Assembly (NCBI GenBank): GCA_965242695.1
Contig: CBDESU010000002.1
Span: forward strand, 1,056,001 to 1,120,000
Direction: 5' to 3'
Source of the DNA: Cenarchaeum sp.
GTDB taxonomy: Archaea > Thermoproteota > Nitrososphaeria > Nitrososphaerales > Nitrosopumilaceae
Length of the DNA stretch: 64,000 bases
The notes beneath the pieces were generated by a model that was not told where the DNA came from, made no database searches, and saw nothing but the letters and a program-made list of their open reading frames with translations. How positions within the stretch are numbered: position 1 is the stretch's first letter; each line of letters opens with the position of its first letter. The position numbers and the translations under genes are program-made. Below are positions 1 to 64,000 of the stretch, in pieces.

Positions 1-104
1 ACGCGGCGCGCTTCCTTGACGAGTTCTGGGACGATTACTGGAAGCCGATCCTCGCAAAATACCCCACCGGTGCTGAAAGCTCGCCACAGCCGTCTAGTGC
101 CTGA
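1..104 (+). CDS. 3' end of hypothetical protein, paralog of 657..1046 (truncated by window edge)
   Basis: Frame from nt 3 reads AARFLDEFWDDYWKPILAKYPTGAESSPQPSSA*, matching ATRFLDEFWDDHWKPILAKYLTDAENSPESSNT* of 657..1046. Confidence 0.75.
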   Translation, partial: AARFLDEFWDDYWKPILAKYPTGAESSPQPSSA

Positions 105-183
105 CCGTATACATTTCCTTCAGCGTGGCAATAGCGCGCTTGCCTGCCTGCATGTCCTGTCGTGCCACACAGGTCCCTCCTCA
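94..183 (-). pseudogene. Decayed copy of the 3' end of the 1036..1863 gene
   Basis: Reads ...GKRAIATLKEMYTVRH* vs ...DKRVVSMLKEMCTVRY*; in-frame TGA at 181-183; upstream extent unclear. Confidence 0.65.
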
Positions 184-656
184 CAAGAAGGGCCCGTCAC
201 TCACGCTCGCCGTTGCCCCCGTCCGCGGCGCCCTTTGCCCCACGCCCAACGGCACAGCGCATGGCCTTGCGCAGGTCGGCGCCGACCCAGAGAAGCGCGT
301 CATCACGTCGGCGTACACGGGAGCACGGCCGCTCGCCGCAAGTCCCGGAGGGAGGGCGCAATAGCATGAGGCATGTGGCGCCGGATCTGGGCCTTTGGCA
401 TTACTCGGCTCTAGATGCCGCTCTTACGCCCAGCTTCACCGCAGTTGTCACTACATCATGTCTGCAGTAAGCGCCGACGGCCGCGGCCGGCCTAGATCAT
501 GGCGTAGTATATTGGCCGCGTGGCGATCTATACCACCGGCACGGGCTCGTGCTAGGCGCCCGACATTATAGCGGCAATAGCCGCCCCCTAGAAGTGGTCC
601 CGGGACGCCTGTTGCCCTGTCCGCATCTTTTAATACCCTCGATTGGGTGGCGGCCT

Positions 657-1046
657 ATGGCCAGGCAGCAGGAGACAGCGGAAGGAGAGGCCTGCGTCGG
701 CACCGTTCAGATACCGGGCTGGAAGCCGAGCCGGTTCTTTGAGCCGTGGAAGGAAAGGGTGGTCAGGACGAACGGCGGGCTGATTATGCAGTACATGCAC
801 TACTGCAGGGGCATGCCGCCGGACATCCGAAAGGAGGCTATTGTCCACATCCTGCGCACCACGATGCCGGTCGTCTACGTGTCGGACGACGACAACGAGG
901 CATTTGACGCAATGGACAACGATGCGGACGCGATGCGCGAGTACGCGACGCGCTTCCTTGACGAGTTCTGGGATGATCACTGGAAACCAATCCTTGCAAA
1001 ATACCTCACCGATGCTGAAAACTCACCAGAATCGTCTAATACCTGA
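657..1046 (+). CDS. Hypothetical protein (129 aa)
   Basis: ATG at 657 preceded by TTTTAATA box at ~628-635; paralogous copy at window start. Confidence 0.7.
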   Translation: MARQQETAEGEACVGTVQIPGWKPSRFFEPWKERVVRTNGGLIMQYMHYCRGMPPDIRKEAIVHILRTTMPVVYVSDDDNEAFDAMDNDADAMREYATRFLDEFWDDHWKPILAKYLTDAENSPESSNT

Positions 1047-1863
1047 CTGTACACATTTCTTTCAGCATGGAAACCACGCGCTTGTCCACCAGCGCATCAT
1101 GTTGTACTGTGAAGATTGTCTCTGCAGGAACGGCTGTTCCATCGGGCACCCTTATTTCTGCCTTATTTACATTCGCCGCCGCCATCCCATCAGCGATCCG
1201 CTTGTCCTCCACCCTCACTTGTCGTGGCAATGTGGTGTAGCGGACGCACTTGACGCATCTGCGCATGTCGAGATTCAGCGGTATCGTCATCTTGACTTTA
1301 CGCCCAAGGAACTTGAGGCTAGGGTTCATGCTCAGCGCCTTGAAGCCGCGCCGCGTGCGATTATCCTCCATTCTGCTCTCAAATATACCACTCAGGTAGA
1401 TCTGTAGCTCCGGCGGGTCTATCCAGCGGAATGCGGCGCGCGCCGTCTTCGCCTCTGTGCAAAGCCTCCCGTTAAACGCATACATCCATGCCTCGGCGTC
1501 CAGCACCATGGCGTAGACGGCGCGATTTCGAGCAAGCGTGTCAAGAACCAGTTGGTCGACCGCCATCCAGTCTTTGCGGGCTGTAGCTGCGTGGCAGGCG
1601 TCCGAAATGGCCATGCCCCCAAAGCGACTTCCATCAAGCAGTTCGGTGAGCGCATCAACGCTGGCCACAACTTTTGCCTGCCTTGGCACGGTTTTTATGG
1701 ATAGATCATCTAATAGCCGGCGCTTTTTGTGCACAACAACACTATCGATCGTGTGGCCTTCTGCTAGCGCGATTGTGCCTGTACTGTGCACTGTCATGAG
1801 GCATCTCCTGCCATTTGCGGCAGCGTCCGAGTTCTCTGTATTGGGTGCGTCATTGTGGGGCAT
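1036..1863 (-). CDS. Hypothetical protein (275 aa), possible ADP-ribosyltransferase-like C-terminal domain
   Basis: Protein-like composition, lower GC; FRW / FKALS / AEIRV motif spacing (fold call speculative). Confidence 0.65.
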   Translation of the reverse strand: MPHNDAPNTENSDAAANGRRCLMTVHSTGTIALAEGHTIDSVVVHKKRRLLDDLSIKTVPRQAKVVASVDALTELLDGSRFGGMAISDACHAATARKDWMAVDQLVLDTLARNRAVYAMVLDAEAWMYAFNGRLCTEAKTARAAFRWIDPPELQIYLSGIFESRMEDNRTRRGFKALSMNPSLKFLGRKVKMTIPLNLDMRRCVKCVRYTTLPRQVRVEDKRIADGMAAANVNKAEIRVPDGTAVPAETIFTVQHDALVDKRVVSMLKEMCTVRY

Positions 1864-2546
1864 CTTGGTGAATGGAGCCTTTCGTATTGCACAGATGCGC
1901 CGCGCATGCGGCGCTATTTATTGATTGTGTTTTAAGCGGAATCTCACCTGCCCCTTGATGGCTGTGGGCAAGGAGACTGCATGCCGCGAGTAGAGCTGCG
2001 GCCCGCACCCTCCCGGCCTGGCTGGGCATGTTCTGGACGCCGGCAAGATGGCAGCCGCCGAGTCCGCTCCGGCGCAGCAAGGGGCGCGCTGGATGCCGAC
2101 AGCCTGCAAGGAGGCGCGGCGACGGCAGCTTCCCACCGGCTGGCACGGGGGCAGGGGAGGGCTGCGATCCGCGGCCACTGCTGGCCTAGCCTGCGTGCGA
2201 CTCCGCCTCCGCACTCGCGCCCGAGCTGATCGCGAGCACGCCGCGGCGCAGCCCACAGCCTGCGCACGACTCCGCCTCCCGCGCGGCTCGCACCTGCGCT
2301 GCCGCACCGCGCCACCCGCCGCGCCCATGACCATGGCAGCTCCGCCGATCGCCGTGGCCGCCCGACGCCACGGCGGCCGGCGGTGCCCGGAGGACGGCAT
2401 GCCCGCGCGCCCTGCGGCCGTGCCGCCTCGCAGCGTGCAGCTGGCGGCGCGGCGCCGATCGCGCCCCGCACCGGCTGCAGCCGCGTCGAGGCGCCCCCGC
2501 CCGCGCCTCCCGAGCCCGAGATCCCGCAGGCGCCAAAAGATCAACA

Positions 2547-2555
2547 CTTTTAATA
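2547..2555 (+). promoter_or_regulatory. Archaeal TATA box of the rpl7ae cluster
   Basis: CTTTTAATA in GC-rich context, ~40 nt upstream of the GTG start. Confidence 0.55.
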
Positions 2556-2591
2556 CCAAACAGGCGCGCCGCGCGCTATCAGGTGGTCGGA

Positions 2592-2975
2592 GTGGCAAAG
2601 CCGTACTATGTCAAGTTCGAGACGCCCGAGGATCTCGTCACGTCCATACTAGAGGCCGTCAGGGTGGCCAAGGAGACCGGCAAGGTCAAGAAGGGCACGA
2701 ACGAGGTCACAAAGTCCGTCGAGCGCGGCGCGAGCAGGCTCGTCGTCATCGCCGAGGACGTAGAGCCGCCCGAGGTCGTCGCGCACCTCCCGCTCATCTG
2801 CGACGAGCAGAGCGCCGCGTACGCGTTCGTGCCGAGCAAGCAGGACCTCGGCAAGGCGCTCGGCATCGACATTACGGCCGCAGCGGCCTCGATACTAGAG
2901 CCGGGCGACAACAGCACGCTCGACGACCTGCTCGCGCTGATATCGAAGATCAGGGGCGGCCAGACGGCCCCATGA
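2592..2975 (+). CDS. rpl7ae: 50S ribosomal protein L7Ae
   Basis: [39 protein letters not shown] motifs. Confidence 0.97.
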
Positions 2976-3241
2976 GCGCCGCGCCAGAGGCGGCAGCGCC
3001 CCAGTCCGTTCCCACGGGAGGCGGAGGCGGCGGGGGAGAGGGCGAGCAGGTCACGTCGGCCGAGATCATCCAGATCGTCGGGCGCACGGGGATCGCCGGC
3101 GAGGTCATACAGATCAGGGTAAAGATAATGGAGGGCGATGACAGGGGCCGCATACTGACGCGCAACGTAAAGGGATCGGTCCGCATGGGCGACATACTCA
3201 GGCTCCGCGAGACCGAGCGGGAGGCCAAAAAGATAAAGTAG
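2972..3241 (+). CDS. rps28e: 30S ribosomal protein S28e
   Basis: [18 protein letters not shown]...RILTRNVKG...[13 protein letters not shown]; ATGA overlap with rpl7ae. Confidence 0.96.
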
Positions 3242-3275
3242 CCGGCGCGGGGCGCGGGCGTGGGGTGCAACTACG

Positions 3276-3473
3276 ATGAGCATGACGGTAAGGCAGTGCA
3301 GCTTTTGCGACAGGGCGGTGGCCAAGGGGTCAGGGACCATGCTCGCCAAGAACGACGGAACGATACTGTGGTTCTGCTCGTCAAAGTGCAAGAAGAACAT
3401 GACCGAGCTCGGCCGCGACCCGCGCAAGTTCAAGTGGACCGCCAAGTACGTAAAGGGCGGCATCGGGAGGTAG
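3276..3473 (+). CDS. rpl24e: 50S ribosomal protein L24e
   Basis: CSFC...GSGTM...DG...FCSSKC...R.PRKFKWT. Confidence 0.96.
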   Translation: MSMTVRQCSFCDRAVAKGSGTMLAKNDGTILWFCSSKCKKNMTELGRDPRKFKWTAKYVKGGIGR

Positions 3474-3479
3474 GGCGGG

Positions 3480-3899
3480 ATGGCGGAAGGCGGCGGCGCG
3501 GAGAGGACCCTGTTCGTCGTCAAGCCGGATGCGGTCTCGCGGGGGCTCGTCGGCGAGATCGTCTCGCGGTTCGAGGCCAAGGGGTTCCGCCTGGCCGCGC
3601 TGAGGATGATGCGCCTTACGAGGGAGCAGGCCGAGTCGTTCTACGCCGTGCACAAGGAGAGGCCGTTCTTTTCGGACCTGGTCGGGTTCATCACGTCGGG
3701 GCCCGTCGTCGCCGGCGTCTTAGAGGGCAACAACGCCGTGGCCACCGTGAGGATCATGGTCGGCGCGACAAAGTCGTTCGAGGCCGCGCCGGGCTCTATA
3801 CGCGGCGACCTCGGGCTGGGGTTTACCGACAACATCATCCACGCGTCCGACTCGGCGGCGAGCTTTGAGCACGAGCATACGGTGGCGTTCGGCGGGTGA
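3480..3899 (+). CDS. ndk: Nucleoside diphosphate kinase
   Basis: [27 protein letters not shown] catalytic His motif. Confidence 0.97.
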
Positions 3900-3905
3900 C
3901 GCAAA

Positions 3906-5732
3906 GTGAGGATGCGGCAGCCGATCGTGGCGGTCCTCGGCCATGTCGACTCGGGCAAGACGTCGCTGCTTGACAGCATACGCGGGACGGGAGTGCAGGG
4001 CCGCGAGGCCGGCGGCATGACGCAGCACATAGGGGCGAGCTTTCTGCCGCAGGAGACCATACGCGCAAGGTGCGGCCCGCTGTACGGGCGGCTCGCGTCC
4101 TCGCCGGGCGCGCAGGTGCCGGGCGTGCTCGTCATCGACACGCCAGGCCACGAGGTGTTCACCAACCTGCGCGCGCGCGGCGGCTCGGCCGCCGACATCG
4201 CCATACTAGTAGTCGACGCGGCGCGCGGCATCCAGCCGCAGACGACCGAGAGCCTCGGCATACTGCGGTCAAGAAAGGTCCCGTTCGTCGTCGCACTCAA
4301 CAAGATAGACCAGATATCGGGGTGGAGGGGCGGCAAGGGCGGGGGCGACGCCGACGGCGACGCCGGGGTGCGCCTGGCCGCCGACGCCGTAAAGTCGCAG
4401 GACGAGTCGGTGCGCAAGGACCTGGACCAAAAGCTGTACGACGTGGTAGCCTCGCTGTCCATCCTCGGCTACAAGTCCGAGTCGTACGACCGGGTGAGGG
4501 ACTTTGCCCGCGAGGTGTGCATTGTGCCGACGAGCGCGCGGGCCGGGACGGGCATGCCCGAGCTGCTCGCCGTCCTGGTCGGCCTCACGCAGCAGTACCT
4601 GGCCGCGCGCCTCGACCAGGATGCAAAGGCCGAGCCGCGCGGGATTGTCCTAGAGGTCAACGACGAGGTCGGCATCGGCCCGTCGGCCAACGTCATACTA
4701 GCCGACGGCTCGCTGTCCATGGGCGACACGGTGGTCGCCGCAAAGCGCGACGGGACCGTGGCGGCAAGGCCAAAGGCCATACTCCTGCCAAGGCCGCTTG
4801 ACGAGATGCGCGACCCTCGCGACCGCTTCATGCCCGTCGAGTCGGTGGATGCGGCGGCCGGAGTAAAGATAGCATCGCCCGACCTGGCCGGCGTGCTGCC
4901 GGGGTCGACCATCCTGGTGGCGCCTGCCGGCTCCGGCACCGCGGCGGTCGCGCCGCTGCGCGAGAGGATAGAGGCCGAGATGCGGTCCGTGTTCGTCGAG
5001 ACCGAGTCCGACGGCGTCACGGTGCGGTGCGACACGATAGGCTCGCTAGAGGCCGTCGTGTCGATGCTCTCGGAGAGGAAGATCGCCGTCGCCAGGGCCG
5101 ACATCGGGCCGGTCACGAGGAGGGACGTGATAGGGGCCAGGGCCGTAAAGGAGAACGACCGGCACCTCGGGGTCGTCCTCGCCTTCAACGTGCGCGTGCT
5201 GCCCGACGCGGCCGCCGAGGCCGACGAGTCGTCGGTGCGCGTGTTCTCGGACCGCGTGATCTACAGCCTGGTCGACTCGTACTCGGAATGGGCCAGGCAG
5301 GATGCGCTGCACGAGGAGGATTCCGTATTCTCCGAGATCACGCCGGTCGCAAAGTTTACGTTCCTCAAGGGGTTCGTGTTCCGCAACAACGATCCCGCGG
5401 TGTTCGGCGTGCGCATCGACGCGGGCAGGCTCGTGCAAAAGGCGCAGTTCATCAACGACGAGGGGCGAAGGATAGGGCGCGTGCACCAGCTGCAGGAGGA
5501 CAAGAAGACGGTCCCTGCGGCGCGGCGCGGCGCAGAGGTGGCGTGCTCGGTGCACGGCGTCACGGTCGGCAGGCAGGTGAGCGAGGAGGACGTCTTCTAC
5601 ACGCTGCCTACGTCGGCCGAGGCAAAGTCGCTGCTCGGCAGGTTCGCCGGCAGGCTAGACGACGGCGAGACTGCGGCCCTGGCCCGGGTCGTCGAGCTGC
5701 AGAGGGACAGGGACCCGGCGTACGGGTACTGA
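3906..5732 (+). CDS. infB: Translation initiation factor aIF5B (IF-2)
   Basis: RQPIVAVLGHVDSGKT, GGMTQHIGA, IDTPGHE, NKID; conserved archaeal gene order. Confidence 0.97.
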   Translation: MRMRQPIVAVLGHVDSGKTSLLDSIRGTGVQGREAGGMTQHIGASFLPQETIRARCGPLYGRLASSPGAQVPGVLVIDTPGHEVFTNLRARGGSAADIAILVVDAARGIQPQTTESLGILRSRKVPFVVALNKIDQISGWRGGKGGGDADGDAGVRLAADAVKSQDESVRKDLDQKLYDVVASLSILGYKSESYDRVRDFAREVCIVPTSARAGTGMPELLAVLVGLTQQYLAARLDQDAKAEPRGIVLEVNDEVGIGPSANVILADGSLSMGDTVVAAKRDGTVAARPKAILLPRPLDEMRDPRDRFMPVESVDAAAGVKIASPDLAGVLPGSTILVAPAGSGTAAVAPLRERIEAEMRSVFVETESDGVTVRCDTIGSLEAVVSMLSERKIAVARADIGPVTRRDVIGARAVKENDRHLGVVLAFNVRVLPDAAAEADESSVRVFSDRVIYSLVDSYSEWARQDALHEEDSVFSEITPVAKFTFLKGFVFRNNDPAVFGVRIDAGRLVQKAQFINDEGRRIGRVHQLQEDKKTVPAARRGAEVACSVHGVTVGRQVSEEDVFYTLPTSAEAKSLLGRFAGRLDDGETAALARVVELQRDRDPAYGY

Positions 5733-6054
5733 CGCGCGGGCGGCGCCCGTTGCGGCCCTGTCCGCCACGATCTGCCGCAGCAGCCACGAATGGCGGCTGC
5801 GAGATTGGATGATCCAACGGTGGCGGACGGCAAGATCGCGCTGCTGGATGTTGGCCCCGCTTTCTGGCATAGCCCGCGCGCGCCTCGCGTACGGGCATGG
5901 ACGGCCTGCGAGTCCGAGGATGCCGTGGCCTGCATGCCGGGGCGCATGATCGAGCAAGAGCCGCGGCATGGGTGGCGCCCGCCCTGCCGTGCGGTCGGCG
6001 CGGCGCCGGCGCGGCGCGTGTCATGACCGCCGTCCGGTCGCCGCCTGGCCCTGC

Positions 6055-6828
6055 CTACCTGTACATGTCGTACAGCGCATCGCCTGCCGCCCTGATGTCT
6101 GCCGGATCGATCCGCCTCGCGTCGATCGCATGCTTGATTACCTCTGGATAGTCGCACCGCATCATGGTGTCTGTGTATGCATGCGCGAGCAGGAACTTGT
6201 GCACGGGCACCTTCTCGGGCGGGTCTAAGTGAACGTCGCGCGTTGCGTACGTGGTGATTTCGTTCCACATCCTGCCTGTCCAGTCGTCTGTGACGCCCTC
6301 CGTGACGGGCATAATCTGGGTTGCCTTCGTGATCTCTACCGTGTCTGTTCCCCTGTACTGGAAGACCGTGAGCCCGGTGCCGGCGGCTCCATCCGAACCC
6401 TGGGAGGCGCGATTCCGGCACATGGTGACGAACGTCTGGTTGACCTTGATCGTCTCGACATGTGAAAACACTGGTATCGGCTGGTACGACGTCCCGTCCT
6501 GCCTCCACAGGGTGTAGTTCTTGTCCGAGAAATACACCCTGATTGTCTGCTCGTCCAGCGGCTCTATCCGCTCGATCAGCGGCTCGTGCACCGGGCCGTC
6601 AAGTTCCAAATAGTCGGACACCAGCGTAAGGTTGACAGGATGGGCGGTAACTATAGAGTACCTGTGGTCCTTTTCCTCTATGGTTGTATAGGAGATGCGG
6701 TACCCGTCTATGGTGGAGCCGGCTACCGGCAGGTGGTACGCGTAGTACCCGTGCATGCCCTCAAAGTTTAGCGCAACCAAGACTAGGATGGGCAGAACCG
6801 CCGCGGCGGCAAATGCGAGGCTGTTCAT
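6055..6828 (-). CDS. Hypothetical N-terminally membrane-anchored or secreted protein
   Basis: Hydrophobic N-terminus MNSLAFAAAAVLPILVLVAL; lower-GC ORF; start chosen at 6828. Confidence 0.7.
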   Translation of the reverse strand: MNSLAFAAAAVLPILVLVALNFEGMHGYYAYHLPVAGSTIDGYRISYTTIEEKDHRYSIVTAHPVNLTLVSDYLELDGPVHEPLIERIEPLDEQTIRVYFSDKNYTLWRQDGTSYQPIPVFSHVETIKVNQTFVTMCRNRASQGSDGAAGTGLTVFQYRGTDTVEITKATQIMPVTEGVTDDWTGRMWNEITTYATRDVHLDPPEKVPVHKFLLAHAYTDTMMRCDYPEVIKHAIDARRIDPADIRAAGDALYDMYR

Positions 6829-6868
6829 GATTATAGAAAGAAAAAAGGGATATGGTAGATGGGCCGTG

Positions 6869-8059
6869 CTACCGGGTTCGTAGTGACGCGTAGGATGCTC
6901 CGGACAGGGTCCATGTCCAGTGGGCGTCATCGTTGTGGCTTATATGGACATTGTGCGCGCTGAGATACGCGCACCCTCGTCTAGCATCGTGATCAGCCCA
7001 ATGTACCGACGCAGTACTAAATTGCGCCCGTAGGTAGTTGTTGATGTTTGGATCCCCGCTGGTTCCGCAAGAGCTGACCAAGATCGCCGGTACGGTACCA
7101 CCTTCTGCGTGGCCTAATTCTTCACCCACCGGAGTTCTGATCATGGGCGGCTGAAAATTAATGATGTACGCCCCTGTAGTGGTCCCATGTTTGGCCAGCG
7201 AACAGCTCCCATAATTGCAATCTATGACTCTTACAAGCATGGACGTGACGTGTTCGACGGACACCGTGGCAGCGTGCGCCATGGGAAGAAAGTACTCTGT
7301 AATCGGGTGTGCTGTTTCTGTTACGGGTGCCGTGTAGGGCAACTCCTCTTCGTATATTTTTTCGTCTCTAACCTTCTTCATGAACGCGGGGTCGCAGTCG
7401 AGATCGTGTTCGCACAGCGCAATGGCTGCCGTAACAGCCCAAAAGGCCGTGTCGTTGGCCATGAGATCGCGCGGCACGTTGCCGTGTCGTGCCTGTTCGT
7501 CAAAGGCAGCTATGGCTTGTGATACAAGATCAGGACCAAGTTCGCTTTTTATCTCGTCTATTCTGGCGTCAATGTCACCGGCACTGTCAGGTATGTCGTA
7601 CTTGGCCATTGCCCAGTCGTGGAAGCGCTTTTCCGGATCACTGGCCGTGTAGACGCCTTGTAGCCTATCTAGTGCTTTGGATAGAGCGACCAGTTCAAAA
7701 CCATTCCCAGCTTCACCGGACATGACGTCGAAGTTGTGGGTGACTAGCACCGTCTTTTTCATTGCTTCGTTCCACCCGTTTTTTTCCGTGTCGTAGGATA
7801 CAAATGCCTTTATCGCTTCCTGCTTGTTCTCGAACTCTACATCGTCCTCTTTCTGCGAGGTCCACTCTGCGTCGTTCCTGTCCAACAAGATGTCGTCGGG
7901 GATCTTGTCGTACTGTGCTTTTGGGTCAAACATCTGCGTCAGCGTGGCGTTAGTCTCTTTCCCCATGTCGGTAGCCGCTGCTTGCGGAGCCCCGAGAAGG
8001 GATACTGCGGCGCCTGCCAGTAGCAAAAGCATGACCGTTCTTGTGTTTCCCTTTGTCAT
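6869..8059 (-). CDS. Secreted hypothetical protein (396 aa) with Cys-containing C-terminal domain
   Basis: Signal peptide MTKGNTRTVMLLLLAGAAVSLLGAPQAAA; TTTTATA box ~25 nt upstream; the rest of the 913-aa ORF call is spurious. Confidence 0.75.
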   Translation of the reverse strand: MTKGNTRTVMLLLLAGAAVSLLGAPQAAATDMGKETNATLTQMFDPKAQYDKIPDDILLDRNDAEWTSQKEDDVEFENKQEAIKAFVSYDTEKNGWNEAMKKTVLVTHNFDVMSGEAGNGFELVALSKALDRLQGVYTASDPEKRFHDWAMAKYDIPDSAGDIDARIDEIKSELGPDLVSQAIAAFDEQARHGNVPRDLMANDTAFWAVTAAIALCEHDLDCDPAFMKKVRDEKIYEEELPYTAPVTETAHPITEYFLPMAHAATVSVEHVTSMLVRVIDCNYGSCSLAKHGTTTGAYIINFQPPMIRTPVGEELGHAEGGTVPAILVSSCGTSGDPNINNYLRAQFSTASVHWADHDARRGCAYLSAHNVHISHNDDAHWTWTLSGASYASLRTR

Positions 8060-8161
8060 TGCCCGCGCCACCCCTATCTGGTATAAAAGGCATGCCTGCC
8101 CCTGGGGCGCGCGCTTGATCGCCACTCGCAGGATTCCAGCGGCCCGCGCGCCCGCCCAAGG

Positions 8162-8467
8162 CTGAGCCGGTGCACGGCATGCCGCCCTTGACCTAGCGCC
8201 AGCCTGGCGAGCGCCTCGGACAGGCCGTACCTTTTGCGTCGCAGCCTCAGGGCCTCGTCGGCCTCGCCGCCGGACGCGCGGGCGGCAGTCCAGCGCGCCA
8301 CTGCCCCGTGACCCTGCCGCGGATTGTGCACGCGGCGGCCTCGACGGCGGGGTCTTGCCAAGCGCCTTGCCTTGCCCGCCTTGCCGCGCGTGACAAAGCA
8401 CGTCACGCCGCCGCCGCCGCTGTCGGCCCACGGATGCGTGCGTCCCGACGGGTTGCCTGCCGGCGCC
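8162..8467 (-). pseudogene. Frameshifted duplicate of the PPOX/F420-dependent oxidoreductase at 9729..10151
   Basis: High nucleotide similarity to ~9776-10083 (FVTR.K.GKARRL, GGEADEALRLRRK.YGL.EALARLA) with indels. Confidence 0.8.
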
Positions 8468-8568
8468 TTGGGGTGGCGTTGTAGCCACACCAAGCGGGCC
8501 TGCTAGACTGCCCGGCTCCGTCCTCGCCGAAGCGCCCGAGCGGGCGCCCGGCTCCCCCCGCCGTCCTG

Positions 8569-9603
8569 CTACGGGAAGCAGGGCGTGTCGAGCGGCTTGG
8601 CCCGCACCTCGGGCGGGGCCAGGTAGCACCTGTGCTCGTCCGAGTACCTCAGGTCGGTCAGCCTGTTGCCCCATCCGACCCAGAAGGACTCCATGACGCA
8701 GCCCTCGCCCGTGGGTAGCCATCCCCTGTTGATCATCTTCACGGCCCTGTACGCGTCCCCGCCGGTGTGGTTCAGGGCGAGGGCGATGGCGAAGTTGGGC
8801 GATCCCGGCCCCGCAAGGTCCACCCTCGTGTTCTGCGCGACGTACTCTAGCACGCTTCCGTTCGGCGCGGGGCCCGTCATTGAGAAGCGCTCCGGGGACA
8901 GGTGCACCGCGTACTCTAGCACGCTTCCGTTCAGCGCCGGCCCCGCCCTTTGTATGAGCACCCGCGTCTCCTCGTCTGCGAGCTCGTAGGGCGCCGGCTC
9001 CTTTGCAAAGCACGAGATCGTATAGGCGCCGGCCGTCACCCAGTCGGGAAGTCCGCAGGATGCCGGCTCCGTTCCGTTCCCCGCAAGGTAGCACTCCCTG
9101 CTCTCGTCGTACTCTAGGTCGAGCAGGCTTCCGCCCCCCGCGACGTACTCGTGCTCCCACACGCACGGGCCGGCCGGCGCATTGTACCAGTTTAGCACAG
9201 TGACCGTCTTCATCAGCGACTCCCCGTCCCCCGTGTATCCGGGGACGCTGCCTGCGGCGGACTGTATGGTTCTCGGAATCAGGTTGGGCCCCTGCCGCGA
9301 GTTGGCTATGAAGTACTCGACGTACTCGTCGCCTTCGTGGCGCAGCGGCCCGGGCCCGGGCTCGCCGCCCCTTGCCTCGATCGCGCGGACCTCGTCCTCG
9401 TGGCCGGGGTACGGCGGCGGCCAGTTGTGGTAGCACGACAGGAGCCTGCCCGGCGGTATGTCGTATGCCGGGTTGTGCATGGTCGCCATGACGGCGACCG
9501 CGAGCAGAACGGCGACGGGGGCGGATGCGAGCGCAAGCGCGATGGTGCGGCTGCCTCCGCCTGTCGGGGCCGCCGCCCTGCGGACGTTCTCGTCTGCCCC
9601 CAT
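8569..9603 (-). CDS. Membrane-anchored Cys-repeat hypothetical protein (paralog A)
   Basis: N-terminal TM; two C-x(n)-Y-x4-CYLA repeats; paralog of 11166..12083. Confidence 0.75.
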   Translation of the reverse strand: MGADENVRRAAAPTGGGSRTIALALASAPVAVLLAVAVMATMHNPAYDIPPGRLLSCYHNWPPPYPGHEDEVRAIEARGGEPGPGPLRHEGDEYVEYFIANSRQGPNLIPRTIQSAAGSVPGYTGDGESLMKTVTVLNWYNAPAGPCVWEHEYVAGGGSLLDLEYDESRECYLAGNGTEPASCGLPDWVTAGAYTISCFAKEPAPYELADEETRVLIQRAGPALNGSVLEYAVHLSPERFSMTGPAPNGSVLEYVAQNTRVDLAGPGSPNFAIALALNHTGGDAYRAVKMINRGWLPTGEGCVMESFWVGWGNRLTDLRYSDEHRCYLAPPEVRAKPLDTPCFP

Positions 9604-9728
9604 CCCGCATTCCGCCCCCGCCCCGTCATGCCGGTTGCCGTGGATGATCCCTGATCCTGTGCGAATTGCGGCGGATGCGGGAGCGGACGGGACCGCTTAC
9701 GGCGGAGTAGCCCGGCATGCCTGCGCAC

Positions 9729-10151
9729 CTAGTCCTGCCGGGCGCCTGCGCCGCTCCCGCCGTTCTGCCCAAAGTTGAGCCGGTACACGGCGATGCCGCC
9801 CTTTGACCTCGTCGCCAGCCTGGCGAGCGCCTCGAACAGGCCGTACTTTTTGCGTCGCAGCCTCAGGGCCTCGTCGGCCTCGCCGCCGGACACGAGGGCG
9901 GCGGTCCCTCGCGCCCACTGCCCCGTGACCCTGCCGCGGATTGTGCACGCGGCGGCCGCGACGGTCGGGTCCGCCGCCAGGCGCCTAGCCTTGCCCGTCT
10001 TGTCGCGCGTGACAAAGTACGGCACGCCGCCGCCGGAGACCACAAAGCACACGGGCGTCCTGACGGCCCGCCCGCCCGCGCCGTACGTCTCGAGGCTGAC
10101 GTACTTTTCGCGCCCGTCCACGCCGGGGATGCCCCCCGCGCCGCCTTCCAT
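9729..10151 (-). CDS. PPOX-class (pyridoxamine 5'-phosphate oxidase-like) F420-dependent oxidoreductase
   Basis: KYVSLETY...VRTPV.FV, TGKARRL..DP.V..AACT.RG, KKYG; TTTAAA box upstream. Confidence 0.85.
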   Translation of the reverse strand: MEGGAGGIPGVDGREKYVSLETYGAGGRAVRTPVCFVVSGGGVPYFVTRDKTGKARRLAADPTVAAAACTIRGRVTGQWARGTAALVSGGEADEALRLRRKKYGLFEALARLATRSKGGIAVYRLNFGQNGGSGAGARQD

Positions 10152-10373
10152 GCCCCCCGCACGCCCCGCCCCGATTTAAACACATTCTGCGATGCGGCCG
10201 TGTCGCGCGGCAGGATGCGGCATGCGCTCCTGTCCAGTTGCCGAACGCGTACGGTGCGCCCCTGGCCGTCCGGCGCGCGCGTCAGCTTCGGCGCAGGCGG
10301 CCCCTGTTGGCACCACGGGGCGACCGCCTTGGCCGGACCGTGCCGGCATGACGCACGCCCTGCTCCGCGCGCG

Positions 10374-11093
10374 CTATTCGTAGCAGAACGCCTTCCTGAG
10401 CTTGCTGAACGCCTCGTCGAGCTCTCGCGTGGCGTCGAGGATATCGACGTCGGGGCCGAGCACCCTCTGCCGGTGCACCTCGTCGAGCACCTTCTTGGCC
10501 GCGCCGACTATCCTCTTGTCCGTGCGGCCAAGTGTGATGCCCTTGCTAACCTTGTCGACGTCGACGTCGACGCCGTGCCTGGCCGCGGCCGCCTCGATGT
10601 GCGCCCTGCTCAGGAGCGAGACGCCGCGCAGCACGCAATGCTCGTTCTTGTCCTGCAGGTGCGAGTACGTTGCATGCTCGAACCTAACGTACTCTGCGGC
10701 ATGCTCGTGCATGGTCATTGCGCTTGTGTGGAGGATCGTCGTATAGAGCTGGTTTGAGAACGTCCCGTTGTAGTCGACGGGGCCGGCCGTTATCATGCCT
10801 CGCATGCGGACGTGCGCCGACGTGATCTTGACGGCGCTGAGCTTCATCGGGTCGGTCACCATGGCATGCTCCTGCGCCGCGACGGCCGCGCCGTGCCTGA
10901 ATATGGCCTCGGTCATGGGCGGCTCGATCGTGTTGAGCATGGTCGTCGACAGGCCTCCGCTTGCCGAGCTTTGCATCGTGTAGTTGTGGCCCTCGTTGTG
11001 GACCACATGCAGCGTGTGGCCGGGCCCGAACCTCCCCTTGAACTCGGCGGCCAGCCGCTCTATCTGCTCGGGGCTAGGCTCGAACGCATCCAT
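10374..11093 (-). CDS. Hypothetical protein (239 aa)
   Basis: Codon bias like host genes; AAATA-containing box upstream. Confidence 0.7.
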   Translation of the reverse strand: MDAFEPSPEQIERLAAEFKGRFGPGHTLHVVHNEGHNYTMQSSASGGLSTTMLNTIEPPMTEAIFRHGAAVAAQEHAMVTDPMKLSAVKITSAHVRMRGMITAGPVDYNGTFSNQLYTTILHTSAMTMHEHAAEYVRFEHATYSHLQDKNEHCVLRGVSLLSRAHIEAAAARHGVDVDVDKVSKGITLGRTDKRIVGAAKKVLDEVHRQRVLGPDVDILDATRELDEAFSKLRKAFCYE

Positions 11094-11165
11094 GGGCGGG
11101 CCGCGCCCGGTCCGTATTTGAGCGGTTTGGCGCCGCGAGCCGGGCCGCCCCGCTCCCGCCGCGGG

Positions 11166-12083
11166 TCATCCGCCCCCGCCTTCCGCCCCCTGCAGGTCTT
11201 CCATGTCGTAGTGGGGGGCCAGGAGCCGCCAGTCGCCAAGCCGCGCCCCGTTGCACACCCCGATCACTACCCCGTCGTCCATGTCCCACGCTGGCGCCAC
11301 GTAGCACCTTGCCTCCTCCGAGTAGTCTAGGCCGGACAGGCTCCTGCCCGAGTTGATCCAGGCCTGCTCCATGAGGCAGCCCGTGGCCTGTGGATGGTAG
11401 TTGACATTGAGCACCTTTATCGCCCTGTACGCGTTCCATCCCGTCCTGTCCATCTCCCTCTCTATCACCGTCATGTGGTTTTTGATGGCCATGTCCACGC
11501 GCGTGTTCTGCCTGACGTACTCTAGCGCGCCGGCCTCGTCGGGCGGCGCCGGCCCGGCCCTCTCGACTAGCAGCCGGGTCTGCTCGTCGGCAAGCTCGTA
11601 GGGGGCGGGCGACCCGAAGCGGCCGTCCGCCAGGTAGCACTTGCGGCCCCGGTCGTACTCCAATTCCGACAGGTTTCCGCCCCATGCTATGTACTCGTGC
11701 TCCCACACGCACCCGCCGGGGGGCGCGGCAAACTGGTTTTCGACCACCACTGTCACCGCGGCCCTCATTCCTTCGCCCGTCCTCTCGCCCGGCCCGGACA
11801 TGGCGTAGATGACGCCCAGCCGCGACTTGGCCCGCGAGTTGTTTTCCACGTACCCGTACAGCCACTCGTCGGGGTGCGCGTACACATCCCGCCACACAGG
11901 CCAGCCCTCCCTTGACACGAGCGCGCGTATCTCCTCCCTGTAGCCCTGGTGCGGCGGCACGTAGCCGAAGCTGCAGGGTGGAATGTCCGGCTCGGTCGAC
12001 GCGTCGTGCGCCGACGCCATGGCGGCAACCGCCAGCATCGCCGCGGCCGGGGCTGCAAGGAGCAGCACGGCGCCGCGCCGCAT
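11166..12083 (-). CDS. Membrane-anchored Cys-repeat hypothetical protein (paralog B)
   Basis: Shares CVWEHEY, PAPYELADE.TR.L..RAGPA, LEYV.QNTRVD and AYRA.K with 8569..9603; start uncertain (12083 or 12137). Confidence 0.75.
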   Translation of the reverse strand: MRRGAVLLLAAPAAAMLAVAAMASAHDASTEPDIPPCSFGYVPPHQGYREEIRALVSREGWPVWRDVYAHPDEWLYGYVENNSRAKSRLGVIYAMSGPGERTGEGMRAAVTVVVENQFAAPPGGCVWEHEYIAWGGNLSELEYDRGRKCYLADGRFGSPAPYELADEQTRLLVERAGPAPPDEAGALEYVRQNTRVDMAIKNHMTVIEREMDRTGWNAYRAIKVLNVNYHPQATGCLMEQAWINSGRSLSGLDYSEEARCYVAPAWDMDDGVVIGVCNGARLGDWRLLAPHYDMEDLQGAEGGGG

Positions 12084-12164
12084 CCTGAACGGCGCCGTCC
12101 CGCCGCCCCCTGGGCCACGCCCGGCCTCCAACTGCATCAGCCCCGCTTTCGGCCACCCGCCGCG

Positions 12165-12800
12165 TCAGAGCCTGACGCAGACAAGCTCGCCGTTGTCGAG
12201 GGGCACGACGACGGCCCGCACCGATGCGCATTCCATGGCGTGCCTTACGAGCGGCCTCATGTGCTCGGCAAACCTCTCCGGCCTAGTCACGTTGTCGACT
12301 CCGATGATGCCTCCCCTCCTGACCAGCGGCAATACGGCATCAAAGTACTCTATCGACCTCTCCTTGTCGGCGTCGATGAACGCAAAGTCGAACCTGCCGG
12401 CCGAGCCGGGCCCCTTTGCGATGCGGCCGAGCGCATCGAGCGCGTCCCCGTGCATGATGTCGACGGCGCCGGCGACCCCCGCCCTCTCGAGGTTGGCCCT
12501 GGCCCGCTTGACCTTTGCCGCCTCCGCCTCGATCGTCGTCACCCTGCCGCCCCCTCTTCCCGCGGCGGCGCCGGCCGCTACGACGGCCTCGGCGAACCAT
12601 ATGGTCGAGTACCCGACGGACGTGCCGATCTCCAGTACGCGCCCTGCGCCGGCGGCGCGCAGCATGATGTTGTACATCTTTCCGATGTCGCGCGTTATGG
12701 CCATCATCTTTTGGCGGCCCGGCACGGAGCCGGGGTCGTCAAGCTCGCGCCTCTCCTGCGCCTCCAGCTCGCGCAGGACGGCGTCCATGCGGTCGTCCAT
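12165..12800 (-). CDS. SAM-dependent O-methyltransferase (caffeoyl-CoA OMT-like)
   Basis: VLEIGTSVGYSTIW, FDFAFIDADK, GGIIGVDN. Confidence 0.9.
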   Translation of the reverse strand: MDDRMDAVLRELEAQERRELDDPGSVPGRQKMMAITRDIGKMYNIMLRAAGAGRVLEIGTSVGYSTIWFAEAVVAAGAAAGRGGGRVTTIEAEAAKVKRARANLERAGVAGAVDIMHGDALDALGRIAKGPGSAGRFDFAFIDADKERSIEYFDAVLPLVRRGGIIGVDNVTRPERFAEHMRPLVRHAMECASVRAVVVPLDNGELVCVRL

Positions 12801-13200
12801 GCCTGCGCGGCCCCGCCCCCCGATAAAACGCCTTTCGGCCACTGCGGCGGCGTCCGACGCCGCACAGGCCCTGTTCGGCCGGCTGCATGCGCCGCTACCG
12901 CCGCTTCGCCGCGTGACGTACGCGCACACCCCTGTGCCGGCGTCCATTGTTGGACGCTTCTCTGCCGCCGCCGCGCCGATCCTACTGCGGCGTTGCGCCT
13001 GCCCATCCGCCCGCTCGTCCGCTGCGCGGAGATGCCGCCGTGCGGCATTGCGCCGCCAAGTGGTTGTCCTGCACCGCTGATCCGCCCCATGTACTGAATC
13101 AAGGGCGGGGCACGCGATGGCGCGCCCCCTAGGCCGTGCGCAGGCAGGCGGGGCATGCCGCACATGTCATTTATATGGAAAGGGGATTAGCTGCCTAGAC

Positions 13201-16200
13201 ATGAAATCCATCCTTGATGCAACCCGCGACGATCTCGACCGCCTCTCCGATACAGAGGCCGTAGAGCTCTTTGCGAGCCTACTCTGGGCGGACTCTTTTG
13301 CCCGCGGGATACGAGCCGAGATTGAAGTGCCGCGCAACACCGATGCCCGGGACGGGGGAATCGATGCGACTGTCAGGGCGCCTGTCGACACAGCGGGGCC
13401 GGGCGTCATAGGGCCGGGCGTCACAAGATACCAGATAAAGTCGGGAAGGGGGTTCAATCCCGCCGCCAAGGATGCCCGGAGGCAACTCCTGTTCAGGCCG
13501 GGGGGCAGCGGGCTGCGCCCTCGCATCAAACACTGCCTTGACGCAGGCGAGGCGTTTGTGGTGGTGCTATTCGGCACCGATGCCCCCGGTCACGAGCAGG
13601 ACACGGCACGCCTCATCCGGGAGGATCTTGCGGGGGTCGATCCGTCCTACAGGGATGCGAGGGTGGAGGTCTGGTACCAGAGCCTGCTACTCGAGCACCT
13701 CAAGAGGCACCCCGCCCTGCAGAGGCGAGTAAAGGGCACGTCCAACATCCCGTTCCTCTCCCATCCTCAGTGGGCATCGACCGAGGACATGGCACGGCGG
13801 TTCGTGTCTGGCCCGCCGCAGGAAAAACTTGTTGCCAGGGCCCGCGATGCGCTGAGGAGCGCGGGCGGCGCAGATGTGCGCATAACGGGCAGGCCGGGCA
13901 GCGGCAAGACCCGCATCGCGCACGAGATTACCCGGCCAGGCGACCTGGAGGCGCTTGTGCTCTACTTTGAAACCCCTCATATGCACTCCTCGACAACTTT
14001 CTGGGCGACCTGATCGCCAACGACGGCGCCAGGGCAATACTGGTTGTCGACGAGTGCGACACGGAAAACTGGCACTATTTCCGGAATCGACTCGCAGGCG
14101 CGGGCGGACGAGTCGGGCTGGTGACCATACACAACAAAAAGGACGATCCCGAGTGCTACGAGCTCGACGATCTCGGCCTGGCCGAGATCAGGGCGATCAT
14201 CAAGGGGTACGGAACAGAGGCCCCGGACGACGCAGTCGACGAGCTTGCTCGCAGGTGCGAGCCGTCGCCCCGGTACGCACACCACATGGCCAAGATACTG
14301 GCATCGGATTCGGGCGGCCTTCCCGACCTCTCGCTTGGCAAGGACGCGGTCCACGAGCACTATATCGGGGCGGGGCTGGGCCCCAACGACGGCGATCGGG
14401 CCAGGAGAAGAAAGACTGTACTCCTGCGGTTTTCCCTCTTTGCCAGGGTCGGCTATGAAGGTTCTCGCTCTGGCGAGTACGAGTTCATACGGAAAGTGTG
14501 CGAGCAGGAGGCCGGGATCACGCCAGACGAATTCAACACAATAGTCCATGAGTTGCGCGGGCTAAAGATCCTGCAGGGATACAAGGAGCTGTACATCGCC
14601 CCACACATGCTGCACCTCTGGCTGTGGAACGAGTGGTGGAGTATACACGGGCACAGCCCTGCCCCGGGGACGTTCTTGTCGCCGGGCGATGGCGGCATGC
14701 CGGACGCGCTGAAGATGGCGTTTCGCGAGATGATTGACAACAACAACTCCGACCCCAAGATCGCCGCCGCCGCGGCCGTCCTGCTGGGCGACGGCGGTCC
14801 GTTCGACGAGGGGGGCGGCGATGCGCTTGAGGATACCGAGAGCGCAAGGACATTTGCCGCGCTGGCCGGGGCCGATCCGGACTCGGCGCTGCGCCTGCTT
14901 GAGAGAACAGTATGCAAGTGGGACGACCGGCGCCTTGGCGGGTTTGTCGCCGGCCGCCGGCAGGTCGTGGGGGCCATTGAGAGGATGGCCGAAAAATCGG
15001 AGGACTTGGAGGCCGCCGCGCACGTGCTGTCGCGCCTGGCAGCCAGCGAAAACGAGATCGGCATCGCCAACAACGCCACGGGCATACTCGCCCGCCTGTT
15101 CGTCATGGCGCCGGCCGCGCTGGCCGGCACGCCGGCTAGCGTAGAGGATCGCCTCGCACTGCTCGCCAAGATGCTCGGGCACAAGGACAAGCGCCGCCGC
15201 GCGCTGGCGCTCAAGGCATGCGACTCGGCCCTAGAGTCGATCCACGCCTCGAGGCTAGACTACGAGCGGGACCGCATTCACTGGAGCCCGAGGGGGTGGG
15301 TTCCGGCCGGGGAAGAGGCCGCCGCGTACCGGCGCGTCATCTCCATGCTGTGCGGGATGCTCGATTCCGCCGACCCCGGCGAGGGGCGTACCGCCGCGGC
15401 CATTATCATAGGGAGGGCGCCGGAGCTGACTCGGCTCCAGGCAGTTTCCGGCTCGGTCGTCGACGCGCTGCGCAGGGTGCTCGAAAAAGGCGCAGCGGAT
15501 CGCCTCGAGGTGGCCAAGACGGCCGAGCTCGTGCTCAGGGCGAACGAGGAGCGCATGGACGGGGAGGCGGCAGCCGCATGCAGGCGGCTTGCCGCAGAGC
15601 TTGCGGGCGGCGACTACGGCTCTAGGATGAGGCGCTACGTGGGCAATGTTATTCCGTCCGGCGCGTCCAGCCTGCCGGACGGGCCTGGGGCCGCCAAGAT
15701 CGAAACGGCCGTGCGGGATCTTGCCGCCGAGTCGCTTCGCGACAGGGATGAGCTCCTGGGCCAGTCCGACTGGCTGTTCGGCCCCGGCGTCGGACGCGCC
15801 CAAATGTTCGGCAGGGAGCTTGCCGCGCAGGATTCCGGCCATGCCCTGCTGCCGGACCTGATCGATGCCATGTCCAAGCCGGGCGGGGATCTGTCGGGGC
15901 TGCTGATCGGCGGGTACCTGGGGGAGGTCTCGCGCGGCGACCCCGTCCTCTGGGAGTCGACAGTGGATGCAATGGAGCGCAGCGGGCGCCTTGCCCCGCT
16001 CGTGCCGGCCGTCGTATGGTGGTCGAGGATCACCGACGGATCGTGGGGCCGCCTAGTGCGCATGTACCGCAGCGGGGCGGCCAAGAAGGATGCGATTGCC
16101 ATGTTTGCCCACGGCGGACGCGCCTGCGAGCTGTCCTACGAGGCGTTCTGCGAGGCAGTCGGGATCATGCTAGAGGCGCCGTCGGCCGGCGACACAAGGG

Positions 16201-17018
16201 CCGCGCTTGCGCTGCTGTCGGGACGCTGCGTGTGCAGGGATCCAGAGCGAGAAGTCCCCGCCGAGGCCGCGTGCAGGGTGCTGCTAGACGACGTCTTCAT
16301 GGCCGGCCCCCGGGAAGGCAGCAGGGCTAGCATCGTAGACATACACTGGGCCACGGTGGCCGAGAGGCTGGCCCGCGACGAGCCCAGCCTTGTCCCGCGC
16401 ATGGCCGGCGCGGCGTTTCGGTCCATGGGCTCGGACGGCGGCGTGTTCTCCGGACCCCGCGGCAGGGCGTTTGGTGCGCTCGACGCGATGGCCGAGAGGA
16501 TGCCCGAGCAGGTGTGGGAGTGCGCCGCAGACTGCCTGGCGGCCCCGCCCGACCAGAGGTCGTACAGGATACTCGAGTGGGCCAGCGGGCGCATGCCGGG
16601 GGAACAGACCTGGCCTGGAGCGCCGCCCAGGCCGGGCGCGGCGGCCCGCGCCGCCCCTCTCCTAGAAAGGGTCAGGCCAGAGTCCGTCTGGGCGTGGGTC
16701 GAGAGGGACCGCGTGCCGAGGGCCAGCTGCATTGCGGAGTTTCTGCCCCGGACGATCTCTGGCCAGGGGTGCATTGCACGCAGGCTGCTCGTCCGGTACG
16801 GCGCCCACAAGCGGGTAAGGGATGCGCTGCACCGTAACTTTAGGGATGCCGCATGGATGGGCTCGGGCATCGACTACTTTGCGAGGGCGAGGAAAGAGTG
16901 CAGGGAGATCGCCTCGTCCGAGCCCGATCCGAACGTGCGCGCGTGGCTTGACGAGCGGATCGAGATCATCGACGGCGCGCTGGCCAAGGAGATGGCGGTC
17001 GAGGCGCGCATGCGGTGA
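13201..17018 (+). pseudogene. Frameshifted nuclease + P-loop NTPase + helical-repeat protein (Avs/STAND-like defence protein, ~1272 aa if rejoined)
   Basis: TTTATA box at ~13170; DGGID...YQIKS PD-(D/E)xK motif and Walker A GRPGSGKT in the first frame; Walker B ILVVDEC in the -1 frame, which is open from 13971 and continuous with 14121..17018. Confidence 0.75.
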
Positions 17019-17054
17019 CCGGCTCGCCAGCGGGCCGCCCGCCGCGCCGCGCCA

Positions 17055-17762
17055 CTATTCCCCCGCCGCCGATACCGCCTCGTCCGCCTCCATGGCCGCC
17101 TCTAGCTCCTCCCTCGAGACCAGCCCGCGCTCGGTTATCCTTTCGTACAGCTCGGGATAGACGAACTCGGCCTCCGAGTAGGCCAGGATGCGCTCGTACT
17201 CCTCTGCAAAGTAGTCGCGCACCACGTCGGCGCCGGATGCGCCCTTGACGTCGAGCCCGTACGCGCGCGCGAGCACGTCGTGGCGGAGGCCCTTCATGGA
17301 CAGCCCGTTGAGCGCAAGGTGCATCTGCAGAAAGTCGACCACATCGGGGCCGTCGAGCAGCCTGCGGTGCAGCCACTTGTCGGCGTCTATACGGTGCGCG
17401 GACATGCGGGCGTACAGGAAGAACAGGTCGAACCGGAGTATGTTGTGGCCTATGATCCTGAGCCTGTCCGACTGCGCGCCGCGCTGCAGGTCGCCGACCA
17501 GGTTGTAGAAGCGCCGCAGCATGCCGGCCTCGCCGCTGTCCCACTCGGTCAGCCTGAACACGTGGCCGTCGTTGACCCTGTACGTTATGACGATGACCTT
17601 GCCCTCGAACGGCGAGAGGGCGCCGCGCTCGACGGCCCAGTACAGGCCCCTGTCCGGCGAGTCCCTGTTCAACTCGCCCGCGTCTATCCTTGCGCGCGCC
17701 TCGAGGTACTCCTTTGCCGCCATGCGCGGCGCCGTCTCGATGTCGACGAACAGGTTGGGCAC
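17055..17762 (-). CDS. Predicted 3'-5' exonuclease (DEDD, PolB-exo/RNase H-like)
   Basis: ExoI LFVDIET, ExoII IGHNILRFDL. Confidence 0.82.
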   Translation of the reverse strand: MPNLFVDIETAPRMAAKEYLEARARIDAGELNRDSPDRGLYWAVERGALSPFEGKVIVITYRVNDGHVFRLTEWDSGEAGMLRRFYNLVGDLQRGAQSDRLRIIGHNILRFDLFFLYARMSAHRIDADKWLHRRLLDGPDVVDFLQMHLALNGLSMKGLRHDVLARAYGLDVKGASGADVVRDYFAEEYERILAYSEAEFVYPELYERITERGLVSREELEAAMEADEAVSAAGE

Positions 17763-17787
17763 GGCGCGGCGCGGCGGCGCGCGAAAA

Positions 17788-18750
17788 TTAACCTTCCCTG
17801 CCGCCGCTGCCGCCGCTACCGCCGCTCAGCCACCTCCCGCCGGCCCCGTCCCGCTCGGCCTTGAAGAGGAACTGCTGCGCGTAGCCCGCGTACGGCCCAA
17901 AGTGCCCGACGATCTCGCCGTGCAGCCGCTCGTACCTGCGCGGCGTGAGCGACGCGCCGCCGGCCGAGAACGCGCCGGGGTAGCGCCGCTCAAGCGCCCT
18001 CGTCGTCCACCTGTCTATGGGGAACGCCTCTAGCTTGTCGAGCGAGAACAGCAGGACGCAGTCGGCGACCTTGCGGCCCACGCCGGGCAGCGCGAGCAGC
18101 GCATCCATGGCCTCGCCGTATCCCGCGCGCCTCCTGAGCCTGCCCAGGTCGAGCCGCCCGGACGCGACGGCCTCGGCGGCCGCCCTGACGTACCCCGCCC
18201 TGTACCCGAGCGAGCATGCGGCCAGGCCCGCATCGCCGGCGCCGGCGAGCGCCTCGGGCGTCGGGAACAGCCGGCATGCGGCCCCGCCGAACCGGACATC
18301 GCGCCCGTACCGCGCGCACATCTTGCGCAGGCTAGACCGTATGTTGGCTATCGACGAGTTTGACGAGGCGACGAACGAGATCAGGCACTGGAAGGGATCC
18401 TGCCTGAGCAGCCTCAGGCCGGGGTACCGCCCGACGGCGGCGCGCACCGTGCCGTCCTCGCAGATGCTGCCGAGTATGCGCCGCATGTCGTCGCCGGAGC
18501 GCAGCAGGCTCGCCGCCCGCCCGCGCACCGACGACGATGCCGATGCCGCACGGCCTCCCGCGCCGCACCGCAGGCGCACGACGGCCTGCCCGTCGATGCC
18601 CGTCCACCTGCACGCCTCCCCCGGCCGCGCGCCCTCTTCGCGCTCCCACAGGAACACCTGGCCGCTGTTGACGGTGTCGTCGACGCTGATCGGGGCAACG
18701 CCGATGCCCGGCGCGCCGGAGCGGCGCGCCACCCCGGCCGCCATCTTCAC
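17788..18750 (-). CDS. ogg1: 8-oxoguanine DNA glycosylase (OGG1 type, HhH-GPD)
   Basis: SGQVFLW, GLRLLRQDPFQCLISF, LGYRA.Y, LPGVGRKVADC, FPID, YAGYAQQFLF. Confidence 0.9.
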   Translation of the reverse strand: MKMAAGVARRSGAPGIGVAPISVDDTVNSGQVFLWEREEGARPGEACRWTGIDGQAVVRLRCGAGGRAASASSSVRGRAASLLRSGDDMRRILGSICEDGTVRAAVGRYPGLRLLRQDPFQCLISFVASSNSSIANIRSSLRKMCARYGRDVRFGGAACRLFPTPEALAGAGDAGLAACSLGYRAGYVRAAAEAVASGRLDLGRLRRRAGYGEAMDALLALPGVGRKVADCVLLFSLDKLEAFPIDRWTTRALERRYPGAFSAGGASLTPRRYERLHGEIVGHFGPYAGYAQQFLFKAERDGAGGRWLSGGSGGSGGREG

Positions 18751-20012
18751 ACGGCGGCTATCTCGCCGGCCTGCGGCGCGTGGGCATCAAACCCAAACCT
18801 CTCGTGAATCTCCTCGGCGAACCTCACGCACGAGTCCCTGTCGCCGTGCACGGTGAGCACCTTTGGGTCGCCCTTTATGCGCCCGATCATGTCGAACAGC
18901 TCGGTCCTGTCCGAGTGGCCCGAGAACTGGAACTGCCTCACCTCGGCGGCGACCTTTAGGTCCTTGCCGCGAGTCGAGACCTTGCCGGTGTCGAGGAGCT
19001 TGCGCCCCGGCGTGCCCTCCCCCTGGTACGACACGAGCGCTATTCCGTTCTTCGGCTCGAACGCGAGCTGCTGCAAATAGTACACGGCGTTGCCGCCGAC
19101 GAGCATGCCGGCCGGCGATATGACGACGCACTGCTCCTCGAGGGCCCTCCTCCTCTCGCCGTCGCCGCGGACGGCGACCGCGTGGTGTATCGCGTCGGCG
19201 AACACCTGGGGATCCCTGAGGTACTCGGGGTGCTTCATCATAATGTCGTTGACCTTTAGCGCCATGCCGTCCATGATGACCCTGTGCTTGAAGTTGGCGT
19301 TGCGCAGGACGCACGCGATCTCCTGCGATCTTTCGACCGAGAACGACGGGACGAACAGCGTCCCCTTCCTGTCCATGACCTCGTTGGCGTAGTCGACGAG
19401 GGCCCTCTCGGACTCTACCCGCGGCGTCTGCTCGGTCTGCGAGTACGTGCTCTCCGTGACCAGCATGTCGATCTCGCCGATGTCCAGGTCGGCCTCGCGC
19501 AGCATCCTCGACCCCCTCACGTGTATGTCGCCCGTGTAGAACAGCTTCTTGCCGCCGGACTCGACGAGGATGGTGCTGCCGCCGAGCACGTGGCCCGACT
19601 CCCTCAGCTCAAAGCTCGCCCCGTTGCGGGCCACCTTTTCCCTGTACCCGACCCTGCGGGCGTTGCGCATCATGTTGCCGACCTCGGGCGCGCCGAACGG
19701 GTGGCCGCCCCTCTCCAGCTTTAGCATGTCGTCGATGAGCAGCTTGCTCAGGTCCATCGTAGGCGCCGTGGCGTACACGTCCGTGTTGCCGCTCACGAAC
19801 AGCGACGGGACGGCCCCAGAGTGGTCCAGGTGCGCGTGGGTGATGACGATCGCATCGACGTCCTTTGGCTTTACGTGGCCGGGGTAGCCCGGCGGCTCGC
19901 CCCTCCTCTTGAGCATGACGCCGTAGTCTAGGAGCAGGTTGGTGCCGTTGCAGTTGACCAGGAACCCTGACCGGCCCACCTCGTGGGCCGCGCCGAGCAC
20001 CTTTACGTTCAC
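18747..20012 (-). CDS. MBL-fold beta-CASP ribonuclease (aCPSF family)
   Basis: LGAAHEVGRS, THAHLDH, SGHVLG, YTGD, ESTY, FSGHSD; GTG start with TTTTAAA box ~25 nt upstream. Confidence 0.92.
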   Translation of the reverse strand: MNVKVLGAAHEVGRSGFLVNCNGTNLLLDYGVMLKRRGEPPGYPGHVKPKDVDAIVITHAHLDHSGAVPSLFVSGNTDVYATAPTMDLSKLLIDDMLKLERGGHPFGAPEVGNMMRNARRVGYREKVARNGASFELRESGHVLGGSTILVESGGKKLFYTGDIHVRGSRMLREADLDIGEIDMLVTESTYSQTEQTPRVESERALVDYANEVMDRKGTLFVPSFSVERSQEIACVLRNANFKHRVIMDGMALKVNDIMMKHPEYLRDPQVFADAIHHAVAVRGDGERRRALEEQCVVISPAGMLVGGNAVYYLQQLAFEPKNGIALVSYQGEGTPGRKLLDTGKVSTRGKDLKVAAEVRQFQFSGHSDRTELFDMIGRIKGDPKVLTVHGDRDSCVRFAEEIHERFGFDAHAPQAGEIAAV

Positions 20013-20119
20013 GGGCCGCCGGCCTTGGCCCCCTTTAAAAGCCATTGGCGCGCCGGCCCATTCCTCGGTGTGGAAAAACGGCACAACCTTTAATTATCAA
20101 TACAGGCCCGCCGCCGGAC

Positions 20120-20332
20120 ATGGGCAGAAGCTATCAAGAGTGGCTCAACGCGCAGGATCAGTCCTTGGTATCCAAGGTGCGGGCCGGCGACGAGGCCAAC
20201 AAGCCGCTCCTGAACCAGATTAACTGGATATGGGTCGCCAACCTCATGGCCAAGAAGGCCGACCTGAACCCCACCTCCGCCGAGCTCCTTGACTGGGTCA
20301 CGTCGGGGCAGATCGACGCGATGAGGAAGTAG
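20120..20332 (+). CDS. Small hypothetical protein (70 aa)
   Basis: Strong codon bias; TTTAATTA box upstream; T-rich terminator-like run downstream. Confidence 0.8.
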   Translation: MGRSYQEWLNAQDQSLVSKVRAGDEANKPLLNQINWIWVANLMAKKADLNPTSAELLDWVTSGQIDAMRK

Positions 20333-20706
20333 CACACGGCTGCTCCTCTTTCTTTGTTTTTTCCAGGCGCGGGGGGCCCTGCGTTGCCGTCCGAGCGCAG
20401 GCGGGGCGGGCAGGGCGCCGTACGCGCCCCTCCCAGGACGCCAGAGGGCCAGCAGGCGGCCTCGTACGGGGGCTGCCGGCCCCGGCAGGCGCGGCGCGAG
20501 CATGGCTAGGATAGGGCGCGCGGCCTGCCTCCAGGGGCTGGCGGCAGGGGCAGGGCGAGGCGGGGCAGCCCCCGCCCGCCCGCCCCCCTTCCGCCGCAGC
20601 GGACAGCAGGGGGCATGGGGGACGCGCTAGCGGGCGAGGCGGGGCGGCCCCCGCCAGCCCCGTGCCGCGGCCCTCCGCGCGCCCCCCGCCCGCCCCGCCA
20701 TCCCCG

Positions 20707-22410
20707 TCACCACACGATCTCATTGATCCGGTCGGCGAGCTCGGCCTTGTCCGAGTGCCTCTTGCACAGCATCTCGGCAAGCCCCTGCGCCCTTTCGCCG
20801 GCCCCGCCGGCCGGAACCTCGGCCATGCACTGCAGGTGCAGCGCGATCCTCCTGCAGGCCAGGCCACTGCGCGCAGCCGCCGCCGCCTTTTCGATGCTGT
20901 ACTGGTACGCCAAGAGGTACGACTTTGGGAACCTGCCGCCGAGGGCCTCGCGGTAGCGGTCGAGAAGCTCGGCATCGCCGAGCCCAGCGAGCGCCTTGAG
21001 GGCCCTCTTGTGCATGCCCTCGCCCACGAGCAGGTCTAGCAGGTGCTCGGGATGCCTCTTGTCCTTTTCCATCTCGGCGATCAGCCTGCCGCGCGCCGCC
21101 GGCCAGTCGTCCGACTCTTTCTTGAGCAGGTCGAGGCGGGCCTGTCCGTGCGACCCGAGGTACAGCCGCTCGAGCAGGGCGCACCGCGCCGCCGTGTCCT
21201 CCCGCCCGATCGCCGCAAGGGCCGCATCGGCCAGGTCGTCGTTGTCGCCGAACCTGCCGATTCCGTCCGTGGCCACCTTTAGGGCCCGGCCGCCCTGCCC
21301 CTCCCGCAAGAGGTGGCCGGCGTACGCCGCGTACGTCTCGGGCCCCGCCGCCCCGTGACCCGCAAGCATCTTTTCGGCCGCGCCGGCATCGCCGAGCCCG
21401 TCCATGGCGGCGACCTTGACGGCAAGCATCAGCCGCCCCATCTCCAGCTCGAGCCTCTTGGCCCTGCTCAGGTTCCCGCCCTTTAGCTTTACGAGGCCCC
21501 TTTTCCCCGCGCCGCCGGCGCGCCCGCCCTTTGGCACATGGGGCTCGACGGCGGACAAGAGGTGTCGCAGGCCATCGCCGGGCGCGCATGCGGCCCACAG
21601 GGCCGCCATGTGGTCGCCCCTGAAGCGCGCGTCGGCCGCCCTGTAGCGGCCGAGCATGTCCCTGATGCGGGCCCTCGCATCCCTGGCCGTGCTTTTCTTG
21701 ATCCTGGCCGTGCACAGACCAGCGCCGGCGATCGACTCGCGGATGGCATCGTCGTACGCGCCGTCCTTCCCCGCGCCGGCCGCCGCCGCATCGGCAATCT
21801 GCCAGTGCACGCGGGCCGCCTCGGCGTAGTCGCCTGCCCTTTCAAACCGCCTTGCCACGGCGGCGAACGGGCCGAGGTCGACTCTTGGTTCGTCGCCTCC
21901 TCTCCGCCCCTTCCGCGCGCTGGACCTTGCCCTGGAGAACAGCGCGGCGATCTTTTTTCGGTGGTCCGTCCCGGCCTCCGCATCCCACATCATTCCGCTG
22001 CCGAACCTCTCGGCAACCGAGCGGTCGCCCTCCATCTCGCCGGCAAGAAAGCGTCTCATGTACTCTGGGGACGACTCGTCGAGCATGGACTTGATCTCGG
22101 CCCGCGCCTCCTCTGCACTGCGGCGCATCTCGGCGCCGTGATCCACCATGTACAGGAGGACCGCCACGACATGCTTGCATGCGCCGCCCCAGTCGTACGG
22201 GCACGTGCAGTGGTACGGGAGGCGGCCGCCCTTGCGCTCCTCCGCCCACACCTGGTAGGTGCGCGTGCCCCTGACCTCGGCGCTCACCCTGTTCCCGTCC
22301 AGGCTCACAGACGAGACGCGCCCGGTCCTGTAGTACGTCCTGCCCCGCCCGTACGACCTCTGGTTGCAGATCTGCCTGACGTCCTCCACCGCCAGGCTGC
22401 CCAGGTCCAT
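20707..22410 (-). CDS. SWIM zinc-finger protein with helical C-terminal region
   Basis: SY.RG..Y...G.V, VRGTRTYQV, CTCPYDWGGACKHVVAVLLY (CxC...CxH). Confidence 0.88.
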   Translation of the reverse strand: MDLGSLAVEDVRQICNQRSYGRGRTYYRTGRVSSVSLDGNRVSAEVRGTRTYQVWAEERKGGRLPYHCTCPYDWGGACKHVVAVLLYMVDHGAEMRRSAEEARAEIKSMLDESSPEYMRRFLAGEMEGDRSVAERFGSGMMWDAEAGTDHRKKIAALFSRARSSARKGRRGGDEPRVDLGPFAAVARRFERAGDYAEAARVHWQIADAAAAGAGKDGAYDDAIRESIAGAGLCTARIKKSTARDARARIRDMLGRYRAADARFRGDHMAALWAACAPGDGLRHLLSAVEPHVPKGGRAGGAGKRGLVKLKGGNLSRAKRLELEMGRLMLAVKVAAMDGLGDAGAAEKMLAGHGAAGPETYAAYAGHLLREGQGGRALKVATDGIGRFGDNDDLADAALAAIGREDTAARCALLERLYLGSHGQARLDLLKKESDDWPAARGRLIAEMEKDKRHPEHLLDLLVGEGMHKRALKALAGLGDAELLDRYREALGGRFPKSYLLAYQYSIEKAAAAARSGLACRRIALHLQCMAEVPAGGAGERAQGLAEMLCKRHSDKAELADRINEIVW

Positions 22411-22542
22411 GCCCCGTGCCGCATACATGCCCCTAATTCGCATTGCGACCGCGCCGGCCGCCGGGCATGGGGACCCCTTCCATACCCTGGAGGCGCCAGC
22501 GCCGCCAGACGTGCGCCGGGAAGTTGGGGGGAGGAGGCGGGC

Positions 22543-22760
22543 AGGATGCGATCGCACCGCCCCGCCAGGCCCGGCCGGGACGCCGGGCAGGATGCGATCG
22601 CACCGCCCCGCCAGGCCCGGCCGGGGCAGGAGGAGGGCCGTGAAGGGGCGATCGCTCCGGCTCCCCAAGCGCCCCGATAGGGCGGCAGGGCGGCCTAGGA
22701 CTAGGATCGAAGGGGCGATCGCCCAGGGGCCTGGGCACCCGCCCCAGCGCGGGCGATCGC
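22543..22760. repeat. Intergenic cluster of five GCGATCGC palindromes including a ~37-bp direct repeat
   Basis: GCGATCGC at 22548, 22594, 22648, 22715, 22753; AGGATGCGATCGCACCGCCCCGCCAGGCCCGGCCGGG at 22543 and 22589. Confidence 0.8.
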
Positions 22761-22889
22761 CCCCGCGCCCTAGGGTCGGCCTTGACGCCCCCTGCCCCCG
22801 CTATCCACGCCTAGCCCCCACGCCTGACATAACCCTGTTATGAGATCCAATCATGGTTTAAATACCATCTGGGGGCCATGCGGGGTACA

Positions 22890-23192
22890 ATGCCAATCGC
22901 AATACTGCCAGACATCGACGAGCAGAGGTGCATCGGCTGCGCACTGTGCGTCGAGATCTGCACGTCCCTTGGCCCCGACGTACTCCGCGTAAAGCCCGTA
23001 GAGGGCTGGAAGCGCGGCAAGGCGTTCGTGTTCTATCCCGAAAGGTGCATCTCGGACGGCGCATGCATCGGCGTGTGCCCGACCAAGTCCATCTTCTGGA
23101 TGAGGCCCATGACCTACACCGCAGGACAGCCTGTGCCCCTCCACAAGAACGGAGTCTTCGTGAAGGGCTGGGCCGAGGACGCGGCCCTCTAG
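22890..23192 (+). CDS. 4Fe-4S dicluster ferredoxin
   Basis: CIGCALCVEIC and CISDGACIGVCP; TTTAAATA box at ~22857. Confidence 0.92.
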   Translation: MPIAILPDIDEQRCIGCALCVEICTSLGPDVLRVKPVEGWKRGKAFVFYPERCISDGACIGVCPTKSIFWMRPMTYTAGQPVPLHKNGVFVKGWAEDAAL

Positions 23193-24766
23193 GGGCGCGC
23201 CCTGTCCTTTTTTATTCCAATCTTGGAGAGGGGGATCCTGCGCACCCCCTCGGTCCGCCTGGCAAAGTGGGCCAGGAACCTGTCCGACGGGTGGTAGTAC
23301 AGCGCCTCGAACCGGTTGCCGGCCATGAACGCCTCCCATGTGGCGGCGAACTCGGGAAAGGCGGCCGGGTCGCGGGGCGCGCCGCTCTCTACGCAGTGGG
23401 CGGCGGGGTACAGGTCGGACAGCTCGGCCGGCACGAGGCCAAGGAACGGGCTGTACTGGCAGAACTGGACGGCGGCCGAGCCGCCGTCGACGCCCGACCT
23501 GTCGGAGTCGAACGCCCGCTCGAGGGCGGCAAGGGCGGCCGAGCCGTACGCCGGCCTGCCGGCCCGGGCAGTCACGCACACGGCCGCCTTGCCCCTGGCC
23601 GAAAAGGCCCTGACGGCCCGGTGGTATGCGGCGACCTCGGGCCTGTACTGGTCTAGCGCATCAAAGAGGAACACGGCCTTTGGCTTGAAGGCCGGCGTCG
23701 TGCCGACCATTGCGGGGCCCCCCTCCCTGGCCAGGACGGCGGCCGCGTCGGCGAGCCGCGGGTGCGCCCTGGCCTTTCGCATTGCATACTCCCACAGGCG
23801 GCCCTCGTGTATGGCCTGCCTCGTGCGGGACACCTCGGACTTGATGGCGTGCAGGTTGTGCACGGCGATCCTGCGGGCCCTCTCGGCCCCGTCGGGCACG
23901 GCGAGCAGCTCGGCCGGCGTGTGGGATGCGCACACGGGGCAGCAGCAAGAGAACTCGGCGATCTCGGAGAGGTGCCGCGTCGCGTCGCCCGAGATGTACC
24001 TGTCCTGCCGGGCGTACAGCATGTACGATGCGGAATCGAACGTGTCGCAGCCTAGCGCGACGGCGAGCGGTATGGTCAGCGGGTGGCCTGCCCCGAACAG
24101 GTGCAGCGGCGCGCCGGCCGGCATGGCCGACCTGGCCGCGAGTATCATGCGAGCCAGGTCGGCGAACCTGTACGCCTCCATGAACTCTACGGGGCTGCCG
24201 AGCGCGAGCAGCCTGTACCCGCACCGCGACAGGGCCCTTGCCGAGCCCGCAACAAGGTCCAGGTGCTCGCCGCCCTGCACGGGGCCTGCCCATATGCGCC
24301 TGCCCGACCTTCTGTCGCCGCGCGATATCGTCCGCCTGGATATCCTCAGCGTGTGGTCGACCGACCTCTTGGCCTCTTTGCGCGGCAGGCCCATGCCGGT
24401 CGGCCTGTCGAGGGGGACCGCCACGTCCGTGCCGATGGCCTCTTCGTACGCCGCCATGGCCTCTGGGTCCACGCCCACGTCGCCGTACTCTAGCACCTGG
24501 TAGCCGCCCGAGTCGGTCATTACGGGACCGTCGTACCCGATTATGCCGTGTATGCCGCGCCTGGCCGCCTCGTCGCCGTGCCTCTTCATCGCTATGTAGG
24601 CGTTGGTGATGACCATGTCGAACCCGACGGCGGCCACCTCGGCCGCCGGTATGCTCTGCTTGACGGGGTGTATGACGGGAACGAACGCGGGCGTGCGCAC
24701 GGCGCCGTGCGCCGTGTGCAGCAGCCCGATGCGGCCGCCTAGGTCGCAACGCACAACCTCGAACAT
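23189..24766 (-). CDS. tgtA: Archaeosine tRNA-guanine(15) transglycosylase
   Basis: TPAFVPVIHP, ITNAYI, MTDSGGYQ, HLFGAGHP, GCDTFDSASY, CCCPVC, EGRLWE. Confidence 0.95.
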   Translation of the reverse strand: MFEVVRCDLGGRIGLLHTAHGAVRTPAFVPVIHPVKQSIPAAEVAAVGFDMVITNAYIAMKRHGDEAARRGIHGIIGYDGPVMTDSGGYQVLEYGDVGVDPEAMAAYEEAIGTDVAVPLDRPTGMGLPRKEAKRSVDHTLRISRRTISRGDRRSGRRIWAGPVQGGEHLDLVAGSARALSRCGYRLLALGSPVEFMEAYRFADLARMILAARSAMPAGAPLHLFGAGHPLTIPLAVALGCDTFDSASYMLYARQDRYISGDATRHLSEIAEFSCCCPVCASHTPAELLAVPDGAERARRIAVHNLHAIKSEVSRTRQAIHEGRLWEYAMRKARAHPRLADAAAVLAREGGPAMVGTTPAFKPKAVFLFDALDQYRPEVAAYHRAVRAFSARGKAAVCVTARAGRPAYGSAALAALERAFDSDRSGVDGGSAAVQFCQYSPFLGLVPAELSDLYPAAHCVESGAPRDPAAFPEFAATWEAFMAGNRFEALYYHPSDRFLAHFARRTEGVRRIPLSKIGIKKDRARP

Positions 24767-24804
24767 GCCGCACCGGCCGCGGCGCGCCATATTATTCGAG
24801 TGCG

Positions 24805-25392
24805 CTACGGGCCGGGCGGAAAGAACCTTCCCAGGTCGCCGCGCTCGGCGACAAGGGAGAGCCAGTCGACCTGGTCGCCGCGCGGGGCCGGTTCCCTGCC
24901 GTCCCAGCCGAGCGCCGCGGCCGCGGCGCGGGCAGTCTCGGCGGAGCTCCTGCAGGTCGTGTCGATCTGGATTGTTCTCCCGGGGCCGGCAAGCTGCGCC
25001 GCATCGTGGGCGACGACGCCGAGTATCTCGGCGCCGAGGTTGCCGGCTGCCTTGTCCCACCCGTACTTTCTCTCCGCGTACACCCGTTCTAGCTCGTACG
25101 GGCTGCGCCTGAGCACGACCGCGGCGCCGACCCGGCTGGCGGAGAGAACGTACGGGGCAAGGTGCCCGACGACGAGGCACTTTTCGTCAAGGGCGCCGTG
25201 GGAACGCAGGCGCTCGGCGAGCCGGTCGGGATCGACGTCCGACGTGCGCGAGGCCGCGTCGTACTCGCACAGCCCATATTCGGCGGCAAGCGCGTTGAGG
25301 TCCACCAGCCGCAGGCCGAGCCACGCGGCTGCAGCCGCGGCCGCCGTATGCTTGCCGGTGCCGGGGCTTCCGGTGAGGACGGGGATGCGCAT
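24805..25392 (-). CDS. AK6/hCINAP-like nucleoside monophosphate kinase
   Basis: LTGSPGTGKHT P-loop, VVGHLAPY, VLRR.P..L...Y..R.Y...K...N..AEIL. Confidence 0.88.
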   Translation of the reverse strand: MRIPVLTGSPGTGKHTAAAAAAAWLGLRLVDLNALAAEYGLCEYDAASRTSDVDPDRLAERLRSHGALDEKCLVVGHLAPYVLSASRVGAAVVLRRSPYELERVYAERKYGWDKAAGNLGAEILGVVAHDAAQLAGPGRTIQIDTTCRSSAETARAAAAALGWDGREPAPRGDQVDWLSLVAERGDLGRFFPPGP

Positions 25393-25574
25393 GCGGCCGC
25401 CTCGCAGCAGGCCTGTTATACGGATTGCCGCCCTCCCTTCCGGCGGTGCGGCGCTAGCATCAGGGTTGCCCGGCCACAATCTGGGCATATCTTGAGGCTG
25501 CGCGCACCGCGGCGGTTACTACGGCGGCGCCCCTGCTAGCGGTCCGGTGAGAGTGTCGCTCGGCCAGATGCACG

Positions 25575-26123
25575 CTAGTCGGCGAACGGCTCATCGTCTG
25601 GGTCAAACTGCACCAGCACAACTCGAGCTATTTCATCCTCGCAGAACAATGCCGTATCTCCCACGCGGATCCTCGACCCGTCGTTCTTGAGGCGCCTTGG
25701 ATCCCCCAAGACTATCTCCCTCCGCGGTTCGTCATCGCCTGACGAATTCTTGATCCAGCCATAGTAGCGCTTCGACGATGTGGTATAGACTACTACGTAC
25801 TTGCCTATGTTGTCCAGCATGAAGCTGAACCATGGAGTGTGCCGGCTCATCCGCGATCTCCATACCCTCTTTAGCACATAACCCGCCACCGCACCGTATG
25901 CCAAGGCGATGCCCGATTGGACGGCGATGAGCACGGGAATGTTGCCTACGCCAACGACGGCGGCGGCTGTGAGATAGCTTGGTATGGTCAATGCCAAGCT
26001 GTAAAAGACAAACTGTACCTGCGACTGCACCTCCTTGTACGATGCAATGTACCGTATGAGGAAAAGCGTGTAAAACCCAGGCAGCGCAAAAAACAAAAAG
26101 GCGGTGGGGGTTAGGTCAGTCAT
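25575..26123 (-). CDS. Membrane protein with 3 TM helices and a C-terminal beta domain (DUF6338-like)
   Basis: FFALPGF N-terminal motif, hydrophobic helices, W...F and V.V......YYGWI; lower GC. Confidence 0.75.
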   Translation of the reverse strand: MTDLTPTAFLFFALPGFYTLFLIRYIASYKEVQSQVQFVFYSLALTIPSYLTAAAVVGVGNIPVLIAVQSGIALAYGAVAGYVLKRVWRSRMSRHTPWFSFMLDNIGKYVVVYTTSSKRYYGWIKNSSGDDEPRREIVLGDPRRLKNDGSRIRVGDTALFCEDEIARVVLVQFDPDDEPFAD

Positions 26124-26223
26124 CTTCGATCGGTATTATCGGCTTTCCCTTGGTTGGAACCGGTTCGGATGCGGAGAGCGAGTGGCCGGTCTCACTCTTC
26201 CATTTTCCACGCGAGGTGCCCAT
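26116..26223 (-). CDS. 35-aa small peptide, copy 1 (MGTSRGKWKSETGHSLSASEPVPTKGKPIIPIEDD)
   Basis: TTTATATA box ~25 nt upstream; stop overlaps the downstream gene start (ATGACTGA); only synonymous divergence from copy 2 over the last 18 codons. Confidence 0.75.
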   Translation of the reverse strand: MGTSRGKWKSETGHSLSASEPVPTKGKPIIPIEDD

Positions 26224-26334
26224 TGCAGGGCGCCGCCCCCGCACCCTATATAAACCCCGCCTTGTAGCGCACTGCCCGATGCCCGTGCAGCCCCGCCTAA
26301 TTTTATATGCCATCGATTTGGCCCCACTGCCACG

Positions 26335-26538
26335 ATGAGGTGTGTCAAGCCGCTAAGCGACCGCCAGTGGAAGATGGTCGTGGATCAGCTGAAGAAGGGA
26401 CCCACGCCGGAGATGATCCGGACGGTAGAGTATGCCAAAGAGCACGTCAAGTACATAAAAGAGGTGGACTATAACGAGCACATGGCCAAGTACCGCAAGA
26501 GAGAAGCCAAACAGGGTAGCCGTTCCAGCACGCCTTGA
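26335..26538 (+). CDS. Small hypothetical protein (67 aa), possibly antitoxin-like
   Basis: TTTTATAT box at ~26301; charged, helical composition; function speculative. Confidence 0.65.
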   Translation: MRCVKPLSDRQWKMVVDQLKKGPTPEMIRTVEYAKEHVKYIKEVDYNEHMAKYRKREAKQGSRSSTP

Positions 26539-26812
26539 GCCTGTGCTAGGCCTTGGTGTGCGGGCTCAACAAACGCTGTAGGGATGTTGCAGCGCTACCA
26601 GCTGGGGCGTGAATTGGATGCGGATGTGATGGATAATGTGGTTGTAGCGGATGCATCTCGGCAACCATAGGATACGTGGCCCGAGCGTGACGACTCTCGT
26701 CAAAACCCGCGCCCGGCGCAAGTTTGCTTGACTTTTGGGCAAAAATGTGCTTGGTGGACCTACTAAGAGAGATGGCCGCGTCAAAACGCATGTCACATGC
26801 GGCGTTGGAGGG

Positions 26813-26920
26813 TCAGTCGTCTTCAATCGGTATTATTGGCTTTCCTTTGGTTGGGACAGGCTCTGAGGCATAGATGGCCTCGCCGATCCTCACTTTTGGC
26901 TCTTTGTTTTTGCCACTCAT
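26813..26920 (-). CDS. 35-aa small peptide, copy 2 (MSGKNKEPKVRIGEAIYASEPVPTKGKPIIPIEDD)
   Basis: Same length and identical 18-aa C-terminus as copy 1; TTATA box ~25-30 nt upstream. Confidence 0.75.
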   Translation of the reverse strand: MSGKNKEPKVRIGEAIYASEPVPTKGKPIIPIEDD

Positions 26921-27330
26921 TAAGCCCCGCCGAATCCCCCTCCAATATAACTTTATTGCCCTAAAGCCCCGCTGTGTAGGCGCGCGCCTAGTTGCCGGTC
27001 TAGGCGTGAGTCCGCAGGCGGATGAGGCCGCCTTGCAGTGACAGGCGGGGGGCAGTGCCGCCGTGCCGTGGCAGGTCCATGTTGAGGGCCCGCCATGGCC
27101 GTGATGCCTTGGTCAGCAGACAACAGGCGCGGCACGGCCCCGGGGCTTGGCATGCTCGCCGTGGCGTCGTGCGCCGCTGTGTCGAGCAGGGGCGATCGCC
27201 TGCGTGCAGGGGGGATGGGCGCCAGGACTGCCAGCCGCCGAAGCAATGGGCAACGGGACTAGGCGGGACTTGAGCGCGCATCCGGCATGCCGCCGCCAAT
27301 CGTTTTAACCGTCCTCCCAGCCGGCCGCCC

Positions 27331-28311
27331 GTGGCGGACAGCGGCGGCAGCGACGGCGACTGGCGCCCCTGCCGCATCATATGCGGGGATGCTCGCGAAG
27401 TCATGCGTTGCATGCCGGGCGAGAGCGTCGACCTGAGCTTCTGGTCGCCGCCCTACTTTGTCGGCAAGTCGTACGAGCAAGACCTGGACTTTGACGGATG
27501 GCGCTCGATGGTCGCCGACGTGGTCGGGCAGCACAGGCGCGTCGTAAGGCCCGGCGGGTTCATGGTCGTCAACATCGCCGACATACTGTGCTTTGTGGAT
27601 CCGGACATGCCGCGCATACAGGCCAACTCGCTCTCGCGCAAAAAGGTGCCGATCACGAGGGAGGACGTGCAGAGGACCCTGCGCGACCATCCGGGTGCGA
27701 ACCGGGACGAGATTGCCGCCATCCTCGGGTGCAGCGAGCAGACAGTGCAGCGGCGGCTAGAGCACAACAACGTCCGCGGCGGCAAGTCGATACCCGGCAC
27801 GCGCGTGCTCCTTACGAGCGCGATGGTCGTCGAGTGGGCCGCGGATGCCGGCCTCTACCTGTACGACAAGCGCATATGGCACAAGGATCCAGCATGGATG
27901 AGCAGCAGGTGGCACACGGGGTCGTACCGGGCCGTCGACGAGTACGAGTACGTGCTGGTGTTCTGGAACCCGGGCATTACCGAGTACGACAGGGATCGCC
28001 TGACGGCGCCCGAGTGGGGCGAGTGGGGATCGCGCGGCGTGTGGAACATACGGTCGGTCGCGCGCAACGCCCGCCACGAGGCCGAGTTCCCCGAAGAGCT
28101 TGCAAGGCGCGTCATACGGCTGTTCTCGCCGCCCGGCGGCACCGTCCTGGACCCGTTCGCAGGAACCGGGACGACGACGGCCGTGGCGGCCATGGAGGGC
28201 CGCCGGTGGGTCGGCATCGAGCGGGACCGTCGCTACGCCGACATGGCGCGCACCCGCACCCGCTCGCTGCTCTCAGCCGCGCCCCCTGCCGGCGCCCCCG
28301 CCCAATCCTAA
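27331..28311 (+). CDS. Orphan amino (N4-C/N6-A) DNA methyltransferase, beta class, with inserted HTH
   Basis: ICGDA, SPPY motif IV, H.A.FP.EL, VLDPFAGTGTT motif I; HTH-like RDEIAAILGCSEQTVQRRL. Confidence 0.9.
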   Translation: MADSGGSDGDWRPCRIICGDAREVMRCMPGESVDLSFWSPPYFVGKSYEQDLDFDGWRSMVADVVGQHRRVVRPGGFMVVNIADILCFVDPDMPRIQANSLSRKKVPITREDVQRTLRDHPGANRDEIAAILGCSEQTVQRRLEHNNVRGGKSIPGTRVLLTSAMVVEWAADAGLYLYDKRIWHKDPAWMSSRWHTGSYRAVDEYEYVLVFWNPGITEYDRDRLTAPEWGEWGSRGVWNIRSVARNARHEAEFPEELARRVIRLFSPPGGTVLDPFAGTGTTTAVAAMEGRRWVGIERDRRYADMARTRTRSLLSAAPPAGAPAQS

Positions 28312-28312
28312 T

Positions 28313-29557
28313 ATGGGCGCCGCCCGCGGCCGCACCGTGCAGATAGGGATACTCGGCAAGGCCAACGTCGGCAAGTCGACGCTCTTCTCGGCGGCCACCG
28401 AGACGGACGTCCCGACGGGCAACTTTCCGTTCACGACCGTAAAGCCAAACGTCGGCGTCGCCCACGTGCGCGCCCCCTGCCCGTGCAGGGACCTCGGGAT
28501 TGAGGACCACGACCACCCCGCATGCTCGGCCGGCACTAGGCTCGTTCCCGTGCAGCTCACGGACGTGGCGGGGCTCGTGCCGGGCGCCCACGAGGGCAGG
28601 GGGCTCGGCAACCAGTTCCTCGACGACGCCAGGCAGGCGGCCGCCCTGGTGCACGTAGTCGATGCAGCCGGCACGACCGACCTGCAGGGGCAGCCGGTCC
28701 CTGCCGGCACGCACGACCCCGCCGAGGACGTAGAGTTTGTCGAGGCCGAGTTCGACATGTGGATCGCGGGGCTGCTCGCGCGCGAGTGGCCCAAGCTCAC
28801 GCGCGAGACCGACCAGAAGGCGGCAGGCGCGGCCGAGGCCATTGCGCGCCGGCTCAGCGGCCTGGGAATAGGCGAGGCGCACGTCCGGGAGGTGCTCGCA
28901 TCCGAGGGGCTGGCCGGAAAGAGGCCCGCCGAGTGGTCCGATGCAGACAAGTCGGGGTTTGCGTCGGCCCTGCGGCGGCGCACAAAGCCGGTCGTCATTG
29001 CGGCCAACAAGGCCGACCTGTGCGGCGATGCAGAGGGCGTTGCGCGGCGGCTGGCCGGGGCCGGCGGTGGCGGGGACGGCAGCGAGGCCCGCCGCGTCGT
29101 CTTGTGCAGCGCAGAGGCCGACCTGCTGCTGCGCCGCGCCGCCAAGGCCGGCGCGATCAAGTACTCGCCCGGCTCGGCATCCTTCGAGCCGGGGGAACTG
29201 ACGGCCGACCAAGAGAGGGCTCTCAAGCTCGTCTCGGATACGGTCCTCTCGCGGCTCGGAACGACCGGCGTGCAGGAGGCCCTAGAGGCGGCCGTGTTCG
29301 GGCTGCTCGGCATGATCGTGGCGTACCCCGTAGAGGACGAGGGCAGGTACTGCAGGCGCGACGGAACGGTCCTGCCCGAGGCGCTGCTGCTCCCGCCCGG
29401 CTCGACGGCAAGGGATCTTGCCGGCGCCGTCCACGCCGATCTTGCCGGCTCGCTCCTGCACGCGATAGACTGCCGCAAGAGGCAGCGCATCGGCGCCGAC
29501 CACCAGCTCGCCGACGGCGACGTCGTAAAGGTCGTCTCGGCGGCGGCCCGGGGGTGA
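28313..29557 (+). CDS. ychF: Obg-family ATPase YchF (archaeal, with TGS domain)
   Basis: GKANVGKST, NFPFTT, DVAGLVPGAHEGRGLGNQFLDD, ANKAD, C-terminal TGS. Confidence 0.93.
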   Translation: MGAARGRTVQIGILGKANVGKSTLFSAATETDVPTGNFPFTTVKPNVGVAHVRAPCPCRDLGIEDHDHPACSAGTRLVPVQLTDVAGLVPGAHEGRGLGNQFLDDARQAAALVHVVDAAGTTDLQGQPVPAGTHDPAEDVEFVEAEFDMWIAGLLAREWPKLTRETDQKAAGAAEAIARRLSGLGIGEAHVREVLASEGLAGKRPAEWSDADKSGFASALRRRTKPVVIAANKADLCGDAEGVARRLAGAGGGGDGSEARRVVLCSAEADLLLRRAAKAGAIKYSPGSASFEPGELTADQERALKLVSDTVLSRLGTTGVQEALEAAVFGLLGMIVAYPVEDEGRYCRRDGTVLPEALLLPPGSTARDLAGAVHADLAGSLLHAIDCRKRQRIGADHQLADGDVVKVVSAAARG

Positions 29558-29564
29558 CCGCGCC

Positions 29565-30707
29565 GTGCTGTGCCTTGGCGTCGAGAGCACGGCCCACACG
29601 TTCTCGTGCGCCGTCCTCGAGCGGGGACATACGGGCCGGATGCGCATCCTGTCGGACGTGCGGGCCGTGTACAGGCCGCCGAGCGGCGAGGGCATCCACC
29701 CGCGCGAGGCCTCTCGCCACCACGTGGACAACGCCCCGCGCGTCCTGTCCGAGTGCCTCGCAGGCGCCGGAGTCGAGTCGGCCGCCTCGCTAGACGCCGT
29801 CGCCTACGCGGCGGGGCCCGGCCTGGGCCCGTGCCTGCGCGTCGGCGCCGTCGTCGCAAGGTCGATCTCGGCGTACTATTCCGTCCCGATACACCCCGTA
29901 AACCACGCCGTCGGGCACATCGACCTCGGCATGATGCTCACAGGAGCGTCCGACCCGCTCGTCCTGCTCGTCTCGGGCGGCCACACGATGCTGCTCGCGT
30001 TCGTCGGGAACAGGTGGCGCGTGTTCGGCGAGACGCTCGACATTACCCTCGGGCAGATGTTCGACCAGTTCGGCCGCTCCCTCGGGTATCCGTCTCCGTG
30101 CGGGAGGCAGATAGAGTCGCTTGCGGGGGCGGCGGCATCGCGGGCAGACGGCGCCGGGGAAGGGGGCGCCGAGTCCCCGTACGTCCCGCTCCCGTACACG
30201 GTAAAGGGCAACGACGTGTCCCTGTCGGGGCTGCTCTCGGCGGCAAAGCGGGCCGCCGAGGAGCACGGCCCCGAGGCGGCATCGTACTCGCTGCAGGAGA
30301 CTGCATTCGCCATGGTATGCGAGGCCGTCGAGAGGGCCCTGTCGTTTACGGGCCGCACCGAGCTGCTCGTCGTAGGCGGCGTGGCAGCCAACGCGCGCCT
30401 CTCGGGAATGCTGCGCAGCGCGTGCAGGAGGCAGGGGTGCAGGCTGTACGCGGCGCCGCTAAGGTACGCCGGCGACTGCGGCTCGCAGATTGCGTGCACG
30501 GGCCTGCATGTGGCGTCCGCGCCGCCAGCGCCGCGCCCCGCGGGCCGTGGCCGCCGCGGCCGCCCCGGTCGGGCGGGCTCGGCCAAGGGCGCCGGCGTCG
30601 CCCTGCGCGACGCGTTCGTCAGGCAGTCGTGGAGGCTCGACGGGGTCGACGTAGAGTACCGCGGCGGGAGCCGCCGCCAAAGCCGCCGCGGCGCGGGCCG
30701 GGCCTAG
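29565..30707 (+). CDS. kae1: tRNA N6-threonylcarbamoyltransferase Kae1
   Basis: GVESTAHT, GIHPREA..HH, GPGLGPCLRVGA, VNHAVGH, VSGGHT, GETLDI, VGGVAAN. Confidence 0.95.
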   Translation: MLCLGVESTAHTFSCAVLERGHTGRMRILSDVRAVYRPPSGEGIHPREASRHHVDNAPRVLSECLAGAGVESAASLDAVAYAAGPGLGPCLRVGAVVARSISAYYSVPIHPVNHAVGHIDLGMMLTGASDPLVLLVSGGHTMLLAFVGNRWRVFGETLDITLGQMFDQFGRSLGYPSPCGRQIESLAGAAASRADGAGEGGAESPYVPLPYTVKGNDVSLSGLLSAAKRAAEEHGPEAASYSLQETAFAMVCEAVERALSFTGRTELLVVGGVAANARLSGMLRSACRRQGCRLYAAPLRYAGDCGSQIACTGLHVASAPPAPRPAGRGRRGRPGRAGSAKGAGVALRDAFVRQSWRLDGVDVEYRGGSRRQSRRGAGRA

Positions 30708-31078
30708 GGCTTGCCTGCGTCGCCGGCGGGGGGGCTGCCGCTGCCGGCCGCCTTTGCATCGGCCATCGCGTCCTGTATGGACTCGAGCCAGCCGCCGCTG
30801 CCGAGCACGCCGAACTTGAACGTCTCCTCGGAACCGTCGCCGCCCCTGGCCGCGCCCTTGACGCAGACCTTCTTCATGAGCAGGCCCTCCTTCCACGCGC
30901 GCGAGACGCTGCCGAGGGGCATGTCGACGACGGTCTCGCCAAACTCCTTCCTAAAGTCCATGATGCGCCCCTTTGTCTTGTCGAACGCGAGCCTCCTGTT
31001 CGTGAGCGTCAGTATGCCGACGCCGAGCCTGTCCTCGCTGCAGTCCTCCTGCCTGAGCCGCTTCTCGCCCTCTTCCAT
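30704..31078 (-). CDS. Small hypothetical protein, PH/GRAM-like
   Basis: G.LTLTNRRL.F motif, PL..V, W..SI. Confidence 0.7.
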   Translation of the reverse strand: MEEGEKRLRQEDCSEDRLGVGILTLTNRRLAFDKTKGRIMDFRKEFGETVVDMPLGSVSRAWKEGLLMKKVCVKGAARGGDGSEETFKFGVLGSGGWLESIQDAMADAKAAGSGSPPAGDAGKP

Positions 31079-31141
31079 GCCGCCGGCGCGGCGCGCCCGA
31101 ATATAAGGCACGCCCGGCGCGGCGCGCATCGGCGCCCCGCC

Positions 31142-32278
31142 CTACAACAGGCGCCGCGCCAGCTCTAGCGTCTCCTCATACTCTGGCTCGAGGACGCCCG
31201 ACGCAACGAGCCTCTCGAGCGTCTCTGGCCTCAGGCACAGGGATCCCTCGCCCCTGACATGCGGCACCAGCCCGCTGTTGCAGGCCACAGCGTCCGCGAG
31301 TATGCCGTCCCGGTGCACCTGCTTGAGCGGGGGGTCGAAGGGCGGCTCAAGCGCCACGCCGCCGCATCCGTCCGGAACAGCGGGGCTGACGACGGGAGGT
31401 TGCGGCACCGGAGCCGGCCGCCTCAGCGAGTCGAGCCACTTGCCGTGAAGCTCCGACCTTGGATCGGGCGTGTCGGGGCCAGGGTGTTCGTGGAGTGGAG
31501 GGTCGGAGGAATGGCCGTCGGCATGCCTGAAGTTGTAGTATATAGTCGAACCGCTGCTGACGGTCACAGAAATGAACGTGTAGCACTCGCCTAGCGCATA
31601 GCCGACATCCCTCATCGCGGAAAAGGGCGCTATGGGCACCAGCAGGTGGCCCTGGGCGGGATCCAGCCAGCCCCCTCGGTGCGGAAGCCCCGCGGGGATT
31701 CCCAGGTGGATCGTCTGCCTTCCCTCGCCCGGCACGAGGTCGATGCTAATTCCGCCCGCTACCCTGTACCTGAACCCCGCGACCACATCTGGCACGACGA
31801 TCACCTTGAAGTGCGTCCCCTCTGTGCTGGGCACAGAGTCTGCGGTGCCCGGCGCAAGCGCAATGGCTAGGTAAAGGCTTCTAAGATCTGCCTTGAGCCC
31901 CTCAATCTCCTCGATCTCGGACTCTAGGAATCTGATTCCGATTGTCGTTGAATCGAACCGCTCTTGGCCGCGCCTCTCCGCCGCGCCGCGATCCTCCACC
32001 TCGGGCCGGCCCGCGGGTCCCGTACCCAGCCCCTCGATCTCCTCCCTGATCCCCGCTATGCTCCTGTCGAGACCTGCGATTTCCCGTCGGACGACTTCCT
32101 CGTACTGCGCGGGATCGCCGGCGGCCCATGCAATGCCTCCGCCCGCGGGCCCGACCGCCGCAGTGGCTGCCGCAACCGCTGCGACGCAAAGCGACGTTGC
32201 CAAGTATATATCACGCACTCTTCGCGGCACATGCACAGGACGGTGTGCCATCCGGCGCATAAAAGGATGCCCATACAT
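31142..32278 (-). CDS. Secreted/membrane protein with coiled coil and C-terminal PPLKQ...C...C domain
   Basis: Hydrophobic N-terminal segment; PPLKQ...GI....V.C..GL...LC.RPET..RL motif recalled from thaumarchaeal surface proteins; start uncertain. Confidence 0.7.
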   Translation of the reverse strand: MYGHPFMRRMAHRPVHVPRRVRDIYLATSLCVAAVAAATAAVGPAGGGIAWAAGDPAQYEEVVRREIAGLDRSIAGIREEIEGLGTGPAGRPEVEDRGAAERRGQERFDSTTIGIRFLESEIEEIEGLKADLRSLYLAIALAPGTADSVPSTEGTHFKVIVVPDVVAGFRYRVAGGISIDLVPGEGRQTIHLGIPAGLPHRGGWLDPAQGHLLVPIAPFSAMRDVGYALGECYTFISVTVSSGSTIYYNFRHADGHSSDPPLHEHPGPDTPDPRSELHGKWLDSLRRPAPVPQPPVVSPAVPDGCGGVALEPPFDPPLKQVHRDGILADAVACNSGLVPHVRGEGSLCLRPETLERLVASGVLEPEYEETLELARRLL

Positions 32279-32496
32279 TGTTCAGTACGGGCCCGCTTTG
32301 GCTGGGAGAAGACGGGCACGAGAGATGCACTCTGAACTGAGTGGGGCTCCCTGCGCAGGGGCGGACGGCGGGGGCCTGTGCTCCCATTCGCGGCCCGATC
32401 CAGCCTCAGTTAGCCGCAGCACGTTGGATGCTGCCCCGCCGGCCCGCCCGCGGCGCCCCGTCCGCCCCGAGTCCCCGCCGGCCTGGTTCGTGACCT

Positions 32497-33039
32497 TCAG
32501 GCCTTCTTGATCAGCACGAACTGCGGCTGCGCCGCGTCGATATCCTCGTGCATCCGCACGTTGCTGATGATCTTGACCCTCTGGTCGAGCCACCTCTTGT
32601 ACATGTTGCGGCCCCAGCACGGCGTCGGCGCGCCCTCGATCGGCTCGCCCTCGCCGCCGCCGACCGCCTCGCAGCACGCGACGTACCTGGCGCAGACGCG
32701 GAACGCCTCGGACACGCCTGCGTCGACCATGCGGCCGTCCTCGAGGTGGTTGAAGAAGCCGTGCGTGAACACCATGTCGACGGACGCGTCGGCAAATGGC
32801 ATCGTGGCCACGCTGCCGACCCGAACGTCGGCGCCGGCCGGCAGGCGGCGCCTCGCCGCCTCGGCTATGCGCGGGTTCGAGTCCAGTCCGTGCACGGCGA
32901 CCGTATCGGGAAACTGCAAGAGGTCGTTGCCGGCGTTGCACCCAATCTCGAGGACGCTCGTGCATCGCAGCTGCACCGTCAGGTCGCGGATGAACCTGCC
33001 AAACTCCGCGTTGGCGTTCGAGTCGGCCTCGGCGGCCAT
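32497..33039 (-). CDS. Class I SAM-dependent methyltransferase
   Basis: SVLEIGCNAG, GLD, MPFADASVDMVFT. Confidence 0.85.
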   Translation of the reverse strand: MAAEADSNANAEFGRFIRDLTVQLRCTSVLEIGCNAGNDLLQFPDTVAVHGLDSNPRIAEAARRRLPAGADVRVGSVATMPFADASVDMVFTHGFFNHLEDGRMVDAGVSEAFRVCARYVACCEAVGGGEGEPIEGAPTPCWGRNMYKRWLDQRVKIISNVRMHEDIDAAQPQFVLIKKA

Positions 33040-33081
33040 GCGCTCCCAGTACGCGTCGTCCGTGCCCGCCCCCTCCCTCCG

Positions 33082-33294
33082 CTACTCCGGCCCTGGCGCC
33101 GTTCCGCCGCCGCCGCACTCGCCGCACCCGCAGGGCACGACTGCCGTGTCGAACGAGCAGTCGTGCGGCCCGTCCGACCTGCCCGAAACGGGAATCTCGC
33201 GCATGCACTCCGAGTGGCGCCCCTTGGTGCAGAACCAGCATGCGGGCGCCGCCACGGCCTCTGCCCCGCCCTCCGCGAGTCCCATCCCGTCCAC
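33082..33294 (-). CDS. Small Cys/His-rich putative metal-binding protein
   Basis: CWFC..GRH.EC...C.C.EC; in operon-like order between ilvE and the methyltransferase. Confidence 0.65.
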   Translation of the reverse strand: MDGMGLAEGGAEAVAAPACWFCTKGRHSECMREIPVSGRSDGPHDCSFDTAVVPCGCGECGGGGTAPGPE

Positions 33295-33306
33295 CCCGCG
33301 CGCGGC

Positions 33307-34224
33307 TCACCGCACCGGCGTGAGCCACGAGGCGAACCTGTCGTCCCTGCCCATTGCCGCGTCGGCAAACGACCTCTGCAGCCTTTTCGTGACGGGGCCT
33401 ATCCTGCCGTCCGATATGCGGGCCCTGTCGACGACGGCGACCGACTTTACCTCGGCGGCCGTGCCGACCATGAACACCTCGTCGGCCGTGTACAGGTCCT
33501 CCCTGTCCAGGTCGGCCTCGACGACGTCGCCGCCGTCGGACCGCATGATGCGGATGACGCTGTCGCGCGTAATCCCCTCCAGTATGCCCGACGTGAGCGG
33601 CGGCGTCGTGACCGTCCCGTCCCTGACGGCGAATATGTTCTCGGCGCTGCCCTCTGCGACCTTGCCGGCCGAGTTGAGCATGATGGCCTCGTCGTAGCCG
33701 TTCTCGAGCGCCTCGACCCTGGCAAGCGCGGCGTTGGCGTAGTTCGAGGCCGCCTTTGCCTTCATCGGCTGCGACCTAGAGTCTATGCGGACCCAGCTAG
33801 ACACCATGCACCTGGCGCCGGCGAACTTGCCGGCCCTGGACTCGCCCATCTTCCACTCCCAGCACGACACGGACAGGTCGACCCTGTTCTTGGTCGGCGT
33901 CAGGCCCATCTCGCCGTACCCGTAGTACGCGAGCGGCCGTATGTAGCACTCGCGCAGGCCGCTGGCCCTCACCGTCTTTAGTATCGCATCCGAGACCTGC
34001 CCCTTGGTGTACCGCATCTTCATAGAGTACATGCGCGCCGACCTGAACAGCCTGTCGACGTGCTCGGGCAGCCTGAACACGGCGGGGCCGCTGGCGGTGT
34101 CGTAGCAGCGCAGCCCCTCGAAGACGGCCGTCGAGTAGTGCAGCGCATGCGTCAGGACGTGCACCCTTGCGCTCTTGAACGGGACCAGCCTGCCGTTCAT
34201 CCAGATCTTGCCGGTCTCTTTCAC
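33307..34224 (-). CDS. ilvE: Branched-chain amino acid aminotransferase
   Basis: LTHALHY..AVFEG.R.Y, YIRP, K...NY, EGSAENIF, LEGITR, ADEVF..GTAAEV. Confidence 0.96.
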   Translation of the reverse strand: MKETGKIWMNGRLVPFKSARVHVLTHALHYSTAVFEGLRCYDTASGPAVFRLPEHVDRLFRSARMYSMKMRYTKGQVSDAILKTVRASGLRECYIRPLAYYGYGEMGLTPTKNRVDLSVSCWEWKMGESRAGKFAGARCMVSSWVRIDSRSQPMKAKAASNYANAALARVEALENGYDEAIMLNSAGKVAEGSAENIFAVRDGTVTTPPLTSGILEGITRDSVIRIMRSDGGDVVEADLDREDLYTADEVFMVGTAAEVKSVAVVDRARISDGRIGPVTKRLQRSFADAAMGRDDRFASWLTPVR

Positions 34225-34342
34225 GGGGCGCCGGCCGCGGCGCCGCCTTAAAGAGTTGGCGCGTACGAGGTCAGATCCCCCTACGCTGGGAGTCAAGATG
34301 TTGTGACTCCCCCCGTCTTATGGTCGCGCCACAAGGCGTGTC

Positions 34343-36742
34343 GTGCATTGTGAGCATGGGTGCCATGTCAGGATCGCCGAGCTCGAAGCGAGAGTTGACG
34401 AGATGGAGGGCGTTGCGAGGCGGGAGCGCGAGGACAAGGAGAAGGCGCTTGCCGCATGCCAGTTCGTCCAGGACCGCCTGGAATTTATCGAGCCGATGTA
34501 CTGTACCGTGCGCCGCGACAACGAGGGCCTGTGGGCGGCCATTGCATCCATGCGGACGAGGCTGCGGGGCGAGGAGGCGGGGCGGGCAGAGGCCGAGGAG
34601 GAGCGCGACATGTACCGCGGCGCGGCGGCCGAGGCCCAGTCCCTCCGGGGGCAGCTGGCCGCCGAGACGGATGCCCGGCTCAATGCGGAGGATCACTGCC
34701 GGACGCTGATCAGCCATCTCCGCGTCGATCCGCGCACGGGCAGGACGGTGTACAGGAACGGGCCCAACACGCCGTCGTCGGCGCGCAAAAAGGCGGCAGT
34801 GGAGCAGGCGGCGGCGGCCGACGGCCGGCAGGGGGGCTCGGCAGGAGGAGGGAGAGGCGGCGGCGGCGTGAGGAGGAGGCGCACCGTGCCGGGAAGGCCC
34901 GGCGGCAGGCCGGGCCACCAGGGCCACGGACGCTCCTACAAGCCGACAAGGACGGTACGCAACAACCTCCCGCGAAACCCCGACGGGACGCTGGCCCTGC
35001 AGCCGTGCAGGTGCGGCGGGGGCCACTGGGAGCTTGTCAACAACGAGGGGCGGATCATCCTGGATCTGCGCTACATCCTCGAGTGCATAAAGTCCGTCCG
35101 GGAGATGGCCAAGTGCACCGGCTGCGGCGCGATGCGCCCGGCCGTCGACGGGCTGCCTGCAAAGGGCAGCTGGAGCCGCCCCCTGTGCGGCTTTGGCGCG
35201 TCGCTTCGGGCCCACAAGATGAGCAACGGCGACATCTCAGATGTGCTCACCGACATGGCCCCTCCGGGGATCAAGGTGACAAAGTCGAACGTGGTCGACT
35301 CGCTCGGAAGGATCTGCGATGCGTCAAGGCCCCACTCGGAGGCCATACTCTCGAAGATCAACGACGAGGCGGTGGTCTACGAGGACGAGACGACGTCGCT
35401 TGCGGTGCCGCCCAGGCACACGGCCGAGCGGGCCGAGAAGCTTGCCGTTGCGGGGTCGATCAGCGCGGCCCTGATCGCATCCGTCCCGCCAAGCGGACTG
35501 CCGGCCGTGCTTGCGGTCGATCCCTCGGCCTCGTCGTGGCCAGTCTCGGCTGCCCTGGACGCCAATGCGGCCCTTGGGCTGGAAGACTATGACTGCGCCC
35601 TCGGCATCCCGCCGCCCAGCGCGGCGGGGCCCGGCCCGCCGGCATCGGCGCCCTCGGCGCCCTCGGCTGCCGCATCGGGGCTGGAAGAGGGTCGCGGCGG
35701 CGGCGGCGGCGGCGGCGCTGGCGCCCTCGGCATCCCGCCGCCCAGCGCGGCGGGGCCCGGCCCGCCGGCATCGGCGCTGGAAGGAGAGTGGAACGGCCGC
35801 GTTGCCGCCCCCGCCGCCGCCCGCCCCCGCTGCCAGGCCTCCTCGCACCCCAATGGAGCGGCGGGCCTGCTGGCGGCTGCACTGGCGGCGGCGGCAGACG
35901 GCATGCCCGGGCGGCCTGCGGCCGCGGCCGCGGCCCGGTGGCCGAGCCTCGGGGATGCGGCCGCGGCCGCGGCCGCAGGCATCTCGGCCGCCTCGCTGAT
36001 CGACGCGGCGGCCCGCACGGCCGCCGGCATCGGGCCGGACGAGGACCTGGTCGGGGCCGCGGCGGAGGCGTGCCTCCGGGACGGCTCGGCCGACGGCTCG
36101 GGATGGGTATGGGTATTTGCGGCCGCCAGCGGCCTCGTCGCCTACCGGTTTGGGCTGACCCGCGCGGGCGACATGCACGACAAGTACATGGCGGGATTCA
36201 AGGGAATCCTCGTCTCCGACCGGTTCCCGGTGTACCGGAGCAGGTTCGAGGCCGACGGCAGGCTCCAGCTGTGCTGGGCCCACGAGCTTCGCGACATAGC
36301 CGAGGCCGCGATACGGCCGGGATCGTCGCTGGCCGTCAGGCGCCTGTACCGGGACGTGCTGGGCGTGTTCAGGGCCGCCAGGGATGCGGCCGCCGACGCC
36401 GGCATTCCCCGCACGGGGGAGCTGCGGGCCATGCACGAGAAGCGCCTGGACGACGTGCTCGACAGGTACCGCGGGTGCGGGGAGGAGGATGCGGAGAGGA
36501 TGGTGGCCATGCTGGACCGGGACAAGCGGTCCCTGTTTACATTCCTAGAGCACGAGGGGGTCGAGCCGACCAACAACAGGGCCGAGAGGGCCCTCCGCTA
36601 CATCGTCCTGCTGCGCAAGATATTCGGACAGATCAAGGGCGGCCGGATATCCATGGAGCGGTGGGGCCACTTTGCCACGTGCGTGATGAGCTGGCGGGCC
36701 CAGGGCAAGTCGATAATGGCAGAGGTCGCCCGGATCATGTAG
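34343..36742 (+). CDS. IS66-family DDE transposase (TnpC-like) with low-complexity insertion
   Basis: Coiled coil, PGGRPGHQG, Cys motifs, EDET, WVWVF, LVSDRFPVY, QLCWAH.LR, EPTNNRAERALR. Confidence 0.9.
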   Translation: MHCEHGCHVRIAELEARVDEMEGVARREREDKEKALAACQFVQDRLEFIEPMYCTVRRDNEGLWAAIASMRTRLRGEEAGRAEAEEERDMYRGAAAEAQSLRGQLAAETDARLNAEDHCRTLISHLRVDPRTGRTVYRNGPNTPSSARKKAAVEQAAAADGRQGGSAGGGRGGGGVRRRRTVPGRPGGRPGHQGHGRSYKPTRTVRNNLPRNPDGTLALQPCRCGGGHWELVNNEGRIILDLRYILECIKSVREMAKCTGCGAMRPAVDGLPAKGSWSRPLCGFGASLRAHKMSNGDISDVLTDMAPPGIKVTKSNVVDSLGRICDASRPHSEAILSKINDEAVVYEDETTSLAVPPRHTAERAEKLAVAGSISAALIASVPPSGLPAVLAVDPSASSWPVSAALDANAALGLEDYDCALGIPPPSAAGPGPPASAPSAPSAAASGLEEGRGGGGGGGAGALGIPPPSAAGPGPPASALEGEWNGRVAAPAAARPRCQASSHPNGAAGLLAAALAAAADGMPGRPAAAAAARWPSLGDAAAAAAAGISAASLIDAAARTAAGIGPDEDLVGAAAEACLRDGSADGSGWVWVFAAASGLVAYRFGLTRAGDMHDKYMAGFKGILVSDRFPVYRSRFEADGRLQLCWAHELRDIAEAAIRPGSSLAVRRLYRDVLGVFRAARDAAADAGIPRTGELRAMHEKRLDDVLDRYRGCGEEDAERMVAMLDRDKRSLFTFLEHEGVEPTNNRAERALRYIVLLRKIFGQIKGGRISMERWGHFATCVMSWRAQGKSIMAEVARIM

Positions 36743-37115
36743 CCGGGGCGGCGGACCGGCCGGCCCTTCCGCCGTCCGGCCTCCTCTTCTCCTTCTTCTT
36801 CCCGCCGCCCTTCCCGCTCCCCCCGCCGCCCCGCCAGCTTGCAGCGACTGCGGCCGCGGCCGCGGGGCCGAGCTCTGCCTTGATCCGCGCCGTCTCGGCC
36901 TTGATCCGCGCCGTCTCGGCCCTGACGCGGGCTATCTCTTCCATGTACCAGGCCCTGTCGCCGAGCAGCTGCTCGCGCAGGCGCATCTGCTCCTTGATGC
37001 CCTCCTCAAAGAGCCCGACCTTGGCCATCTTCTCTGCCGCCATGGCGGCCAGCATCCTACTGGCCATCCGATCGCTCGCTATGGATCGCCGGAGCTCGTC
37101 CTCCCTGTCGCACAT
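36735..37115 (-). CDS. Coiled-coil accessory ORF inside the IS66 element
   Basis: ATG 80 nt inside the right TIR; heptad repeats (AETARIK)2; basic tail. Confidence 0.6.
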   Translation of the reverse strand: MCDREDELRRSIASDRMASRMLAAMAAEKMAKVGLFEEGIKEQMRLREQLLGDRAWYMEEIARVRAETARIKAETARIKAELGPAAAAAVAASWRGGGGSGKGGGKKKEKRRPDGGRAGRSAAPAT

Positions 37116-37226
37116 GCCGCACGATCCCGTGTTGCCGCTAGGGTCGCCGTGTCAACATCCTTCTGTCCTGCGGTAAGGGGGATCTGACCACGTACGTTGG
37201 CGCGGCGCCCCCTGCCGGGGCCCCGC

Positions 37227-37312
37227 GGCCGGCGCGGGCGGGGCGGATGTGGCCGGCGCGGGCGGGGCGGATGTGGCCGGCGCGGGCGGGGCGGATGTGG
37301 CCGGCGCGGGCG
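37227..37312 (+). repeat. 24-bp tandem repeat, ~3.6 copies (GGCCGGCGCGGGCGGGGCGGATGT)
   Basis: Perfect units at 37227, 37251, 37275 and a partial unit at 37299. Confidence 0.9.
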
Positions 37313-37373
37313 CGCGCCGGGGGCCGCCGTGGGCCCGCGGCCGCTTATTTAGCGCGGGGGCGGGCGGCCATAC

Positions 37374-38414
37374 ATGCGCGGGATGCGGGGCGCAACGGAG
37401 GGGCTGCCCGCGGCTGCGGCCACTGCGACCGCCCTTGCCGTCGCGGCTGCCGCTGCCGCATGGGCGCCGGCCGATCTAGCCTGCCTGGATCCGAGGCCGC
37501 AGTGCGGCGGCATCGCCGCCCCGCAGTGCGCCGCGGCGCAGCATTCGGCGCGAATGTCCATTGCGGTGACGCTCGCCGACGACGTCCTGGTGATGGGCGA
37601 CGGCGGCGTCCACCTGCGCGGAGACGTCGCCGTGCACAACTACGACCCGCGCGAGGGCCACCTGTTCCAAGAGATCAGGGCCGAGCCGTCCGGCCGCGTC
37701 GTCTCAAAGTCCAAGATCTTTACGAGGACCGGCTCGGACGGCGAGTGGGTCGCCCAGGTCGGCGCCGTGCTGAGGCCCGAGGACTACCCGCCGGGCGGCT
37801 ACTCGATCGGGGTGGTGACGGAGTCTGGCCTGCGGTCGCCGCGGGCGGCGTTTGCAGTGTCTGCCGGGCCGGCGGGGGCGGATGATGCCGCTCCCCCGCC
37901 TCCGCCGCAGCGGCAGCCCGACGGGCCCCCTGCGGCGCTCGAGCCGATCGCCGATGCGGTTCCCGCAGAGGTGGCCGAGATGCTGCAGGGTGCGCCGGCC
38001 GGAATGTCGCGGCTCGACGTGCCGCCCGAGCTGCCCGAGCTGCCCGAGCTGCCCGAGCTGCCCGAGCTGCCCGAGCTGCCCGGGCCCGACGATGCGGCCT
38101 CTGCCCCTTCTCCGGACGCCGCTCCCCCTACGCCAGTAGCGGACGCCCCCGATGCGCCCCTCCCCCCCGATGCTGCCCCCGTCCGCCCCTTCGTGCCGGC
38201 GACTCGGCCCGCCCCCGCAGCCGCGGACCCGCCCCCCGACCCCGACAGCGGCATCCTCGGCCACCTCGCAGGCCTGCTCACCGCCAGCTACCTAGTGACG
38301 ATCATCGTGTCCGTAATCATCTCGTTCGCCGTCATGTTCGCCGTCAGGACGGCCATCCGGCGCGCGATGCGCCGCAGGGCCTCTAGGGCTCCCAGGGCGG
38401 CGCGCCGGCCCTAG
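37374..38414 (+). CDS. Surface protein with Pro-rich stalk, (PEL)6 repeat and C-terminal TM anchor
   Basis: Signal-like N-terminus; CCCGAGCTG x6 at 38025-38078; TM YLVTIIVSVIISFAVMFAV followed by a basic tail. Confidence 0.78.
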   Translation: MRGMRGATEGLPAAAATATALAVAAAAAAWAPADLACLDPRPQCGGIAAPQCAAAQHSARMSIAVTLADDVLVMGDGGVHLRGDVAVHNYDPREGHLFQEIRAEPSGRVVSKSKIFTRTGSDGEWVAQVGAVLRPEDYPPGGYSIGVVTESGLRSPRAAFAVSAGPAGADDAAPPPPPQRQPDGPPAALEPIADAVPAEVAEMLQGAPAGMSRLDVPPELPELPELPELPELPELPGPDDAASAPSPDAAPPTPVADAPDAPLPPDAAPVRPFVPATRPAPAAADPPPDPDSGILGHLAGLLTASYLVTIIVSVIISFAVMFAVRTAIRRAMRRRASRAPRAARRP

Positions 38415-38732
38415 AGAAGCCCCGCCGGGGCCGTCCTAGGCGTCCCGGCACCCCTCCCGCACGGCATCTATATTGATCAGGCATATATACCAGGCCCGCG
38501 CCTGTAGTCCAACGCGTGTTTTGGGTAACGCCGGGGCCGATTCTAGATGGGGCCCGAGAAGAAACCCAGCGTTGGAGGACCGGCCCAGAGCCGGCGGTCC
38601 AACATACAACAACACGGCGGCACTCCGCCGTGTATCATCCTCTGCGGGGCCGGCGCCCGCCCTCCGACCTGGCCGCCGGCACTCCGCCTGCAGAGCGCCT
38701 GGATGCGGGGGCGGGGCCCCCTCCCGCGCCCG

Positions 38733-40181
38733 CTACTCGAACCCTATCCCGGCGCGCTCGGCGTGGACGGCCCTGAGGGCGTCGCCGACGTTGTCCCCCG
38801 AGTCCTCTATGATGACGATGATCCTCGACGTCTCCTCCTGCGCGTCCATGTTGAGTATGTTCAGGCCGGCCCTCCCGAGGCTCGCGCTAGTCCTTGCCGC
38901 CACGTGCTGGACGCGCCACATCTCGTCGCCGATGAGCGTGACGACGCCGCGGCCGTACGTGATGGTCGCAAGCGGGTCGAAGCCGAGAAAGTACTTTTCG
39001 TTGCGCCGCACGTAGTCTGCGTCCAGGAACAGCATGCGCGTGAACTCTACGCCGTCCCTGATGAACGGCGAGAGCGTCACGTACTCGCTGTACCTGCGGT
39101 CCTTCCTGAGGGACACGGCGAGCCTGCCGGCCGCGTCCGAGTCGGACCTGAATATGGCGCAGTTCTTCTTTCCCGTTACGATCTTGATCGGGTGCGACCC
39201 GGGCGCCCGCCCTCCTCCCCCGCGGCTTACCGTCGTCGTCTTTGACGGGTCCCCCATGTTGGTGATGGCGACGGTCATGTCGACGCCGTTGTCGAGCATC
39301 TCCTTGATGGCGACGGGGTCTAGTATCTTCATGCCGAACATGCCCGCCAGCCTGGCCTCGTTGTACGACATGCTCGGCACGTCGCTGAGCCCGTCGCGGA
39401 CGACCCGGGGGTCGGCCGAGACGACGGCGCTGTCCTTCTCTAGGTCGATGCGCGCGTCGTACTTTTTGTGCAGCAGTATGCCGAGGTCTGCCGCCGTCCT
39501 GTCAGACCCGCCCCTCTCGTAGGTGGTGGTCACGCCGTCTGCCGTGCGGCCGACGAACCCGCCCATGGAGACGACGTCGCTGGCCTCGAGGAGCGACTCG
39601 AGGGCGCCGGTGTTCCTGGCCGACTCTGCGTGCAGAAAGTTGGCCGTCTCGATGTTCGCATCCGTTATTATGGGCCACGACTCGAACGGGACGGCGGCCG
39701 ACCGCACCCCGCTCCCCCTCAGGATGCAGTCCATTACGCGCGCCGAGAGTATCTCGCCGGCGAACGCGAGCGCCTCGGCGCGGACCTCGTCGGCGAACGA
39801 CCCGTCCTGCCTTGCGCTCTCGAGGGCCCGCTCGGCCCTTGCAAGGTGCGAGTCGATGGCCTCGGAGCACTCGCCGGCAAGGCCGGGCCCCGCCGGTCCC
39901 GCCATCCTCTCGTACGCGGCCCTGACCGCGGAGAGGTCGGCCTCGCGGCCGGACTCGGCCGCCTCGCCGAGGCCGATCACAATGTCGGTTATCGACCGCG
40001 CGCTCCCGTCCTCGCCGGCGGCAAGCGGCGCCGAGAAGACGCACAGCACCTTTGCATCGGCTCCGATCTCGCCTATCCGCTTTACGATTGCCGGCGCCGC
40101 TTGCCCGTCGACGCCGAGCGCGCTGCCGCCGAACTTTGCGACGACGAGCTTGCCTCCCACGGATGCGTCCCGGCCCGACAT
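38733..40181 (-). CDS. lysC: Aspartate kinase
   Basis: VAKFGGS, TTYERGGSDRTA, SADPRVV, SYNEA...GMKILDP, C-terminal ACT-like domain. Confidence 0.92.
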   Translation of the reverse strand: MSGRDASVGGKLVVAKFGGSALGVDGQAAPAIVKRIGEIGADAKVLCVFSAPLAAGEDGSARSITDIVIGLGEAAESGREADLSAVRAAYERMAGPAGPGLAGECSEAIDSHLARAERALESARQDGSFADEVRAEALAFAGEILSARVMDCILRGSGVRSAAVPFESWPIITDANIETANFLHAESARNTGALESLLEASDVVSMGGFVGRTADGVTTTYERGGSDRTAADLGILLHKKYDARIDLEKDSAVVSADPRVVRDGLSDVPSMSYNEARLAGMFGMKILDPVAIKEMLDNGVDMTVAITNMGDPSKTTTVSRGGGGRAPGSHPIKIVTGKKNCAIFRSDSDAAGRLAVSLRKDRRYSEYVTLSPFIRDGVEFTRMLFLDADYVRRNEKYFLGFDPLATITYGRGVVTLIGDEMWRVQHVAARTSASLGRAGLNILNMDAQEETSRIIVIIEDSGDNVGDALRAVHAERAGIGFE

Positions 40182-40203
40182 GCCGAGCCGCTGTTCTGCG
40201 CTT

Positions 40204-41361
40204 CTATAAATCGTGGGAGCCGGCCGCGCCGGCCGCCCTTGCCGCCACCGATGCAACGGCCCTGGCCGCGCCGGCCGCGCCGGGGCTGTGCCCTCCCGCG
40301 CCGACCCACGCGGCCTCTTTGCGCCTCCCGCCGGCGAGCGCCTCTCTCACGAGGGGGCCGAGCCGGCGCACGTCCGAGTGCGCAAAGCCGGCGGCAGCCG
40401 CGTTGTCCTCCTGCTCAAAGTGGCCCCGCACGGGGATGAAGACGCCGGGCGTTCCGTACTGGCCGCACTCGTCCATGGTCGAGCGGCCGGCAAGAGAGAC
40501 GACCGCGTCGGCGGCGTGCACGTACTCGTGCAGGTTCGGCACGGCGCCGATGCGCCTTGCGCCGTCCCCGTTCGGGCCTTCCACGGCGGGCAGGGACGGG
40601 CCGGACGCGACGATCATACTGGCCCCGCCAAGCTCGGGCGCGGCGCGCCCGGCCGCCTCCAGCAGGAACCGCCCCGCCCCCGTCCCGCCGGCGCAGACGA
40701 GGACGGTGGGCTTGTCCATGCCGAACCGCTCGCGCAGGACGGCACGCGGCGCGCTAGGGCGCCTGACAGCAGGGCCGGCCAGTATGGCATGGGGGCACGC
40801 GGCGCCCCATGCTGCAGCCTCTTTTGGCCCGGGGTCGAGCGGCGCGACGACTGCATCGCACCGGGATACGATGCGCCGCATCGCGGCGTTCATCCTGGTC
40901 TCGACGAGCGAACCGGGCCAGCCCCTGCAGAACCTGGTCTCGAACACGTCCGTGACTAGGACGGTGGGGATGCCGGCCCGCTGGGCGACCGACAGCGAGG
41001 CAAAGTCCTCGTCGGAGACGACCGTATGGGGGCGGTACCGGAGGATCGGCCGGCGCGCCGCGCGCACGCACCTCCTGTAGTACAGGTAGTACGAGGCGAG
41101 CCATGCGCCGGCCCTGACGAGGGCGCCGCCCCTCACGTCGAAGCGGGGCGGGCTGTACGCGTCGTCAGCGTCGAAGCCGTGGGCGGCGAGCAGGGAGGCG
41201 GCGGCGCCGCCAGAGGCGAACCGGACGCTTGTCCGGCCGCCGCCCTCTCCGTCGAGCAGGGCGCTGCCGATCGCCGCATCGCGCGTGGCGTGGCCTAGCC
41301 CTATGGGGCTGGAAAAGAACAGGATGCCGCCGGCCACGGCGGCCCCGCCGGGGCGCCACAT
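40204..41361 (-). CDS. GT-B glycosyltransferase (GT28/MurG-like)
   Basis: SPIGLGHATRD, VSDEDF, GGTGAG, AG.STM.E...G.P...IP...HFEQ..NA. Confidence 0.85.
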   Translation of the reverse strand: MWRPGGAAVAGGILFFSSPIGLGHATRDAAIGSALLDGEGGGRTSVRFASGGAAASLLAAHGFDADDAYSPPRFDVRGGALVRAGAWLASYYLYYRRCVRAARRPILRYRPHTVVSDEDFASLSVAQRAGIPTVLVTDVFETRFCRGWPGSLVETRMNAAMRRIVSRCDAVVAPLDPGPKEAAAWGAACPHAILAGPAVRRPSAPRAVLRERFGMDKPTVLVCAGGTGAGRFLLEAAGRAAPELGGASMIVASGPSLPAVEGPNGDGARRIGAVPNLHEYVHAADAVVSLAGRSTMDECGQYGTPGVFIPVRGHFEQEDNAAAAGFAHSDVRRLGPLVREALAGGRRKEAAWVGAGGHSPGAAGAARAVASVAARAAGAAGSHDL

Positions 41362-41564
41362 AATACCGGCTCGGGACGGGTGGGGCGCGCACACACACTG
41401 TGAGGTTCGGAGGATGCAGGCGCGGGCGGGGCGGCGCCTATGCCCGCAAAGGCGGCGAGGGTCACCTTTATTATCAAGCGGACTGTCGCCGGGCCGTGAT
41501 CACACGGGCATCAGCGGCGTGCAGGGTATCTGTCGCACACACCCCCGGCGGCGCAAAAGGCTGC

Positions 41565-41576
41565 GGGGGGGGGGGG
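41565..41576 (+). repeat. G12 homopolymer just upstream of the giant surface protein gene
   Basis: 12 consecutive G ending 13 nt before the ATG at 41590. Confidence 0.85.
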
Positions 41577-41589
41577 AGGCGGATCCACA

Positions 41590-44500
41590 ATGACGCGCAT
41601 GGACGACAGGGAATCGCACCCAGCCGGCAGGGGCCGCCACTTGGCGCCGCTTGCGGCCGCCGTGTCGATTGCGATCGTGCTGGCGGTTGGACTGGCGCAG
41701 GCGACGCCGTACGAAGATGCGGGGCCGTTGCCGCTTGCGGCCGACCTTGGACATGCCGTGGAGCCGTTCCCTTGGATGCAGGCGTGGCACCCGCCCGTGC
41801 TGCAGGAGGCATATGCGGACCACCTCACCGTATGCGGGGTCGCACTTTATGGCTCTCACATTCCCAACTACCAAAGCCTCAACCGCGCCTATCCTCAGAT
41901 CGAGAATATAACGTTTGCGGTGCCCGACGGCACGTACGGGCTGGGCGATGATATAGACATCCGCATACACTTTTTCCGGCCCGACGGCGGGGCGGTGAAC
42001 CTGTTCCACCGAACCGTCCACGCTCAAACGCAGCCCCAATTTCTCGGCCCGTTCAACCACACCTACCTTGAGTTAAACATACCGGGCAGGTCTGCCGAGT
42101 TTCTCAACATAACAGGCACCGATGTGCTGTACTACCGCTACACCGTTCAGCCCGGCGACAGGTCTGCGGATCTTGGGTACGCCCGCACAAACGGCCTGCA
42201 TACACCCAACCTGCGATCGGGCGCCGGCGAGGACGCGGTAGCCTGCTTCCTGCCCACGCCGGGAGGACCGGGATCGCTCCGGGGCGAGTCCGACGTGGTC
42301 GTCGACGCCGGGCCGCCGTCCGTGCAGTCGGTATCATCGCCCAACGGAACGTACGGCACGGGCCGCATCGTCAACATTACGGTGTCCCTTGAAAAGCCGG
42401 CCGTGATCAGCACCGAGCCTCGCCTGATGCTCAACACCGAGCCGCCGCGGAACGCCTCCTATGCGGGCGGCAACGGGACGGCGAACCTGTCGTTTCTGTA
42501 CACGGTGAGGCCCGGCGACGAGGCGCCACTCTTGGATTATGCGGGCACCGGATCCCTCTCCATGGAGGGCGGGTCGATCGCCAACGTGGTCGACAACGTC
42601 ACCGGGAATATGCTGCTGCTGCCGGAACCGGGCGAGGAGGGATCGCTCTCCGCCTCCAACTCGATCGGCGTACTCGGCGGGCCCATTCCTGTCCTGAAGG
42701 CAAACGGCTCGGCCGTTGATGAGACCGGTGGCTATGCCGCCCTAGGTGGAGCCATCGAAGTCGACGTGATCGAGGCGGACGACGGCGGCGCGTACGCCGT
42801 GGTGGCGGCGCGCAATGAAAAGGCCGGCTCTGATTACCCTGGCGGCGTCCAGGCGATCCGCATCCACCCTGACGGCACACTCTCGCCCGGCGGCACTGAC
42901 AGGCAAGGACCCTCCACTGTCTTCAGGTTGCACAGCCCAACCGACGTCACCGCGTTCGAGATGGGCGGCCTGCCCCGCGCCATTGTATCGGCCGGCAACA
43001 GCATCTCTCTGTACGATATCGGATCCGGCGGCGCCATCTCTCTCAACAGCACGGCGTCCAACGGCGCAGTATCCCCGGGAGGCGCGTTTGACAAGCTGGA
43101 GGGTTCCGTCGGCGTGTCTGTTTTCGAGGCGTACGACCACACCTATGCCCTCGCTGCCGCCAGCAGAAGCAATGGCCTCCAGCTGGTCCACATCCTCCCG
43201 AACGGTACCCTGTCGCGCAACGGCTCGGCATCGGACGGAGTCGACATGTTCAACCTGACCGGGGTAAACGCCGTCAATGTGATCAAGTCGGGCGACGCCG
43301 CCGCGGCCGCCAACGGCCCGCCCAGGGCCCTCGTGGCATCAACCGACGACGACATCATCCAGCTCGTCAGCGTCCACCCCAACGGCACCCTCTCGGTCAA
43401 CGCCACGGCGAAGGACGACACCCCTGAATTCGAGACGCTCGAGAATGCCGCCGGTGCCACCGTGTTCGAGGTGGACGGCCTCACCTACGCCGCAGTGACA
43501 GCATCCGGCGACAACGCCATCCAGATCGTCCGCATCCACCCCAACGGCACCCTTTCCAATGCGGGCTCGGCCGTCAATGGAACCGGCGGGTTCGACTCGA
43601 TTGGGGGCTCGACAAACGCCGCTGTGTTCGAGATGGGCGGCTGGACGTACGCCCTTGCGCCGTCGGATGCCGATGACGGCATCCAGCTGATGCGCATCAA
43701 CCCTGGCGGGACGCCCGTAGCCGAGGGATCGGCCAAGGACGGGGATCCGGGCGGATTCGACGCCCTCTGGGGCGCCGACGGCCTCGCCGTGTTCAAGGCA
43801 GGCGGCCGCACGTACTCGCTAATCGCCGCGCAAAACGACAACGCCGTCCAGCTTGTCAGGCTCTGGCCGGCGTCCGTCGCCGGCGTGTCCTCCCCCGTGG
43901 GGAACGGCTCGTACTCCGCCGGAACGATGATCAGCATAACGGTCGCATTCGACGAGCGCGTCATGCTGCAGGATCCGTCGAACCCGCCCTCTCTCCTGCT
44001 GTCCCTAGAAGGGGTGAACAGGACGGCGCCGTACCTGTCCGGCAACGGCACGGAAACACTTGTCTTCAACTATACGGTGATGCCCGGCGATGCCGTTCCC
44101 GCCGCTGCCGCCGGCCTAGAATACGCGCACGCCGGGGCCCTGGTGTCGCGCGGCACCATAACCGACCTGCTGGGCAACGCAGTCGACCTCGAGCTTCCCG
44201 TGCCCGGCACATCAGGCTCGCTCAGCAGCGCAAGGAGCATCGTGCCAGACACTGCGGGCCCGATCGTCGAGTCTGTCTCGTCGCCGAACGCGAACGGCAC
44301 CTACGGCACAGGCTCGAAGATCAACATTACTGTCTCGTTTGACGGGGATGTGGACGTCGACATCGGAGACGGCGCCGATGCGCCGTCGATCGCGCTGCGG
44401 CTTGACGAGGCGGAAGGCGACCGGTTCGCCACGTACGACGCGGGCGGCAGCGCAGGCAGGAATCTGACGTTTGTGTACACCGTGGAAGAGGGCGACACTG

Positions 44501-46953
44501 CGGCCGACCTCGACTATGCGAACGCTACGGCCCTGTCCGACGGCGGAACCATTACGGATGAGGTCGGCAACCCCGCCAACCGGACGCTGCCCGAACCGGG
44601 CATGGACGGCCTGCTCGGCAACTCTGGATCCATCCGCATCGACACCGAGGGGCCGCGCGTGATCGGGGCCGCGGAGGCCAATCCCAAGGGCGCGCCGTAC
44701 AGGGAGGGCGAGACGGTCAGGATCGCCATCGGCTTTGGCGAGGCGATCGTGCTCTCCGACCGGGCGGTCCCGTCGTTGCGGCTCGCACTTGACGGAGATG
44801 CGACCTCTACCGCCGTGTACGAGCGGCAGTCGGGCGACGGGCGGACGCTTGTCTTCAACTATACCGTGCAGGCAGACGACAGCGCGGATCCCCTGGACTA
44901 TGACGGCGTGGATGCCCTGTCTCTTGACAGCGGAACTATGACGAACTCAATCGGCAACAACGCCGTCCTAAAACTGCCCGACGCCGAAGAGGGGCGCTCG
45001 CTTGCGGCCGCGGGCATTCGCATCGACACATCGGCCCCGGTCGTAGAGTCCGTCTCGTCGCCGAACGCGGATCGAGCGTACGGCATCGGCTCGCGGATCA
45101 ACGTTACGGTCACGTTTGGCGAGGCCGTATACGTCACGGGATCGCCTCGGATCGAGCTCGACACAGGCTCGGACGCCGGCATGGCCGCATACGACTCTGG
45201 CAGCGGATCGCAGACGCTCGTGTTCGAGTACAGGGTGCTGCCGGACGATGCGGCGGACGACCTAGACTACACGGGCACCGACGCGCTGACCCTCAACGGA
45301 GGGACCATACGGGATGCGGCCGGCAACAATGCCGACCGGATGCTGCCCGAGCCCGGCGGGGCCGGATCGCTGGGCCACTCGAAGGACATCGAAATAGACA
45401 CGACGGCGCTGTCGGCGGATCCTCCAAGCGTCCTGAAGGTATTCTCGACGGACTCGGGCGGCACGTACGACACCGGCTCGGACATCAACATTACCGTGGC
45501 CTTTAGCAGTGCCGTGAACGTGACGGGGGCGCCGATGCTGGCGCTCTCGACCGAGCCGGCCAGGAGCGCGGCGTACGTCGAGGGCAGCGACGGCGACTCT
45601 AAGCTGGCGTTCCTCTACGAGGTGCAGCCCGGCGACTCTGCGGACCGCCTCGACTATGCGGGCACCGGCGCGCTTACCCTCAGCGGCGGAACCATACGGG
45701 ACGCGGCCGGCCGCAACGCGGGCCCAGAGCTCCCGCCCACGGGCTCGGCGGACTCGCTGCACGCCTCTGGTATCGCAATAGACGGCAGGAGCGCAGGCCC
45801 CTCCCCCGGCGGCAACGGCGGCATGGGCGACGGCAACGGCGGCATGGGCGACGGCAACGGCACCGGCAACACCGCGACCGTCGTATTCCGGCCGGACGAG
45901 GTCGTAGGCCAGACAAACCTCACCGACAGGGGCAACGAGGTCCGCGTCACGATCAACGTGACCGCCCTGGCCGGCGCCGGCACCGCTGGCGCAACCGTAC
46001 AGTTCCCGTCTACCGGCGCCGTCGTGACCACATCGTTCGCATCCGTGTCGTTCCCGCCCATGGTGGCCGCAATGTCCGTGCCGTCCGGCGGCCTGCTCGT
46101 CCTGCATGTAGTCGCCGCGGCCGACTCCCCGCCGCCCGACTCGACCATTCAGGATCTCGCATACGACGGCTCGGCCGTGGTCCTGCGAAGGATCGTAGAG
46201 ATCGGCGACGAGGGCAGCACCGTCACGTTCAGCATGCCCGTCCGCATATCCCTCGAGGGCCAGGCAGGCGGCCGCGCGTTCTACATCGACGGCGCGAGCG
46301 GTCAGCTGAGGCCGATCGACGACGCCTGCGGGGCAGACGATGTGGTCAGGGTCCACCGCCACCTTGACGGCACGGGCGAGTGCCGAATCGACTCTGGCGA
46401 CGACATGGTCATCTACACGTACCACCTGACGCGGTTTGGCACCGTGTTGTCCGAGAGCGGCGCCCCGCCGCCCGTGTACCACACGTGCTCGGTGAGCCTT
46501 GAAAAGCGGAGCCTGCCGATCGGCGATGCGGCGCTCGGCGGCTACTCTGATCCCGCCGAACAAGTGCTGATCAACTCTGGCTCGGCGCCGTTTGCAAGCG
46601 TCGGGATCGAGGCGTCCCCATGGCGAACCGGCCCCTCCGACGGCGGCCCCGGTTCCGGCGGATACCCTTCCCTGCCGGCCCCCGCGTCAGGGACGGGCGA
46701 GGGCCGTGCGTCGAGCGCCCTTGTCGCGCGCATCTATGCGACGCTGCCGGCGGCCGCCTCGGAGGTGAGCGAGTCCGGCAGGGCAGACGACTACGCCGCG
46801 GTCGGCGAGGAGACGGCCGTGGCAGGCGGGCTCGGCGGCGGGGATGTCAAGCCGCTGTGGTTCCGGCTGAACCTGACCCCGTACGGCAACGAGGTGCAGG
46901 GCGGCGCGTTCTCCCAGAGCGTCACTTACAACGCCCAGTGCGTGCAGCCGTAG
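41590..46953 (+). CDS. Large surface/adhesin-like protein (1787 aa) with Ig-like repeats and a beta-propeller-like block
   Basis: Signal/TM; about seven V.SVSSP..NG.YG.G..INITV.F...L.F.YTV..GD...LDY repeats; about seven YA.VA....GIQ.V.I.PNGTL blade-like repeats. Confidence 0.88.
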   Translation: MTRMDDRESHPAGRGRHLAPLAAAVSIAIVLAVGLAQATPYEDAGPLPLAADLGHAVEPFPWMQAWHPPVLQEAYADHLTVCGVALYGSHIPNYQSLNRAYPQIENITFAVPDGTYGLGDDIDIRIHFFRPDGGAVNLFHRTVHAQTQPQFLGPFNHTYLELNIPGRSAEFLNITGTDVLYYRYTVQPGDRSADLGYARTNGLHTPNLRSGAGEDAVACFLPTPGGPGSLRGESDVVVDAGPPSVQSVSSPNGTYGTGRIVNITVSLEKPAVISTEPRLMLNTEPPRNASYAGGNGTANLSFLYTVRPGDEAPLLDYAGTGSLSMEGGSIANVVDNVTGNMLLLPEPGEEGSLSASNSIGVLGGPIPVLKANGSAVDETGGYAALGGAIEVDVIEADDGGAYAVVAARNEKAGSDYPGGVQAIRIHPDGTLSPGGTDRQGPSTVFRLHSPTDVTAFEMGGLPRAIVSAGNSISLYDIGSGGAISLNSTASNGAVSPGGAFDKLEGSVGVSVFEAYDHTYALAAASRSNGLQLVHILPNGTLSRNGSASDGVDMFNLTGVNAVNVIKSGDAAAAANGPPRALVASTDDDIIQLVSVHPNGTLSVNATAKDDTPEFETLENAAGATVFEVDGLTYAAVTASGDNAIQIVRIHPNGTLSNAGSAVNGTGGFDSIGGSTNAAVFEMGGWTYALAPSDADDGIQLMRINPGGTPVAEGSAKDGDPGGFDALWGADGLAVFKAGGRTYSLIAAQNDNAVQLVRLWPASVAGVSSPVGNGSYSAGTMISITVAFDERVMLQDPSNPPSLLLSLEGVNRTAPYLSGNGTETLVFNYTVMPGDAVPAAAAGLEYAHAGALVSRGTITDLLGNAVDLELPVPGTSGSLSSARSIVPDTAGPIVESVSSPNANGTYGTGSKINITVSFDGDVDVDIGDGADAPSIALRLDEAEGDRFATYDAGGSAGRNLTFVYTVEEGDTAADLDYANATALSDGGTITDEVGNPANRTLPEPGMDGLLGNSGSIRIDTEGPRVIGAAEANPKGAPYREGETVRIAIGFGEAIVLSDRAVPSLRLALDGDATSTAVYERQSGDGRTLVFNYTVQADDSADPLDYDGVDALSLDSGTMTNSIGNNAVLKLPDAEEGRSLAAAGIRIDTSAPVVESVSSPNADRAYGIGSRINVTVTFGEAVYVTGSPRIELDTGSDAGMAAYDSGSGSQTLVFEYRVLPDDAADDLDYTGTDALTLNGGTIRDAAGNNADRMLPEPGGAGSLGHSKDIEIDTTALSADPPSVLKVFSTDSGGTYDTGSDINITVAFSSAVNVTGAPMLALSTEPARSAAYVEGSDGDSKLAFLYEVQPGDSADRLDYAGTGALTLSGGTIRDAAGRNAGPELPPTGSADSLHASGIAIDGRSAGPSPGGNGGMGDGNGGMGDGNGTGNTATVVFRPDEVVGQTNLTDRGNEVRVTINVTALAGAGTAGATVQFPSTGAVVTTSFASVSFPPMVAAMSVPSGGLLVLHVVAAADSPPPDSTIQDLAYDGSAVVLRRIVEIGDEGSTVTFSMPVRISLEGQAGGRAFYIDGASGQLRPIDDACGADDVVRVHRHLDGTGECRIDSGDDMVIYTYHLTRFGTVLSESGAPPPVYHTCSVSLEKRSLPIGDAALGGYSDPAEQVLINSGSAPFASVGIEASPWRTGPSDGGPGSGGYPSLPAPASGTGEGRASSALVARIYATLPAAASEVSESGRADDYAAVGEETAVAGGLGGGDVKPLWFRLNLTPYGNEVQGGAFSQSVTYNAQCVQP

Positions 46954-47389
46954 CCGGGCCGGGCTTGCATGATGCCAGCCAGAGCATGCGGCCCGCCCCG
47001 CAGCGCAGGAGGAAGACCGTTGCATCCTCCCTCGCGGGAAGGCGGGCCCGACCTCCCCTCCAGCGGCGGTCCCCGGCGGCCCGGCCGGCCGCGGGCCGAT
47101 CCGCCGCGCCGCCCGTCCAGCCAGAAGCGGCGCTGCCCGGCCGGCCGCGGCTCCTCCCCCGAGCCGTTCCGCAGAGCAGTCGAACGGCACATCTGCCCCC
47201 GACTCCCCCCTTCCTCCCGCGGAGCGGCATCCGCCCCTCGTGCGCGGCCGCGGCTCCGGGCGCCGCCGCCCGAACTGCGCCCAAGCGGCCCCGGGCGGGG
47301 ATGCGCGCCGCGAGCGGCCCGGGGCCATGCGCGCCGCATGCCCCCGACCCTCCGCCAATGCTTAAATCAGCGCCGCCGTGCGCCCCCGC

Positions 47390-47464
47390 GGGCCTGTGGT
47401 CTAGCTCGGTTATGACGTCGCCTTTACACGGCGAAGGCCCGGGGTTCGACTCCCCGCGGGCCCA
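47390..47464 (+). tRNA. tRNA-Val(TAC)
   Basis: Acceptor stem GGGCCTG/CGGGCCC+A; anticodon arm TCGCC-TTTACAC-GGCGA; T-loop GTTCGAC; TTAAAT box at ~47362. Confidence 0.96.
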
Positions 47465-47593
47465 TTCCGCCGATCGGCGGGGCGAGCAACATTTTTTATG
47501 CGGCGCGGCTTGGATCTTTTCGTGGGGAGTCCAAGGGGCGGGGACGACGGAGGCAAGGCCGGCGCCGCCAAGCCGGCACCGCCGTCGGCCGCC

Positions 47594-48454
47594 ATGGACG
47601 ACGAGACGATCGTCAAGGGGATAGACGAGGCGATAGCGGATGCGGCGCGGGCAAAGCGCCGCCACCACCGACCGAGGCACAAGCGCAAGCGCGAGGCGGC
47701 CGAGGGCGGCACCGACTACGTGGCCCTCGTCGATGCGATGTACAGGGCCGAGATCGCAAAGGCGGCAGGCGAGAGCCCCGAGCTCGTCCTGGACCTGCGC
47801 GCCGTCATCGACGACGCGAGGGCCGCCGACGACGACGGCAACCCCGCCGAGGCCGTGCGCATATACCGCGAGCTGTGCGAGGGGATATCGCACAGCATCG
47901 ACCTTGTGGACGACGACGACTCGTACCACTCCACGTGCTTTGCCGACGCGGTAGACGGCATGGCAGAGTCGACGAAAAAGCTCGACCCCGACGCCCGAAA
48001 GAGGCAGATCACGCACATGCTAGAGCGCTACATCTCGAACGAGCCCGAGTACCTCGCCGACGAGTACATCTCTGCCCTGTGGGAGGTGTGCGGCGCCGAC
48101 CGCGAGTACCTGGGCCACTGGATGCGCAAGCTCGCCCCCCTCGTGCGCGGCGCCGCCGAGACGAGCAGGCGCGGCGGCAGCGCCGGCAGCCATGCCGCGC
48201 AGCTGCTCCGCATGAAGGCGGGCATTCTCAAGGAGATCGGCGACGAGCCGGGCCTGGACCGCTTCCTCCGCAAGCACTGCCACGACGACTCGTACCTGTG
48301 CACGATGCACGTAAGGCGCCTCCACAAGAGCGGCTCTAGGGGGGCCCTTGCGGCCGCCGAGGCCGGCGCGGCCGTGTTTCCGGGCGACGGCGAGGTCGCC
48401 GAGGTGTTGCGCGTCCTGCGCAGGGCGTCTGCCGGCAGGGGCGGGGGCAGGTAG
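47594..48454 (+). CDS. Helical protein related to the middle region of the SWIM proteins
   Basis: AEAVRIY..., EYISALWEVC resemble AEAARVH.../DHMAALWAAC and AYESALWSLC of the paralogs. Confidence 0.7.
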   Translation: MDDETIVKGIDEAIADAARAKRRHHRPRHKRKREAAEGGTDYVALVDAMYRAEIAKAAGESPELVLDLRAVIDDARAADDDGNPAEAVRIYRELCEGISHSIDLVDDDDSYHSTCFADAVDGMAESTKKLDPDARKRQITHMLERYISNEPEYLADEYISALWEVCGADREYLGHWMRKLAPLVRGAAETSRRGGSAGSHAAQLLRMKAGILKEIGDEPGLDRFLRKHCHDDSYLCTMHVRRLHKSGSRGALAAAEAGAAVFPGDGEVAEVLRVLRRASAGRGGGR

Positions 48455-48460
48455 GGGCGA

Positions 48461-50062
48461 ATGCGCGCATCGGGCCGCCGGCCGAAGGGAGTCTCCCGGG
48501 CAGGGACGGGGGGCGCGGCGGCGCGCGGCAACAGCCGCAAGGCGCCGAGGCGGCCTACGTCCGGCCCAGCGCGCCGGCCTGCCAAAAGCGGGGTCCAGCC
48601 GCCGCCGGATGCCGCGCCGAGGCCCGAGTCGGCTAGGAATCTTGTAGAGCCGGCCGGCGAGGAATACGCGAGGAGGTTCCTTGCTGGCGTGCTCTTGGGC
48701 GATGCGGCCCTTGCCGAGCAGTTCGCGAAGGGCATGGGGTCCCCGCTGCCGGCGGGCCTGGACTACGGAAAGAGGGTGGACGAGGCATTCCGCGAGGCCG
48801 TGGCGGACGTCTCCATGGAGCGGGAGCGCGTTGCGTACGTAGACCTGGAAGGCGTGATGAAGTCGGCCGGCGAGTTTGAGAGGTCGGGCGATCTTGTCGA
48901 GGCCTCTAGGATATACGGCCAGATCGCCGGGGCGATCGTCGGCAACGAGGACCTTTCGTACCTGAAAGGCAACCACCTTGAAGCTGGGCCGGTGGCCGTC
49001 GGGAAGTGGGCCGAATGCCTCGACTGGAGCTCTCCGGAGCCGGCCAAGAGGCGGGCGGCCATAGGCCGGGCGTTCGGGATGTTCAAGAGGGGCGGCGTGC
49101 TCTGCGATGCGTACGGACATGCCATGATGGCGCTGTGCGACACGGACGCCGATCTCAGGCACCTGCTCGGCCTGGCGAGGCCCCACGCGCAGCCGCCCCG
49201 CGTCCCCCGCAGCGCGGGGAAGCGCGGCCGCGCCAAGGCGGGGCCTGCCTCCCTCTTGTTCGAGTCGTTGGTCGGCAGGATCGGCGGCCTCGAGAGCGGC
49301 GGCCCTCGAGAGGAGGGCGAAGGGGTGGGCATCGGGCGGATGGTGTCCGCCGTAGTCGAGATACTCGACCGGCTCGGCAGGGCCACGGACGCCAACAGGC
49401 TGATCGCCGGGCATGCGCGCCTCCATCCGGGGGCATGCGCGCTGCTCGTCAAGAGGCTAGCCGGCGCCGGCTCCAAGCAAGAGGCGGCCGGCGCCGCGGC
49501 GGCGGGGCTCGACCGGTTCGGGAACGATCCCGAGATCGCAGAGGCCGCCATGTCCATATACGGCAGGGGCGGTTCCTCGCGCGCCCGCTGCGCCATTCTC
49601 ACCGACCTGTTCATGCGCACGGCCGACGAGTCCTACTACGAAAGGCTCCGCGGGATGCCGGGGTGGAAGCGGGAGCGGCCGTCCTTCATACGCGCGGTTT
49701 CCGGGAATGCAAGGTTCAGGAGGTTCTTCCTCGTCGACATCCTCGTCCGGGAGGGCATGCACAAGAGGGCAATAGGCGAGATCGCCGCGTCGGGCCAGGT
49801 GGACCTGTTCGAGGCGTACCGCGCCAAGCTCTCGGCCGCGGAGCCGCGGGCGTACCTGGCCGCGTACGGCCGGTACGTCAAGACCCTCGGCGAGCGCGCC
49901 GCCACGGCCAAGCAGTACGCCAGCGTGTCAAAGCACCTGAAAAACATCTCTCGGGTGCGCGACGGCGGCAGGGATGCGGCAGCCAGCATTGCGGTAGCCC
50001 TGACCAGGAAGTATCCTGGCAAGCGCAAGCTCGCCGCCGCCCTCGCGCCGTTCCTGCGCTAG
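48461..50062 (+). CDS. SWIM-family-related helical protein lacking the SWIM finger
   Basis: LVREGMHKRA, AYLAAYGR, LFMRT.D.SYY..LRG.PGW.RER shared with 52164..54083. Confidence 0.8.
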   Translation: MRASGRRPKGVSRAGTGGAAARGNSRKAPRRPTSGPARRPAKSGVQPPPDAAPRPESARNLVEPAGEEYARRFLAGVLLGDAALAEQFAKGMGSPLPAGLDYGKRVDEAFREAVADVSMERERVAYVDLEGVMKSAGEFERSGDLVEASRIYGQIAGAIVGNEDLSYLKGNHLEAGPVAVGKWAECLDWSSPEPAKRRAAIGRAFGMFKRGGVLCDAYGHAMMALCDTDADLRHLLGLARPHAQPPRVPRSAGKRGRAKAGPASLLFESLVGRIGGLESGGPREEGEGVGIGRMVSAVVEILDRLGRATDANRLIAGHARLHPGACALLVKRLAGAGSKQEAAGAAAAGLDRFGNDPEIAEAAMSIYGRGGSSRARCAILTDLFMRTADESYYERLRGMPGWKRERPSFIRAVSGNARFRRFFLVDILVREGMHKRAIGEIAASGQVDLFEAYRAKLSAAEPRAYLAAYGRYVKTLGERAATAKQYASVSKHLKNISRVRDGGRDAAASIAVALTRKYPGKRKLAAALAPFLR

Positions 50063-50084
50063 GGGCCGCTTCCCGCCCCTTCCT

Positions 50085-51119
50085 TCAGAGCCTCCCCTTG
50101 ACGTAGTCGATGGCCGCAATCGGGGTCGGATCGACGCCCGACAGGACGGCCCTGTAGATCGTCGCGTAGTCGAGCAGGTACACGAGGTTGGCGACCTTTG
50201 AGAGTATGTCGCCGCCGACCGAGTCGACCGTGCGGAACTCTATCCCCCTGTCGCGGAACATCGACTCGAGTATGCCCCACCTCTGGCGCGTCTTTGCGTG
50301 GTCGTCGCGGCCGCGAACCATGACGGGCCTGCCGGCCGATCCCTTTCCGCCCCACCACGGGACGACCCCGTTGTGGCACGCCTCTATGACATCCTCGGCC
50401 ATGGCGTGCATCTTTGCATTCTCCTGCAGCGAGTTCTTGAACCGGATCGCCGCCGCGCGCAGGCCTGCCGGATAGTACACTATGGGCACTCCGGACAGCC
50501 ACCCGGCCAGGGACAGGGCGGGGTTTGCCTCCTCGTCCAGGCTTTGCGACCCTATGCGGTCCCTCAGGGCGGACATGTGCGATATCGAGTCGGGGACGCA
50601 CTTTGCCGCGCCCTCGGGCAGGACGGGCCCGAGGGCCCTGATCATCCCGTACAGGAACGGCGCGAACGACGCGCGCGGCGAGTGGCGCGCCTCGATCCTG
50701 CGGTGCGGCATGCCCCTGTCGGCGCAGAGCCGCTCCATCCGGCCGCCGCCCGAGAAGCCGACTGCCAGGCACCCCCTCCTGCCGGCCTCGTCGAGGACGG
50801 CGAGCGCCTCTTCCGTGTTGCCGGACACGCTCGTGGCGACGACCACGGTGTCGCGCGAGGCGACCCTGGGCAGCACGTACCCCTTTGCGACGTCGACGTG
50901 CACGCCGGCCTTGGACAGGACGGCGGCCATCGCGTCGCCGACCGTCCCCGACCCGCCCATCCCGGCGAACACAAAGTGCCGCGTCTGCCCGCAGGTCTGC
51001 AGGTCGACCGGCTCGGGCCCCTCGGGGCCGCCCTCCCTCGCGGCCGCCTCGGGCCACTTGTCGTACACGGCGCAGATCCCGGACGAGTCGCACCTGGCAA
51101 GCGCGCCGGCGTCGAGCAT
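50085..51119 (-). CDS. Bifunctional phosphoglucose/phosphomannose isomerase (SIS domain)
   Basis: FAGMGGSG, SVSGNTEE, RFKNSLQENAK, EACHN. Confidence 0.88.
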   Translation of the reverse strand: MLDAGALARCDSSGICAVYDKWPEAAAREGGPEGPEPVDLQTCGQTRHFVFAGMGGSGTVGDAMAAVLSKAGVHVDVAKGYVLPRVASRDTVVVATSVSGNTEEALAVLDEAGRRGCLAVGFSGGGRMERLCADRGMPHRRIEARHSPRASFAPFLYGMIRALGPVLPEGAAKCVPDSISHMSALRDRIGSQSLDEEANPALSLAGWLSGVPIVYYPAGLRAAAIRFKNSLQENAKMHAMAEDVIEACHNGVVPWWGGKGSAGRPVMVRGRDDHAKTRQRWGILESMFRDRGIEFRTVDSVGGDILSKVANLVYLLDYATIYRAVLSGVDPTPIAAIDYVKGRL

Positions 51120-51439
51120 GCGGCGGCGGCGGCGCATGGCCGAATAAATGTACGCGCGCCGGCGGCGCCGGCAGCGGCGAAATTGCGTGCCCGCCCCTGA
51201 GCCGCCCGGATGCCGGCCTTCTGCCGCGGCAGTGATCGGAATGCCTGCCGCCTCGGGTGCCGGGGCCGGGCGTGGCGCGCGCCCCTCCGTGGCGTGGGCA
51301 CGTGTTGCGATGCGCCGACCTCCGCCGCCTCTTGGCACGGGCGGTTGCACCTACGCCTCTCATGGCCCTCTTCCGCCCCTCCGCCCCGCCGGGCCGCCTG
51401 GCTGTCATGCTTTTATGCTAGTATGGACGCCCCGAAGCC

Positions 51440-51856
51440 GTGAAGCAGGCGCTATCCCTTGCAGAAGTGCGCGAGCGCAACGAGGTTCGCATCCATTCCG
51501 AATGGAGGCAGATGCCGCAGGACATCCTGATCGTATTCGCCAGCTTTGTCGTGCGCGAGGTGGCATCCGCCGCCACGACGGTGGCCAAGAACGCAGACCG
51601 GTTCGACATTGCCGTGCGGGGCGGGATCGAGCGCCGCAAGAGGATGCCGCGGGGCCACCCGCCGATACTGGGCGTAGAGCACGCGGATCCCGTCTTCATG
51701 ACAGTCATGGTCCACTGCTCCATGGCGCAGGTCGTCGAGCTGCTCGAGTACGGCATGCCCGAGGACATGTCCGTCGTGCCGATACCGCGCAAGAGGTACG
51801 ACGACTGGCGGAAGCGGGCAGTGCGCAGGCGCGCCAGGCCGGCGAAGAGATCCTGA
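51440..51856 (+). CDS. Hypothetical protein (138 aa)
   Basis: TTTTATG box at ~51410; host-like codon bias. Confidence 0.65.
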   Translation: MKQALSLAEVRERNEVRIHSEWRQMPQDILIVFASFVVREVASAATTVAKNADRFDIAVRGGIERRKRMPRGHPPILGVEHADPVFMTVMVHCSMAQVVELLEYGMPEDMSVVPIPRKRYDDWRKRAVRRRARPAKRS

Positions 51857-52163
51857 GGGCGCGCACCGCACCTGCACGGGAGCCTCCATGTCCTTTGATC
51901 CTAGCATGCGCAGGGGCGGCATGCCGACCGCCGCCCGATGCACGCTTCGACAGGGGCACCGGCACCGATCTGGACGCCGACATTCTGGATGAACCGCCAT
52001 GTCCCCACATGCTCCGCCATGCCCCGCGATCCCGCCGCGCGTCTGGCGTCCCCGGGCGGGCCGTCAGGCCTTGCCGTGCTGTCCGGCAGCCGCATGCGCG
52101 GAGCAGCGGCCGGCGCCGGGCGCGCCCCGCTGGGGATTTATCGCCCGCATCCGGCCGCGCCGC

Positions 52164-54083
52164 ATGGGACTGCCTGACCTGACGGTCGATAGGATCAGGC
52201 GGGTGTGCACGGCGCAGTCGTACGAGCGCGGCGCCAGCTACTACAACTCTGGCCGCATCACGTCCGTGCGGCTGGCCGACGGTGCGGTCAGGGCCATCGT
52301 CGAGGGCACCGACGTGTACAATGTCGAGCTTGCCTGGAATGGCGGGGATGGCAAGTACTACTGCGACTGCCCCTACTCGTACGAGGGAGAGTGCAAGCAT
52401 GTGGTCGCGGTCCTGCTCCATGTCAGGGACCACTCTGCCGAAATGATCCGCGAGGCCAAGAGTGCATTGTTGGCGGCCAAGAGGCTGCTCGACGGGGCCG
52501 GCGAGGGGCGCCTGCGCGAGTTCCTTGCCGTCGAGATGGCCGGCGATCCGGCCCTTGCCGAGAGGTTTGCAAGGGGCGCAGGCGCCCCACTGCCGGCCGC
52601 CGCCGGCCCTGCCGATCCTTCCGAGGAAGATGAAGAGGAAGAAGAGGCGGACGAAGCGGGGGGTGGTAAAGGGCCATCAGAGGGCGCCGCCGTGGACTAC
52701 TTCGACAGGGTCTCGTCCATGTACCGCGCCGAGACGGCCGCCTGGCGAAGGGCCGGCGCCACGGGATGCGACGACTACGGCCACATCGACCTCAAGGGCC
52801 CGATGGGAGAGGCCGCCGCCCTTGCAAGGTCGGGCGACATGGCCGGCGCGTCAAGGGCGTACGGCCAGATCGCCTCGGCCGTGTCCGACTACATAGACGA
52901 GGTGATCGGCAGCCATGGCCCCCACCTCCGCGCGGCCCGAACCGCAATTGCAAGGTGGGCTACGTGCATGGACAAGAGCGGCCCCACGGACGACGAGCGC
53001 CGCGAGTGCGTATCCGACGCGCTTTCCGGCTACCGCGGCGACGCCCGCTTCTCGGCCGCCTACGAGTCGGCCTTGTGGTCGCTGTGCAGGTCCGACGGCG
53101 ACCTTGTCCACCTGCTCGACCTGGTCGCGCCGCACATGCCGGATCCCATCCCGGCCGACGGGAGCGAGGGGGCCGGCTCGCGCCGCGTCAAGAGGGTCAC
53201 GGGGCCCCTCCGCAGGCGCCGCCGCGATCTCATCGAGCAAGAGTCCCCCGAGCGCATCCGCATGCTGCGCATCCAGGTCGGGGCCCTAGAGAGGCTCGGC
53301 CGCAAGAGGGACATCGACCGGCTCTTGAAGGAGCACGGAAGGGCGGACCCGGCCGCATGCGCGATGCGGGTGGGGCGCCTGGCCGGGTCCGGCGACAAGG
53401 CGGGGGCGGTGCGCGCCGCCGACAAGGGACTCGACCTGTTCGGCAACGACGAGCGGATCATGGCAGCCGCCGAGGCCGTGTACGGCGGGCGCGAGGCCGG
53501 CCGCGTGCCCGTCCTGTCGGGGCTGTTCATGCGCACGCTCGACTGGTCGTACTACGACAAGCTCCGCGGGCTGCCGGGATGGCGGCGCGAGCGCGCCGCC
53601 GTCCTCGAGTGGCTGTCTAGCGACGAGGATAGGTACGAAATGCTCGTCAGGATGCTCGTCAGCGAGGGCATGCACGGCAGGGCGCTGCGCGAGATTGCAG
53701 AGGGCGACGATGCGGCGCTGTTCGCAGAGTACGCCGAGGCCGTTGCCGCCGGCCGCCCCCGCGCGTACCTTGCCGCGTACGGGAGATGCGTCGCGGGGCT
53801 TGCGGACAGCGCCCGCTCAAGCTGGGACTATTCGCGCGTAGCGCAGCACCTCAAGCACATGTCCGGCATCGAGGGCGGCAGGGAGGCGGCGGCCCGCATC
53901 GCCGCCGACATAGTGGCAAGGAACCCGAGCAAGCGGGCGCACCTCAAGGCGCTTGCGCCGTACGTCAAGAGGGCGAGTGCAAGGACGAGCGCGGCGGCTG
54001 CGCGTTCAGGCGGCGGATCCCGGGCGGGCGGGCCTCGCGCCGCCCGCGGACGCGCGCGGCCGGCATCTTCTCGGAAGCGCTGA
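52164..54083 (+). CDS. SWIM zinc-finger protein with helical C-terminal region
   Basis: SYERG..YY..G.I, VEGTDVYNV, CDCPYSYEGECKHVVAVLL; ATTTAT box at ~52136. Confidence 0.88.
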   Translation: MGLPDLTVDRIRRVCTAQSYERGASYYNSGRITSVRLADGAVRAIVEGTDVYNVELAWNGGDGKYYCDCPYSYEGECKHVVAVLLHVRDHSAEMIREAKSALLAAKRLLDGAGEGRLREFLAVEMAGDPALAERFARGAGAPLPAAAGPADPSEEDEEEEEADEAGGGKGPSEGAAVDYFDRVSSMYRAETAAWRRAGATGCDDYGHIDLKGPMGEAAALARSGDMAGASRAYGQIASAVSDYIDEVIGSHGPHLRAARTAIARWATCMDKSGPTDDERRECVSDALSGYRGDARFSAAYESALWSLCRSDGDLVHLLDLVAPHMPDPIPADGSEGAGSRRVKRVTGPLRRRRRDLIEQESPERIRMLRIQVGALERLGRKRDIDRLLKEHGRADPAACAMRVGRLAGSGDKAGAVRAADKGLDLFGNDERIMAAAEAVYGGREAGRVPVLSGLFMRTLDWSYYDKLRGLPGWRRERAAVLEWLSSDEDRYEMLVRMLVSEGMHGRALREIAEGDDAALFAEYAEAVAAGRPRAYLAAYGRCVAGLADSARSSWDYSRVAQHLKHMSGIEGGREAAARIAADIVARNPSKRAHLKALAPYVKRASARTSAAAARSGGGSRAGGPRAARGRARPASSRKR

Positions 54084-54131
54084 TCGCGCCTCTGCCCGCC
54101 CGATTAAATAGCGCCGCCTGGCCGGCGTTCC

Positions 54132-55229
54132 ATGGGCGAGTCCGAACCCGGCGGCTCCGCGACGCCCCGCGCCGGCCTGCTGACGGTGCGGTGGGAGGAC
54201 GATGGCGGCCGCGTCGTAATGGTAGACCAGACGCGCCTGCCAGGCGAGCTCGTGCTGGTCACGTACGACACGCACGAGCAGGTGGCCGACGCGATACGGC
54301 GCCTCGTGGTGCGCGGAGCGCCGGCGATCGGCGTGTCCGGAGCGTTCGGTCTGGCGCTTGCCGCCTGCAGGAGCAATGCGGAAACGGCAGGGCGCATGGT
54401 CGAGGACCTGGAAAGGGCCGCTGCCGTGCTCGTCGCCACGCGGCCGACGGCCGTCAACCTAAAGTGGGCGCTAGACCGCGTCATGCGGGCGGCCAGGTCC
54501 GCGGCATCGGGCCCGTCCGCCGCGCCCGGTTCGGTGCGGGATGCCGCCGTGTCCGAGGCGCGCGCAATGGCCGACGAGGACGTGCGCACCAACCGTACCC
54601 TCGGCGCCAACGGGGCCGCGCTGCTCGGCGACGGCGAGACCGTAATGACGCACTGCAACGCCGGCGCGCTCGCGACTGTCGCGTACGGGACGGCGCTCGG
54701 CGTCATCCGGGCCGCCCGCGACGGCGGCAAGGGCGTGCGCGTCATTGCCACCGAGACGCGCCCCGTCCAGCAGGGCTCTAGGCTCACGGCGTTCGAGCTC
54801 CGGCACGACGGCATAGACATCAGCCTCATACCCGACACGGCCGTCGGGTACGCGATGTCGCGGGGGATGGTCGACCGCGTCGTCGTCGGCGCCGACCGCG
54901 TCCTGCGCACGGGCCACGTGTACAACAAGATCGGCACGTACCAGGTCGCCGCCATGGCGCGGCGGCACGGCGTGCCGTTCTACGTGGCAGCCCCGCTCTC
55001 GACGTTCGACATGGACAGCTCGCCGGCCGACGTCGTCATCGAGCAGCGCCCCGCGGACGAGGTCACGGGGACGGCCGGGCGCCGCACGGCGCCCGACGGC
55101 ATCGGCGTCATCAACCCAGCATTCGACGAGACGCCGCCCGAGCTCGTCTCGGCCATCATAACCGAGGCCGGCGTGGCCGAGCCGCCGTACGATGCGAGCA
55201 TACCGGGGTTATTCAAAGCTAATCTTTAG
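54132..55229 (+). CDS. mtnA: S-methyl-5-thioribose-1-phosphate isomerase
   Basis: DQTRLP, VRGAPAIG, TRPTAVNL, THCNAGALAT..YGTALG, ETRP..QG.RLTA.EL, GADR, NKIGTY, NPAFD.TP. Confidence 0.94.
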   Translation: MGESEPGGSATPRAGLLTVRWEDDGGRVVMVDQTRLPGELVLVTYDTHEQVADAIRRLVVRGAPAIGVSGAFGLALAACRSNAETAGRMVEDLERAAAVLVATRPTAVNLKWALDRVMRAARSAASGPSAAPGSVRDAAVSEARAMADEDVRTNRTLGANGAALLGDGETVMTHCNAGALATVAYGTALGVIRAARDGGKGVRVIATETRPVQQGSRLTAFELRHDGIDISLIPDTAVGYAMSRGMVDRVVVGADRVLRTGHVYNKIGTYQVAAMARRHGVPFYVAAPLSTFDMDSSPADVVIEQRPADEVTGTAGRRTAPDGIGVINPAFDETPPELVSAIITEAGVAEPPYDASIPGLFKANL

Positions 55230-55264
55230 AAGGTATTTAACGACTGCCCGGGGCCGCCGGCCCG

Positions 55265-55957
55265 ATGGGAACCGTCAAGGCGGAGGCGGTAATGGACTCG
55301 CTGCGCTCCTGCATGGATCCAGAGGTGCCGATCAACATCGTCGACATGGGCCTCGTGTACGGCGTCGACGTGGCCGACAACGACGACGTGAACATTAGAA
55401 TGACCATGACGACGCGGGGGTGCCCCCTCCACGACACGCTCGTCTCGGACGTGACGCGCTACGCAAAGAAGGTGCCGGGCGTGAACGGCGTAAGGGTCGA
55501 CATCGTGTGGGACCCGCCGTGGACCATGGACAAGCTCTCGGACGAGGCACGCCGGACGCTCGACAAGATGCGCTCGGCGATGGCCGGCCCGCTCAACACG
55601 CCGGCGCCCATAGACTACGAGACGGCCACGCCGCAGGGCGTCGGCAAGATCGTAAAGCAGGAGGACGGCTCGATGGTTCTCGCCAACGAGCACGACCAGG
55701 GGTTCATGGTGAACCAGGCGATCGTCGACTTTTGGAGGTCGTGCAACGGGCAGCGCAAGATCACCGAGCTCGTCGGCATGTTTGCGCAGCAGACGGGCAT
55801 GCAGCGCGGACAGGTCGAAAAGGAGGTGCTGCAGCTGGTCAACCAGCTGCGCGACGGCGGGCTGCTTGTGATACCGAGTGCAGGGAGTGAACCCGTAGAC
55901 GCAGTTGCTGGTTCGTATCCGCCCAATACCCCAAACGTTGAGTTTAAACGTAAGTAG
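55265..55957 (+). CDS. DUF59/MIP18 Fe-S assembly domain protein with C-terminal PqqD-like domain
   Basis: DPEVPINIVDMGLVY, MT..GCP, VWDPPW; C-terminal N.....FW..C.G......L...L..L...GL. Confidence 0.85.
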   Translation: MGTVKAEAVMDSLRSCMDPEVPINIVDMGLVYGVDVADNDDVNIRMTMTTRGCPLHDTLVSDVTRYAKKVPGVNGVRVDIVWDPPWTMDKLSDEARRTLDKMRSAMAGPLNTPAPIDYETATPQGVGKIVKQEDGSMVLANEHDQGFMVNQAIVDFWRSCNGQRKITELVGMFAQQTGMQRGQVEKEVLQLVNQLRDGGLLVIPSAGSEPVDAVAGSYPPNTPNVEFKRK

Positions 55958-55971
55958 AGTGGTGACTCACG

Positions 55972-58900
55972 ATGTCTACCGCTAGCGATGCAGGGTTAAC
56001 ATTTGATAAACTACTTGCCACAATCCGTAGTGAACCTAACAAGTCAAAAAGAGGCACTAAATTTGAAGAGTTGGTGGTAAACTTTTTTAAAAAAGACACT
56101 ACTTATAAAAACTATTTCTCGACAGTGTGGTGGTTTAAAGACTGGCCTGAGCGAAATCGCCGTGACACGGGTATTGACATTGTCGGTCAAATTGCTGATA
56201 CAGGAGAATATGTAGGAATACAATGTAAATGCTATGACGATAACACGCCGTTAGATTATGCCGGAGTGACAAAATTTCTTACAGCATGCAAGAGCTATGG
56301 TATATCTAAATATATTTATGCATGCACAAGTGATAAAATCACACCTGAATCCGAACGGACGATACGCGAAAACAAGATTGCCCTGTTAAACAAATCTAGC
56401 TTTCGTAAATGTTCAATCAAAAACTGGAGCTCACACTTTGACAAGATAATCGTCACGGAACCCAAAGCGCTTAGGCGTGATCAAGAAAAGGTCTGCAGTG
56501 ATGTCATAAATGGTTTCAAAAGTCACTCTCGTGGAAAGCTCTTGATGGCATGCGGTACGGGTAAAACTATTACCTCGCTCAGAATTGCTGAAAAATTAGA
56601 GTGCAAGACGGTGTTGTACTTGGTACCGTCCATATCACTCATACAGCAGACAATGAGAGAGTGGTCGGATAATTCTCTTGGCAAGTATCAATACATCGCT
56701 GTTTGTTCTGACGATTCTGCTGGACGTGATGAGGGAGGACAAATCTATGAGCTTGAACGCCCTCCATCCACCAACGCAGCCAGTTTCATTGAGCAACTCT
56801 CAAGACGTGATTTGTATGACATGTGCGTCATTTTTTCTACGTACCAGTCAATTGATATCGTGGCTTCTGGCCTTGACAAACTCGGGGGGGGGGGGGCGCG
56901 GCTGGCGAAAAGACACAAATTGATCTAATACTTTGTGATGAAGCACACAAGACTGCCACCAAGATACATTCCAGCGCAAACAATACGACAAAGTATGTTG
57001 GCTACTATGGTAAAATCCATGATGATGAATTCATTGCAGGCAAAAGGCGCCTTTACATGACTGCCACCCCAAAAATTTACGAAAGCAATAATAAAGACGT
57101 ATATTCAATGAACGACGAAGAAGTGTTTGGCCCCACGTTCAGCATCATATCATTTTATGATGCCGTTCATGGCAAAGAACGTATACTGTCTGACTTTAAG
57201 GTTAAGATAGCTATTTTGCCCGAAGATCGACTTCCTCAATACTTGGGAATTGTTGAGAGCCTGCGTGATCCGAACACTCCTGAAAATACAAAACTTAAAG
57301 CGAAATTGTTAGAACATAAGGCAAAATGTGCGGCCGCGTGGCATGGTATACTAAAACCTGGCGATGATCCGCTAATGAACAAGCCACTTCAAAAAGTTAT
57401 CGTCTTTACCAACACTATTGAAAAATCAAAGGTGTTTGCAGGTGCCATTGAAAAAAAAGAACATGGAAGTTTCACTGCAATCGCAAGTGAGTATAATGCA
57501 CACTATAGGATTCCACAATTGTCCTCTATAAAACACATTGACGGCACAATGTTATCATACCAACGTCGCCTTGGTTTAGATTGGCTAGATCAAAGCAGTG
57601 ATCACCCGAACGAAACTCGCATCATTTCCAATGCAAAGTGTCTATCAGAGGGAGTTGACGTGCCGAGCCTTGATGGGGTAATTTTTATGGAGCCCAAACG
57701 ATCGACAGTTGACGTTGTTCAATCTGTGGGCCGGGTCATGCGTACTGCACCAGATAAAGATTTTGGTTATGTAATATTGCCTGTCGTTGTACCTGGTGGT
57801 TCTTCAGCTGACGAAATACTCAAAAATAGCAGCTTCGCGCATGTGTGGGAAGTGTTAAACGCACTCCGTTCTCATGATCCTAGATTAATTGCCGAACTTA
57901 GCTCTGCTGGATTGGTACGCGATCCCTCTTCACGCAACGGAACCGGCACTCCTCGCATCCAAGTAGATTTTTTGGGCATTGATCCACAAAAGGAAGCACA
58001 ACTATACGCCGACCTTACTTTGGCGATGCGCTCAAAGCTCGTCAAAAAAGTTGGAACTATCGACTATGTTCAAAAGTATGGGGCCAAATTAGGTGCCTAT
58101 GCCAAAAAAATCAAAGATTATATCGATGTTCAGTACAGTAAAAATTCGAACACGATGAAAACAATGGATAAATTTCATCATGATATGAAATTACTGATAA
58201 ATTCTAGCGTGACAATTAATGACTCAATTAAAATGATATCACAACATGTCATATTAAAACATGTTTTCGATGCACTATTTTATGATGATTTTGCTAGTGA
58301 AAACCCCGTGTCTAAAAAACTTGACTCTGTACTAAAATCTTTAAATCTTGGAAATGTCCTTGCCGGCCTTGGAGACTTTTATGAAGATGTGCGGCGTGAA
58401 ACGGAAGTAATTAATAATTCACCTGATGAAGATGAAAAGCATGTGCGACGGCAAGAATTCATGAGGCGTATATATGAAAGCTTCATAACTAGTTCTGATA
58501 AAAAAACATCCATAGAAAAAGGCATTGTCTATACACCTGTCGAAATAGCAGATTTTATTATTAATAGTGTTCAACACTTATTAAAAACAAGAATTAAAAA
58601 AACACTTGGCCAGTATGATGTACAAATACTTGAGCCATTTGCAGGCACCGGTACATTCTTAACAAGATCAATTGACTTGGGACTATTAGACAGGTCGTTG
58701 CCTCAAAAATACTTTACTAGCATGCATGCAAATGAAATTGTACTACTTGCATATTACATTGCGGCAGTCAACATGGAAACCGTCTATGCACGGCGTATGA
58801 AAAAGCTTGGCCAAAAAGTTAAATACTCACCATTTCCCAATATTAACTACACAGATACATTAAAACAGAATCCTCGTGAACATCTTGTTGGATCGGTTGC

Positions 58901-60698
58901 ATTAACACAATACATGGATGATGATTATGTTCAAAACCTCCTTAATAAAATACAACGTCAAAACCTCCAGTGCGTAGAGGTTATCATTGGGAACCCTCCC
59001 TGGGGTGTTGCCCCTAAAGACAAAAAAAGACAAAATGCTCCCACCCGTGCACGAATGCCATACGATGTTCAAGCTCGCATAAATGAGACGTATAGAACGA
59101 AGACTACTGTTGGTGCAAAGAAACTTCATGAATGGTACATCCGTGCTCTGCGGTGGGCATCAGACCGAATTGGGAAATGTGGTATAATTGGATTTGTAAT
59201 AAACGGCAGCCTTGTCACTGCGCCCTCTTTTGCCGGTGTTCGTTTTTTCTTGCATCAAGAATTCGATGAAATACTATACATTGATCTCCGTGGAAAAAAA
59301 GGTAGAAATGGTGACGGGCGTAACATATTTGAATATCCGGGTGTAGGCACTGGTGGGACCACATCGGGTGTTGGATTATTGTTTTTAATAAAAAAACCTG
59401 GCATACACAATTCTAAAAAACACATTTGGTATTATCAGTTAGATGACAAATATAATTCTGGACAGGCCAAACGTGAATTTCTAAAGAAAACAAAGTCGCT
59501 TAAATCGATAACTGATTGGGTAGAGGTCATACCCAATGATAACAATGATTGGTTAGACAAAAGCGATGACACACAATTTTTATCCTACATGCCGATTGAT
59601 ACTTCAAAGGAACGACGTGGGATTTTTATACATAGTAAAAACGGTGTTGTCACTAGTCAAGATGAGTGGGTCTATAATATTTCTAAAACAAATTTAATTA
59701 AAAACATGAAGAATTATATCGAATATATGAATGAAAACATCTATACACCTAATTTCAAAGACGATCATAATCCTAAACGCGGTAAATGGACACGCGATAC
59801 AATTAGTAGATTACGTAATCATGGTATGCAAACTTTTCAAACAAAAAAAATTAGGCCAGCACTATATAGGCCCTTTTTCACTCAATATCTTTATTTTGAC
59901 TGGATATTCAACGCTAGCTGGAACGTAAATGAAATTTTGCCTCGCTCCAGCACTGAAAACAAGATCATCCTGGTTTCATGGGGGGCCGATCTAGATCTTT
60001 CTGTACTAATGACAAACCTTACTCCTGATCTGCACGTTCTTGGCACAAACAAGTGCTTTCCGTTGTACTATTATCAAAATAACACAAAAATTAATAATAT
60101 TGATAACTCTGCACTAGTTGATTTTCAAGATTATTATTCTGATAAAACGATTAGTAGTGATGATATTTTTTATTATGTATATGGAATTTTACACCACCGA
60201 CAGTATCAAGCTACATTTAGAAATAGCTTAAAAAAATATTTGCCGCATATACCATTTGCATCTGATTACAAATCATTTTCATTGATTTCAGAAGTTGGTA
60301 GACAGTTGTCTCATTTGCATCTAAATTTTGACAATCTGAAAACTATCTTACCAGAAGTCATTGTAAACCCGATCACAAATATAAAGAAACCTATTAAAAA
60401 TATTAAATTTGCTGATGATCGCATCCACGCTGAATCCACATTACTAATAAATGGCGATGTTGTCTATGATAATTTACCTAAAGTTACTTATACACTTAAT
60501 GGCCGAACACCGCTAGGGTGGTTCGTTGATCGATGTAGAGAATATCAAAGACCGTATAAAAAATCTGGACTATCTAATCCTATTTTTGAAAATATAACGA
60601 ATGATAGTTTGATGACTCATATAAGACGACTACTACATGTGGGCATTATGACCGAGCGTCATATTGATAAGTTACCAATGGACTTCCTAACTACTTAA
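55972..60698 (+). CDS. Type ISP (LlaGI/LlaBIII-like) restriction-modification enzyme, out of frame at a G13 tract (~1575 aa if in frame)
   Basis: Mrr-like G..FE...DTGID...IQCK; SF2 motifs MACGTGKT, LVPSISL, STYQS, then (other frame) CDEAH, MTATP, LSEGVDVP.LD, QSVGRVMR; MTase GIVYTP, EPFAGTG, GNPPW; C-terminal TRD; AT-rich. Confidence 0.9.
56884..56896 (+). repeat. G13 homopolymer at the frameshift of the Type ISP gene
   Basis: CTC-G13-CGCGG; G11 or G14 restores LGGGG(G)AAGEKTQIDLILCDEAH. Confidence 0.9.
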
Positions 60699-60759
60699 CC
60701 TATGAACCTAAGACGTAAAGCCCGTTACGGGCACAAAGATCTGGAAGTCTGTTCATATT

Positions 60760-62341
60760 AGAAGGTAGTCATAAACCCCCCTCAGGCGTGACGGGCCCCC
60801 GCGTAGGTCAACAATATTAGGCCATCCGCGTGCGAAAATTGACAACCGGGGTGCTGTATTCCGGCGGCAGACAGGGTGACGTTGGGAACCAAGCAAGAGC
60901 TAGTAGAGGTGGCCGAGGGCTTTTTCGAAAAGGGCCACGACAAGCGCAAGGTCCGGAGTATCGGCGAGTGGCGGCAGGCGGCCCACGACGAAATGATGGA
61001 GGGGCTGCCGGACGGAATGGCCGTGAACAGGTGCACCACTTCCGAGCTGTGCCGCACCCTGCTCGACCGCATGATTGCCGACGACGCGCAGCTGAGGAAG
61101 CTCACGCTCATGGATCCCGTCCTCTTCTTCTACGCAGTGGCCATGGTGGAGGAGATATTCGAGCGAGAGCGGGGGATCCTCCTGTTCGAGGACGACGAGG
61201 GGCGGAGCCGCGATCCGGGCCGCCGCGCAAGGCTCCTGCCCAGGCACATAATCCTGCTGTACCTCTGGTACGCCAAGACGAACGCCTCCCAGGACAGCAT
61301 TGCCATCCAGATGGGGATCGGGCAGAAGACTGCGAGCCGCTACATAGCGATCGCCAAGGATGTGCTGTCCCGGACGCTCCCGACGCCGCGCAAGTACGAC
61401 GAGCACATCCAGAGGCAGACCGCCATGCGCGAGATGAAAAAGTACCTGCCGGGGCCGGGCCGCGGCACGTGCATCGAGGACGGCAGGCTCAACAGGATGC
61501 AGCGGCCGGGGCAGAGGGGCCCGCGCGACAGGTCGTACAGCGGGCGCAGAAAGGCCTGCATGGGCAACACGCTGGGCAGGTTCAACGCCCGCGGCGAGAT
61601 GGTCTCGGCGAGCCCGACCGACAGGGGCACGCTCAACGACGTCACCATGGCGAGGAAGTACCGCCTGAACCTGGGCATAGCCACGCAATACCTGCACGAT
61701 CCGCACGCGGCGCCGAAGGACCGCGTTCGCCGCATCGAGGACACGGGGTTCGCCGGCATCGAGACGGAGGAGCCCGGCGTCGTCTACGGAAGGACGGTCG
61801 GGTACAAGGCGTACCAGAAGCTCGACGACGAGGGCAAGGCCAGGAACCGGGACATCGCGAGAAGAAGGCTGCCCTCGGAGTGGTTCTTTGGGCGCATCAG
61901 CCGCTACGCCCGGATGCGCGATCCGTATGCCGGGACATACAGCGAGTACAGCGACGAGCACAATGTGGTCTGCGGCGTGGTGAACCTGCACCTCATGGCG
62001 GGCGGCGTGCGGGAGGGATCCGGCCACCCGAAGAAGCCCGAGTCCGGGCGGCAGCGCAGGCATCGGCGGGACCTGGAGGCGGACGAAGGGGCGATCGACA
62101 GAGTGGCAGCCGACTCAAGGCGGCTCGTGGAGCACGGCGGATTTATCGCCAGCTAAAGATCGGCGGCAGTGCCTTTCAGGAACGGAAGAGATGGCAAAGG
62201 CAGCCGACTTGAATCCCTTGCACTTCCGCAACACATGAACCTTTCAAGATCGGCGCCGTATTTTCTCACTGCGCTCCGTCGAATTTCGTCAAGTCCGAGG
62301 TTCTGCCCAACGGGGGGGGGGGGGGTTTATGACTACCTTCT
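60760..62341. mobile_element. Complete IS5/ISL2-PIF/Harbinger-like insertion sequence (~1.58 kb)
   Basis: Perfect 22-bp TIR AGAAGGTAGTCATAAACCCCCC at both ends; 3-bp TSD ATT (60757-59, 62342-44), or TA if the ends lie one base inward. Confidence 0.9.
60876..62156 (+). CDS. DDE_Tnp_4-type transposase with HTH
   Basis: HTH SQDSIAIQMGIGQKTASRYI; D1 IEDG, YSG.RK, G..ND, D2 EDTGFAG, R...E..FG.I. Confidence 0.85.
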   Translation: MTLGTKQELVEVAEGFFEKGHDKRKVRSIGEWRQAAHDEMMEGLPDGMAVNRCTTSELCRTLLDRMIADDAQLRKLTLMDPVLFFYAVAMVEEIFERERGILLFEDDEGRSRDPGRRARLLPRHIILLYLWYAKTNASQDSIAIQMGIGQKTASRYIAIAKDVLSRTLPTPRKYDEHIQRQTAMREMKKYLPGPGRGTCIEDGRLNRMQRPGQRGPRDRSYSGRRKACMGNTLGRFNARGEMVSASPTDRGTLNDVTMARKYRLNLGIATQYLHDPHAAPKDRVRRIEDTGFAGIETEEPGVVYGRTVGYKAYQKLDDEGKARNRDIARRRLPSEWFFGRISRYARMRDPYAGTYSEYSDEHNVVCGVVNLHLMAGGVREGSGHPKKPESGRQRRHRRDLEADEGAIDRVAADSRRLVEHGGFIAS

Positions 62342-63293
62342 ATTGCCTCCGCATGCGTGGTAGATGGTGGGGAGGCGCGCAGGCAAAGGTTCCAACCCTT
62401 ACGCGGAGCAAGCCATGACGTCGACCAATATTTCGACACCTCTCAAACCTGATCAACGGCGTGTTGTTCTCTATTCGAAAGATTGTCTCTCGGTACAATT
62501 GAAGTTGATCATGCCGCATGCACTGCGCGACACCAGGCATGTGACACAGCATGCATGTTCCTAGATAACCTTTGTATGGGGCGTCCTTTTTTAATTTTTT
62601 CACCCTATGATGAGTGTGTATGTGGTTGAGGTGTTGAGGCTTTCCGTGATCGCGTACTTCGAAATGCGCCCATGCTTAGATTTTTATTACTTCATACATT
62701 CCTCGTGTGTAAAGATGTGGATTAAGCTTTTTGATGCAAATATGGCGAAGTGGCTCAAGTGATGGGCCCTGCACCACATCAGCCCAGGTAAATCGCCGAC
62801 AACCGTCAGCCCTAAGGGTTCGGATACAGGGTGGCTGTGGGCCACCACAATAGTATTTAAGAATATGCCGCCTTCAGGCGCCCCGTGGCCGTCGCCATTG
62901 CGCCTGCGCCGCCTGTAGAGCCTGCCGCCTGCCCTATTTCGTACGTTGCGCGGCATGTCGGGGCCGCTACTTCGCTACACCTGCCCTGCGGTCCACATGC
63001 CGATCATTGGCCGGCAAAAGGATGGTGGGGCGCCACCGGGACCGGAGGATGCCTTTCCACCCGTCACGTCCTCTGGTGGTGAGGCCTAGAGTGGCATCAG
63101 CCGGTGATTGGAGGGATCTGGCGGCTACGCCGAGTGCGACACGCGCTTGGTTCATCTGGCGGTGAGAGTCCGATGCACCGTGTGCCGCAACGGTTGCTGG
63201 AGTACCGGCGCCCGCAGATGCATCTGCTCCCACGATGAACATCGGCCATGGAGCGTCCGGCGCCCCGTGGCCCCGCAACCGTGATATACCCGC

Positions 63294-63515
63294 ATGCGGC
63301 GTGGCCCAGTCGTGGACGACGAAGACAGGCGGTGGATCGAGGAATACGAGGCCCGTCGCCACGATCCCTGGTCACTCTCCAAGAAATCGCTGATTCGAAT
63401 CGCACAGGCGATGAGCGCTCGCATTGACGAGCTTACTGACACACAAAGATCGCCAGAGGGCGAGGAGATTATCAAGGATGACCCTGTCGTAGAAGACGGC
63501 GAAGTATACATGTGA
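63294..63515 (+). CDS. Small acidic hypothetical protein (73 aa)
   Basis: ORF directly upstream of, and co-oriented with, the 63527 ORF. Confidence 0.5.
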   Translation: MRRGPVVDDEDRRWIEEYEARRHDPWSLSKKSLIRIAQAMSARIDELTDTQRSPEGEEIIKDDPVVEDGEVYM

Positions 63516-63526
63516 GGCGAGCAGGC

Positions 63527-64000
63527 ATGTTTGTGGAGAAGCGGCGCTACCAGTACTCTAGGGCGAGGTTTTTCGAGCGACAGCACGGCACCGAGTTTCT
63601 CCGGTTCGAGATGGACCAGATGCTGCGCTTTGCCGCGGCCAAGAAGGTGCGCGGCGATGCCGAGCTCGACGGCTACGTGGCGTGGATGCGCCCCCCGTAC
63701 TTTGTCCTGCTTCCGACGCCCACCACGTCGAGCATCTACGTGGTGTGCCGCGCCGCCGACGAGGTGCCGTACCCGGACATGAACGCATTCTCTACCGTGA
63801 AGGGCAAGATCGGGCCGGCCCTGCTGCCCGGCGGCCGCACGGGCCATGTCATGCAGGCCGAGAGGATCGAAGGGGCAAGGCCGGGGTTTGGGGAGATCGC
63901 GCCGGAGATATCGCACAAGGAGTTTGTCGGACTGCTGTTTGAAAAGTGGCGCAACGTGGCCGAGACGACGCAACAGCTTGTCGCGCACACCCTGACCAGC
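63527..64000 (+). CDS. Hypothetical protein, 5' part (runs off window; not in ORF track)
   Basis: Open frame MFVEKRRYQYSRARFFERQHG...YVVCRAADEVPYPDMNAFSTVKGKIG...ISHKEFVGLLFEKWRNV with host-like codon bias. Confidence 0.7.
   Translation, partial: MFVEKRRYQYSRARFFERQHGTEFLRFEMDQMLRFAAAKKVRGDAELDGYVAWMRPPYFVLLPTPTTSSIYVVCRAADEVPYPDMNAFSTVKGKIGPALLPGGRTGHVMQAERIEGARPGFGEIAPEISHKEFVGLLFEKWRNVAETTQQLVAHTLTS

Follow-up and report, generated by a model that had tools for sequence, protein, structure and literature searches.

A 35-codon proline-rich micro-protein gene linked to DUF6338 membrane-protein genes in ammonia-oxidising archaea

The window, a stretch of 64,000 nucleotides from Cenarchaeum sp. 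(contig CBDESU010000002.1), contains two minus-strand ORFs of 35 codons that are very probably real coding genes, and one of them overlaps the start of a gene for a DUF6338 membrane protein. Related small ORFs (sORFs) precede DUF6338 genes in other archaeal genomes. The reading that we favour, at a probability of roughly 0.4, is that a disordered, soluble micro-protein is an obligate upstream partner of DUF6338, probably an antitoxin-like inhibitor, within a mobile accessory cassette. The features of the locus are the following.

25450-27000, no strand: low-GC island (GC 0.53-0.60 vs 0.67-0.75 in the flanks) that contains the entire module
25575-26123, minus strand: DUF6338 gene, 182 aa, coupled to copy 1; Pfam PF19865, AF2 mean pLDDT 82.3
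25608-25847, minus strand: C-terminal Sm/LSm-fold domain of the predicted structure, residues ~93-172
25854-26111, minus strand: three predicted TM helices, residues 5-27, 35-57 and 62-90
26116-26223, minus strand: micro-protein gene copy 1, 35 aa, 108 bp, MGTSRGKWKSETGHSLSASEPVPTKGKPIIPIEDD
26247-26254, minus strand: TATA-like box TTTATATA of copy 1, a putative promoter element read from the sequence
26813-26920, minus strand: micro-protein gene copy 2, 35 aa, 108 bp, MSGKNKEPKVRIGEAIYASEPVPTKGKPIIPIEDD; orphan
26944-26950, minus strand: TATA-like box TTATATT of copy 2, a putative promoter element read from the sequence

Two 35-codon genes and their relatives

Both 108-bp ORFs of the original prediction are present where it had placed them, and each lies behind a TATA-like box of its own, as it had also proposed, with the centre of the box ~27 nt 5' of the respective ATG. 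Judging from the letters alone, this spacing would fit leaderless archaeal transcripts; it is the same at the third copy of the host genome and at both copies of the sister species. The last 18 residues, ASEPVPTKGKPIIPIEDD in copy 1, are identical in the two products. The stop of copy 1 and the ATG of the DUF6338 gene share 8 nt (ATGACTGA). At copy 2 the codon matching this start is ACG and the partner gene is missing, again as anticipated: tblastn and blastn detected no DUF6338 remnant 3' of the copy, and no remnant of a GNAT-like gene was found there.

The micro-proteins are hydrophilic and proline-rich (5 Pro among the 35 residues of copy 1), with no TM segment, signal peptide, double-glycine leader or Cys/Ser/Thr-rich core. 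They had zero family matches in Pfam, NCBIfam, PHROGs and PADLOC (E<=0.1-1), and the ESM Atlas gave no usable match to the peptide. The prediction had called the peptide unannotated, which holds for a name, carried by none of ten peptides checked, but not for the reading frame, six of the ten being already called as ORFs in public gene-call collections.

The purifying selection claimed for the tail was confirmed. Over codons 18-35 the two copies differ at nine codons, every time synonymously (0 non-synonymous) and at the third position, against 1 synonymous and 14 non-synonymous in the N-half, and in 100,000 simulations of nine random substitutions each (any base change, or transitions only) an all-synonymous tail arose 0 times. 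Among the five copies with DNA (10 pairs), the residues of the tail are kept and the N-half is changed. However, 8 of the 9 tail differences would be silent as well if read in the antisense frame that shares its wobble positions with the sense frame, so that the 9/0 count alone cannot tell which frame is selected. All 12 sORF sequences tested keep the sense frame open, whereas stops interrupt every other frame in 6 to 12 of them (the wobble-coincident antisense frame in 7), and Rfam returned 0 matches at E<=1 over positions 25000-27600. Neither another frame nor a known RNA family thus accounts for the conservation, an overlapping frame or an RNA element being what the prediction had named as fatal to it. 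The possibility that the repeated stretch is not a gene, but a non-coding duplicated element (attachment site, promoter-proximal repeat or RNA motif) or an opposite-strand frame, can draw on the silent antisense differences and is effectively refuted by these stops, by the nine third-position differences, by the conserved start, stop and TATA spacing, by the lack of Rfam matches, and by distant members that keep the amino-acid motif despite a divergence of the family DNA from ~55% GC to AT-rich.

A third copy of the peptide gene is present in the host genome (G000 copy 3), and the sister species has two tandem copies at a syntenic locus with the same methyltransferase adjoining. Copy 2 has four near-identical variants in other assemblies, on several other contigs. 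A profile search of 1.84 billion proteins gave 10 matches, including seven further relatives of the peptide; P0016, P0021 and P0024 were repeat proteins, judged to be spurious low-complexity matches. Three more relatives came from a word-based search with the 48-aa ORF around copy 3 as query. The metagenomic relatives (P0001-P0003, P0017-P0025) entered the analysis as peptide sequences. In the additional members, whether other copies or relatives, the N-half is variable and the tail nearly invariant, with the consensus ...[IL]Y-A-x-x-P-x-P-x-K-G-K-P-I-I-P-x-E-D-D. Distant members keep a central S-V-x-A-S-x-P motif, not the final residues before the stop, and when profiles of the high-GC and the low-GC peptides were compared, 23 collinear columns aligned (P 0.006). 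The KGKPIIP stretch fits the [RK]xxPxxP consensus of SH3 ligands, which we take to be low-information in a Pro/Lys-rich peptide and did not count as evidence. The N-half motif K-V-R-I-G-E-x-I-Y, kept by other members, was lost from copy 1, which is also the copy coupled to the intact DUF6338 gene.

Of 41 related genomes, 39 gave no full-length match to the peptide, and DUF6338 is likewise absent from almost all of these 39; four weak matches in related genomes (E 0.01-0.9, 10-19 residues) were treated as noise. A pattern search with the peptide alignment A2 gave 89 matches in genome contigs and 123 in metagenome contigs, 0 of them confirmed.

The DUF6338 protein and its upstream ORF in archaea

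The partner overlapped by copy 1 had been described as a DUF6338-like protein with three TM helices, and this assignment was borne out. PF19865 matches residues 7-151 with 34.7 bits (gathering cut-off 26.5, E 1.7e-8), the ESM Atlas clusters nearest to the window protein are DUF6338, and three TM helices are modelled, the third Gly/Ala-rich with an invariant G81. In the AF2 model they are followed by a helix (97-104) and then by strands (109-170), which together give the arrangement that defines the Sm/LSm fold, i.e. an N-terminal helix and a strongly bent five-strand barrel superposing on solved Sm proteins. Over 75 residues the domain superposes on 1th7_A with Z 11.8 and rmsd 1.7 A (VIA-align); 54 chains reached Z>=8, and Sm/LSm/Hfq chains head the matches listed. 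Foldseek gave prob 1.0 for the domain, and the best PDB sequence match is likewise 1th7_A (E 0.072), the sequence identity to the matched Sm proteins being 17-19%.

Sm proteins are soluble RNA-binding rings. The C-terminal 80 residues of DUF6338 superpose on those of archaea, but the matched Sm chains are small (~60-130 residues), whereas the DUF6338 domain is tethered to three TM helices. By analogy, ring assembly of this domain would be expected. The positive-inside rule suggests an N-out, C-in topology, which would place the Sm-like domain in the cytoplasm. In MscS channels, too, the TM helices precede an Sm-like beta domain, which builds a heptameric ring, and a resemblance may be seen in the Gly/Ala-rich last helix leading directly into the barrel. 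However, DUF6338 has no C-terminal alpha/beta domain, no MscS chain is among the fold matches listed, and Pfam MS_channel did not match. Prediction of a complex between DUF6338 (A3) and the peptide (A4) gave a score of 0.02 (mark 0.32), which is taken neither as support for binding nor as evidence against it.

A related sORF lies immediately upstream of DUF6338 at 12 of 12 archaeal loci (11 genomes of one family, at least five genera), two of which (G837 and G841) were discovered only after the peptide family had been defined. The distance from its stop to the DUF6338 start ranges from an 8-nt overlap to +31 nt. The genomes G167, G336 and G342 each consist of one contig, so that isolates of module carriers probably exist. 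The conserved small ORF that the prediction expected upstream of homologous membrane genes is therefore present, and since neither another frame nor a known RNA family explains the conservation, its reading of a functional micro-protein in a two-gene module with the membrane protein stands. We consider a functional partnership of peptide and DUF6338 to be likely. The genes neighbouring the pair vary between loci, which indicates that the two genes move together. Of 401 genomes sampled across the phylum, 3 contain DUF6338, all of one family; nine sub-threshold PF19865 matches with an internal TAG, from genus g10, were left out.

DUF6338 is truncated or frameshifted next to an intact sORF at 3 of 13 loci (G004, G000 copy 3 and G841), and an intact DUF6338 with a disrupted sORF occurs at 0 of 13; this asymmetry is weak, because the sORF is ~5x shorter than DUF6338 and ~0.6 sORF disruptions would be expected. 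G004 has two intact peptide copies and, at 94% completeness, no DUF6338 match in its genome. A 21-residue N-terminal remnant of DUF6338 is still intact there, so that the truncation looks recent. Copy a of G004 has its own TATA box, a preserved tail and no downstream gene.

No recognisable defence gene lies within ~1.5 kb of the archaeal loci, DUF6338 did not match the PADLOC defence models, and two DUF6338 queries found nothing on viral contigs. The DUF6338 alignment A3 offered no conserved stretch for a pattern search; a search with the sub-alignment A6 gave 66 genome-contig and 130 metagenome-contig matches, 0 confirmed.

Counterparts in bacteria and Haloferax

Plasmids, Tn7 cargo and a phage-plasmid carry the bacterial DUF6338 copies, with TIR+caspase, NTase+SLATT, ThiF+MPN, a restriction enzyme and TA genes among the neighbours. 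At 12 of 15 bacterial plasmid or phage loci, a non-independent set with four loci from Acinetobacter, DUF6338 is followed by one to three small, proline-rich and hydrophilic ORFs. These carry G[YFW]xP motifs: 16 of 48 ORFs near bacterial DUF6338 have one, vs 12 of 504 elsewhere (Fisher p 1.2e-11). Arrays of peptide genes beside one membrane protein comprise three genes in A. soli and two each in A. pittii, A. baumannii and Sphingomonas; the archaeal arrays comprise two in the window and two in G004. On pHV4 of Haloferax volcanii, the DUF6338 gene begins 12 nt after the end of a gene annotated for a disordered protein of 106 aa (pair HVO_RS20460/HVO_RS01955). A caution for the bacterial set is that GC-rich actinobacterial DNA yields proline-rich ORFs by chance.

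A comparable bacterial operon is already on record. In Pseudomonas stutzeri, three proline-rich peptides of <50 aa are encoded in a predicted operon with a DUF6338 protein, and they were detected by MS in cell extracts with 44-114 PSMs (PMC10433244, Anal Chem 2023), which indicates that DUF6338-associated proline-rich peptides can accumulate. The authors describe the peptides as species-specific and confined to P. stutzeri, raise an antimicrobial role and state that DUF6338 occurs in biosynthetic clusters (PMC10433244). The module can thus no longer be called undescribed in the full sense of the original prediction, although the term otherwise stands: besides this paper, a literature search found nothing on DUF6338/PF19865, nothing on Sm-like proteins with transmembrane helices in anti-phage defence and nothing relevant on proline-rich small proteins of Nitrosopumilus.

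The archaeal genes resemble this operon (PMC10433244) in being several adjacent, co-directional, proline-rich and hydrophilic ORFs of <50 aa without a known family; copy 1 is itself a co-directional hydrophilic proline-rich ORF of <~60 aa adjoining DUF6338. They differ in that the P. stutzeri peptides are called species-confined whereas the archaeal family spans at least five genera and analogous peptides occur at 12 of 15 bacterial loci, and in that the archaeal peptide genes precede DUF6338 and run into its start. No homology to the bacterial peptides was detected when the archaeal profile A4 was aligned with the bacterial A5 (hhalign probability 0.1%, 1 aligned column), a comparison made without the P. 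stutzeri sequences. Given this lack of a sequence relationship and the reversed gene order (peptides downstream of DUF6338 in bacteria, upstream in archaea), the cross-domain parallel is one of composition and position only.

Possible roles of the peptide

In the mechanism that we propose, each TATA box would drive a leaderless mRNA of its 108-bp gene, the product being a soluble, intrinsically disordered, proline-rich peptide. At the copy 1 locus, the DUF6338 gene, which appears to lack a promoter of its own, would be translated by termination-reinitiation at ATGACTGA, so that synthesis of the membrane protein would depend on, and follow, that of the peptide. The conserved tail may dock on the cytoplasmic Sm-like domain and keep the membrane protein inactive, the peptide being an antitoxin-like inhibitor or regulator within a small accessory cassette that is mobile; additional copies of the peptide gene would provide a higher dose or be survivors of membrane-gene decay. 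For the inhibitory or antitoxin-like action itself, our assignment is tentative.

Type II toxin-antitoxin systems share several traits with the module: two co-directional genes in one cassette, the stop of the first overlapping the start of the second, as seen in the window, a small disordered product encoded ahead of a potentially harmful one, a patchy mobile distribution, and orphan first genes beside decayed second genes. However, the 35-aa proline-rich peptide has no DNA-binding domain (RHH, HTH, AbrB, Phd/YefM) and belongs to no known antitoxin family (Pfam, NCBIfam, PHROG, PADLOC), and the putative "toxin" is a membrane protein with an Sm-like domain. AcrZ, KdpF and MgtS are hydrophobic single-TM micro-proteins that act on larger membrane proteins; like the archaeal peptides they are proteins of <50 aa encoded beside a larger membrane protein, but the archaeal ones are hydrophilic, proline-rich and without a TM segment.

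A bolder proposal, conceivable although doubtful, is that DUF6338 proteins form membrane-anchored Sm-like rings, latent pores or membrane-disrupting effectors checked by adjacent, fast-evolving and often tandem proline-rich micro-proteins, in a pan-prokaryotic TA or abortive-infection module of bacteria, archaea, plasmids and phages. A labile peptide, once lost or proteolysed, would release the effector, for example when a virus halts protein synthesis of the host or a caspase-like protease encoded nearby is activated.

The peptide could instead be a cis-acting leader or arrest peptide, with a tail that stalls or paces the ribosome at the stop/start overlap and a functionless released product. 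We find this unlikely, even though conservation is concentrated in the C-terminal ~18 residues, roughly what the ribosome exit tunnel holds, the tail is Pro-rich (PxP, KP, IIP), the sORF stop overlaps or abuts the DUF6338 start at each archaeal locus, and the window DUF6338 gene is without its own promoter. A leader or arrest peptide has to precede the gene that it controls, on the same molecule; copy 2 and copy a of G004, however, keep the tail and a TATA box of their own with no downstream gene, and the bacterial peptides of the 12 loci, being downstream of DUF6338, cannot be leaders. Moreover, the distant members conserve S-V-x-A-S-x-P and not the pre-stop residues, and the P. stutzeri peptides accumulate (44-114 PSMs, PMC10433244).

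It also seems improbable that the micro-protein is independent of DUF6338, sharing only the cassette with it and addressing another conserved cytoplasmic target, e.g. via a [KR]xxPxxP-like polyproline motif. The strict purifying selection on orphan copy 2 and the four near-identical variants of this copy elsewhere do suggest that the peptide may act without DUF6338, and the two intact copies of G004, a genome without a DUF6338 match, point in the same direction. Against this, the sORF is found at every archaeal DUF6338 locus with tight or overlapping spacing in differing neighbourhoods, the 39 genomes without a full-length peptide nearly all lack DUF6338 too, and the intact remnant in G004 speaks for a recent truncation.

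An exported bioactive peptide, i.e. an antimicrobial-type or signalling peptide or a RiPP precursor with DUF6338 as exporter or immunity protein, is quite unlikely in our view. Tandem arrays of two to three variant genes beside one membrane protein and fast-evolving N-halves would suit such a role. However, RiPP precursors typically have a conserved N-terminal leader, a variable C-terminal core and an adjacent modifying enzyme, whereas here the conserved part is C-terminal and the variation N-terminal, and no modifying enzyme or ABC transporter adjoins the archaeal loci (the window island and six others). Signal peptide, double-glycine leader and Cys/Ser/Thr-rich core are all lacking, and a cytoplasmic location is predicted for the peptide as well as for the Sm-like domain. 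The antimicrobial role and the biosynthetic clusters raised by the P. stutzeri authors would favour export, but their peptides came from cell extracts (PMC10433244).

Annotation systematically overlooks micro-proteins of <50 aa, and it is rare for one to have a genetic partner that is conserved and can be tested; on a modest reading, the present family is a clean case in which selection and synteny suffice to prove a gene of 35 codons. DUF6338, a widespread family of no known function, gains an architecture of three TM helices and an Sm-like domain, what would be an obligate small partner in ammonia-oxidising archaea, and analogous bacterial partners that the P. stutzeri paper regarded as species-specific (PMC10433244). 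The association of DUF6338 with proline-rich mini-genes in archaea and bacteria points to a widespread, uncharacterised two-part system. If this system consists of a membrane effector and a peptide inhibitor, the toxin-antitoxin and defence repertoire would gain a module of a new kind, and the Sm fold a new role; the pair would then be among the few such modules common to archaea and bacteria.

Two selected micro-protein genes and their relatives

The sequence features on which the analysis rests are the following.

25575-26123, minus strand: 182-aa ORF, DUF6338 (PF19865) membrane protein
26116-26223, minus strand: micro-protein copy 1, MGTSRGKWKSETGHSLSASEPVPTKGKPIIPIEDD, 108 bp (minus-strand reading and ORF listing)
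26247-26254, minus strand: TATA-like box TTTATATA, centred ~27 nt before the copy 1 ATG (sequence reading)
26335-26538, plus strand: 67-aa ORF between the peptide copies, on the opposite strand; orphan member of an antitoxin-like family
26813-26920, minus strand: micro-protein copy 2, MSGKNKEPKVRIGEAIYASEPVPTKGKPIIPIEDD, 108 bp (minus-strand reading and ORF listing)
26944-26950, minus strand: TATA-like box TTATATT, centred ~27 nt before the copy 2 ATG (sequence reading)
27331-28311, plus strand: DNA methyltransferase, type II-like, with an HTH-like insert (N6_N4_Mtase, E 1.4e-35; PADLOC MTase_II, E 7e-110)

The TATA-to-ATG spacing of both copies is that expected of leaderless archaeal mRNAs. 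Over the tail (codons 18-35) the copies differ by nine synonymous and no non-synonymous codon changes, against one synonymous and 14 non-synonymous in the N-half (codons 1-17), and of 100,000 random sets of nine substitutions not one preserved the tail peptide, nor did any set of nine transitions. Copy 1 terminates in ATGACTGA, whose ATG opens the 182-aa ORF, which matches the Pfam DUF6338 model above the curated cut-off. The equivalent position in copy 2 is ACG, and neither tblastn nor blastn found a DUF6338 remnant behind it. Sequence reading thus bore out the two 108-bp ORFs, the TATA-like boxes, the nine-to-zero tail count and the ACG codon of the original prediction. Both copies and the DUF6338 gene lie within a 1.5-kb island of 53-60% GC, surrounded by DNA of 67-75% GC. 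Compared by eye with copy 2 (26870-26896, minus strand), the copy 1 N-half (26173-26199, minus strand) has a compensated +1/-1 shift (AGTGAGACC vs GTGAGGATC) that turns K-V-R-I into K-S-E-T, and seemingly for this reason copy 1 alone lacks the N-half motif of the family.

A third copy, MAKSSKIPRVKLGESLYAAEPLPVKGKPIIPMEDD, with the TATA spacing and ATGACTGA junction of copy 1, is present in the home genome (3.9 Mb, two contigs); other DUF6338 proteins of its family carry the label Nitrosopumilus in a public source. The DUF6338 paralogue behind it (59% identity to the window protein; locus L002, 1603-2184; home contig G000:C2, about 1578361-1578927) carries a 1-nt deletion ~10 codons in, such that the annotated ATG frame ends after 17 codons and the remainder lies in the peptide's frame after its TGA. 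Candidate explanations are a pseudogene, an assembly error, perhaps in a homopolymer, and, with lower likelihood, read-through; an intact orthologue (P0011) occurs in a metagenome. The sister species G004 harbors two tandem peptide copies adjoining the methyltransferase that is also present in the window; the second copy overlaps the ATG of a DUF6338 remnant of which only ~21 residues survive, and no other DUF6338 match was found in this 94%-complete genome. A 19-nt unit, CCCCCGCACAGCGGCAGCG, repeated head to tail about six times, fills the spacer between the tandem genes (locus L005, 1300-1440).

A protein-database search returned three variants of copy 3, and a profile run against 1.84 billion representatives gave 10 matches, seven of them further peptide relatives, including three 60-aa forms that extend beyond the usual stop position; the other three were repeat proteins, regarded as spurious. 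All added relatives share the near-invariant tail ...Y-A-x-x-P-x-P-x-K-G-[KR]-P-I-I-P-x-E-D-D and vary in the N-half. By exact look-up, public collections contain six of 10 peptides as called ORFs, none of them named.

Eight of the nine tail differences are also silent in the antisense frame that shares its wobble positions with the sense frame, which weakens the nine-to-zero count of the original prediction, and every family member with DNA was therefore translated in six frames. The sense frame is open in all 12 members; that antisense frame is interrupted by stops in seven of the 12, the remaining frames in 6 to 12. No Rfam match at E<=1 occurs in 25000-27600. The selected feature is the sense ORF, on which purifying selection acts at the protein level, and the conservation is explained neither by another frame nor by a known RNA family, an outcome of the kind that the original prediction had named as refuting it being thus absent.

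Linkage of small ORFs to DUF6338 in Archaea and Bacteria

Homologs of the window DUF6338 were found in seven of 201 sampled genomes of the archaeal family, the home genome included (31-34% identity by search, about 25-31% in the alignment), and a profile built from them matched 11 of 401 genomes. With the Pfam model, the phylum-wide sample gave three of 401 genomes, all of this same family, and 0/344 outside it. The gene is rare and patchy. A same-strand ORF of 33-47 codons lies directly upstream at all 12 DUF6338 loci (11 genomes, at least five genera; 11 distinct cases, two loci being near-identical), its stop falling between an 8-nt overlap and +31 nt from the DUF6338 start; examples are MAEDMQKEKRVKIAESVSASAPKREKPKDPEQK, MEDKKDKEVKQLKTLFHEKSVQINAPKGKPNPPRIDDDD and MGNDSNQDSGKNPGSKYKLAETVVALHPKRPKPTNIDP. 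The original prediction had proposed a look for such ORFs before homologous membrane genes as a check, and this was the decisive test. These peptides have in common an N-terminus that is basic and varies, the core [KR]-[IVL]-[AG]-E-S-[IV]-x-A-S-x-P and a K-x-x-K-P/Pro-rich, often acidic end. Profile-profile comparison of the high-GC and low-GC groups aligned 23 collinear columns (P 0.006), a modest result taken alone, and their genomic position is identical. Two loci, in G837 and G841, came to light only once the family was already defined; each has the small ORF. In G841 (locus L072; G841:C1 1336762-1337309) DUF6338 is frameshifted into two pieces and the upstream 39-aa ORF, identical to a peptide from other assemblies (P0058), is intact. 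Neighbouring genes vary at every locus (transposase, helicase fragment, succinyl-CoA ligase, ammonium transporter, glyoxalase, hypothetical proteins), so that the pair behaves as a self-contained cassette. Within the archaeal family the small ORFs are invariably tied to DUF6338, and selection and linkage together support the functional micro-protein and two-gene module first proposed, as a real micro-protein gene in a conserved pair.

The closest described case, reported in PMC10433244, is a predicted Pseudomonas stutzeri operon of a DUF6338 protein and three novel proline-rich peptides of <50 aa, detected by digest-free MS (44-114 PSMs) and stated there by the authors to have no conservation outside that species. 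Generality was tested by tblastn on annotated plasmids and phages; the archaeal DUF6338 query gave two plasmid records and a Proteus query 21 plus one phage-plasmid. Examined were 14 of the 21 records, the phage-plasmid and Haloferax pHV4, leaving aside seven same-species duplicates or partial matches. At 12 of 15 bacterial loci, between one and three small ORFs, hydrophilic and rich in proline, come within about 0-170 nt after DUF6338. They bear G[YFW]xP motifs and end in a PPxKK-like stretch, for example MAEKKNDSKNNNQQVEKGYQPNVNGGYQPPKKVDNPSPPPKKP in Klebsiella phage pJN2-26; A. soli has a tandem of three, and A. pittii, A. baumannii and Sphingomonas have two each. ORFs with the motif make up 16/48 in the downstream window vs 12/504 in the rest of these loci (Fisher p 1.2e-11), and those with Pro >=10% and GRAVY <= -0.9 22/48 vs 27/504 (p 2.9e-13), figures that include non-independent loci (four Acinetobacter), overlapping frames and GC-rich actinobacterial DNA, which gives such ORFs by chance. 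The Fluviibacter, Gordonia and Streptomyces loci lack a motif ORF. Small proline-rich ORFs thus accompany bacterial DUF6338 too, and are seen as peptides in one species. On Haloferax volcanii pHV4 (locus L047, 2668-2988), an annotated 106-aa Ser/Gly/Asp/Glu-rich low-complexity protein, HVO_RS20460, stops 12 nt short of the DUF6338 gene HVO_RS01955. The peptide profiles of Bacteria and Archaea show no detectable relation (hhalign probability 0.1%), and no peptide has a Pfam or NCBIfam match; the cross-domain parallel therefore lies in composition, size, copy number and position only.

Genomic setting

Bacterial DUF6338 genes lie in typical conflict and mobile contexts. Two bacteria unrelated to each other have a TIR-domain and a caspase-family gene immediately next to the DUF6338/small-ORF unit, in Tn7-like cargo in Proteus penneri (TIR and caspase genes at locus L048, 3823-5191) and in divergent orientation on a Curtobacterium plasmid (the pair at locus L057, 1-1359); abstracts on type IV Thoeris give this make-up for that system. 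Moreover, DUF6338 is preceded by nucleotidyltransferase and SLATT genes in one gene string in Mesorhizobium and by ThiF and MPN in Acinetobacter, a type I restriction enzyme lies nearby in Gordonia and TA toxins in Fluviibacter and A. baumannii, and one DUF6338 gene is carried on a phage-plasmid. Some ESM Atlas clusters neighbouring the window DUF6338 have phage members, and in BFVD its top match is a siphovirus protein, full-length at 197 aa. No PADLOC model matched DUF6338.

The methyltransferase is assigned to the window island and flanks the peptide pair in G004 as well; next to it, no restriction gene was seen. The family of the 67-aa ORF is multi-copy in the home genome (18 matches at E<=1, seven below 1e-8). 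The five other copies inspected overlap or abut the beginning of an ORF in the same orientation, about 135-190 aa long and GNAT-like by eye (only model match a weak NCBIfam GNAT, E 0.097), a layout like that of an antitoxin and acetyltransferase-toxin pair; the window copy lacks this downstream partner.

Predicted architecture and possible function of the module

An AlphaFold2 model of the window DUF6338 (19-sequence alignment, mean pLDDT 82.3) shows a predicted three-TM protein (helices 5-27, 35-57 and 62-90) that continues through a short helix (97-104) into a barrel of six strands with the Sm/LSm fold (109-170). Superposed on 1th7_A, an Sm protein of Sulfolobus, the barrel gives a VIA-align Z of 11.8 and an rmsd of 1.7 A for 75 residues, and 54 chains reach Z>=8, Sm, LSm and Hfq chains being top among the matches listed. 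Foldseek gives the fold a probability of 1.0, and 1th7_A is again the best PDB sequence-profile match, with weak significance (E 0.072). TM3 is followed by a strongly basic segment, KRVWRSRMSRH, and the loop between TM2 and TM3 has no charge, which by the positive-inside rule would place the Sm-like domain in the cytoplasm. The peptide, having no signal sequence or hydrophobic segment, is expected on the same side. Sm domains normally form 6- or 7-membered rings, and MscS channels join TM helices to an Sm-like ring domain; by analogy, a ring-shaped DUF6338 oligomer is a reasonable expectation.

We propose that the peptide may bind the Sm-like domain as a disordered ligand in the cytoplasm, and that DUF6338 may be a costly membrane effector that it restrains. 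The window DUF6338 would be translated only by re-initiation after the peptide, which would then always be made first and in excess, following the antitoxin-first principle. The orphan peptide genes, copy 2 and the two of G004, fit such an effector, as do a broken DUF6338 by an intact small ORF at three of 13 loci (the reverse at none) and the splitting of 3/21 plasmid DUF6338 matches into several pieces; none of the three observations is statistically compelling, since the small ORF is about five times shorter than DUF6338. A role of the peptide independent of DUF6338 appears unlikely overall and would best account for the strict conservation of orphan copy 2. It is also improbable that the small ORF is a leader peptide, given that orphan copies have their own promoters and the bacterial analogues lie downstream of DUF6338. 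Export of the peptide, which has neither export signal nor processing gene, is likewise improbable.

What is new is the conservation of the peptide and DUF6338 across archaeal genera, the recurrence of the association in bacteria, an archaeal plasmid and a phage-plasmid, and the predicted Sm-like architecture of the partner. The function suggested for the module is put forward as a hypothesis, and HVO_RS20460/HVO_RS01955 offers a genetically tractable site for it.

What the first reader, a model, noticed from the sequence alone, without database searches (positions are those of the whole stretch)
55972..60698. Poly-G ON/OFF switch in an archaeal Type ISP restriction-modification gene (candidate archaeal phasevarion)
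Seen: the 318-aa and 1213-aa ORFs are one nuclease-helicase-methyltransferase-TRD gene, broken only at G13 (56884-56896) between helicase motif I and the DEAH motif II. G11 or G14 gives a ~1575-aa protein, the size of LlaGI/LlaBIII; G12 and G13 give premature stops. A long G run is very unlikely by chance in this AT-rich gene, it encodes a Gly linker, and the rest of the gene is intact. Known: slipped-strand poly-G switches in methyltransferase genes cause phase-variable methylomes in host-adapted bacteria (e.g. Campylobacter, Helicobacter). Inference: reversible switching of both restriction and genome-wide m6A methylation in an archaeon; I am not aware of a described case.
Basis: partly seen in the sequence, partly recalled or inferred. 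Interest (0 to 1): 0.88.

Follow-up and report, generated by a model that had tools for sequence, protein, structure and literature searches.

The report
Poly-G switch in archaeal restriction gene
A run of 13 G's splits an otherwise intact restriction-modification gene in an ammonia-oxidising archaeon, and related copies carry the same run both in and out of frame, which looks like the on/off phase variation so far described only in bacteria.

Summary
G13 (56884-56896) is the only break in a 1575-codon Type ISP restriction-modification gene: G11 or G14 opens it, G12 or G13 stops it. The gene sits on a 38.7% GC, strain-variable island in a 67-68% GC archaeal genome (archaeal 16S, amoA).

New evidence favours a hypermutable ON/OFF tract over a dead gene. 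Seven diverged orthologs (78-88% identical) all have a Gly/G run at this site. Two are in frame and five are split exactly there, using both wrong frames, with every half otherwise intact. More distant homologs lack the run. Assembly graphs of three further runs break at the tract, and one run holds a G12 variant.

The tract is not isolated. The genome has 252 G/C runs of 9 or more. The in-ORF runs I checked lie in a second Type ISP gene, two MmeI-like RM genes, a helicase, a glycosyltransferase, a giant gene and an unknown ORF. Two more runs follow DNA methylase ORFs. Forty-two lie just upstream of giant genes.

Not shown: an ON allele in this strain, reversibility, methylation, or any regulon. 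The "phasevarion" idea is untested. My searches found no archaeal precedent. Best reading: slipped-strand phase variation, confidence 0.6.

The parts
55872..60759 (+). Low-GC (about 39%) strain-variable island that carries only the Type ISP gene
   Evidence: GC profile. In other strains the sequence diverges after 55871 (X3) and 55873 (X4). In X3 the island has depth 32-59 against 411 on the left flank. Synteny with congener G004 stops at about 55885. The right edge is taken as the start of the IS at 60760.
55972..56928 (+). N-terminal reading frame (318 aa): Mrr-like nuclease plus the first part of the helicase with motif I; it ends 10 codons after the run
   Evidence: Mrr_cat_2 residues 40-141, ResIII 166-294; GTGKT at residue 195.
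56884..56896 (+). G13 homopolymer, the frame-setting tract; it encodes a Gly run (LGGGG)
   Evidence: Relative to LlaBIII the Gly run is a 5-residue insertion just before motif II.
56898..60698 (+). C-terminal reading frame (1266 codons open; first ATG at 57057 gives 1213 aa): DEAH, Helicase_C, coupler, N6-adenine MTase (NPPW), Type ISP specificity domain
   Evidence: Helicase_C 162-283, ISP_coupler 390-508, N6_Mtase 520-713, Type_ISP_C 909-1217 of the 1266-aa frame; DEAH at 14, NPPW at 699.
60760..62341 (+). Neighbouring IS element (DDE_Tnp_4 transposase at 60876-62156). Its inverted ends carry C6 on the left and G14 on the right (62312-62325). It is context, not part of the enzyme.
   Evidence: Loose ends fall exactly at 60759 and 62341, and a -3 variant of the G14 is present in X3 (214.5 of 640.8) and X4.

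Best explanation
The locus is a single-polypeptide Type ISP restriction-modification enzyme of the LlaGI/LlaBIII kind, acquired horizontally on a low-GC island. Its reading frame is set by a hypermutable poly-G tract in a loop of the helicase N-lobe. Slipped-strand mispairing at replication changes the run length. Lengths of 11, 14 and so on give the full nuclease-helicase-methylase-TRD protein (ON). Other lengths, including the G13 seen here, end translation after 318 residues (OFF), which abolishes restriction. The population therefore carries a heritable, reversible mix of restricting and non-restricting cells, which is phase variation of a defence gene. Shown: the anatomy, the frame arithmetic, conservation of the tract with mixed frames in orthologs, and length variants between and within samples. 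Inferred: slippage as the mechanism, reversibility, and that ON alleles are active. Whether methylation is lost in the OFF state is open.
For: (1) The tract is far beyond chance in a gene with 19.5% G.
(2) Family membership is solid.
(3) All 7 members of the close clade (78-88% pairwise identity in the C part) have a Gly run at this site. P0004 and P0006 read through it (1574 and 1572 aa). The window's gene plus the pairs P0002/P0123, P0003/P0122 and P0005/P0125 are split exactly there. P0007 lacks its N part, and a further N fragment, P0124, also ends at the run. From the peptide tails, four N fragments use the 'one base short' frame (...LI*) and one uses the other wrong frame (...NKVRG*). 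Gly counts run from 3 to 6, so the lengths differ (inference from the tails).
(4) ON and OFF are interspersed on the tree: P0004 (ON) is sister to P0005 (OFF), support 1.00.
(5) Only 3 of 99 fetched homologs over 1000 aa that have a DEAH motif show GGGG within 30 residues before it, and all 3 belong to this clade. The 58-69% homologs lack it. The run is therefore a derived, retained insertion.
(6) Alleles that are OFF today evolved under constraint. Among the three OFF alleles the helicase is 93% identical, the MTase 90% and the TRD 74-75%, and no half carries another stop. About 4.6-5.2% of single-base changes in this gene would create a stop. Roughly a dozen stops would therefore be expected over 15% protein divergence if the gene were neutral (rough inference).
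(7) Reads: the X1 contig spans the tract as G13. Contigs of X3, X4 and X5 all end or begin at the tract. X4 holds a G12 contig at depth 64.7, with 612.5 summed at that place.
(8) Genome context:
- Only 6 of 252 runs of 9 or more have coding signal on both sides.
- With the low-GC cases, the in-ORF tracts fall in a second Type ISP gene (G11, in frame), two MmeI/Eco57I-like RM genes (C12 out of frame, C10 in frame), a DEAD/ResIII helicase (G9, out of frame), a GT2 glycosyltransferase-methyltransferase (G11, in frame), a 21-kb gene (C9, in frame) and an unknown ORF.
- G22 and G14 directly follow two N6_N4 DNA-methylase ORFs.
- A congener (G002) has G10 in its ISP gene at the same loop as ISP2, out of frame; G9 or G12 would give 1558/1559 aa.
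- MutS_V was not found in the genome.
Against: No ON allele (G11 or G14) was seen for this strain; the two lengths seen, G13 and G12, are both OFF. The laid runs are contigs, not reads, so allele frequencies cannot be measured, and a 1-in-6 to 1-in-4 G12 share could be PCR or sequencing stutter at a 13-mer. Contig breaks at a homopolymer also arise from low-quality reads. I could not fetch the ortholog DNA, so their frames come from others' gene calls on metagenome assemblies, where homopolymer consensus errors are possible. I did not establish whether those orthologs sit in archaea. The genome seems to expand G runs generally: the IS ends are C6 against G14, and the C12 in the MmeI-like gene is absent from its closest orthologs. 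The tract could therefore be a mutational by-product rather than a selected switch. Slippage rates in archaea of this group are unknown.
Confidence: 0.6

Rival explanations
1. Recent inactivation without function as a switch. This lineage has a mutational bias that lengthens G/C runs, and the run in a dispensable, horizontally acquired RM gene has drifted out of frame. The gene is on its way to decay, and the ON/OFF pattern among orthologs only records independent losses.
For: The single IS copy has C6 at one inverted end and G14 at the other. The C12 in the MmeI-like gene replaces 'GPxP' of its closest orthologs, which are full length. Poly-G words are abundant in the three large genomes of the genus and rare or absent elsewhere. 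Both lengths seen in the population are OFF. The island is missing from co-occurring strains.
Against: Five OFF alleles that differ by 12-22% in protein have no second lesion in either half. They also show domain-wise constraint: helicase and MTase at about 90-93% against TRD at about 75%. The run has been kept across the whole clade while its frame changed at least twice on the tree.
Confidence: 0.18
2. The DNA is fixed out of frame, but full-length enzyme is still made by transcriptional slippage of the RNA polymerase on the G13/C13 template, or by ribosomal frameshifting. The gene would then be constitutively expressed at a low level rather than switched.
For: Long homopolymers are classical slippage sites (established knowledge from bacteria, endosymbionts and viruses; recalled). 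Most orthologs (5 of 7) sit out of frame yet stay intact.
Against: In-frame alleles exist (P0004, P0006). Two different wrong frames are used, so no single programmed shift fits. The known slippage cases I recall are mostly A/T runs. There are no RNA data.
Confidence: 0.1
3. Assembly or sequencing artefact: the true length is in frame, and G13 is a homopolymer miscall in the assembly.
For: Homopolymers of this length are error-prone on every platform. The best holder, X1, may be the sample the genome was assembled from, so it is not independent.
Against: A k-mer contig of X1 at depth 34 reads G13 with 0 differences over 5.7 kb. Another sample (X4) shows G12 as its only listed variant at the site, and G12 is also out of frame. 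Four independent ortholog assemblies are also split at the run.
Confidence: 0.05

Closest known systems
LlaGI / LlaBIII, Type ISP restriction-modification enzymes of Lactococcus (PDB 5ffj, 4xqk)
   Same: The domain order is the same in one polypeptide of about 1575 residues: Mrr-like nuclease, SF2 helicase-like motor, coupler, N6-adenine methylase, C-terminal specificity domain. The 79%-identical ortholog P0004 aligns to LlaBIII over residues 8-1569 (E 2e-202). Pfam finds Type_ISP_C and ISP_coupler in the window's gene.
   Different: The gene is archaeal and interrupted by a G13. The Gly run is a 5-residue insertion absent from LlaBIII. No homopolymer switch is described for these enzymes in the papers my search returned (listing; two of the eight read in passages).
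Phase-variable RM genes of host-adapted bacteria: Type III mod genes, Type I hsd genes with repeats, and poly-G RM genes of Campylobacter, Helicobacter, Neisseria and Haemophilus
   Same: A homopolymer or short repeat inside the ORF shifts the frame through replication slippage and gives ON/OFF subpopulations. RM systems and surface structures are the main gene classes affected (reviews PMC12707154 and PMC11868660, passages read).
   Different: The host is an archaeon and the enzyme class is Type ISP. The main texts of the REBASE repeat surveys do not mention archaea: PMC7383803 and PMC5909438 each had 0 occurrences. Their supplements were not visible. Switching has not been shown experimentally here.
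Frameshifted Type ISP locus HP0667-0669 of Helicobacter pylori 26695
   Same: A Type ISP gene is split into pieces by frameshifts, and the MTase plus specificity piece alone is an active m6A methylase (PMC3936762, passages read). This is the precedent for a possible restriction-off, methylation-on state of the 1213-aa ORF here.
   Different: The paper states that those frameshifts are not due to sequence repeats, so they are fixed lesions rather than a switch.
Multi-locus contingency genomes, e.g. Campylobacter jejuni NCTC11168 with 29 polyG/polyC loci of seven or more repeats (PMC4965091, abstract only)
   Same: Many G/C homopolymers are concentrated in RM, glycosyltransferase and surface-protein genes and in their 5' regions.
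   Different: There are about ten times more tracts here (252 of 9 or more), and most lie outside ORFs. They occur in a 68% GC archaeal genome and show near-absolute strand polarity by chromosome half.

Membership tests
Type ISP restriction-modification enzymes (LlaGI/LlaBIII) | N-terminal Mrr-family nuclease domain | tested here: met
   Mrr_cat_2 E 2.3e-23, residues 40-141 of the N part.
Type ISP restriction-modification enzymes (LlaGI/LlaBIII) | SF2 helicase-like ATPase with motif I and motif II (DEAH), plus Helicase_C | tested here: met
   ResIII and Helicase_C; GTGKT and DEAH are present on either side of the run.
Type ISP restriction-modification enzymes (LlaGI/LlaBIII) | Coupler domain, N6-adenine methylase (NPPW) and the Type ISP C-terminal specificity domain | tested here: met
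   ISP_coupler 1.5e-19, N6_Mtase 5.7e-6, Type_ISP_C 2e-68; NPPW present; full-length alignment of ortholog P0004 to 4xqk.
Type ISP restriction-modification enzymes (LlaGI/LlaBIII) | All activities in one polypeptide | tested here: inconclusive
   Not so at G13 (two ORFs). True at G11 or G14 and in orthologs P0004 and P0006.
Type ISP restriction-modification enzymes (LlaGI/LlaBIII) | ATP-dependent translocation, cleavage on collision, hemimethylation of an asymmetric site | not testable with these tools
   Needs biochemistry or a methylome.
Repeat-mediated phase-variable (contingency) gene | Long simple repeat inside the ORF, beyond chance, whose length sets the frame | tested here: met
Repeat-mediated phase-variable (contingency) gene | Repeat length differs among strains or orthologs, giving ON and OFF alleles of an otherwise intact gene | tested here: met
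   2 of 7 are in frame and 5 of 7 are split at the run, using both wrong frames, with the halves intact. This rests on protein calls only; the DNA was not seen.
Repeat-mediated phase-variable (contingency) gene | Length heterogeneity within one population above sequencing error | tested here: inconclusive
   A G12 contig is present beside the reference length in X4, and contigs break at the tract in X3, X4 and X5. These are contigs, not reads, and there was no error control.
Repeat-mediated phase-variable (contingency) gene | Reversible switching at high frequency with a phenotype | not testable with these tools
   Needs culture or an expression host, or deep error-corrected sequencing.
Phasevarion (phase-variable methylase controlling a regulon) | Methylase activity that switches with the repeat | not tested
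   No methylome was available. The MTase plus TRD part stays as an intact 1213-aa ORF in the OFF state, so methylation may not switch at all.
Phasevarion (phase-variable methylase controlling a regulon) | Differential expression of multiple genes between ON and OFF | not testable with these tools
   No RNA holder was listed.

The most novel reading that the evidence does not exclude
This ammonia-oxidising archaeon and its two large-genome congeners may run a genome-wide poly-G contingency system, the first multi-locus phase-variable genome outside Bacteria. In-ORF tracts would switch at least four RM enzymes (two Type ISP, two MmeI-like), a helicase and a glycosyltransferase. Two further tracts follow DNA methylase ORFs. 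Sense-strand tracts just upstream of about 40 giant genes would tune a variable surface. In the Type ISP gene the switch may toggle restriction only, while the intact 1213-aa methylase-specificity ORF keeps the genome protected, so that turning restriction back on is not suicidal.
Probability: 0.3. Interest if true: 0.85.

Novelty: new variant of a known kind. Interest (0 to 1): 0.7.

Why it matters
Phase variation through simple repeats is a textbook bet-hedging device of host-adapted bacteria. A 2025 review lists its distribution across archaeal phylogenies as future work (PMC11868660, passage read). Two archaeal RM reviews mention phase-variable systems only in an introduction or reference list. 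A poly-G frame switch in an archaeal RM gene would extend the mechanism to a second domain of life and to the Type ISP enzyme class. The tract is kept across diverged orthologs in all three frames, and it sits in a genome with hundreds of similarly placed tracts. Several questions become testable with data that probably already exist, namely reads of the listed runs. Do archaea without MutS use replication slippage for population heterogeneity? Does defence switch on and off in uncultured ammonia oxidisers? Can restriction be uncoupled from methylation in a single-chain RM enzyme?

Tried and rejected
- **Ortholog DNA.** The tool that maps proteins to contigs was closed, so I could not fetch the DNA of the close orthologs. 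A genome-contig scan gave no relative. The metagenome-contig scan gave 6 loci at 22-26% identity, and the viral-contig scan gave 3 loci at 24-25%.
- **Family search.** A search of 401 genomes of the family found ISP N parts in 24, but none above 49% identity apart from the window's own gene. None of the 11 relatives' loci fetched from it has a G/C run of 8 or more.
- **Expression.** No RNA holder was listed for the stretch, so nothing can be said about expression.
- **Read depth.** Logan contigs cannot give allele frequencies. I read the depths at the tract only as presence of a G12 form.
- **Island edges.** I first took the loose ends at 60759 and 62341 as island edges. They are the ends of the IS element.
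- **Promoter motif.** I looked for a shared TATA-like box next to the tracts. The base profile of 223 tracts shows no general motif; only some paralogous 5' regions have 'TAAATAATAC' directly before the run.
- **Mismatch repair.** NucS_C gave a marginal hit (23.3 bits), so the mismatch-repair status is unresolved. MutS_V was not found.
- **Split enzyme rejected.** I rejected the idea that the two ORFs work as a split two-chain enzyme, because the break lies inside RecA-like lobe 1, between motifs I and II.
- **Literature.** Searches for an archaeal or Type ISP precedent found none. I could not see the supplements of the REBASE surveys, and they might list archaeal entries.
Full report
**1.

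The window has G13 at 56884-56896. Upstream lies a 318-aa ORF (55972-56928). Downstream, a frame is open from 56898, with its first ATG at 57057 (1213 aa, to 60698).

I varied the run length in silico from 9 to 16. G11 and G14 give open frames of 1574 and 1575 codons. Every other length stops at codons 315-319.

Pfam places these domains:
- N part: Mrr_cat_2 and ResIII.
- C part: Helicase_C, ISP_coupler, N6_Mtase and Type_ISP_C (E 2e-68).

GTGKT lies before the run; DEAH and NPPW lie after it.

The gene is 38.7% GC in a 65.6% GC window. Its next-longest G run is 6, and the iid expectation of a G run of 13 or more in the gene is 2.3e-6.

**2. The host is an archaeon**

The assembly has two contigs of 2.21 and 1.68 Mb at 67-68% GC. 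It carries an archaeal 16S (1450 bits to RF01959) and an archaeal amoA.

Both markers are on contig C1, while the window is on C2. Its mtnA-sufT region matches all four congeneric genomes at 70-87% DNA identity, and C2 shares the tract pattern described in section 6.

The nearest named homologs of the ISP protein, at about 40% identity, come from sponge-associated Nitrosopumilaceae-type archaea. That is a hint about lifestyle, not a demonstration.

**3. The gene is a horizontally acquired, strain-variable insert**

- The low-GC block runs from about 55872 to 60759.
- Other strains in runs X3 and X4 continue with different, GC-rich sequence after 55871 and 55873.
- In X3 the island has depth 32-59 against 411 on the left flank.
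- Synteny with the closest congener, G004, stops at about 55885.
- Directly to the right is an IS element (60760-62341) with a DDE_Tnp_4 transposase.

**4. Comparative evidence is the main new result**

A search with the C part found six close relatives, 77-85% identical to the query:
- P0004 (1574 aa) and P0006 (1572 aa) are full length and read 'LGGGG' at the site.
- P0002, P0003, P0005 and P0007 lack the N part.

A search with the N part found four fragments of 280-315 aa that all stop 3-7 residues after a Gly run at the same alignment column.

So 2 of 7 clade members are in frame and 5 of 7 are split at the run. P0007's partner fragment was not verified.

Further points from these sequences:
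- **Frames and lengths.** Four N fragments, including the window's, end '...LI*', the frame produced by one missing base. One ends '...NKVRG*', the other wrong frame. The Gly runs have 3 to 6 residues. Length therefore differs among lineages in both directions (my inference from the peptide tails; the DNA was not seen).
- **Tree.** ON and OFF are interspersed. P0004 (ON) and P0005 (OFF) are sisters at 88.5% identity.
- **Origin of the run.** It is a derived feature. Only 3 of 99 fetched homologs over 1000 aa with a DEAH motif have GGGG within 30 residues before it, all from this clade. Relative to LlaBIII it is a 5-residue insertion just before motif II.
- **Constraint.** The three alleles that are OFF today differ from one another like working genes. 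The helicase is 93% identical, the MTase 90%, and the specificity domain 74-75%. No half has a second stop. About 5% of single-base changes in this gene would make a stop. A copy drifting neutrally over 15% protein divergence should therefore have collected roughly a dozen (rough estimate).

**5. Population data are suggestive but not decisive**

Only Logan contigs were available.
- In X1, which may be the source sample, one contig crosses the tract as G13 with no difference over 5.7 kb.
- In X3, X4 and X5 the contigs end or begin exactly at the tract.
- X4 holds a contig with one G fewer, at depth 64.7 out of 612.5 summed at that place.
- The G14 of the neighbouring IS shows a three-base-shorter form in X3 (214.5 of 640.8) and in X4.

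These results show length variants between and within samples. Contigs cannot separate biology from stutter, and no in-frame length was seen for this strain.

**6. The tract is part of a genome-wide pattern**

- **Number and lengths.** The genome has 252 G or C runs of 9 or more, with a mode at 10-13 and a maximum of 34.
- **Distribution among relatives.** G11 words were counted as overlapping matches on both strands:

| Genome | G11 words |
|---|---|
| G000 (this genome) | 554 |
| G002 (congener, 3.2 Mb) | 464 |
| G004 (congener, 3.7 Mb) | 552 |
| G001 (congener, 2.0 Mb) | 33 |
| G003 (congener, 1.8 Mb) | 12 |
| G015 | 92 |
| G017 | 28 |

  31 of the 41 genomes searched had none.
- **Position relative to genes.** With a crude GC3-based gene finder, 163 runs are intergenic. 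Only 6 of 252 have coding signal on both sides.
- **In-ORF cases.** Adding the low-GC cases, Pfam assigns them as follows:
  - a second Type ISP gene (G11, in frame, between motifs I and Ia);
  - two MmeI/Eco57I-like RM genes (C12 out of frame, C10 in frame);
  - a DEAD/ResIII helicase (G9, out of frame);
  - a GT2 glycosyltransferase-methyltransferase (G11, in frame);
  - a 21-kb gene (C9, in frame);
  - one unknown ORF.
- **Runs after methylase genes.** G22 and G14 directly follow two N6_N4 DNA-methylase ORFs.
- **Congener.** G002 has G10 in its ISP gene at the same loop as the second ISP, out of frame. G9 or G12 would open 1558 or 1559 codons.
- **Giant genes.** 42 tracts lie 200 nt or less upstream of ORFs of at least 1000 aa with G on the sense strand, against 2 in the other orientation. 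Such ORFs are 136 of 2703 predicted genes.

RM enzymes, a glycosyltransferase and very large genes are the classes that phase-vary in bacteria (reviews).

**7. Caveats pointing the other way**

- The IS has C6 at one inverted end and G14 at the other.
- The C12 of one MmeI-like gene is missing from its closest, full-length orthologs.
- This lineage may therefore simply lengthen G runs wherever selection allows, and MutS was not found.
- That would make the ISP tract a tolerated mutational hot spot rather than an evolved switch. Its effect on the gene would still be the same.
- A fixed frameshift rescued by transcriptional slippage cannot be excluded without RNA or peptides.

**8. What OFF means is open**

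In the OFF state the whole methylase and specificity part remains as an intact 1213-aa ORF. In H. pylori the corresponding piece of a frameshifted Type ISP gene methylates on its own (PMC3936762, passages read). A restriction-only switch is therefore possible. No regulon, and hence no 'phasevarion', has any support yet.

**9. Novelty**

- Full-text searches combining phase variation or phasevarion with archaea, Type ISP, Cenarchaeum, Nitrosopumilaceae or Thaumarchaeota returned no archaeal repeat-switched RM gene and no repeat-switched Type ISP gene.
- Two archaeal RM reviews cite phase-variable systems only as bacterial background (passages).
- The two REBASE repeat surveys do not mention archaea in their main text. 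Their supplements were not visible.
- A 2025 review names archaeal phase-variation loci as future work.

The mechanism is a known kind. The domain of life, the enzyme class and the scale of the tract repertoire are new.

**Verdict**

Best explanation: a slipped-strand ON/OFF tract, currently OFF (confidence 0.6). Interest: 0.7.

Noticed in passing
window 41565-41576: G12 lies 13 nt upstream of the ATG (41590) of a 1787-aa ORF with a weak Ig-like (Big_5) hit. Genome-wide, 42 G/C runs lie 200 nt or less upstream of ORFs of at least 1000 aa with G on the sense strand, against 2 in the opposite orientation. Several occur as pairs or triplets about 100 nt apart in paralogous 5' regions.
   Followed up: partly
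window 60760-62341: An IS element with a DDE_Tnp_4 transposase (60876-62156). Its inverted ends share AGAAGGTAGTCATAAA but carry C6 on the left and G14 on the right. It is the only copy in this genome by the 12-mer test. The G14 has a 3-base-shorter form in runs X3 and X4.
   Followed up: partly
whole genome (G000 C1 and C2): The strand of the runs of 10 or more flips sharply. On C1, 0-1.0 Mb has 64 G against 5 C, and 1.0-2.2 Mb has 10 G against 70 C. On C2, 0-0.6 Mb has 3 G against 18 C, and the rest has 45 G against 8 C. Overall gene orientation is only weakly biased, but giant genes follow the same polarity. This looks like replichore structure.
   Followed up: partly
G000 C1:628022-633058 (locus L012): A second, GC-rich Type ISP gene (1619 aa from its ATG; 36-37% identical to the window's) has G11 in frame, encoding 'SGGGA' between motif I and motif Ia. 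Congener G002 has G10 at the same loop of its own ISP gene (42% identical), out of frame.
   Followed up: yes
G000 C1:1859844-1863051 (L029), C1:1883691-1886780 (L032), C1:1951232-1953871 (L033), C2:763761-765236 (L034): Two MmeI/Eco57I-like RM genes carry a C run between the methylase and the C-terminal part (C12 out of frame, C10 in frame). In two N6_N4 DNA-methylase ORFs, G22 or G14 sits directly before the next ORF. In L034 the G14 lies between a TTTAAA box and an ATG 6 nt after the run.
   Followed up: partly
G000 C2:300409-302724 (L030) and C1:391322-394665 (L027): G11 is in frame in a GT2 glycosyltransferase plus methyltransferase fusion (772 aa). G9 is out of frame in a DEAD/ResIII helicase (917 + 194 aa).
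   Followed up: partly
whole genome G000: MutS domain V was not found (genome 96% complete), and NucS_C gave only a marginal hit (23.3 bits). Absence of canonical mismatch repair would raise homopolymer slippage.
   Followed up: partly
homologs P0171-P0199 of the MmeI-like gene: Many relatives of this RM gene in public metagenomes carry Gly or Pro runs at other positions. For example, P0196, from a 3.98-Mb contig, has runs of 8 and 9 Gly. Homopolymer tracts in RM genes may therefore be widespread in this group of archaea.
   Followed up: no
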